Shown piece after piece: positions 1 to 32,013 of a stretch of 32,013 nt of DNA (positions are counted from its first letter, which is position 1; each line of letters starts with the position of its first letter). The notes under the pieces were generated by a model. The model was given only the letters and a program-made list of their open reading frames with translations, made no database searches and was not told where the DNA came from. The position numbers were made by a program, and so were the translations under genes. Source of the DNA: Candidatus Thorarchaeota archaeon. GTDB taxonomy: Archaea > Asgardarchaeota > Thorarchaeia > Thorarchaeales > Thorarchaeaceae. Location: NCBI GenBank assembly GCA_046758445.1, contig JBHIAE010000031.1:1-32013 (forward strand), in the 5' to 3' direction.

Positions 1-219
1 AATCTGGAAACTAAGATGGGAAGAGTCCTTTCAAAACTCCTGGCTCTATTTAGGCTCGTTACGCGGATATCAAGGAGATTAGTCCAATGATCTGTCGATA
101 CCCCAGTATCCTTTGTTGATGAAACCCAGAATTCTTGGATTGGTCAAAGTCAGTGTATGTTTGCATTTGATTGTTTAGGTGCTATATCATGTTTGAAGTT
201 CGTGATTTTGATTTTGGGA

Positions 220-1062
220 TTAGATCACGCTGGATACAGTGTCAATCATCTGGGTTATTTGCTCAAGATTGCCCGTTGTTTCGGTTTCCAGAATGATGTA
301 CTTCAATCGCTCTAAATCTGACAGCGCTCCAAGATACCAAGAATCACGACTTAGGGGTGAGTGTTCGTCATATGAACCATCATTATCATGGGCATGGATT
401 GCAAAGATTTTATCGGAGAATTTCTGGATGAAATCATCCTTCGAAAAGCCTCGTGTCACAGCTGAAACGTTCAAATGACCGAGATCAAGGTGGAGATGGA
501 GGTAGTTGTTGTCCAGTTGGTTGAAGAAATAAGCAAAATCAGCGATGTCATCTAAGAAGAGTAACTGTTGTGTGTTCCGTTTTGATACGTGGTTTTCAAC
601 ACCAATGTGAACGCCCGTACTCTTGGCGAAATCTGCAAGATCACGTACCTCTTCGATGAACACATCGAGTCCTTCTTTTCGGGGCATTATATCTGTATAA
701 TCGGTCCTTCCAAACTCGTATTCGACGCAGAATCCTGCATGAAAAGAGTAGTAGTCAATGCCTAGCTTCTTACACAGCAGAATTCTATCTCTGATGAATT
801 CAGCTGATCTCTTCCGATTCTCAGGGTTTCGGCTCGAGAGGTTGAGTAGGAGATCTTCTTGTGAGGGTGGAGCGTAATTATGGAATAGCATCCTTGCTTC
901 AGACCTCCATTCCATCAGTTTGTCTTGTATTCCTGGTTCATAGGGATGAATGGACGAAATCTCGATATTCCTCAGGCCAGCATCAAGCATTGCTGGAACA
1001 ATTTCCGACAGTCTTCTTTGCTTCTGTGTTACGAAGTTGATAGATGACACAAAGATTTCCAT
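220..1062 (-). CDS. Sugar phosphate isomerase/epimerase (xylose-isomerase-like TIM barrel, AP_endonuc_2 family)
   Basis: Motifs SFHAG, GVENH, LHLDLGH, IHAHDNDG.DEH and ILET typical of the family; last visible gene of the glycan operon. Confidence 0.75.
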   Translation of the reverse strand: MEIFVSSINFVTQKQRRLSEIVPAMLDAGLRNIEISSIHPYEPGIQDKLMEWRSEARMLFHNYAPPSQEDLLLNLSSRNPENRKRSAEFIRDRILLCKKLGIDYYSFHAGFCVEYEFGRTDYTDIMPRKEGLDVFIEEVRDLADFAKSTGVHIGVENHVSKRNTQQLLFLDDIADFAYFFNQLDNNYLHLHLDLGHLNVSAVTRGFSKDDFIQKFSDKIFAIHAHDNDGSYDEHSPLSRDSWYLGALSDLERLKYIILETETTGNLEQITQMIDTVSSVI

Positions 1063-1070
1063 AGAGCCAC

Positions 1071-2129
1071 CTATTCTCTCAGTTTGATTTCTGTCTCCGC
1101 CCCTTTGAGGTCTGCCTTGACCATAATCTCTACCAGTTCATCAAACTTTGTTGTTGGCTCCCAACCAAGTTCTTCTCTTGCCTTTGAATAGTCGCCAATG
1201 AGTTTGTGCACTTCGGTTGGTCGGAAGTACCAAGGGTCAATCCTAACTAGAACATCATTCGACTCCGCATCATAGCCAACCTCATCAACGCCAGAACCTT
1301 TCCATGAAATCTCAGTCCCAATTGCAGCAAACGCAGCTTCCACGAATTCTCTCACCGAATGAGCTTCACCAGTCGCAATAACATAATCGTCAGGCGCGTC
1401 CCTTTGTAGAATCCTCCACATAGCATCAACGTATTCCGGCGCATACCCCCAATCGCGTACTGAATCCAGATTGCCCAGATATAGGGTGTCTTGGAGTCCA
1501 TGATGGATTCTGGCAACTGCACGGGTGATCTTTCTGGTGACAAAACCAGTGCCTCTCCGTGGAGATTCATGGTTGAAGAGTATTCCGTTGCTAGCAAACA
1601 TATCGTAGGCTTCACGGTAGTTGACCGTAATCCAATACGCATAGAGCTTAGCCGTCGCATATGGGCTACTAGGTCTAAACGGTGTGTTCTCATTTTGTGG
1701 AAATGCTGTTGAGTTGCCATAAAGTTCACTGCTTGAGGCTTGATAGAACTTGACTCTATCTGCCATGTCTATTGCTCGGATTGACTCTAGTATTCTTAAT
1801 GCTCCTAGGGCGTCAGCATCAGCTGTGTATTCAGGAGATTCAAACGAGATACGGACATGACTCTGCGCGGCCAGGTGGTAGACTTCATCGGGTTCTATTT
1901 CCTTAAGAAGACGTACCATATTCGATGTGTCTATTACATCACCGTACTTCAATAGAAGTCCAGGGCCCGTTTCATGAGGATCCAAGTAGATGTGCTCTAT
2001 ACGCTCAATATTGAGTGTACTGCTCCTCCTCCTCATTCCATAGACTTCATACTTCTTCTCTAACAGAAACTCTGCAAGATAAGAACCATCTTGACCTGTT
2101 ATTCCAGTTATTAGAGCTGTTTTCCCCAT
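1071..2129 (-). CDS. gmd: GDP-mannose 4,6-dehydratase
   Basis: [59 protein letters not shown] and FRPTEV are Gmd hallmarks. Start moved to MGKTAL, downstream of a GGTGA RBS. Confidence 0.96.
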
Positions 2130-2133
2130 TTCA

Positions 2134-3249
2134 TCACCTTCTGATATCATTCATGAGTTTGTTAACGTTCTCAGAAACATATCTAATGTCATCGTCTGAC
2201 AGCTTGGTCGAGCTTGGGAGATTGATACCGGCCTGCGACACTCTTTCAGCTATTGTGAATTTCTTATCTCTTGAGTATTCATGGAAGAAAGGTAAAGCAT
2301 GCATGGGATAGAAGAACGAGCGGGTATCAATCCCCTTATCAGCTAGACTCCTCATCACGTTATCACGTGTTTCGACAGATATCCCGTCTATCACGATTGA
2401 AGACATCCAATATGAATTGAAAGCGTAATCAGCTTCAGGCGAATGGATTATTCCATCAGCATCGATATACTCCCGGTATTTTCCAGCGATTTCTCGCTTC
2501 TTCTTTACGAATTTGTCGAGATTCTCAAGCTGTCCTAATCCTATTGCTGCCTGAACATTCGTTAGCCGGTAGTTGTATCCAAGGATTTCATGCCAGAAAG
2601 GATGTCCTGGGCTTTTTCCTTGGTTCTTGATGATGCGCATACGAGAGGCCAAATCATCGTCATCCGTTGTGACCATTCCCCCCTCTCCGGTGGTGATTGT
2701 TTTGTTTCCGTAGAAACTGAATGCTGCGGCATCAGCAAGGGTACCGACATTTCTACCCTTGTATTTTGAACCGACAGCTTCAGCAGCATCTTCAATTAAG
2801 TAGAGTCCATGTTTGTTGCAGATCTCTCTTAGTGGATCCATGTCGACTGGATGGCCGTAGAGATGAACGGCCATAACCCCACATGTCTTCTCTGTGATTC
2901 CCTTTTCGACGAGACTTACATCCATATTCCAAGTTTCTTCTTCAGAATCCACAAAGACAGGAACACCACCATCAAAGAGAACTGAGTTGGCTGATGACAC
3001 AAAGGTCAATGTGGGAAGAATAATCTCATCGCCTGGCTTCACACCCAGACCGAGTAATACCAAGTGGAGCGCAGCAGTTCCATTCATCACACTAACTGCA
3101 TGTTTTACTCCAATCTTCCTTGCGAATTCTTGCTCGAATCTTCCCACGTATTCCCCATGAGATGATATCCATCCACTATCTAGACAATCATCAACGTACT
3201 TTTTCTCATTACCACAGAGATCAGGTTCTGAAACGGGGATACTTCGCAT
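2134..3249 (-). CDS. DegT/DnrJ/EryC1/StrS aminotransferase, GDP-perosamine synthase-like
   Basis: [42 protein letters not shown] (PLP lysine), GYNYRLTN; adjacent to gmd. Confidence 0.9.
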
Positions 3250-3265
3250 TTATCCGAACCTCCTA

Positions 3266-3895
3266 TCAGCCTGCTAGTTTTGATGCTGGCACGCCTGCAA
3301 CAGTCGTGTTTTCATCAACATTCCTCGTCACCACGCTTCCGGCACCAACGGTTGCATTAGAGCCAATTCTCATGCCTGGCAGAACTGTGGCATTGGCCCC
3401 GATATGGGACAAATCGCCAACTTCTACGGATCCATTTAGAACAGCACCTGGAGAGATATGGCAGTGATTGCCAATCATGCAATCATGCTCTACAATCGCT
3501 CCGGTGTTGATTATGCAATTCTCCCCAATCGTAGCATCAGGGTTTATTGTTGATGAGGGCATGATGACACTCCCAAAGCCAATTGCTGAGTATTTGGAAA
3601 TGTTGCTTGCCTTTGAGATTATTGAAGGAAAATCCAACCCTGCGTCCTTTCCGAAGCCATATAGTTTCTTTCGCTGGTGCAGATTCCCGCCAATAGTTAC
3701 ACAACCATATTCTGCGGATATCTTGTCAGTTCCCATTTCAGCATCAGTCCCTATTACTCTGTAAGTGAGGACCTGGCCTCCAACCTTGTGTGGCAAATCA
3801 ATGATTCCTATGATTCTATACTCTTCTAGTTCCTCAATGATGCCAATTATCACTTTGGAGTTCTTCCCACCACCAATCAAGACAATTTCCTTCAT
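3266..3895 (-). CDS. NeuD/PglD/PerB-family sugar acetyltransferase (hexapeptide repeat)
   Basis: N-terminal IGGG Rossmann-like domain, IINTGAIVEHDC, HISPGA, VGAGSVV, AGVPA. Confidence 0.9.
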   Translation of the reverse strand: MKEIVLIGGGKNSKVIIGIIEELEEYRIIGIIDLPHKVGGQVLTYRVIGTDAEMGTDKISAEYGCVTIGGNLHQRKKLYGFGKDAGLDFPSIISKASNISKYSAIGFGSVIMPSSTINPDATIGENCIINTGAIVEHDCMIGNHCHISPGAVLNGSVEVGDLSHIGANATVLPGMRIGSNATVGAGSVVTRNVDENTTVAGVPASKLAG

Positions 3896-5649
3896 TCAAT
3901 ATCCTCCATGAGAATCGGGTCGCCGCTTTCTTTGGAAGCTATTAGTTTCTTCCCAATCATATCATCAACGAGCCAGGAACTAGCTCCGTTTTGAGGTCGG
4001 CATACGATGAGATCCTTCGAACTCAATACAGTGTCAGAAGTAAGGTCTCTTGCGGCATGAATGCTCTTCCTCATGAACCAGACATTCCTTTCTTCTTCAG
4101 GGGTTCGTGCAATATACCCAGAGCTTTTCGCCTGCTCGATTTTTCTTATTTCAGTCACTAACGTTTTGAGCTCATCTGGTTCAAGCGAGGCAAAGTGATC
4201 AGGACCAACCATGTTCCGATCAAGAGTTAGGTGTCTTTCAATACATCTAGCTCCAAGACTTGCCGCCATCAGAGAAGCTGTCAAATCACTTGTGTGGTCA
4301 GAAAAACCCACGGGAACATCGAATGCCTCCATCAATGCAAGCATATTTCCCATTTTGACATCCGGGAAACTGGTTGGATAGCTAGTCGTACAATGCAATA
4401 CTAGAACATCATCATTTCCAGAATCCTTGATGAGATTAACTGCGCGAGCTACTTCTTCCATCGTAGCCATCCCTGTCGAGAGAATTACCTGTTTTCCAGA
4501 ACTTGCAGCGGCTGCAAGCAATTGCTTGTCAACAATATCGGCAGAGGCAATTTTGATTCTTGAAACACCAAGTTCCGTAAGAAAAACAAGACTCTCTGGG
4601 TCATAAGGAGTTGATAAGAACTCGATACCTACATTATCACAATACTTCTTCAATTCACGAAAGTCATCGCTACTCAACTCATATTTCTTTAGCATCTCTT
4701 GCTGTGTTTCATCGCCGGTTCGAAGCTGATATTCTGTCTTACCGGCATCTGGAATTACCAGTTTTTCTGATTTGTATGTCTGAAATTTGACTGCATCTGC
4801 TCCGGCATTTTTGGCAGCATCTACAATCTTCTTTGCAATTGCTATCTCTCCATTATGATTTACGCCAGCTTCAGCAATAATATAGATTGGGTCCTTATTT
4901 TCTACAAACTCCATTATTCGAGAAAGAGAGGTCCGGCGTATCAGGCTTTCAGCGATGCGAAAATCTAACTCAGTATCGATGTCAACAGATCTCTCTGAAG
5001 GCATAATATATGGAATAACCTGCTGACCAAGCAATCTATTCTCCATCAAAAGGAGCTCACTGCGGGTTACGTATATCGCACCATTCAACTGATATGCGGG
5101 TGGTAGGTCCTGACGGAGATTATAATCCCTATCTGTTTCGATAAATGGAACAACATAGTTGTCATCAATCTTACGTGTCCAGTACGGATGAGATTTCGTT
5201 TCACATAATCCAACAACAGAATCTGCAGACTCATCAGAAACTAGAAGTCTGATTGCATCATCAATATCACTACTGGTCCTAAGCGGAGAAGTTGGTTGAA
5301 GTGTAACGATAATCTCAGGAGTATAACCAGATTCCTTTTCAAACCATTCTATAGCATGTCTAATAACGGGGGCTGTAGGTGTATCATCCTGAGCTAGATT
5401 CTCCGGTCGCAAAAAAGGAACTTCAGCTCCGCACTCTCCAGCCACTTTCGCAATTTCCGTGCTATCAGTGCTTAAAAAGACACGATCGACTAATTGAGAA
5501 GCAAGTGCGGCTTTGATTGTCCAGCAGATTAAGGGCAAACCTGCCAACATTTTTAGATTCTTATTCTTAACGCCTTTGGAACCACTTCTCGCAGGAATGA
5601 CAGCCATCACACGAGTTTTTTCATCAAACTCAACTTCCTTTTGTGACAT
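3892..5649 (-). CDS. Fused CMP-nonulosonate synthetase (NeuA-like, N-terminal) and nonulosonate synthase (NeuB-like with SAF domain, C-terminal)
   Basis: N-half: IPARSGSKG..KN, LQPTSPLR, NGAIY, DIDTELDF. C-half: IIAEAGVNHNG, ADAVKFQ, ILSTGMA, LHCTTSYP, GFSDHT, IERHLTLDR..GPDH, then SAF-like RKSIHA...RP. Confidence 0.93.
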   Translation of the reverse strand: MSQKEVEFDEKTRVMAVIPARSGSKGVKNKNLKMLAGLPLICWTIKAALASQLVDRVFLSTDSTEIAKVAGECGAEVPFLRPENLAQDDTPTAPVIRHAIEWFEKESGYTPEIIVTLQPTSPLRTSSDIDDAIRLLVSDESADSVVGLCETKSHPYWTRKIDDNYVVPFIETDRDYNLRQDLPPAYQLNGAIYVTRSELLLMENRLLGQQVIPYIMPSERSVDIDTELDFRIAESLIRRTSLSRIMEFVENKDPIYIIAEAGVNHNGEIAIAKKIVDAAKNAGADAVKFQTYKSEKLVIPDAGKTEYQLRTGDETQQEMLKKYELSSDDFRELKKYCDNVGIEFLSTPYDPESLVFLTELGVSRIKIASADIVDKQLLAAAASSGKQVILSTGMATMEEVARAVNLIKDSGNDDVLVLHCTTSYPTSFPDVKMGNMLALMEAFDVPVGFSDHTSDLTASLMAASLGARCIERHLTLDRNMVGPDHFASLEPDELKTLVTEIRKIEQAKSSGYIARTPEEERNVWFMRKSIHAARDLTSDTVLSSKDLIVCRPQNGASSWLVDDMIGKKLIASKESGDPILMEDIE

Positions 5650-5704
5650 GTCTTTAGATTACTCCGTTGCTCAATTGATTCCATATCACTGGAAATATCA
5701 GATT

Positions 5705-5718
5705 ACTATAAAGCCTTC
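5705..5718 (-). promoter_or_regulatory. Probable BRE/TATA promoter of the glycan operon
   Basis: Minus strand reads GAAGGCTTTATAGT about 58 nt upstream of the 5649 ATG, the same pattern as other promoters in the window. Confidence 0.45.
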
Positions 5719-5849
5719 TCTCCAAGTTTGTGTAAACCTCTTTGAAAATGATCCGAGTAATTGGAGGGATGGATCCACAAGGAATACAGAAGGCTGCTGA
5801 GTTCTATCCTAAAACAGTAAACGCGCCCATTCGAACCACAGATGCCAAA

Positions 5850-5975
5850 CACATTGCTACGATAGTCGGTGCGGATTCAAAGGATGTAACATTGGCGGCA
5901 TGGTTACATGATGTTGCGAAGCCTAAGATCACTCGTAGACTTCAGAAACTCGGTATTTTGAATTGGATTGTTGTA
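5850..5975 (+). pseudogene. Internally deleted relic of the HD-domain gene at 8293-8949
   Basis: HIATIVGADSKDVTLAAWLHDVAKP versus HIARSVGADTEVITLAGWLHDMAKP (17/25 identical by hand), followed a few codons later by LQKLGIL, which matches LVKLGVI about 60 aa further on in the intact gene. Confidence 0.75.
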
Positions 5976-6063
5976 TCACTGCCAATCATCAGTGACTGAA
6001 ACTTTGAAGACCATCCCAGAAGCTTTTCTCTGGCCTTCATCTAGTCAGGGGGTTCAATGCACC

Positions 6064-7227
6064 TCAGTTCTCTACGTCACGGTCCAGATCAAGAGCAATC
6101 TGTGGTGGCAGAGACCGGAAGAAACCATAGCCGTAGAAACGAATACCGTGCCGACGTAAGAAGTCACGAATGTCGTGTACCACGGGGGTGAGCTCACCGG
6201 CAATTTCAAGAGTCCGTAAGTTCATGATGACCGATTCTCTAGGCCTGCGATCCTGATTAAAGGTTAGAATGACATTCTCAGACCCCGCGAATGCTCGTGT
6301 GGGAAAGTCCGGTCCTCGAAAGTAGGAGATATTGGTTTGAACATTATCCTTAGTGACTTCTAGAAGGATTCCTCCTTGTATTTCTTCGAAATCCTTTAAA
6401 TCAAAGCCCTTGTAAACAAGATGCTCCTTGTATTCATGGAGGATTTGTTTGACGATTGCGTCCTGCTCTTCATCAGACGGACGGGATGGATAGTCAGTCT
6501 TGACCGCTTGTGCTGGAGCTCCCACGGCAATGCAATTCGGTGGCAATGACCGTGCTACGATAGCACCGGCTCCTACTGTCGTTCCTTCACCGATTTCAAC
6601 TCCTGGCAATACTATGACACGCATGCCGAGGATAACCCAATCGTGAATGGTAATGGGAGCAAAAGTGGCTGAATAGCCCTCAAGAACGGATTGCCAATAG
6701 CCATGGGTAATCAGGATTGTGTCCATGCTGAATCCCACATCGCTGCCAATTGTGACCGGCTTGGCAACATTGATGAAGTTGTTATGCAGTGTACATCTGT
6801 CACCGACAGTAAGTAGGGCCTCAGGCTCGTTACTACCGCCGCCTCCAACTCGTAGTCCATCTGTAATGAAGACCTCATCACCAAATATGACTTCTCTGCC
6901 ACGGATATGGGCCTGCGTACCGATATGCGATGTGACTCCCATTGCAAACAATGCATGAGGTTGAATGTCATTGCTATCGCCGATTATGGAGTTCTCCCCA
7001 ATGCTGATTCTGTTGCATCGGAGCTTACAGTTCGCTCCAATTCGGACATCCGTCCCAACTTCGAGGTCTCTGGCAAAGATTCGTGTGTTCGGACCAATAT
7101 GTACGGCATCGCCTATAACAATTCGTTTTGCAGAGATCTCTGCACTAGCATCAATGGTGACGTCCTTGCCAATCTTTGCACCTTTCCGGAGTAGCTGAGA
7201 AACCTTGTCAACCGGTTCTTGGCTCAT
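6064..7227 (-). CDS. Long left-handed beta-helix (hexapeptide) acyltransferase with an extra C-terminal domain
   Basis: Many [LIV]G..[VCT].I hexapeptide repeats, ITHG catalytic-type motif, VGAGAIV...VGAPA. Start set at MSQEP after a GGTGA RBS. Confidence 0.8.
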   Translation of the reverse strand: MSQEPVDKVSQLLRKGAKIGKDVTIDASAEISAKRIVIGDAVHIGPNTRIFARDLEVGTDVRIGANCKLRCNRISIGENSIIGDSNDIQPHALFAMGVTSHIGTQAHIRGREVIFGDEVFITDGLRVGGGGSNEPEALLTVGDRCTLHNNFINVAKPVTIGSDVGFSMDTILITHGYWQSVLEGYSATFAPITIHDWVILGMRVIVLPGVEIGEGTTVGAGAIVARSLPPNCIAVGAPAQAVKTDYPSRPSDEEQDAIVKQILHEYKEHLVYKGFDLKDFEEIQGGILLEVTKDNVQTNISYFRGPDFPTRAFAGSENVILTFNQDRRPRESVIMNLRTLEIAGELTPVVHDIRDFLRRHGIRFYGYGFFRSLPPQIALDLDRDVEN

Positions 7228-7246
7228 AGTGTCCATCACCTGATCC

Positions 7247-7993
7247 TTACATGTAGAATCCGCCATTGACATGGATGACTTGTCCCGTGATATAGGCTGC
7301 GCCTTCCGAGGCAAGAAACCCAATGGTGGCTGTCACTTCTTCTGGATGGCCGAATCGGCCCAGAGGAATCTGCAGGAGGAGTTCAGATTGCATCTTTTCT
7401 GGCAAACGCTTCAGCATGCCGATATCAATGTAACCTGGCGCGACGGCGTTGGCGGTAATTCTGTATCTAGCAACCTCCCTAGCTAAGGACTTCGTGAACC
7501 CGATGATTGCGGTCTTCGCTGCAGCGTAGTTTGCCGCTCCGTAGGCACCGGTATAACCTGCAACAGAGCTTATGTTGATTATCCGTCCCCAATTTCGATC
7601 ACGCATTGCCTGAATCGCCTCTCGAGCGCAGTAGAAGGAGCCCGTGAGGTCAACTGCCAACACCCTATTCCAGGTTTCGTCATCCATCTTCCTGATTGTG
7701 GCGTCCATGTTGATTGCCGCATTGTTTACAAGTACATCCACTGGACCTAGTTCTGAGTCAACTATCTGGAACATTTCCCGGACTGCTGTGGGATTCGATA
7801 TGTCTGCCTGCACTGGAAGCGCTCTTCTTCCAAGTCTTGAGATCTGAGCGCAGACTTCTTCGGCCCCCCTCGCAGATGTGTTGTAGTTGACCGCTAGATT
7901 AGCTCCCAAAGTAGCTAGGTAGAGGGCAGTTGCTCGCCCTAGGGATCTACCTGCACCCGTCACCAATACTGTCTTGTCTTTGAGTTCCTGCAT
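7247..7993 (-). CDS. SDR oxidoreductase, FabG / PhaB (acetoacetyl-CoA reductase)-like
   Basis: VTGAGRSLG, VNNAA, IINISS, NYAAAK (YxxxK), APGYI, IPLGRFG.PEE, VNGG. Start MQELK after a GAGGTGG RBS. Confidence 0.9.
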   Translation of the reverse strand: MQELKDKTVLVTGAGRSLGRATALYLATLGANLAVNYNTSARGAEEVCAQISRLGRRALPVQADISNPTAVREMFQIVDSELGPVDVLVNNAAINMDATIRKMDDETWNRVLAVDLTGSFYCAREAIQAMRDRNWGRIINISSVAGYTGAYGAANYAAAKTAIIGFTKSLAREVARYRITANAVAPGYIDIGMLKRLPEKMQSELLLQIPLGRFGHPEEVTATIGFLASEGAAYITGQVIHVNGGFYM

Positions 7994-8292
7994 GCATGAC
8001 CACCTCATCCGAACGTTGACTTGTGTGGCCGGTCGGGTTGGTCAGAGTGTGCACGTCACAAAAAGCTTATGGACTCCAAGTCCTTCTGACGCTGATTCGG
8101 AGATTGCATCGGCCAGATTATTCTTGGTCTTGGTGCCAAGGGCTGATCCTGACAACACGTTACCATACAGGGAAAAGTCCGGCCACATTACTGTCTGACC
8201 AGCAACACGATGCAGCCACATAAACGATAATGGCATCCTTCTCGGTAAGACAATTCATAAGCAGCACTACTGGAAAGGAGGCTCGAGATTCC

Positions 8293-8949
8293 ATGAACGC
8301 ACATATTGAAGCGAAACTTTCAGCCATCATTAAGACCCAAACGGAGAAAGCTGCCCGAGACGAGTGGCGCGAGGTTCAGGAGGAAAGTGACTCGGCACTC
8401 TACGACTACAGATTCAACCATGTCAACGAAGTGGTGAATGTCGCCGGGCATATCGCTCGATCTGTTGGGGCGGACACAGAGGTCATCACATTGGCGGGGT
8501 GGCTTCATGACATGGCCAAACCAGGAATGGGGAACGTGAAGCGTCATGGGGAGGCTAGTGCTAAGATGGCAAGAAACCTTCTCGAAGAACATGGAGTGGA
8601 TAAGCAAGTAGTCGATCGCGTGTGTGACACCATACGAAAGCACGTGGGTCTTGTCCTTGATGAGCCCGTTGAACCTCTGGAAGCACAGGTACTGTGGGAC
8701 GCTGACAAGTTGGTGAAGCTTGGTGTGATAGGACTAATCCATTTCCTAGCCAATGGCCTCAAGCTGAACCCCGGATTCGAACTACGTGAAGTCGCAAAGG
8801 AGATTCGTGATTTCATTCAGCTTGCGGAGAGAATCGTGGAAAGCATGAACACTCAGATGGGCAAGGAGATGGCTCAGCAAAGATTGAACACTCTACAATT
8901 CATCAGTGACTCACTTGATCGAGAACTCCAACTTGACCGTATCCAATGA
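8293..8949 (+). CDS. HD-domain metal-dependent phosphohydrolase
   Basis: RFNH...WLHD.AK...HG...IRKH...DADKL; start at MNAHIE after GGAGG. Confidence 0.88.
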   Translation: MNAHIEAKLSAIIKTQTEKAARDEWREVQEESDSALYDYRFNHVNEVVNVAGHIARSVGADTEVITLAGWLHDMAKPGMGNVKRHGEASAKMARNLLEEHGVDKQVVDRVCDTIRKHVGLVLDEPVEPLEAQVLWDADKLVKLGVIGLIHFLANGLKLNPGFELREVAKEIRDFIQLAERIVESMNTQMGKEMAQQRLNTLQFISDSLDRELQLDRIQ

Positions 8950-8961
8950 GGGCGGACAACT

Positions 8962-9765
8962 TTGAGAGCAGGGATCCTGACAATTGGCGACGAGCTGCTT
9001 GACGGTCTTGTTCTAGATACGAATTCCAATTGGATTGAGAATCGTCTGAAGGCTTTGTCCATTGAGATGCACAGACTTGTGGCAGTCCGTGACAATATGC
9101 ATGAGATTGCTGAGGGACTGGAGTTTCTACTTGGAGCCTGTGATGTCATCATAACCTCAGGAGGTCTTGGACCAACCCACGATGACATGACCCTCGGTGC
9201 AATAGCATCCGCTCTTGGGCTTTCTCTTGTTGAGAACAAAGATGCACTGGCCATGGTTGAACGACAATACAAGATGCTGGGTGAACAGGGGATTGTTGAA
9301 AGTTCAGAGATCACAGAACCCAGGAAGAAGATGGCCATGCTTCCCGAAGGGTCGATTCCACTGGACAATACTGTTGGGGGAGCTCCGGGAGTCATGATCG
9401 AGCTCGCAGTTACGACAATCTTCTGTCTTCCAGGGGTGCCTGCAGAGCTCAAGTACGTTTTCAGCTCCTCGGTAGAACCCTGGCTGGAGGAGAATGCAAC
9501 TAGCAAGTATATTGAACGCATTATCGAGTTTCTCTGGAAAGACGAGTCGAAGTTTGCTCCCCATATCGACACAGTGATGAGCAAACATGAGGGAGTCTAC
9601 ATCAAGTCGATGCCCAGGAGATACGGCACAACTGACATACTCAGAGTCTGGGTTTCGGCCAGAGGCTCTGACGAAACTCTTCTCAAAGAATTGATCTCCA
9701 AAACAATTCAAAGCCTTACGGATGAGGTTGGACAGGACCCATCCTTTCCTAGAGAATCTCCTTGA
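8962..9765 (+). CDS. CinA-like molybdopterin-binding-domain protein (CinA N-terminal part only)
   Basis: TIGDELLDG..LDTN, SGGLGPTHDDMT, N.VGGAPG, LPGVPAE. Confidence 0.9.
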   Translation: MRAGILTIGDELLDGLVLDTNSNWIENRLKALSIEMHRLVAVRDNMHEIAEGLEFLLGACDVIITSGGLGPTHDDMTLGAIASALGLSLVENKDALAMVERQYKMLGEQGIVESSEITEPRKKMAMLPEGSIPLDNTVGGAPGVMIELAVTTIFCLPGVPAELKYVFSSSVEPWLEENATSKYIERIIEFLWKDESKFAPHIDTVMSKHEGVYIKSMPRRYGTTDILRVWVSARGSDETLLKELISKTIQSLTDEVGQDPSFPRESP

Positions 9766-9820
9766 GTCCGATAAGTATAAGCATGAGTTTTCTGGGCCTG
9801 ATTTAGAGGAGACTCGTCCA

Positions 9821-10591
9821 GTGCAGGCAGAGTTTACAATCGAGTTCTACGACATTGTCGTTTACTTCATTGCTGTGTTGTACGCAACTGTCGTACTGAC
9901 AATTGCAGATATCGGCAGACGCAGGATGAATCTCAGCTCAGAAGCAACAAGAAGGATTGTACATCTTTTTGCAGGCGCCGCAATATGGACAGTTCCGTAT
10001 TTCCCACATCCTTGGGTGGCAACACTTGTCGGTCTAACGTTTGTTGTGATGCTTGCTCTGGCAAACCACGTGAGATTCAGCAGGTTCTTTGCTGCTATGG
10101 CGAGACCAGAGGACCTTGACCACGGAAGTGCAAGAGGCCCTTTCTGGTACGCGGTTTCAATCACCGTCTTGACTGCCGTCTTCACGTTCACAGGATATGA
10201 CCGACTCTATTTCGTTGCTGCGGCCGCCATTCACATGATGATGTTCGGAGATGGAATGAGCGCACCCATTGGCATAAGGTACGGAACCAAAACAACCAGA
10301 GTCATGTTTGGATCGAGAAGAAGCCTCCAAGGTACTGCTGCTGCATTCATCTTCGGGTTCCTTGGAGCGCTTCTTGCTTTCTGGATATTTGGCGTCATCA
10401 ACTATGGTGTCTTCGTACTTGGAAGTCAGATTCTATGGACCCAGATGATTCTCTTGGCGTTGGTTGGCGCAATCACTGGCACCCTTGTCGAACTAGTTAG
10501 CCCCAAGGGGACTGACAACATACTATTACCTCTGGTCAGCTGTGTCGTCATATTCTATGTAGGTATGGCCCTAGGAATTGTGGTCCTGTGA
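9821..10591 (+). CDS. CTP-dependent polyprenol/dolichol/phytol kinase-family membrane protein
   Basis: RRIVH, FGDGMSAPIG.RYG, RSLQG, E...KGTDN motifs and multiple TM helices; GTG start after GAGGAG. Confidence 0.82.
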   Translation: MQAEFTIEFYDIVVYFIAVLYATVVLTIADIGRRRMNLSSEATRRIVHLFAGAAIWTVPYFPHPWVATLVGLTFVVMLALANHVRFSRFFAAMARPEDLDHGSARGPFWYAVSITVLTAVFTFTGYDRLYFVAAAAIHMMMFGDGMSAPIGIRYGTKTTRVMFGSRRSLQGTAAAFIFGFLGALLAFWIFGVINYGVFVLGSQILWTQMILLALVGAITGTLVELVSPKGTDNILLPLVSCVVIFYVGMALGIVVL

Positions 10592-10593
10592 GC

Positions 10594-11154
10594 CTATTGA
10601 CCTGGCTCAACAGTCAGTCTGTAGTAATAGGTCTGACCGGCCGTATCGCTGTCCCTCTGAATACGGATTACCTCACCGGCCTTGGCACCAAGGACTTTCG
10701 CGGCAGGGTCGTCGCGATAGATTCTGGGCAACTGTGACTTCTCAATACCATAGTGGTCGAGGACCAATCTGACCTCTTCCTCATCGGCGATGACGTGGGC
10801 GGGGACTAGCTCGTGTCCGAATAGATCGAATGAGGCGTATCCACCTTCGACAAGCTCCACCCTAGTTTCACGTGCATGCTTCTTGGAGGCGGGAGTCACT
10901 CTGGATCCTCCCACGAGCATGCCCTCCTGTGCATTTGCCTCTTCCATGTCTTTGACAAGCTCCCTTACGAGCGCGACGCCTACGACTTTGGGCTCCTTGA
11001 ATATCCATACGACCGATAGAACCGTTGCGTCCTCCAATTCCTTCTTAGGATGCATCACGTACTTGTCATCATATTCCAAGAGCTCTTCAACCGCATACCC
11101 TCTAAGTGTCAGAAGACCCCGTGTTTTTAGAATCAAACTGGGAAGCTCAACCAA
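10594..11154 (-). CDS. rpoH: RNA polymerase subunit RpoH/Rpb5, paralogue 1, with eukaryote-like N-terminal domain (186 aa)
   Basis: C-terminal HELVP.H...LPRI...DPAAK.LGAK.G.VIRI.R.S.TAG...YYR signature. TTG start chosen by gap-free alignment to paralogue 2 (MVEL). Confidence 0.92.
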   Translation of the reverse strand: MVELPSLILKTRGLLTLRGYAVEELLEYDDKYVMHPKKELEDATVLSVVWIFKEPKVVGVALVRELVKDMEEANAQEGMLVGGSRVTPASKKHARETRVELVEGGYASFDLFGHELVPAHVIADEEEVRLVLDHYGIEKSQLPRIYRDDPAAKVLGAKAGEVIRIQRDSDTAGQTYYYRLTVEPGQ

Positions 11155-11195
11155 AATACGAACACCCGAAGATATGGAGCAATCCGGTCCGCGAG

Positions 11196-11210
11196 TTATA
11201 AAGATTCCCA
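11196..11210 (-). promoter_or_regulatory. TATA-box promoter of rpoH paralogue 1
   Basis: Minus strand GGGAATCTTTATAA about 42 nt upstream of the start; AATCTTTATA is identical to the element upstream of paralogue 2. Confidence 0.65.
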
Positions 11211-11240
11211 AGAGAATGATTTGGAAAAGTGATTAAGATG

Positions 11241-11273
11241 CCGACGCAACCCGTCGGGGGCCTCACTAGGCCC
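11241..11273 (-). terminator. Two adjacent GC hairpins downstream of rpoH paralogue 2
   Basis: ccgacg-caacc-cgtcgg and gggcc-tcacta-ggccc, followed on the minus strand by a pyrimidine-rich tract (cacttttcc). Confidence 0.45.
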
Positions 11274-11288
11274 GTGGACTCTCGAACA

Positions 11289-11843
11289 CTAGGAGCTTAC
11301 GACGAGGCGGTAATAGTAGACTGATCCTGCCGTATCACTTTGTCGTTCTATGCGGATGACCTGTCCAGGCTTTGCACCGAGCACTTTGGCCGCAGGGTCA
11401 CTTCGAAGTATCCGAGGAATCTCGTCGCGCCCGATGCCATAGTGCTCAAGGACAAGCCGGACCTCCTCCTCATCCGCTATACTATGAGGCGGAACAAGCT
11501 CATGAGAGAACAGGTCAAACGATGCGTATGTTCCTTGGATAAGTTCCACCCTTGTTTCCAAGGCTAGCTTCTTGGCCGCAGGTGTGAATCTCATCCCGCC
11601 AACTATCATGCCCTCGTTGGACTCGGATTCCTCCATTGTCTTGACCAGGTCTTTGACTATCGCCACACCAACAACTCGGGGCTCCTTGAATATCCAAACA
11701 ACTGACTTGACTTCTTCTTCATCAGTGTGCTTTGTTGGAAGCATCTGATATCTGTCTTCATACTCGAGCAGCTCACTGACATCATACGAGCGAAGATTGA
11801 GGAGATCCCTAGTCTTTAGCACTGTGCTAGCCAACTCTACCAT
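11289..11843 (-). CDS. rpoH: RNA polymerase subunit RpoH/Rpb5, paralogue 2, with eukaryote-like N-terminal domain (184 aa)
   Basis: Same RpoH C-terminal signature; about 68% identical to paralogue 1 (126/184, hand count, no gaps). Confidence 0.92.
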   Translation of the reverse strand: MVELASTVLKTRDLLNLRSYDVSELLEYEDRYQMLPTKHTDEEEVKSVVWIFKEPRVVGVAIVKDLVKTMEESESNEGMIVGGMRFTPAAKKLALETRVELIQGTYASFDLFSHELVPPHSIADEEEVRLVLEHYGIGRDEIPRILRSDPAAKVLGAKPGQVIRIERQSDTAGSVYYYRLVVSS

Positions 11844-11888
11844 GGAAAACCAACTCAAGAAGCTCTAGGCGTCGGCGCATCCAGTGAC

Positions 11889-11903
11889 CATATAAAGATT
11901 ATC
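11889..11903 (-). promoter_or_regulatory. TATA-box promoter of rpoH paralogue 2
   Basis: Minus strand GATAATCTTTATATG about 48 nt upstream of the ATG. Confidence 0.65.
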
Positions 11904-11949
11904 AACTGACCATCTTCGAATGCAGGGACGTGGACTCGAAATCGTAGTC

Positions 11950-12069
11950 CTACTCTTCGAAAAGGCGCATGGGCTGATTACAGCACACAAGAGTGCCAGT
12001 TCCGTACTTTACAACTCTAACGACCTGTTGGCAAATGTCACAGACGTAGATTGCTCCTTCTTTTCCCAT
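11950..12069 (-). CDS. Stand-alone desulforedoxin (Fe-Cys4) protein, 39 aa; absent from the ORF track
   Basis: Hand translation MGKEGAIYVCDICQQVVRVVKYGTGTLVCCNQPMRLFEE*: Y.CxxC...G.G.LVCC..PM desulforedoxin motif. Confidence 0.9.
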   Translation of the reverse strand: MGKEGAIYVCDICQQVVRVVKYGTGTLVCCNQPMRLFEE

Positions 12070-12249
12070 TCATGCCATTCTCCAAGCGATGCTATTGAAA
12101 GTACAACTCGTCAACGTATTATGGCTTCTGATAGTAGCCCCTATTATGTGAAAACACGGGCCTAGTGAAACTTACAGGCAAAAGGCATAGGACGAAGATA
12201 CTTATACGCAGGTGCAGCTCATGCTTTCATAAGGTAAGAGGCGATTGTC

Positions 12250-12675
12250 GTGGCCGGACTTACAAAAGGAATGATAGCTGACGTCAAGAAGAAGAGGGCG
12301 ATAACTCTTCCCGAGGACTTCTTCAAGAATCCAGATCTCAAGGAGATGAGGGCCGCTATGGTAATCTACTTTGAGCGGTCCGGAGAAGTGAGACTGATTC
12401 CTATGATGAAGGAGGGCGGAGCACGCGTCAGACTGGAGGTTGAGAAGGTGAATCCGGCCTTGATGCAAACGATGACTCAGTTGTTTAAGCAACATGATCT
12501 CAAGGTCCTTTTCACGACTGGGTTCTGCTTTGAAGAGAACCGTTGCGTGTACGAAGTCTACTTTGCTGCTGACGAGATTAGAAAGAAAGAACCAACTATT
12601 CGCCAGACGATCGAGAGCATTCCAGGACTATATGATGCTGAGTTCGAGATTCTTGAAATTGGGGTCGAGTGGTAG
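12250..12675 (+). CDS. Putative regulator: AbrB-like N-terminus plus ACT-like C-terminal domain
   Basis: DVKKKRAITLPEDF resembles the AbrB swapped-hairpin start; the C-terminal beta-alpha-beta-beta-alpha-beta pattern is ACT-like. Fold calls are inference. Confidence 0.5.
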   Translation: MAGLTKGMIADVKKKRAITLPEDFFKNPDLKEMRAAMVIYFERSGEVRLIPMMKEGGARVRLEVEKVNPALMQTMTQLFKQHDLKVLFTTGFCFEENRCVYEVYFAADEIRKKEPTIRQTIESIPGLYDAEFEILEIGVEW

Positions 12676-12711
12676 AGAAGTCTTGTTCGACCAAGTGCAT
12701 GATTCTTCGTT

Positions 12712-13350
12712 TCAGTCGATGACACGCAAGGCCACGTTTTCTTTGACTGCAGTATCTACGAGTTCCATCTTGACTTTGAGAAGTGCTTCCATATACCCTT
12801 GGATAAATGGTGCAGGATAGTACGGACTTGCAATCACAATCAAGTCATCGCGTATGTCTATTGATCCCCAACCATAGTCCTGCAAGAGTCCAGTTATTAG
12901 CTCTCGGCTTTCAGCTGCCTTGGGATCGGCACCCCTGAACAACCTCACTACGTCTTCGACCGCTGCTTGGCTACCTGCCGTGACACCAAGCTCGTATTGG
13001 TCAGACGGCGTGAGTTTGGAGAAGAAGAGAGATGTCATAGTTTCAGACTCCATGACAACTCTGAAGCCACTCACGTAGATACCTCGCTCATTCCATTTGT
13101 GAACTGAATAGTCCAGGAACCATCGAACTGCATCCTCAATGAGTTGAGCTCGTGATCTGCCTACTCTATCATGCACAAGGTTGTCGATTCTTCCTACAAG
13201 TGCCTGACTCATTGTGACACTGATAATCTTCTTCTTCAGCAGCTCACTAATCTCATTGAGTCGAGCTTCTTCGGACGCGTTGCGCTTGGCCTTGCCCTCG
13301 AGCCTTGCTTTCTCCTTCATTAATGCTGATTCCTCGAATCTTAGCGACAA
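12712..13350 (-). CDS. Ribbon-helix-helix (CopG/NikR-like) regulator with a V4R-like C-terminal domain
   Basis: IISVTMSQALVGRIDNLV...SRAQLIEDAVRWFL is an RHH pattern; YELG...GWGSI...FIQGYMEALL is V4R-like. TTG start after GAGG; the longer N-terminus in the track is probably non-coding. Confidence 0.7.
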   Translation of the reverse strand: MSLRFEESALMKEKARLEGKAKRNASEEARLNEISELLKKKIISVTMSQALVGRIDNLVHDRVGRSRAQLIEDAVRWFLDYSVHKWNERGIYVSGFRVVMESETMTSLFFSKLTPSDQYELGVTAGSQAAVEDVVRLFRGADPKAAESRELITGLLQDYGWGSIDIRDDLIVIASPYYPAPFIQGYMEALLKVKMELVDTAVKENVALRVID

Positions 13351-13546
13351 TCCTAGAAAACCTCCAGCTGCCACATGAGCGGAGCTATCGATGCACTCAT
13401 AGTGTGTATTTACATCTACGGGGTCTTGATAGTTCCACATCCATCTAACTATATGAACCCTTTGGGAGCATGATTGACCATTAACATTGTCCGTATGCAG
13501 AAACCTTAATCGCAGAATCTGCAAGGAAACGCCAGAGTTGTGATTC

Positions 13547-13807
13547 ATGGAATACTGCGAACTTTGGCTTGAAACAGACAATCGGCAATTTCGAGTCGCA
13601 CTACTTGTGCCAGACGGATTTGAACTCCCGGAAGGGTTCAACCTGCTTAGGCCGTTGGACCCCTCAGGAAAGATCCTCTATGTATCCGATTGGCATCCCG
13701 GGATTGCGAAAGCAAAGCAACAGATCAATAGCGCAGCTCAGTTCTATACAGATAGGGCAGAGAAGTTTCTTTTCTTTAGGGAGATAAGGCCAGCAAGCAC
13801 TGCTTGA
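13547..13807 (+). CDS. Small hypothetical protein (86 aa)
   Basis: Fills the gap between the RHH gene and the convergent membrane-protein gene, has globular composition, and has a GAAACCTTAAT promoter-like element about 40 nt upstream. Confidence 0.6.
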   Translation: MEYCELWLETDNRQFRVALLVPDGFELPEGFNLLRPLDPSGKILYVSDWHPGIAKAKQQINSAAQFYTDRAEKFLFFREIRPASTA

Positions 13808-13833
13808 TGTCGGCTTGACTATGCTCCTTGGTC

Positions 13834-13872
13834 GAAAAGAAAAAGGAAAGGGGGAGGGGCTCAATACCCCTC
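13834..13872 (-). terminator. Hairpin plus pyrimidine-tract terminator of the 13885-14532 gene
   Basis: Minus strand GAGGGG-TATTGAG-CCCCTC then CCCTTTCCTTTTTCTTTT. Confidence 0.65.
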
Positions 13873-13884
13873 TATGTTACTCGA

Positions 13885-14532
13885 CTATGGCCATGGAATA
13901 CCAAGGCCCACCAATGCCGGGTTCCAGAAGATGATAACTCCTATCCCGATGGCTGCTAGACCAATCAGAACTATTACAGGTGTAGCAGCGAAGACCCTTC
14001 CAATAAGCTGAATCAGCTTGATCAGAAGACCGCTAAGGAGATACACAACCGCGAATATGACAAAAGCTATCACGGCCATCCATTTGAATGAGATCACTTG
14101 AGTAACGATCTCACCAATGATTGGATCGGAAGCTAGGGGGGCCAGGAATCCGTACAAGGTAAAGGTACCAAACAGGGCCAAGCCCAGCGCCAGCACCAAA
14201 GCAATCGGGAACTTCGATAACAATCGCATACTCAAGGCGAATCCTGCGAGTATCAGTACTCCGGCCACAATGATGGCATCAGGGTTGGCCGCATAAACGA
14301 CATAGCCCACCAGCATATCAAGTATGCCAACAAAGAAGCCTAGGTATGTGCTTATAGCTACAAGGCCATCAAAGATTGTTCCCAAAAGCGGTACTGGATC
14401 GGTAATGTTCTCTAGCAGCCATGCAGCAGCCAGAATGCCAGAGCCTATCAACACCCAAGCGACGACTACGTCATTCTGAAAGTAGGCCACTATCTCATCG
14501 AGAGTGAGGTCCAAAAACTCCAATTGAAGCAT
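13885..14532 (-). CDS. Multi-pass membrane protein of unknown function
   Basis: About 6 hydrophobic segments; GAGGTG RBS upstream. Confidence 0.75.
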   Translation of the reverse strand: MLQLEFLDLTLDEIVAYFQNDVVVAWVLIGSGILAAAWLLENITDPVPLLGTIFDGLVAISTYLGFFVGILDMLVGYVVYAANPDAIIVAGVLILAGFALSMRLLSKFPIALVLALGLALFGTFTLYGFLAPLASDPIIGEIVTQVISFKWMAVIAFVIFAVVYLLSGLLIKLIQLIGRVFAATPVIVLIGLAAIGIGVIIFWNPALVGLGIPWP

Positions 14533-14589
14533 GGTTTACACCTCTTGCTTACTGACACGTTGGTTCACACCGTTTCTAAAAAACTATTC

Positions 14590-16116
14590 TCACACAATCT
14601 GTAGGCCTAATATCATGGAAGCCAGCATGAGCGAAACCCAATACAGTAGCCCGGATACTGCTCCCACTACCACAGGTCTCCGACCACCCACCATTTGAGT
14701 ATTCATATACCCGGTGGAAAGCGTGGTGACGAACAGAAACAGAAAGAGTGGAGTGATAGCCACAGTGTCTATGACACCTGGAATGAGTATTGGACCCTCT
14801 CCTAGTAGTGCACCGATGAAAAGAAACGGCGACAATGCCGTGAGAAGACCCAGTACAGCTGAGCTTGTTAGACTAAGTAGATAGACTTTGAGCCTTTGAG
14901 CCGCGATTATGGATTCACGTTCCTTCGCAACTGCAGACCTTTGAACGAGCCTTGCCGCAATGCGCGTTATTCTTTCACCGGCTGCAACTGCCGAAACTTC
15001 GCACATTGTAGGGATCATCTTGAGCATATTGGAGACTCGCTGACCCTTAGCAATTCCAGCAGATATCGACAAAGCCTCCTTTGAGCTACCTCCTCCCCAA
15101 TAGATGGAATTGATCGCAGGATCAATAAGCTGTTGGACTTCAGAACTGGCATCGTTGCGAACTTCCGTGATAGCCACTTCTAGAGTGTCACCAAATCTGA
15201 GCCGCTCCCCCAACAGCATCAAGAAGTTCAGAAACTCATCGTACTCTTCAACAATCTCCCGTTGAGAAGGCTGGAAGACACCAGCCTTATTCGGCCTGTC
15301 GAAATAGGAAGAGAACTGACTGGAGAATCGGTTCTTCAAGAGAAGATTCATCGCAAGAAATAGGGGCACCAACAGCAGCACCATGGGATTCGTGGCATAT
15401 CCTGAAAGAGAGACGGCAAGAGTCAGCATTATCGGAATATAGGTTGCCAGTGCGGCCACAACAAGAAGCCTGCTCTCAAGCTCAAGGTTTCTTTGCCGCA
15501 GCGTCATATCTGCTTCAAACGACTCGCCGGAGAGTAGATCAAGTAGCTCGGTCTTTCTTTCAAGAGCTGACAGGATACCCGTGATGTATCTCCTGAGATC
15601 ATCGGAGGGCTGATTCCTTGCGAATTCCGATAGGCAAGTTTCCGGGGGCACTCCCTCATTGACCCTGAGAATCATGCCCTGAAAGATGGGCGACAAGTAT
15701 GGATGTTGAGACTGAGCGACCATCTCGATTGCATCAAAGATTGTGCCATCGGCCTGAAACACCAGAACGAATTGCTCGAAGACTAAGTCAGCCTCCTCTG
15801 ATAGACCGAGTTTATAGCTATTTGTCTTGTTGACAGGGTAAGTAATCACCGCGTGGTAAGTAATGATAGACATCAACGCCGCAAGAGGGACAGCCACGAG
15901 AAAGTAAACTTGCAGAAGTAACAGTATAACGAGAATCCCTAGGATCATTCCGAAGGAAGTCAAATAAGCGGCTGCTACCACTCCCTGAACAGTGACGTGC
16001 ATGAATGGTTCCAGAAACCCGACTGCTCTGGATAGTTCTCTGTCTTCTCGTCGAAACCCAAGATTTGAGAGGAGGGGAATCCTTGAACTGAACCTGCAGA
16101 GTTGCTCATACAACAC
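14590..16116 (-). CDS. Type II secretion system F / TadC / FlaJ-like platform membrane protein
   Basis: Two repeated T2SSF-like blocks (GTIFDAIEMVA...G.PPETCLSEFA; GDTLEVAI..V...G.S.KEAL), each followed by TM helices. Confidence 0.65.
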   Translation of the reverse strand: MLYEQLCRFSSRIPLLSNLGFRREDRELSRAVGFLEPFMHVTVQGVVAAAYLTSFGMILGILVILLLLQVYFLVAVPLAALMSIITYHAVITYPVNKTNSYKLGLSEEADLVFEQFVLVFQADGTIFDAIEMVAQSQHPYLSPIFQGMILRVNEGVPPETCLSEFARNQPSDDLRRYITGILSALERKTELLDLLSGESFEADMTLRQRNLELESRLLVVAALATYIPIMLTLAVSLSGYATNPMVLLLVPLFLAMNLLLKNRFSSQFSSYFDRPNKAGVFQPSQREIVEEYDEFLNFLMLLGERLRFGDTLEVAITEVRNDASSEVQQLIDPAINSIYWGGGSSKEALSISAGIAKGQRVSNMLKMIPTMCEVSAVAAGERITRIAARLVQRSAVAKERESIIAAQRLKVYLLSLTSSAVLGLLTALSPFLFIGALLGEGPILIPGVIDTVAITPLFLFLFVTTLSTGYMNTQMVGGRRPVVVGAVSGLLYWVSLMLASMILGLQIV

Positions 16117-16181
16117 CTTTCAAGTCCTCTATTAGCTAGGCATCTGTTCATCTCTTAAGTTGCCCGTTGCTTGTGGACAAA

Positions 16182-16232
16182 TAAAGAAAGAAAGCAGGGA
16201 CCTTGGCAGCCAATGGGAGGCTTGGAGGTCCC
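16182..16232 (-). terminator. Hairpin plus pyrimidine-tract terminator of the surface-protein gene
   Basis: GGGACCT...AGGTCCC stem with an inner AGCC/GGCT stem, followed on the minus strand by CTTTCTTTCTTTA. Confidence 0.65.
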
Positions 16233-16248
16233 GGATTCTTGATATGAA

Positions 16249-17592
16249 CTACCTTCGCCTAACGAGTATGACGACACCAGCCACTCCGACGCCAAGAACC
16301 AACAGGAAGAACAAGCCGCCTCCTGCATCCCCGGCCAAGTTAGTGTATGCCACGTAGACTGGATCCTGTTCTACGCGCAGACCGTTCCACTCCGGGAACG
16401 TAACCGCATACCACCACTGACTATTGTGGAAGGCGGTGCCGGCATTTATCGCCAGCTGCAGGGGACTGTTGTACAGATTTCTGGCTCGGGCAGACAGACC
16501 ATAGGCCATGTGAGCGAAGAGCCAGGCCGACAGCGGAGCCTGCCATGCAATCAGGACGAAGTCGCTCGCTCGCGCACCCAAAAGGGTGTTGAGCGCCGTT
16601 TCCGAAGGGGACACCGTTGTCCATGGATCTGTCGACTCATTGACAAGGGCATACTGTCGACCAAGTCCAATGTCGAATGCACGCTCGTCATCGTCGCCGA
16701 TTTTGATTGATATATCGTCATCAAGTGGAGTCGTGGAGGTCGGCGGAGTGACAGTATTTCCGTCGGTTGCTCGAGTGACGGTATACCTTGAGGTGAAGAT
16801 CGACAGATAGTGAACTGCTGAGATCTCCATGGTGTCGACTATCAGTTCCGATGGATCAGCCGGGAATATCCCCAGCACTCTAGCAGCAGTGACCTGACCT
16901 ATCGTGTAGAGGGTTTCCGCGTGAACTGCTCCTGTATCATCCACGACGATATCATACTGGATGACAATCTCACTGATGAGCACCGTGAGTACTGGCCAAA
17001 TCAATGTATTCAGAAACTCTGATTCGTTCGCAGCTACAATCCTGGCCGGCATATTCGAATAACGCATTCCAAAGCGATAGTGGTTATCACCTAGTTTTGT
17101 TGCAGGAATGGGCTCCACAGTTGGAGTGACTTCCGGCCACGGATTGGCATTTGCAACAGGAACTACATACCACGCAGGTTCATTGCCTACGTCAGGCAGA
17201 TTGTTAGCACCATAGGTTTCGTTGTGTACAAGTAGAAATGCGAAGATCGCACCAATGAAGACCTCCTTGTTACCTGGAGTCTTGTAATGCATTCCGAACA
17301 GCTGGTATGGGACAACTAGCTGATCACCTCCAGCGGTGTTTATTTCGTTGAAGGCAATCAAGAAGGCCGAGAACTCTCCAACTCCAACATATGACGTCGT
17401 CAGAGTTGCATTGTCAGACCCGGATTCAACGAATATCGAGCTATTTGTCCAATACTCTTCATCGAAGGTGTGGCCGAAGACTGCAATCTCATCCCCTGCT
17501 TGCCATGCCAGCACACTAGGCATAAGCGCTATGGGCAAGAGTAGCAGTCCGACGACCCAGAGCGTGAAGAAACGAGTCTTGTGGTCGCGCAT
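16249..17592 (-). CDS. Secreted, C-terminally anchored cell-surface (glyco)protein
   Basis: Signal peptide MRDHKTRFFTLWVVGLLLL...VLA, several N-x-S/T sequons, C-terminal TM helix plus RRR; TTTAAA promoter-like element about 35 nt upstream. Confidence 0.8.
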   Translation of the reverse strand: MRDHKTRFFTLWVVGLLLLPIALMPSVLAWQAGDEIAVFGHTFDEEYWTNSSIFVESGSDNATLTTSYVGVGEFSAFLIAFNEINTAGGDQLVVPYQLFGMHYKTPGNKEVFIGAIFAFLLVHNETYGANNLPDVGNEPAWYVVPVANANPWPEVTPTVEPIPATKLGDNHYRFGMRYSNMPARIVAANESEFLNTLIWPVLTVLISEIVIQYDIVVDDTGAVHAETLYTIGQVTAARVLGIFPADPSELIVDTMEISAVHYLSIFTSRYTVTRATDGNTVTPPTSTTPLDDDISIKIGDDDERAFDIGLGRQYALVNESTDPWTTVSPSETALNTLLGARASDFVLIAWQAPLSAWLFAHMAYGLSARARNLYNSPLQLAINAGTAFHNSQWWYAVTFPEWNGLRVEQDPVYVAYTNLAGDAGGGLFFLLVLGVGVAGVVILVRRR

Positions 17593-17672
17593 CTTATATC
17601 TCCAAACATAAATACTTAGCATCTATTTAAAGACAATACTGTGATGGATAAGGAATCTTTCACATGGTGCCT

Positions 17673-18941
17673 TTAATCAAAGAAGTCAGTCACTTTGGTC
17701 TGAGTCGTATACTCCTCGTAGAGTTTGCTAGCCTTTAGCCAACGACCTATTGGATTTCTGAGCAGACTGCCAATCTCAGCAATAGCCTCTTTTAGAGTAG
17801 AGAATCTCTTGCCATTGTTTGCCAGAGCCCTTCGGGCAATCTCCCTGAAACGCCACACCCCCAAGGGCACCCATCTCTGGGGGTCAATCTCCATAAAGAC
17901 GATAACTCCTGCTTGCTTCCGAATGTCGACTAGATATTCTAGAGCCGGCAGCCGTGTGGCATAGTAGGCACCGACGACGGAACTAGCATAGTCCTTTCTT
18001 CCCTTGAACCATTCATGATCCGAAATGATTGGAGGATTGAAACCACCGAGCCAGCATTCAAGAGCTTCAAACTGCCAACCACTCGGCAGGAAAAGCAGTG
18101 TAACCGTATTTCCCAGTGCATGGTCGGAATGGACTACAAATTCATTGAGCCATGGGTAGTGTAGCACCTTCTTGTGAAGATCTTTGCTAATGATGTCATC
18201 GACGGCAGTAATGCTCCACTTGGTAGGGACAAGACGTCTCTTCTTCTGTTCTCCTAGTAGTCCGACGGAAAGTAGACGAGTCACGTGCTGTTGATGGATT
18301 CCGTCTTTGAACATCTCGATGATACCACCGACCGCCTTCAGGTCTGTGTCAGAAGTTACCTTGTCAACTGTTCGAGGCACCCTGGGATTGTCCTCAAGTA
18401 CGAACAGTTCCAGAGGTGCCGAAGGCCCGATTGGTAGAGTGACATCCGAGAATATCTTGGTGAACCGAGGTCTCTTGAGGAGTGTTGCCTCCGAAGAGGT
18501 TGGAGATTCAGACAGGGCCAATGTCTGAGTTTCGGTCAGAAGTCTTGGAGGGTCCGCTGCTGCCTCCACCGGGATTGACTTCTTTGTCCTAACAAGACTG
18601 AAACGAAATGAAAGAATCTCATCAATCGTCCTGTCCAACCATAGGTCTGGTCGCTCCATGATGGCAGAGGCATCCCCTGATACTGGCGGAACAAGTGGTC
18701 CTGCAAGTACCTTTGGATATCCATGGTCCCCAACAAAGACAGATGGCGGGGACGAGCCTGACAGGTCAAGTCCTGTCACCGCTCCCTCAATATCACTCAG
18801 TGCCCTTGCCCGCATGACAAGTGGACATGGCCTGACTCCACAGAGGGCCCTGTGACCCATGCATCTAGAACAGACTCGCTCATCATACGACTGCTGACTC
18901 ACTCTCACCGGAGTCTTCTCGAAACGCATCTGGGCCAACAT
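17673..18941 (-). CDS. nreA: Archaeal DNA repair protein NreA
   Basis: CxxC.G...LCG...CP N-terminus, GSSPPSVFVG..GYPKV, RRLVPTKWSITAVDD, GAYYA.RL, PLGVW, C-terminal PIP box QTKVTDFF. Start after GAGGT. Confidence 0.9.
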   Translation of the reverse strand: MLAQMRFEKTPVRVSQQSYDERVCSRCMGHRALCGVRPCPLVMRARALSDIEGAVTGLDLSGSSPPSVFVGDHGYPKVLAGPLVPPVSGDASAIMERPDLWLDRTIDEILSFRFSLVRTKKSIPVEAAADPPRLLTETQTLALSESPTSSEATLLKRPRFTKIFSDVTLPIGPSAPLELFVLEDNPRVPRTVDKVTSDTDLKAVGGIIEMFKDGIHQQHVTRLLSVGLLGEQKKRRLVPTKWSITAVDDIISKDLHKKVLHYPWLNEFVVHSDHALGNTVTLLFLPSGWQFEALECWLGGFNPPIISDHEWFKGRKDYASSVVGAYYATRLPALEYLVDIRKQAGVIVFMEIDPQRWVPLGVWRFREIARRALANNGKRFSTLKEAIAEIGSLLRNPIGRWLKASKLYEEYTTQTKVTDFFD

Positions 18942-19068
18942 GTCTACCTCTATTGTTATCCTATACTGTATTGACTTTCGGGATTCTGTTGTTGCACTGA
19001 ACGCACTTAGACCTCTTGGAGAGGACACCGAAACTATATCATGTTCTCTCGTAGACAACGAGCTAGAC

Positions 19069-19368
19069 ATGTCTACCCGAAGAGAAACAATCTCCGGACT
19101 TCTGGAAGAAACCAAGATTCCTATGACGGCGCAAGAGATATGCAACATTCTGGGAATCAAGAATAGAGCCTTAGTCTATGAGGACATCGAACACATCTCT
19201 CTCTCGGTCAGGAATCGTGGAAAACAGTTGATGATACAGCCTGCAAGTTGCGGGAAATGTGGCTATGTCTTTACAGAACGCAGGAAGATCAAGAAACCTT
19301 CGAAGTGTCCTAAATGCCGCTCACAGTGGATACTCCAACCTGCCTATCTGATACGTGATGCGAAATAG
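19069..19368 (+). CDS. HTH plus Zn-ribbon transcriptional regulator (COG3357-like)
   Basis: MSTRRE.I...L...VYEDIEHI..S...PA.C.KCGYVF...KPSKCPKCRS.WI..P. Confidence 0.88.
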   Translation: MSTRRETISGLLEETKIPMTAQEICNILGIKNRALVYEDIEHISLSVRNRGKQLMIQPASCGKCGYVFTERRKIKKPSKCPKCRSQWILQPAYLIRDAK

Positions 19369-19369
19369 C

Positions 19370-19681
19370 CTAATCGTCTTCGAATCTGTGAATTCTCATA
19401 GCATCTGTGCCTTGGCGTTTGATGCTTGTGACCCTGGTTACAACGAAGTCAGAAAGTCCATAATCCGCTTCTTCCACATATCCGTGAACGACCACTGGCA
19501 TTCCCACCCGGGGCAGGAATTGGCATTTGTCCAATACGTTGGCCGAAACATTTACACTATAGGTCTGTCCGGTTTCCTCACTCTGGACTACTAGCGTCGT
19601 TGATCCATACCAACGGCGTGCGCTGACTCTGGTAGTTCTACTTCGGCCAACTTCACGAATCACACCCTTGACAACAGTCAC
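19370..19681 (-). CDS. Small OB-fold-like protein, translationally coupled to EndoQ
   Basis: VKGVIREV...LPRVGMPVVVHGYV is an OB-fold pattern; GTG start overlaps the upstream TGA (GTGA). Confidence 0.6.
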   Translation of the reverse strand: MTVVKGVIREVGRSRTTRVSARRWYGSTTLVVQSEETGQTYSVNVSANVLDKCQFLPRVGMPVVVHGYVEEADYGLSDFVVTRVTSIKRQGTDAMRIHRFEDD

Positions 19682-20955
19682 GGCGAGTCTTCCTCCCATG
19701 GTGCCACTAAGGTACCGTATCTTCCACCTCCACCAGGGATGTATCCCACCTTCTTATTCCTGTACGCCGTAACCATCTGGCCAAGTCTCTTGTTGAATCT
19801 GCTTATTTGCTCAATGGGCGCTTCTATGAGAATCCCAGTTTCTGGGCCAAGAACCTCTCGAAGTGAGGAATAGAGTCTTCTGACTGACTTAGAAGACCTG
19901 GACTTTACCCCGAGGGCTACAGCGATCATGTCCAGAAGAGGAGGAATGTGAAGGTATGGAGGTCTGTGGTCTGGCGAAATGCTCTTCCCTTCTCCTATCA
20001 TCAATGCTCTGTCGCGTACGCCGAGCCTCAATGATTTCCCATCAGATGGACATTTTGCTTTGCGCCTATGAATATCCTCCAGAAGGCGACTTCGATCTTC
20101 TAGGTCCCGACAGAAAAGGTAGATGTTCAAATCGTCAAACGCGGGTGGAGCAACTCCTTCACCGATGACAAGTGTTCTTCTACACACAGAACAGAAAGAA
20201 AGGTAGTACTTGCCCAAGCGAGGGTTGAATCCCACATTGAGTTCTGCACGACGACCCTTTTCTCTCGTAATCGCCTTCTCAAGCTCGTGGAATGTGGGAG
20301 ATTCCATCCTGAAACGAACAAACTCTCTTCCAATCTTGTCCGGGGAAGGAGAGTGGGCATCACTGGATGTTATGTACGTGAGCCTTCTCAGCTCAGGCAT
20401 ACTGTCCGCGACATCTGAGTCGGCTGAAAGGCCCAATTCTAGGAAGTTAATGTGTCGAGTTTCCTCACCATAGCAGCCATCTAGAGTAGAGTATCGGCCC
20501 TCTCTGAATATTGCCTTGAATGGCGTGAACGCGTGAGCCGGACCGATCAAACCGCCTGCGTCTCTCACTGCTCCGGCGAGCTCCTCTGCGATCATATTCA
20601 CACGAGGACGTCCCCCCCACTCATGATTGAGATTCGTTGAGTGAGGACGCAGCGAAACGCGAAGTGCTTCGACAGACTCGAAATCTGGTATTATACACAG
20701 ATGATGTATTGACTCGACATCCTCAATCTCAACCGTAGGTATGAAACTCACAGAATCTCTGACCAGCATGTCACCCTTCTGTTCTAGGTGCCGCTTCAGA
20801 TGATCAAGCCATTGTGGCTGCGTGGCATCACCAGTGCCCAGAATATCCAGCCCTTTCTCCTTCGCTCCGTCGACAAGCCTTGGCACTGTCATAGACTTGC
20901 TGACACCGATGGAATGTAGAGAATGAATGTGCAGATCAGCATCATAGCACTCCAT
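19678..20955 (-). CDS. PHP-family endonuclease Q (EndoQ / TIGR00375-like)
   Basis: ADLHIHS, GTGD, PAHAFTP, ELGLSAD, SDAHSP...GRE, LGKY..C..C, PPY.HI.PL, PGGGGRYG. Confidence 0.88.
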   Translation of the reverse strand: MECYDADLHIHSLHSIGVSKSMTVPRLVDGAKEKGLDILGTGDATQPQWLDHLKRHLEQKGDMLVRDSVSFIPTVEIEDVESIHHLCIIPDFESVEALRVSLRPHSTNLNHEWGGRPRVNMIAEELAGAVRDAGGLIGPAHAFTPFKAIFREGRYSTLDGCYGEETRHINFLELGLSADSDVADSMPELRRLTYITSSDAHSPSPDKIGREFVRFRMESPTFHELEKAITREKGRRAELNVGFNPRLGKYYLSFCSVCRRTLVIGEGVAPPAFDDLNIYLFCRDLEDRSRLLEDIHRRKAKCPSDGKSLRLGVRDRALMIGEGKSISPDHRPPYLHIPPLLDMIAVALGVKSRSSKSVRRLYSSLREVLGPETGILIEAPIEQISRFNKRLGQMVTAYRNKKVGYIPGGGGRYGTLVAPWEEDSP

Positions 20956-20966
20956 GCATTAGCTCC

Positions 20967-21956
20967 TCATATGTCAATGACGACCTTTGTCGTATTGGGC
21001 TCCGCCGCGAACTCGAAAGCCTTGGCTCCATCTTCTAGCTTGAAGTTCTTTGTGATAAGCCGCTTTACTTCAATACGGCCCTTGTCCAATATGTCTATTG
21101 CCTTATCGAATGGCCCTGCACTCGTCCCGTACAGAGTCAAGTCTCGTGTGACCAAGTCGGTGGGGTTGATCTCGAATGTTCCATTGTACATACTCTTGAG
21201 TGCTATGTTCCCTCCGCTGCGCACGATGTCCATCCCCATTCTCAAGCCATCAGAGTTCCCCGTCGTTTCAACGACGATTCGGGGCCCTGCATCTGTGGTC
21301 GCATCCAGAACCTTCTCCTTCCAATCAGCATCTTGAGAACTGATTGTGTTAGGGATCCCTAGTTGCCGGACCAGCCCAAGTTGCCACCGATTTTTCCCCA
21401 CCACAACGACATTTGCTCCGTAGGCGTCGTAAACCTGGGCGACAAGAAGTCCCAATCTCCCGCTTCCAATCACGACGACGGGCTCGTTCGGTTCTGAAGG
21501 CGACTGTTCATAAGTCTTGATAGCAGAGGCGAGTGGCTCTACAAATACACCAGCTGTCGCATCAACACCCTCAGGAAGCGGATGGATTAATTCTGCAGGA
21601 ACGCTGAGGTATTCAGCCATTCCACCGTCTGCAGTCACGCCAAGGACTTCCTTATCCTTACAGTAGCGTCGTTGGGTATGACGACAATACCAGCAGCGAG
21701 CGCACGAAACCTCTATCTCAGTCGTCACGACCGTGCCGGGCTTCAGCTCAGGAACTGAACTCTCATGAACCACTCCCGCTATTTCATGTCCCAAGATGAT
21801 GGGCAATTCTACTTCGTACTCCCCTCTCCAGATTGCAAGGTCAGTTCCGCAGATTCCTACAGATCGGACCTCAATTCGCACATCCCCGGGCATTAGTGGA
21901 GGCCTAGGAGTGTCTGCGATTTGAAGGCCATCCTGTGTCAAGATCAGTGACTGCAT
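20967..21956 (-). CDS. Zn-dependent medium-chain dehydrogenase (threonine/sorbitol dehydrogenase-like)
   Basis: GICGTD, GHE, structural-Zn CxxCxxC-x7-C, VEPLA, GSGRLG. Confidence 0.9.
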   Translation of the reverse strand: MQSLILTQDGLQIADTPRPPLMPGDVRIEVRSVGICGTDLAIWRGEYEVELPIILGHEIAGVVHESSVPELKPGTVVTTEIEVSCARCWYCRHTQRRYCKDKEVLGVTADGGMAEYLSVPAELIHPLPEGVDATAGVFVEPLASAIKTYEQSPSEPNEPVVVIGSGRLGLLVAQVYDAYGANVVVVGKNRWQLGLVRQLGIPNTISSQDADWKEKVLDATTDAGPRIVVETTGNSDGLRMGMDIVRSGGNIALKSMYNGTFEINPTDLVTRDLTLYGTSAGPFDKAIDILDKGRIEVKRLITKNFKLEDGAKAFEFAAEPNTTKVVIDI

Positions 21957-22116
21957 TCTATCGCCTTCCTCCGATGGGTTTGAAGTTTGGTCAATAAACC
22001 CTTCGATATATGAGTTGCATTCCAGGGGTGAGCATCAGCAAGGCATATTGATTGGAGAAGCGATAACTTATTTTGGAGGAGGAAGGTCAAAACCGATTCG
22101 ATAGGAGAATCAGGCA

Positions 22117-23175
22117 ATGCGCATCGGAATAGAATTTGTACCTGACAAACCAATTGAGAAGCTGCTGACTTGGACTAAGCTTGCCGAGGAATCTGGCTTT
22201 GACAATGTGTGGATAACAGACCACTACAACAACCGCAATGTCTGGGCAACCCTGACAGCCCTGGCCTTGAACACTGAGAGAATCCTAATGGGACCAGGAG
22301 TGACTAATCCATTTCATATCAGCCCAGCTTTGACTGCTTCTGCAGCAGTGACAATCAACGAGCTGAGCAATGGACGCGCTGTCCTTGGGATAGGTGCTGG
22401 AGACAAGGTAACGCTTAGTAGTCTTGGAATCAAATGGGCGAAGCCCGTTTCCGCTGTTGTGGAGTCAATCAAATACATGAGGAAGCTCACTGAAGGCAGC
22501 AAGGCGAAGCTTGACGGGAAGGTCTTCAAGGTAAAGGGCGCGAAGTTGGCGATTGTCAAGAAGGAGCCTGTGTTGGATCCCGACGGCAACCCAGTAATGA
22601 AAGATGGGAAGCTGGTAAAGCGTGGCCCCAAGATCCCGATCTATGCTGGAGCACAAGGACCAATGATGCTGAAGGCGACAGCGAAAGTCGCAGACGGGAT
22701 TCTGATCAATGCGAGCCATCCCAAGGACTTTGAGATTGCCATGGAGAAGATCAGAGAAGGCCTAGAGGAGGCAGGGAGGGATATCAAGGAGTTGGATGTG
22801 ACTGCTTACGCGTCGTTCAGTATCGGAGATACGAGGGAAGCGGCTCTGGAAGGAGACGCGAAGATTGTCGTCGCGTTCATTGTTGCGGGCTCGCCAGACG
22901 TAGTCTTGAAGCGTCACAGTCTCGACCTGGATGCGTGCAACAGAGTCAGAGGACTTCTGGCGGAAGGGAATTTCAAGGATCTTCCTGGCGCGATCACTGA
23001 CGAGATGATTGATGCTTTTGCAGTTGTTGGAAACAAAGACGAATGCATCAAACGCATCGAGGATCTTTCAAAGGTTGGTGTCACGCAGTTCGTCGTTGGC
23101 TCACCCATTGGACCTAAGAAGAAAGCAGCAATCAAGCACATTGGAAAGGAGATCATTCCACACTTCAAGAAATAG
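22117..23175 (+). CDS. mer: F420-dependent 5,10-methylenetetrahydromethanopterin reductase
   Basis: WITDHYNNRNV, GPGVTNP, GIGAGDK, IPIY.GAQGP.ML, DGILINASHPKD, QFVVGSPIGP. Confidence 0.93.
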   Translation: MRIGIEFVPDKPIEKLLTWTKLAEESGFDNVWITDHYNNRNVWATLTALALNTERILMGPGVTNPFHISPALTASAAVTINELSNGRAVLGIGAGDKVTLSSLGIKWAKPVSAVVESIKYMRKLTEGSKAKLDGKVFKVKGAKLAIVKKEPVLDPDGNPVMKDGKLVKRGPKIPIYAGAQGPMMLKATAKVADGILINASHPKDFEIAMEKIREGLEEAGRDIKELDVTAYASFSIGDTREAALEGDAKIVVAFIVAGSPDVVLKRHSLDLDACNRVRGLLAEGNFKDLPGAITDEMIDAFAVVGNKDECIKRIEDLSKVGVTQFVVGSPIGPKKKAAIKHIGKEIIPHFKK

Positions 23176-23209
23176 AACATGGCATATCGAGAATAGTTAG
23201 GGTAAAGTC

Positions 23210-24106
23210 ATGAGACCTCCCACTCTTTTCACCTGGAGAATGGCGAAGTCGGAACTCGACACATGGTTGAGCATTCAAGGTACTGCCAAGCATGACAACA
23301 TTGAGTATGCCAAATCACTCATGGACCTCCCTGACGGTACATTCTTCCTTGCTAGCATCGCAAACAAAGTAGTTGGAGGTACTGCTATCTATAGAGACCG
23401 AACAAGACTTGCAGTTGCACTTTTGGCCGCAAGAATGGTTCCTGAATTTAGAGAGAAAGCACAACTCCAGCTCCTTAGATTTTCTATTCCCTTCTTCAGA
23501 ACCGTAGTGATTCACGAAGTGGATGTCCTTGTGAGTCCAGAGAGACAAGAGAGTCCATTGCCGTTTCCGTTCAATAGCGAGGTTTCGAGCTGGCTAACAC
23601 CGGCTCTTGGAGGCCTAGAGTTTCAGGACGTCACAACCGCCTTGGGCTGTACGATTGAGATTCCCACCGAGGCTCCGGCCATGTCTGACAAGGTTTCCTG
23701 GGACGCACGGTCAAACATGGAGGGTGCTCGCGACTTATACTGGAGGCAGACTGAGTCATCGCGGCTGGATTGCTCACAAGTGACCCTTGCACTAGAATTG
23801 GGGGCTTCTAGAGGGTCTCTGAGGACTCATACTGAGGGTGAACTGACTATACTCGCCTTAGGGTTCGAGCTCATGAAAGACCGAGTCGTTGTCTGGCCGC
23901 TTATAGCTGACCTTGAGCACGTCAGCCCTCAGGAAATTGCTCATGAGATTGTATCGCAAGCAAGTGATTTCGAAGTTGAGCGGGTCGAGATTCCTCTCCT
24001 AGGTCTTGGCCAGAAGGACATTGCAGAAATCGTTGCTGCACTGGGAAAGGGCCGACTAAGAACAAGAGAAACAGATGTAGTATATTCCTCATCGCATGAG
24101 AGATGA
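23210..24106 (+). CDS. Hypothetical protein, possibly GNAT-like fold
   Basis: Long ORF co-oriented with mer; TFFLAS...VVGG and LGFE resemble GNAT strands, but there is no clear acetyl-CoA motif. Confidence 0.55.
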   Translation: MRPPTLFTWRMAKSELDTWLSIQGTAKHDNIEYAKSLMDLPDGTFFLASIANKVVGGTAIYRDRTRLAVALLAARMVPEFREKAQLQLLRFSIPFFRTVVIHEVDVLVSPERQESPLPFPFNSEVSSWLTPALGGLEFQDVTTALGCTIEIPTEAPAMSDKVSWDARSNMEGARDLYWRQTESSRLDCSQVTLALELGASRGSLRTHTEGELTILALGFELMKDRVVVWPLIADLEHVSPQEIAHEIVSQASDFEVERVEIPLLGLGQKDIAEIVAALGKGRLRTRETDVVYSSSHER

Positions 24107-24237
24107 CAACTCTACCCCATCACTTGTCCTTCTTGGGACATAGCGAGGGCTGATTTCTCTATGGTCGACCTGTGGATAACAATCCCTCGTGGTCGGCAAT
24201 GTTGCCGAACACCTTCCAAACCTTTGATAGTCCCTAT

Positions 24238-26295
24238 TCAGCCGTGTTGCTCAAAGATCACACGATATTTCGGGCTGAGTGGCACATTATTGAGATACAA
24301 GAGGTATTCAACGAAGAACCTTGACAATGTACTACTGCTCGAACTGGAATCTAGGGCAACAAACAGCTCTTCTTTGTCCGCATGCTGCTCGAAGAGCTTT
24401 GCTGCAACTTTGTATGGAGAGAGCGCAAGGATCTCATCCAAACTAGAAGACATGCCGAGGAATTCCATCACTTGGTGCAGTTCCTTTTCTTGTGATAATA
24501 AGACGAATTGTATAGCCATGTGGGCTGTGAAATTCATCAATGGCTTCCAACCTGGCGTTGGGTTGAAGAGCAGCCCAATTCTCTCCGCAGAAGGACTCGT
24601 GTGAATAAAACTCAGAGATTCTCGTACCTCAGGGATTGCAGTTAGAAACTTGAAATCAAATCCGGATGCAACGGCGGTATTCCACCATCCAAGGAAAGTT
24701 TTTGGGTCCGTAGAGTTCCTCAGAAACCAGTTCCACTCTTTCTTGAATAAATGATCACAAGAGAGGTAAGTGGTCCCTATGTGAACAAAGAGTTCTTCAA
24801 CCGCTTCGCGGCTGCCGAAGTGATTCAGAAGGGCTGGAGGGTGAGCAAATGATGGATAGAGTTCATTGTAGGAATCCGCAGGCCCCTTGTCAGTCACAGA
24901 CCAGACGAATTCAAGTAGCTCATCGTCCATATTGTAGTCAAACAGTCTTGTCGCTGGAATGATGTGGCACATATCAAAACGCTCACCGAGTTTGGCGTCA
25001 TCAACAGCCTTCAAAGTTACACGGATGGTTTCCGGGGTAGTAGCCGTGTTACCTAGAAAGAGATTCCATACATTTTGAAGGAAGGGATCAAGCTGACTCA
25101 AGTTCGTATGTTGGGGATCCTTGAATATCCGCTCCTCCAATGAGAGCATCTTCTTGTTACTTTGCCTTAGCTCTTCTTCAACGACCCCCAGCATGCCTTT
25201 GAGATGCTTAATCACATCTCGGCTTCTATATGGCATTCTGACGGTTATGTTGTTTTTGTCTTCGAGAGAAGGGAGGTCGAACCATCCTCCAAGAAAGCCA
25301 GATTTCCTAAGGTGTTTCAGCTCATCGGACGTGAAAGTAAGGAGATATATCCCGTACCACTGGACCTTCTCGTGTGGGGCTCTCTTTTCATTGATGCGGA
25401 TTAAGCGATCAGCGAGTTTCATGATGAAGTCACTGCCATCTGGGTTCAGCTCAGAACACACAAACCACAGTTGGTTCAATCCATACTTGCCCAAGAGTTT
25501 GATTTCATCTTCAATGACATCTAGATCCCGATATTGGAGCCTTGTACCTTTGACAAACGGCTCCGAACAGAATGAGCATCGAAGGGGGCAACCCCGAAAG
25601 ATTTCGACAGCAACGCTCTGATTCAAACAAAGGCCTTTGATAGGAGACATACGGGAGTTGAATTTCTGGGCGTCTGCAATGATATCATCAGTATATTCTC
25701 TCCGTGTAGCAGGCGGAAAATAACGTGTAGGGCCCTCCAAAAGGATATCATTTTCGATGCGCAGCAAATTGGCAACCTGCTCCAAATCCCGTTTTGCAAG
25801 GATGTCCTCAAAATGCCCAAAGAACGCATCGGGACCGCTAAAAACCCCGTAGTCTGGCCGCAAGTACCGCATGAGCTTTTGGGGCATGACTGAGAAGCCA
25901 AACCCTCCGACAGCAATCGGCAACTCAGTTATTGTCCGAAGATCCTGAATGAGCCGCTTTGTAAACTCAATCGGGAAGTAGGAAGATTGACTGGATGGGC
26001 TTGTTTGGATAGGGTGGTAGTAATCCTTGTTTGCGGTTCTGGTCTGATACTCCTCCACACCCAGCGTGTCTGTGTTGCGTAGGGTGATTAGTATCATATC
26101 GAACTCTATCTTCGTAAGAGTGTTTTGCAAGTATTCAACCCACTGATCCTGAGGTATTCCGAACAAGTCTTCACGGATGACACGAATATTGAAGCGGTCT
26201 GCAATCTCGGACACCTGGACAAAGGCATAAGGATAGAGCAAGTCAGTACTCAAATTGCTTGCATTAAGAAACAAGACAGTTCGGTTGGCATTCAT
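24238..26295 (-). CDS. Cobalamin-dependent radical SAM enzyme, TsrM-like
   Basis: RGCPLRCSFCSEP (CxxxCxxC), SELN; N-terminal B12-binding domain with TLRNTDT and GGFGFSVMP. Confidence 0.82.
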   Translation of the reverse strand: MNANRTVLFLNASNLSTDLLYPYAFVQVSEIADRFNIRVIREDLFGIPQDQWVEYLQNTLTKIEFDMILITLRNTDTLGVEEYQTRTANKDYYHPIQTSPSSQSSYFPIEFTKRLIQDLRTITELPIAVGGFGFSVMPQKLMRYLRPDYGVFSGPDAFFGHFEDILAKRDLEQVANLLRIENDILLEGPTRYFPPATRREYTDDIIADAQKFNSRMSPIKGLCLNQSVAVEIFRGCPLRCSFCSEPFVKGTRLQYRDLDVIEDEIKLLGKYGLNQLWFVCSELNPDGSDFIMKLADRLIRINEKRAPHEKVQWYGIYLLTFTSDELKHLRKSGFLGGWFDLPSLEDKNNITVRMPYRSRDVIKHLKGMLGVVEEELRQSNKKMLSLEERIFKDPQHTNLSQLDPFLQNVWNLFLGNTATTPETIRVTLKAVDDAKLGERFDMCHIIPATRLFDYNMDDELLEFVWSVTDKGPADSYNELYPSFAHPPALLNHFGSREAVEELFVHIGTTYLSCDHLFKKEWNWFLRNSTDPKTFLGWWNTAVASGFDFKFLTAIPEVRESLSFIHTSPSAERIGLLFNPTPGWKPLMNFTAHMAIQFVLLSQEKELHQVMEFLGMSSSLDEILALSPYKVAAKLFEQHADKEELFVALDSSSSSSTLSRFFVEYLLYLNNVPLSPKYRVIFEQHG

Positions 26296-26479
26296 ATGTC
26301 ACATTCCTCAGTATGGGGGACATTCACGATGAGGATCTGTGCACTCATATAATTATGACTTATTTGTAATTGGAGCTGGAGGGAGGTTCGATTCCATTTA
26401 GGTACGCTCTTTCTACTGGCTCTTGCTGAAGTCTTCCGGTTGATATAATTCGAAGGCACTCTTAGAGTGTGATGATTCG

Positions 26480-26941
26480 TTATTTCGACAGATCTGTCCC
26501 ATATTTCCACCAGTACCGACCATTGAGACCTGTGGTTGGGTCTCCGCAGGCTGGCCAGTAGTTGAGCGTGGTGATGTGCTTTGGGATCCCTGTTAGTGGG
26601 TGGTAAATGAATCTTGATGGTGATGGTGTTATGATGCCGCCAATGAGTACAAGGAGTCCGGATTGGAATCCTGCGAGGAGGAGGGCTATTACACCTTTGA
26701 CAAAAAGGCCGTTCTTGCGGACGCCTGGGTCATGACGCCAATTCAACTAGAGTCCTAATGACACTAGTCCGACAGTGCCATAAACAACGTAGACTATTGT
26801 GGTCATTAACCTTATACTCCAGGTCAAAGTGAAGAGTAGGGGATCGACCAAAAAGGGGGCAACCACCAAATACACCAGACCCCCTAGAGCGAACAAGAAT
26901 ATGGAGAAGAGCAGCTGGAGGATTGCACCAGCTAAGATCAA
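26480..26941 (-). pseudogene. Membrane protein with decayed C-terminal zinc ribbon, interrupted by an in-frame TAG at 26747-26749
   Basis: The two track ORFs are contiguous in one frame; YWPACG...YWWKYG looks like a mutated CPxCG...CxxCG. Confidence 0.65.
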
Positions 26942-26943
26942 AG

Positions 26944-27555
26944 TCAGCGTCGGTCTATCAGGGAGGACTTTCGCTTGAAGGAAGCTTTGCCTATGAAGCG
27001 GGGTACGTTCTTACAATACTCCTCGTAATCTTGCCCAAATTGCTCACGCAGCAACGGCTCTTCGGTAAATGGAGCAAGCAAAAGAAAGAGGGTAAGTAGG
27101 AGTACGATTATCAATGCCATGAAAGAGTTGGTGATAAGAATTATCCCCATCCCAAAGAGGATCAAGCCAACATATTGCGGATTTCGCGTATACTGATATG
27201 GACCTTCTACTGCAAATGTGTTTGGTTGTTCCCAAAAGGAGCTTTGGTGCCGGTTCAACGTTCGTCCTGCCCACAGAAAGAAGAAGAGTCCAAAAGAAGC
27301 CAATAATCCCCCAATGATAAAGCTGGACCAATGCACTAACCAGAAAGTTCCCCAGTCGAGGACTCCTACCACGATAATGCCAGGCGCCAAGATTGCAGCC
27401 CACCCAACTACTATAAACCAAAACTGCCACGAACCTTTGCTAGGAGGTGGCCAAATCCGAAGCTTTGGGAAAAGTAGTGTTAGAATGAGTCCGAACACCT
27501 GCAAAAGAGCTGTGATAAGGACGACCGGAAAGAGGTAGAACTGGATACTAGCCAA
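26944..27555 (-). CDS. Isoprenylcysteine carboxyl methyltransferase / PEMT-family membrane methyltransferase
   Basis: GPYQYTRNPQYVG, EEPLLREQFGQDYEEYCKNVPRF; start approximate. Confidence 0.85.
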   Translation of the reverse strand: MASIQFYLFPVVLITALLQVFGLILTLLFPKLRIWPPPSKGSWQFWFIVVGWAAILAPGIIVVGVLDWGTFWLVHWSSFIIGGLLASFGLFFFLWAGRTLNRHQSSFWEQPNTFAVEGPYQYTRNPQYVGLILFGMGIILITNSFMALIIVLLLTLFLLLAPFTEEPLLREQFGQDYEEYCKNVPRFIGKASFKRKSSLIDRR

Positions 27556-27574
27556 TATGATTACCACTCTAGTG

Positions 27575-27961
27575 TTAGATGGGAAGGAAGAATGCGATAA
27601 TGCCAATTAGGAGCCCTATTGCTAGTGAGTATAATATTATCTTTGATGCTTTTGCTCGGTCTTTGCGGATGGCTTCTTGATCCGTCACAACTTCAAACTT
27701 TCCAAGTTCCTCAAAGTTATATCGTGACTTAAGTCCGAAAAATGGACAGAAGCCGTAAAGTCCTTCAAAGAATCCGGCCGCCGTCACCAAGACCGGAAGA
27801 GCCAAGGTAAGCCGCCATACTGGATGTAGTCTCAGCCAAACAAGGAGTACGAAAAGGACTAACGATACTATTAGAGCCCCCCACATCATTTTCTTTCTCA
27901 TGTCTAGCTCAGCCTTTCCAATGTTCTTCTCTCCAGGGACGTATTTGGACTCTTCACTCAA
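27575..27961 (-). CDS. Small membrane protein (YxPG.xNIG / GFC..FG type)
   Basis: Three TM segments, KYVPGEKNIGKAE and GFCPFFG motifs. Confidence 0.65.
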   Translation of the reverse strand: MSEESKYVPGEKNIGKAELDMRKKMMWGALIVSLVLFVLLVWLRLHPVWRLTLALPVLVTAAGFFEGLYGFCPFFGLKSRYNFEELGKFEVVTDQEAIRKDRAKASKIILYSLAIGLLIGIIAFFLPI

Positions 27962-28327
27962 TTCTGAAGCCTCAGCAGATCTATCTGCCTTCTAATCTCT
28001 GTTCTTCCTAATAATCCATTCCTAAGGTAGTAGGGGCAATAACAATACAGTGTTTGTTGGTCAACCTTCTCCAGTTGAGCAACCTTCTTGACTTGTGCTG
28101 GACTGCCTGTCCAGACTCCATATGTGAATCGCTGGAAGCAGCAATCGTTGTAAGCCATGTTGAAAGGTATGGTCTGGCTACTCTAGGAAGTAGTTGGTAT
28201 AAGCAGTGGTTTCTGGTGTCTGTTTCTTCAATACATCCCAATTGTGAGTTTATCGGCAAAGACCCATATCTCTAGTACTCGTTTTTTCTGCCCCGACATG
28301 AGAGGGACATATCTCCCATGGGAGATG

Positions 28328-28500
28328 CTGCGAGTTCACAGACACATAGCCATCGCCGTCACATGCTCCTTGTAGGAAAGCCACTCGAAGTCACCTAGGA
28401 GCATCGAGAATCCAATTAGCGCCCACGGGGATGTTCCTCTTGATACGAGAGTCTGATAATCCTAGGCAGCTTCTGCGCACCAAGTCAAAATCGGTTTGTC
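28328..28500 (-). pseudogene. LAGLIDADG-like endonuclease-domain relic
   Basis: Hand translation VRRSCLGLSDSRIKRNIPVGANWILDAPR*LRVAFLQGACDGDGYVSVNSQ: a LAGLIDADG helix (FLQG..DGDG) preceded by an in-frame TGA. Confidence 0.65.
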
Positions 28501-28631
28501 TGGGCTACCCCAAACATGAAAGCCAGATAGAAACTCTTGAGGAGTTACACAACGACTTCCAACATAGTGCATTGCGTTTCTAAGAACTACTAATAAGCGA
28601 CACTACATATTGATTCAGGGAGTTGAAAGTC

Positions 28632-29675
28632 ATGCCACTCATACCCAGTTTCATCGAGCGCCTAGTAATGCTCAAGCTCAATAAGGCTCCCGGCCCGTTG
28701 CTTGACATCCTTGGGGCGCAAGCCTTTCGGGTAATTGTCACAGCTGTCAAACTTGATGTCTTTGAAACTCTGAGTAGTGACTCTCTTGCGGCTGCCGAGA
28801 TCGCGCTTCAAGTCAAGGCGGATGAGCGTGGTATCACTATGCTGCTCGATGCCCTCGAAGCCTTCGGCTACGTCAAAAAGAAAGGTGAACGCTACACCAA
28901 CTCCGCGATGACGGTTAAGTGGTTGCTTGGTGACATATCTACTAGCCTCGCTGATACACTCAGCTACCTCGAAAAAGAGATGCTCGTAATGTGGGGGTAT
29001 CTGGAGGAATGCATTCGTAGGGGGAGACCATCGACGACCCTCTATGAATGGCTCGACCAGCAACCTGGCAGCTGGCAGGAATTCCAGGCATATATGGTCT
29101 CTCTTGCCCACCTGACCGCCGATGAGATGGTGGCCAAGGTGAAACTACCACCGTCTGCTCGTAGGCTGTTGGATGTGGGAGGTGGCCACGGACTCTACAG
29201 CATCAAATTCTGTCGCCGATACCGAAAGTTGACTGCTACGATTTTCGACCTGCCTGAGTCTCTGGAGGTAGCACGTAAGACCATTGCTGCCGAAGAAATG
29301 GGCCAGCAAGTTTCAGTGCAGGAGGGTGATTTCTGGGCAGATGACCTTGGCACAGATTACGATATGGCGTTGTTGTTCAACATCCATCAGGCTTACTTGC
29401 CCGACAAGAACACTGAGCTGCTGCGCAAGGTGTCCTCTGCCCTCAACCCAGGCGGTCTGGTCGTCATCATGGGCCAAGTCGCTGGCAAGGTGTCCAGCCC
29501 AGTTGCCAAGGCTGTGGTGAGCATGGCAGGGCTGACTTCCGCTTTGGCAGGTGGACAGTCTTATTCATTCGATGAGATTACTCACTGGCTCTTGGCGGCT
29601 GGTTTCACCAACGCGCGCCAGATTAACCTTAGATTCCCGGGCACCGGCCTAGTGCTTGGGACAAGGACTAGTTGA
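28632..29675 (+). CDS. SAM-dependent O-methyltransferase with dimerisation domain (Methyltransf_2 / ASMT / BchU-like)
   Basis: AVKLDVFE dimerisation domain, LLDVGGGHG, IFDLPE, EGDF, ALNPGG. Confidence 0.9.
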   Translation: MPLIPSFIERLVMLKLNKAPGPLLDILGAQAFRVIVTAVKLDVFETLSSDSLAAAEIALQVKADERGITMLLDALEAFGYVKKKGERYTNSAMTVKWLLGDISTSLADTLSYLEKEMLVMWGYLEECIRRGRPSTTLYEWLDQQPGSWQEFQAYMVSLAHLTADEMVAKVKLPPSARRLLDVGGGHGLYSIKFCRRYRKLTATIFDLPESLEVARKTIAAEEMGQQVSVQEGDFWADDLGTDYDMALLFNIHQAYLPDKNTELLRKVSSALNPGGLVVIMGQVAGKVSSPVAKAVVSMAGLTSALAGGQSYSFDEITHWLLAAGFTNARQINLRFPGTGLVLGTRTS

Positions 29676-29750
29676 GGCATGAGGTGGCATTAAATGTACC
29701 CAGTATTCGCTACCGACTAGGCGACTGAGGGGGGTCGACAGTCACTCTTG

Positions 29751-29767
29751 GTATAGTTGAACTATAC
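29751..29767. promoter_or_regulatory. Perfect 8-1-8 palindrome GTATAGTT-G-AACTATAC, candidate operator
   Basis: Read directly; intergenic, about 110 nt upstream of the MBL nuclease gene. Confidence 0.45.
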
Positions 29768-29874
29768 ATCTGGAGAAATAGCACTCATGCGGAAACGACT
29801 GTAAAGGACTCCCCTTTGAGATAGAGTGGGAAAGCCTTTTGTGACTGGGACTCCTGTGCCGAGAAGGTCATCCT

Positions 29875-30879
29875 ATGTCCACTCTGAAGCTGCGAAAACA
29901 AGCAGATGGATTCGTCCTTGACTACGGACCCGTAAGACTTGCTTTGGATACAGGAGTCAAGGGTGAAACTACTCTTCTAACACATGCACATTCTGACCAT
30001 CTCAAAGGAGTAGAGAAAGCAAGTCGAATCATTTCCACTCAAGCAACCAAAGATGCCTTCATTGCGCGCGGCCATAGAGTGCAGACAAGGACAGAGATTC
30101 TGGAGCATAACGAACGAGCAGGACAACTGGGGGTGGTCATCACGTCACTCAATGCAGGCCACGTGCTAGGCTCTAGTATGTTTCTCATGGAGTTCGACGA
30201 GGGTCTCACTGTCCTCTATACTGGCGACTTCAATGTTGTCGACAGCATGGTTCACAATGCTGCTGTGCCAACACAGGCAGACGTCCTCATCACGGAGGCA
30301 ACTTATGGAACGCCGGATTGGGTCTTCCCAGAACGGCAAGAGATTCATGAGCAAATCTTGGACACGACAGGCAGAGCAATCGATGAAGGCCGGATTCCCG
30401 TGTTCCAAGCATATTCTCTAGGCAAGGCACAAGAGGCCATCGCTATTCTTCAGTGGGGCGGATTCAATGTGGTTTCCGGCAATAACATGATCGATGAAGT
30501 CTGCAAGGTGTACAATCGTCACGGGAGTGACCTGCGACAGACTCGTCTGAGAACCTCAAGAGCAAGAACACTGCTCAAGAATGGTTGTGCAATTGTGAGC
30601 TCTTCACATCATCACACACGGCAGAACATTCTAAGACATATGGATTCCAGAGATGCTAACGAAGTAATAGGGAAACTGGACTACTACGCTCTCTCGGGCT
30701 GGACTCTCGGGGACTCAAGCAAGACTGGATTTCCGCTGAGCGCTCATTCGGACTTTCGAGGCCTGCTTGACTTCGCGAGGGAGGTTTCTCCAACCCTAGT
30801 CTACTGTTTCACAGGAAACGCAACTACTTTTTCACACCATCTTTCGAATGAAGGTTTCAACGCAGTCCCGCTGGAGTAG
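29875..30879 (+). CDS. Metallo-beta-lactamase / beta-CASP nuclease (COG1236-like)
   Basis: THAHSDH, AGHVLGS, YTGDF, EATYG, YSLGKAQE, LSAHSDF. Confidence 0.88.
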   Translation: MSTLKLRKQADGFVLDYGPVRLALDTGVKGETTLLTHAHSDHLKGVEKASRIISTQATKDAFIARGHRVQTRTEILEHNERAGQLGVVITSLNAGHVLGSSMFLMEFDEGLTVLYTGDFNVVDSMVHNAAVPTQADVLITEATYGTPDWVFPERQEIHEQILDTTGRAIDEGRIPVFQAYSLGKAQEAIAILQWGGFNVVSGNNMIDEVCKVYNRHGSDLRQTRLRTSRARTLLKNGCAIVSSSHHHTRQNILRHMDSRDANEVIGKLDYYALSGWTLGDSSKTGFPLSAHSDFRGLLDFAREVSPTLVYCFTGNATTFSHHLSNEGFNAVPLE

Positions 30880-31452
30880 GTGATTTGTTTGGAAGACTAC
30901 ATTTCAGACCTGGTTGAGCCCATCCATGCCGATTCTTTCTTCTCGGTTTCATACTCGGGTGAGATTCACGAACGACTTTGTTTTGAGTACCTGGACCCAG
31001 AGGGGTACTACCGGCGCGTGGTTCGAGATGACGAGATGCTGAGGAAAGAGGCTGAGAAACTTGCAGGAAACATGCAACACTTCCTTGACCAAGAGAGAGT
31101 AGAAATCAATGGGGAGCGTGTAAGGTCCCGCGTTGATTACACAGACATATTCCTGAAAGGCGGCACCGAGGTTGTTTCAGTCGTATATCTCATCGATTTC
31201 GCAGCTGGATTCAACGCTCGGAGGAATAAGATTGAAACATGGCTTGAGGAAGAAACTTCGCCATACGGTTTTGAAATCATTTGGAGATTCCCGGTTGGTA
31301 CAGCTATTGTCGAGATTGATTCTCACCTCGAGTATGAGATCTATGGCGATCTTGTGACCCTCTGGGCATACGAAGGGGACAATGTTGGAGGATACGAGAG
31401 AATGGTATTTAATCTACCAGAACGCCGTCTTGACACAAGAAGTTCTGGCTAG
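30880..31452 (+). CDS. Hypothetical acidic protein, co-transcribed with the MBL nuclease
   Basis: ORF abuts the upstream stop codon; no recognised motif. Confidence 0.65.
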   Translation: MICLEDYISDLVEPIHADSFFSVSYSGEIHERLCFEYLDPEGYYRRVVRDDEMLRKEAEKLAGNMQHFLDQERVEINGERVRSRVDYTDIFLKGGTEVVSVVYLIDFAAGFNARRNKIETWLEEETSPYGFEIIWRFPVGTAIVEIDSHLEYEIYGDLVTLWAYEGDNVGGYERMVFNLPERRLDTRSSG

Positions 31453-31495
31453 TCAGTTTTGGTAGAAGGTGCTAGGGATAAAGGAGGAACGGCAG

Positions 31496-31747
31496 ATGCT
31501 TCAACTACCTAACCTGTTTCAGCTACTCGGCATAATAATCGCTGCAGTGGGTGTAGCGCTAATTGCACTCGGAGTGGTGCTAACCTCGCGCGATACCCCT
31601 GACGAAAGTAGGCCCCGTCCTGAAAGTAAGGGAGTAATCTTCATTGGGCCCATTCCGATAGTATGGGGACTTGGAAGAAGAGGCTGTATAGTCGCGGGGT
31701 TAATGGGCATAGTCCTGTTCCTACTATGGGTGGTCATTTTCCTCTAG
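31496..31747 (+). CDS. DUF131 (TIGR00304-like) small membrane protein
   Basis: KGVIFIGPIPIVWG motif between two TM helices; GGAGG RBS. Confidence 0.85.
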   Translation: MLQLPNLFQLLGIIIAAVGVALIALGVVLTSRDTPDESRPRPESKGVIFIGPIPIVWGLGRRGCIVAGLMGIVLFLLWVVIFL

Positions 31748-31998
31748 ACATTCCAACCGCACTCAGGGCAGAAGTTCACTGCAATGGTTCTAACTATCTT
31801 TCCATTTACAAGGCATTCCGGGCAAATGTCCATTGAGTTGTTGCAGGTAGGGCACTTCCGTCTATTGTTGAGGTCTCTTATGCAGGTGATTGTACCGCAT
31901 GAATGGCATTTTATTGCATGGTCATGACAGAACTCGTTCCTGCACCGATCGCAGCGGATTTTGGACTTTGCCCGGCATGCAACGCAAGATTTCGCCAT
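31744..31998 (-). CDS. Cys-rich multi-zinc-finger protein (84 aa)
   Basis: CVAC, CDRC, CHDH, CHSC, CIRD, CPTC, CPEC, CPEC. Confidence 0.75.
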   Translation of the reverse strand: MAKSCVACRAKSKIRCDRCRNEFCHDHAIKCHSCGTITCIRDLNNRRKCPTCNNSMDICPECLVNGKIVRTIAVNFCPECGWNV

Positions 31999-32013
31999 TC
32001 ATTCCACGCCCTA

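Follow-up and report, generated by a model that had tools for sequence, protein, structure and literature searches.

The DNA analysed here, called the window throughout, is the whole 32,013-nt stretch of a contig from a Candidatus Thorarchaeota archaeon. Two adjacent open reading frames on its minus strand (10594-11211 and 11289-11858), both intact, encode two versions of one RNA polymerase subunit, known as Rpo5 or RpoH in Archaea and as Rpb5 in eukaryotes. We refer to the upstream gene as copy B, for which the public gene call is also 184 aa long (P0001), and to the downstream gene as copy A. Read along the minus strand, the features of the locus are as follows.

11891-11900, minus strand: TATA-box-like AATCTTTATA of copy B, 47 nt before its ATG (11843)
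11843-11289, minus strand: copy B (upstream copy), ATG start, 184 aa, a two-domain full-length Rpo5/Rpb5 with a jaw-type N domain at about residues 1-105 and an RpoH globe at about residues 112-184
11241-11273, minus strand: two adjacent 6-bp stem-loops (11241-11257 and 11258-11273) directly after the stop codon of copy B, followed by the T-run CUUUUCC
11197-11206, minus strand: TATA-box-like AATCTTTATA of copy A, within the spacer, 42 nt before its TTG (11154)
11163-11167, minus strand: Shine-Dalgarno-like GGGTG of copy A, 9-13 nt before the TTG
11154-10594, minus strand: copy A (downstream copy), TTG start, 186 aa, a two-domain full-length Rpo5/Rpb5

The two genes are separated by a spacer of 134 nt. 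The original prediction, made from the letters of the window, described them as gapless tandem copies with intact frames and about 68% identity (126/184, counted by hand), and the computed alignments agree closely with this description. BLASTP aligns A and B with 125/182 identities (69%), no gaps and an E-value of 6e-92, and the full-length alignment, also gap-free, contains 59 differences over 184 positions, i.e., 125/184 identical residues. Identity amounts to 64% in the N-terminal 108 residues and 74% in the C-terminal 76 residues. The source genome comprises 3.25 Mb in 113 contigs with a completeness of 92.7%, and a profile search at this completeness finds two Rpb5_C matches, copies A and B alone. 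As had been predicted, neither copy sits in an rpoH-rpoB-rpoA operon; rpoB-rpoA'-rpoA'' are encoded on a separate contig (C40), away from the Rpo5 pair. No rpoH is found beside rpoB, where a third, short gene had been suspected: three small ORFs upstream of rpoB are without Pfam match, and the two nearest to rpoB are also without NCBIfam match. Because these ORFs have no family match and just two Rpb5_C genes are present, a third short rpoH was not found. The same genome contains one rpoB, as judged from a single RNA_pol_Rpb2_6 match at 92.7% completeness, together with one Rpo6-like match, approximately eight TFB-like genes and two TBP genes. Close homologues of the two proteins carry the labels Thorarchaeota or Promethearchaeota RpoH. 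The DNA was also matched in three hydrothermal-vent metagenome DNA runs, which may be its source; no RNA run was among the matches.

Each copy is a two-domain, eukaryote-type Rpb5 that combines the RpoH globe with a nuclease-fold jaw. The globe lies in the C-terminal 75 residues of both proteins, where PF01191 (Rpb5_C) matches copy A at 1.7e-25 (89 bits) and copy B at 5.6e-26 (90.5 bits; cut-off 23.5), and where the NCBIfam RpoH equivalog NF007129 scores 96.4 and 94.2 bits, respectively (cut-off 83). The N-terminal half gives a weak match to Mrr_cat, which has the PD-(D/E)XK nuclease fold (7.6e-6 for copy A and 1e-4 for copy B), and an "inactive REase" family is also matched weakly. The N domain of eukaryotic Rpb5 has the same PD-(D/E)XK fold and was listed in 2012 as eukaryote-only (PMC3424549), and archaeal RpoH is said in a 2018 review to be without the N-terminal jaw domain (PMC6690254). 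A profile of the long form is colinear with human RPABC1 over positions 40-181/186 (E 6e-34), and with a profile built from just the N domain, the PDB hits are all Rpb5 chains (E 1.8e-5 to 0.02), what follows, at E 0.64, being noise. The Pfam family of the eukaryotic domain, PF03871 (RNA_pol_Rpb5_N), matches 0/20 of the N domains at E up to 1, and all 20 match Mrr_cat and NA-iREase1; the archaeal domains are therefore homologous but stand outside the curated eukaryotic model. Of the residues of active nucleases, E54-P55-K/R56 is left as a relic, whereas the strand ahead of it, as read from the sequences themselves, has no evident Asp; with its catalytic Asp not evident, the N domain is probably inactive as a nuclease.

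Structures of both copies were predicted with AF2. For copy B (pLDDT 85.7), Foldseek matches eukaryotic Rpb5 over the full length with TMq of 0.77-0.80, and archaeal RpoH covers the C half only. The predicted structure of copy A (pLDDT 88.5) agrees with that of B in its secondary structure elements, and its top Foldseek matches are again eukaryotic Rpb5 (E 1.5e-13). Its two domains are oriented unlike those of solved Rpb5 (TMq 0.46-0.49), most likely as a modelling artefact of a flexible linker, because the linker pLDDT is low.

The residues by which Rpb5 is known to work are also in place. In yeast Rpb5, R26 of the DRGY motif, H147, P151, D182, R200 and R212 have been reported as critical (Zaros et al., PMC1802627), and their counterparts are R18, H114, P118, D149, R167 and R179; across both copies and 75 relatives five of these are invariant and P118 is nearly so. 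R18 stands in an LRSY or LRGY motif that aligns to the human DRGY. The "TPSA domain" of Rpb5 has been reported in contact with downstream DNA (PMC6690254), and its counterpart here contains the invariant T87-P88-A89 within a loop of the jaw that reads RFTPAAKK in copy B and RVTPASKK in copy A and aligns to human GMTPSAKQ. Modelling with the large subunit had been proposed as a check and was run on copy B, with the 463-aa Rpo1'' of the same genome (Rpb1 domain 5) as partner. The complex passed with a score of 0.74 (three controls, best score 0.00), above a mark that is reached by 58/80 solved complexes and 2/110 mismatched pairs; the runs had at least 51% of contacts in common and the partner pLDDT was at least 78. 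This pass may reflect mere likeness, because Rpb5-Rpb1 complexes have already been solved. The modelled interface, located in the C domain, takes in H114, P118, D149, R167 and R179, and as far as such a model goes it favours copy B as a partner of Rpo1''. Copy A is identical to B at 21/24 interface residues compared with 37/55 in the remaining C domain, and thus copy A would be expected to bind Rpo1'' as well.

Each copy was predicted to have its own promoter element 42-48 nt upstream, and AATCTTTATA is indeed found 42 nt ahead of copy A and 47 nt ahead of copy B. There are two exact matches in the 32-kb window, both on the minus strand and one per copy, a number unremarkable by itself as 48/100 shuffles reach two. 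Conservation is more telling: GGGAATCTTTATA ahead of copy A is kept in 10/10 same-genus spacers while the remaining spacer, hairpins included, diverges, and a TTGAyAATsTTTATAT box lies about 50 nt upstream of nearly all upstream copies and of the ATG-start single copies examined. Because the boxes are conserved and the remainder of the spacer is not, separate promoters are indicated, and comparison among relatives supports a conserved promoter-like box for each copy. Orthologues of copy A mostly have GGGTG or GGTG at the matching distance, and GGTG is found ahead of most start codons. The predicted contrast between TTG and ATG starts was confirmed and extends to relatives, where TTG or GTG begins 28/28 downstream copies and ATG begins 25/27 upstream copies (the g5 starts were read by hand). 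The double hairpin said to separate the copies does exist, but its fold is unexceptional (z -1.23; 24/200 shuffles fold equally well) and it is not conserved within the genus: the nearest relative (G007) has only the second stem, and other species have neither. We thus discarded it as a conserved terminator; the stem-loop region at 11241-11273 is possibly a terminator region. A 14-bp inverted repeat around copy B was likewise rejected, as it is missing from four relatives.

The pair is a property of a lineage and not of a strain. In a class sample of 87 genomes, with genus counts taken over genomes with any Rpo5 match, five genera, all from one Thorarchaeia family, carry the two genes in tandem: 10/11 genomes of g1, where the locus of the eleventh is cut by a contig end, 4/4 of g3, 20/28 of g5, 2/2 of g9 and 1/1 of g23. 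The remaining twelve genera of the class sample have one copy each. In a phylum sample of 221 Asgard genomes with completeness of at least 85%, the matched genomes outside the Thorarchaeia family (about 160) have a single match each, G246 being the sole exception, and many of these are of the short form. Throughout the family the locus is constant and consists of genes for an HD protein, a CinA-like protein and a membrane protein, one or two Rpo5 genes and a 39-aa desulforedoxin gene; at the single-copy loci examined in relatives there is no remnant of a second gene. Both copies are intact in all same-genus genomes with a complete locus. That both are indispensable is not supported: several genera, and two good genomes of a pair-bearing genus, G087 (97% complete) and G065 (92%), have one copy at the same locus. 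By start-codon type, the sole Rpo5 of single-copy genera is of the upstream type in some and of the downstream type in others.

How old is the duplication? In the first tree of 75 rows each copy forms its own clade within the genus, with support of 100/99 and 100/97, and the same two clades are recovered (91/89 and 100/98) when the first three residues, with the translated start codon among them, are removed. Between A and B of the source genome, synonymous sites are saturated (pS 0.83) and dN is 0.28. No gene-conversion tract is visible in the source genome, i.e., no window of low synonymous divergence, hence no recent gene conversion took place there; a possible conversion tract was seen in the relative G045. 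Synonymous saturation together with the separate clade of each copy places the duplication before the radiation of the genus. Median dN/dS over unsaturated orthologue pairs is 0.077 in the B clade and 0.058 in the A clade, and by this measure both copies are under strong purifying selection. The original prediction of an old, retained duplication therefore holds, given the saturated synonymous sites, the genus-wide clade per copy and dN/dS below 0.1, and the relaxed selection that was to be looked for is not seen in either copy.

Whether the pair arose once is a different question. Downstream copies of the five genera grouped at 91/85 in the first 75-row tree; this cross-genus clade was rejected, as it is gone once the first three residues are dropped, which leaves a star at the depth of the tree. 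In AU tests genus-specific duplications remain acceptable (p 0.37, 0.37, and 0.24), and paralogue identity within a genome (65%) is about the same as orthologue identity between genera (62-63%). The RpoB species tree (969 columns) is also a star except for one genus, and therefore cannot tell whether the pair-bearing genera form one group. The gene trees and AU tests are compatible with one duplication or with several. The start-codon types favour a single old duplication followed by losses, an argument that amounts to the agreement of five genera and is suggestive only. A single duplication may have occurred in an ancestor of several Thorarchaeia genera.

Taken together, we regard it as probable that both genes encode working long-form Rpo5 of one archaeal RNA polymerase, as tandem duplicates that look largely interchangeable and may be divided in expression. 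By homology, the C-terminal globe of either protein would dock on Rpo1'' by means of its conserved contact residues (His, Pro, Asp and two Arg), the N-terminal domain would form the lower jaw as in eukaryotic Rpb5, and the TP(A/S)A loop of the jaw would face downstream DNA. Before the genus radiated, the gene at this fixed locus would have been duplicated in tandem, and both copies would have been retained under strong purifying selection, each with a putative TATA box and ribosome-binding site and the downstream copy always with a weak start codon (TTG or GTG). Cells expressing both would be expected to assemble two polymerase isoforms that differ in Rpo5 alone, and two versions of a single polymerase probably exist. 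The likeliest reason for retention would be a division of expression through promoters and start codons, or subtle differences in the jaw surface, rather than distinct classes of polymerase.

The strongest rival is that the family has two variants of its single RNA polymerase made by swapping the jaw, so that different jaw surfaces serve different gene sets, promoters, conditions or factors, a specialisation that would be independent of eukaryotic Pol I-V. It draws on purifying selection on both copies since before the genus radiation, on the separate conserved promoters and the conserved difference in start codons, on the greater divergence of the jaw N domain relative to the C domain, on the multiple TFB-like and TBP genes, which mean that alternative initiation machinery is present, and on the eukaryotic precedents (PMC6690254). 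The comparison of the two proteins speaks against it. Within the genus there are eight fixed differences between A and B, all conservative (R/K, K/R, D/E, F/V, S/G, S/V, D/S, and I/L), and across the five genera no fixed difference reaches 85% conservation in both lineages. Net domain charge does not differ consistently between the A and B lineages, the copy number of TBP across genomes is unrelated to the Rpo5 pair, and the second catalytic core to which a copy could be assigned is absent from the 92.7%-complete genome, with its one RNA_pol_Rpb2_6 match. Moreover, twelve genera, and good genomes within a pair-bearing genus, have lost one copy or never gained it. We consider this specialisation rather unlikely. 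The original prediction drew a comparison with polymerases specialised by NRPE5 or RPB5z and proposed a possible precursor of multi-polymerase specialisation. Neither is supported: the former lacks backing given the single rpoB and conservative differences of which none is cross-genus, and for the latter, the sample of 221 Asgard genomes restricts the pair to a single family of Thorarchaeia. From their sequences the two Rpo5 proteins look largely interchangeable, and a functional specialisation of A and B is possible but unsupported.

A third reading takes the copies as redundant duplicates that are being lost, selection giving no cause to keep the two. Single copies in some lineages and the few fixed differences would fit it, but both copies are intact in every same-genus genome with a complete locus, their dN/dS values are as low as 0.06-0.08 despite synonymous saturation, relatives conserve the promoter box ahead of the downstream copy, and neither pseudogenised copies in close relatives nor a clade dN/dS near 1 were seen, which makes this reading very improbable. 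Such strong and long purifying selection on both copies is unexpected under redundancy, and hence a functional difference invisible in the sequence may exist between otherwise interchangeable subunits. That one copy acts outside the polymerase as a free protein, such as a regulator or assembly factor using the jaw domain, is equally hard to credit: nothing direct favours it apart from the precedent that eukaryotic Rpb5 also binds non-polymerase partners, Bud27/URI among them (PMC6690254), and against it every Rpb1-contact residue is present in both copies, the modelled interface is almost the same, the C domains are alike in RpoH model scores, and upstream-type and downstream-type genes each serve as the sole Rpo5 somewhere, as typed by start codon, the protein tree leaving these lineages unsplit.

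The preferred reading, two working Rpo5 subunits of one polymerase, means that an Asgard lineage has the Rpb5 jaw and maintains two versions of the subunit. Nature would here provide a simple setting for asking what the Rpb5 jaw does, a single enzyme in which one subunit is exchanged, and the pair lets one test the diversification of a polymerase by subunit paralogy without duplication of the catalytic core. Even with two equivalent forms, the pair would remain a clear example of a core-machinery gene whose duplicate is retained over a long time; if the jaw-swap reading were true, it would be a specialisation of polymerase by subunit swap in an archaeon, independent of eukaryotic Pol I-V. Archaea have been described as having one RNA polymerase with a fixed subunit make-up. 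The literature that we searched contained no report of the paired Rpo5 genes.

Among known systems, the short form of archaeal RpoH/Rpo5 (PDB 4qiw_H, 8cro_H, 7ok0_H) resembles the C-terminal globe of the Thorarchaeota copies with 40-55% identity and rmsd of about 1.6 A, and both copies score above the NCBIfam RpoH equivalog cut-off. Classical RpoH has about 75-85 aa and no N domain, and its gene usually precedes rpoB, whereas the Thorarchaeota pair is not ahead of rpoB. Eukaryotic Rpb5/RPABC1 (yeast ABC27, human POLR2E; PDB 1dzf, 5xog_E, 8uhd_E) shares with the copies the nuclease-fold jaw and the C-terminal globe, the DRGY-like Arg, the TP(S/A)A loop and the five Rpb1-contact residues (PMC1802627, PMC6690254). 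In contrast to it, the Thorarchaeota proteins are about 25 residues shorter with 23-30% identity, their N domain scores as Mrr_cat and below the Pfam Rpb5_N model, and they form a tandem pair that serves one polymerase, not three. Plants (NRPB5/NRPD5 versus NRPE5) and trypanosomes (RPB5/RPB5z) also have more than one Rpb5-type gene per genome (PMC6690254), and as with NRPE5 (PDB 7eu0_E, 8hyj_E) and RPB5z, several Rpb5-type genes could give jaw-variant polymerases. However, the NRPE5 and RPB5z paralogues go with distinct catalytic cores, whereas the Thorarchaeota genome has one rpoB, and the pair described here is without a cross-genus paralogue signature. Also comparable are the multiple TBP and TFB of Archaea, which are likewise duplicated parts of the basal transcription machinery in one genome, this one included; those paralogues are exchangeable initiation factors, whereas the Thorarchaeota pair are subunits of the polymerase itself.

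In the Thorarchaeia family that includes the source genome of the window, the Rpo5 gene or gene pair lies directly downstream of a gene for a 39-aa desulforedoxin and shares its strand, and this neighbourhood is present in all genera examined. A 141-aa ORF is also always located near the Rpo5 locus. The corresponding features of the window are listed below, together with an inverted repeat that surrounds copy B, the upstream gene of the tandem Rpo5 pair.

Features around the Rpo5 locus in the window
11953-12069, (-) strand: desulforedoxin gene, 39 aa (Pfam Desulfoferrod_N, 8.8e-14)
12250-12675, (+) strand: ORF of 141 aa, to which neither Pfam nor NCBIfam assigns a family
11263-11276 and 12155-12168: arms of a perfect 14-bp inverted repeat, enclosing copy B and the desulforedoxin gene

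The 141-aa ORF retains 91–93% identity within the genus and 69–87% between genera of the family, and Rpo5 is less conserved than this neighbor. The inverted repeat is probably due to chance, since neither arm is found in four relatives of the same genus, including the nearest one.

Individual Rpo5 copies of related genomes show features of their own. In the tandem pair of L059 (genome G045), the synonymous difference falls to 0.37–0.39 at roughly codons 60–110 and is 0.6–0.9 elsewhere, and this stretch may represent a gene-conversion tract between the two copies. The upstream copy of L033 (genome G024) carries ATA at the position of the ATG of its orthologues, with an in-frame TGA just upstream; the gene could start at a non-canonical codon, or there could be a sequencing error at this site. 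Among other components of the transcription machinery, the rpoB of genome G022 (locus L086, contig C117) contains one in-frame TAA inside the domain-6 match and may be a split or broken gene, or an assembly error. The source genome of the window itself possesses about eight TFB-like ORFs with TFIIB repeats (contigs C1, C18, C40, C72, C10, and C7), two of which are placed side by side on C18, and two TBP genes (contigs C8 and C21).

Outside the Thorarchaeia family, only one of the 221 sampled Asgard genomes (at least 85% completeness) has two Rpb5_C matches, namely G246 of family f9, whose contamination is 6%. In another Asgard genome outside the family, an open frame of 465 aa on the (-) strand terminates in an Rpb5_C domain (locus L035, G039:C63), whereas the two-domain form of Rpo5 is much shorter.
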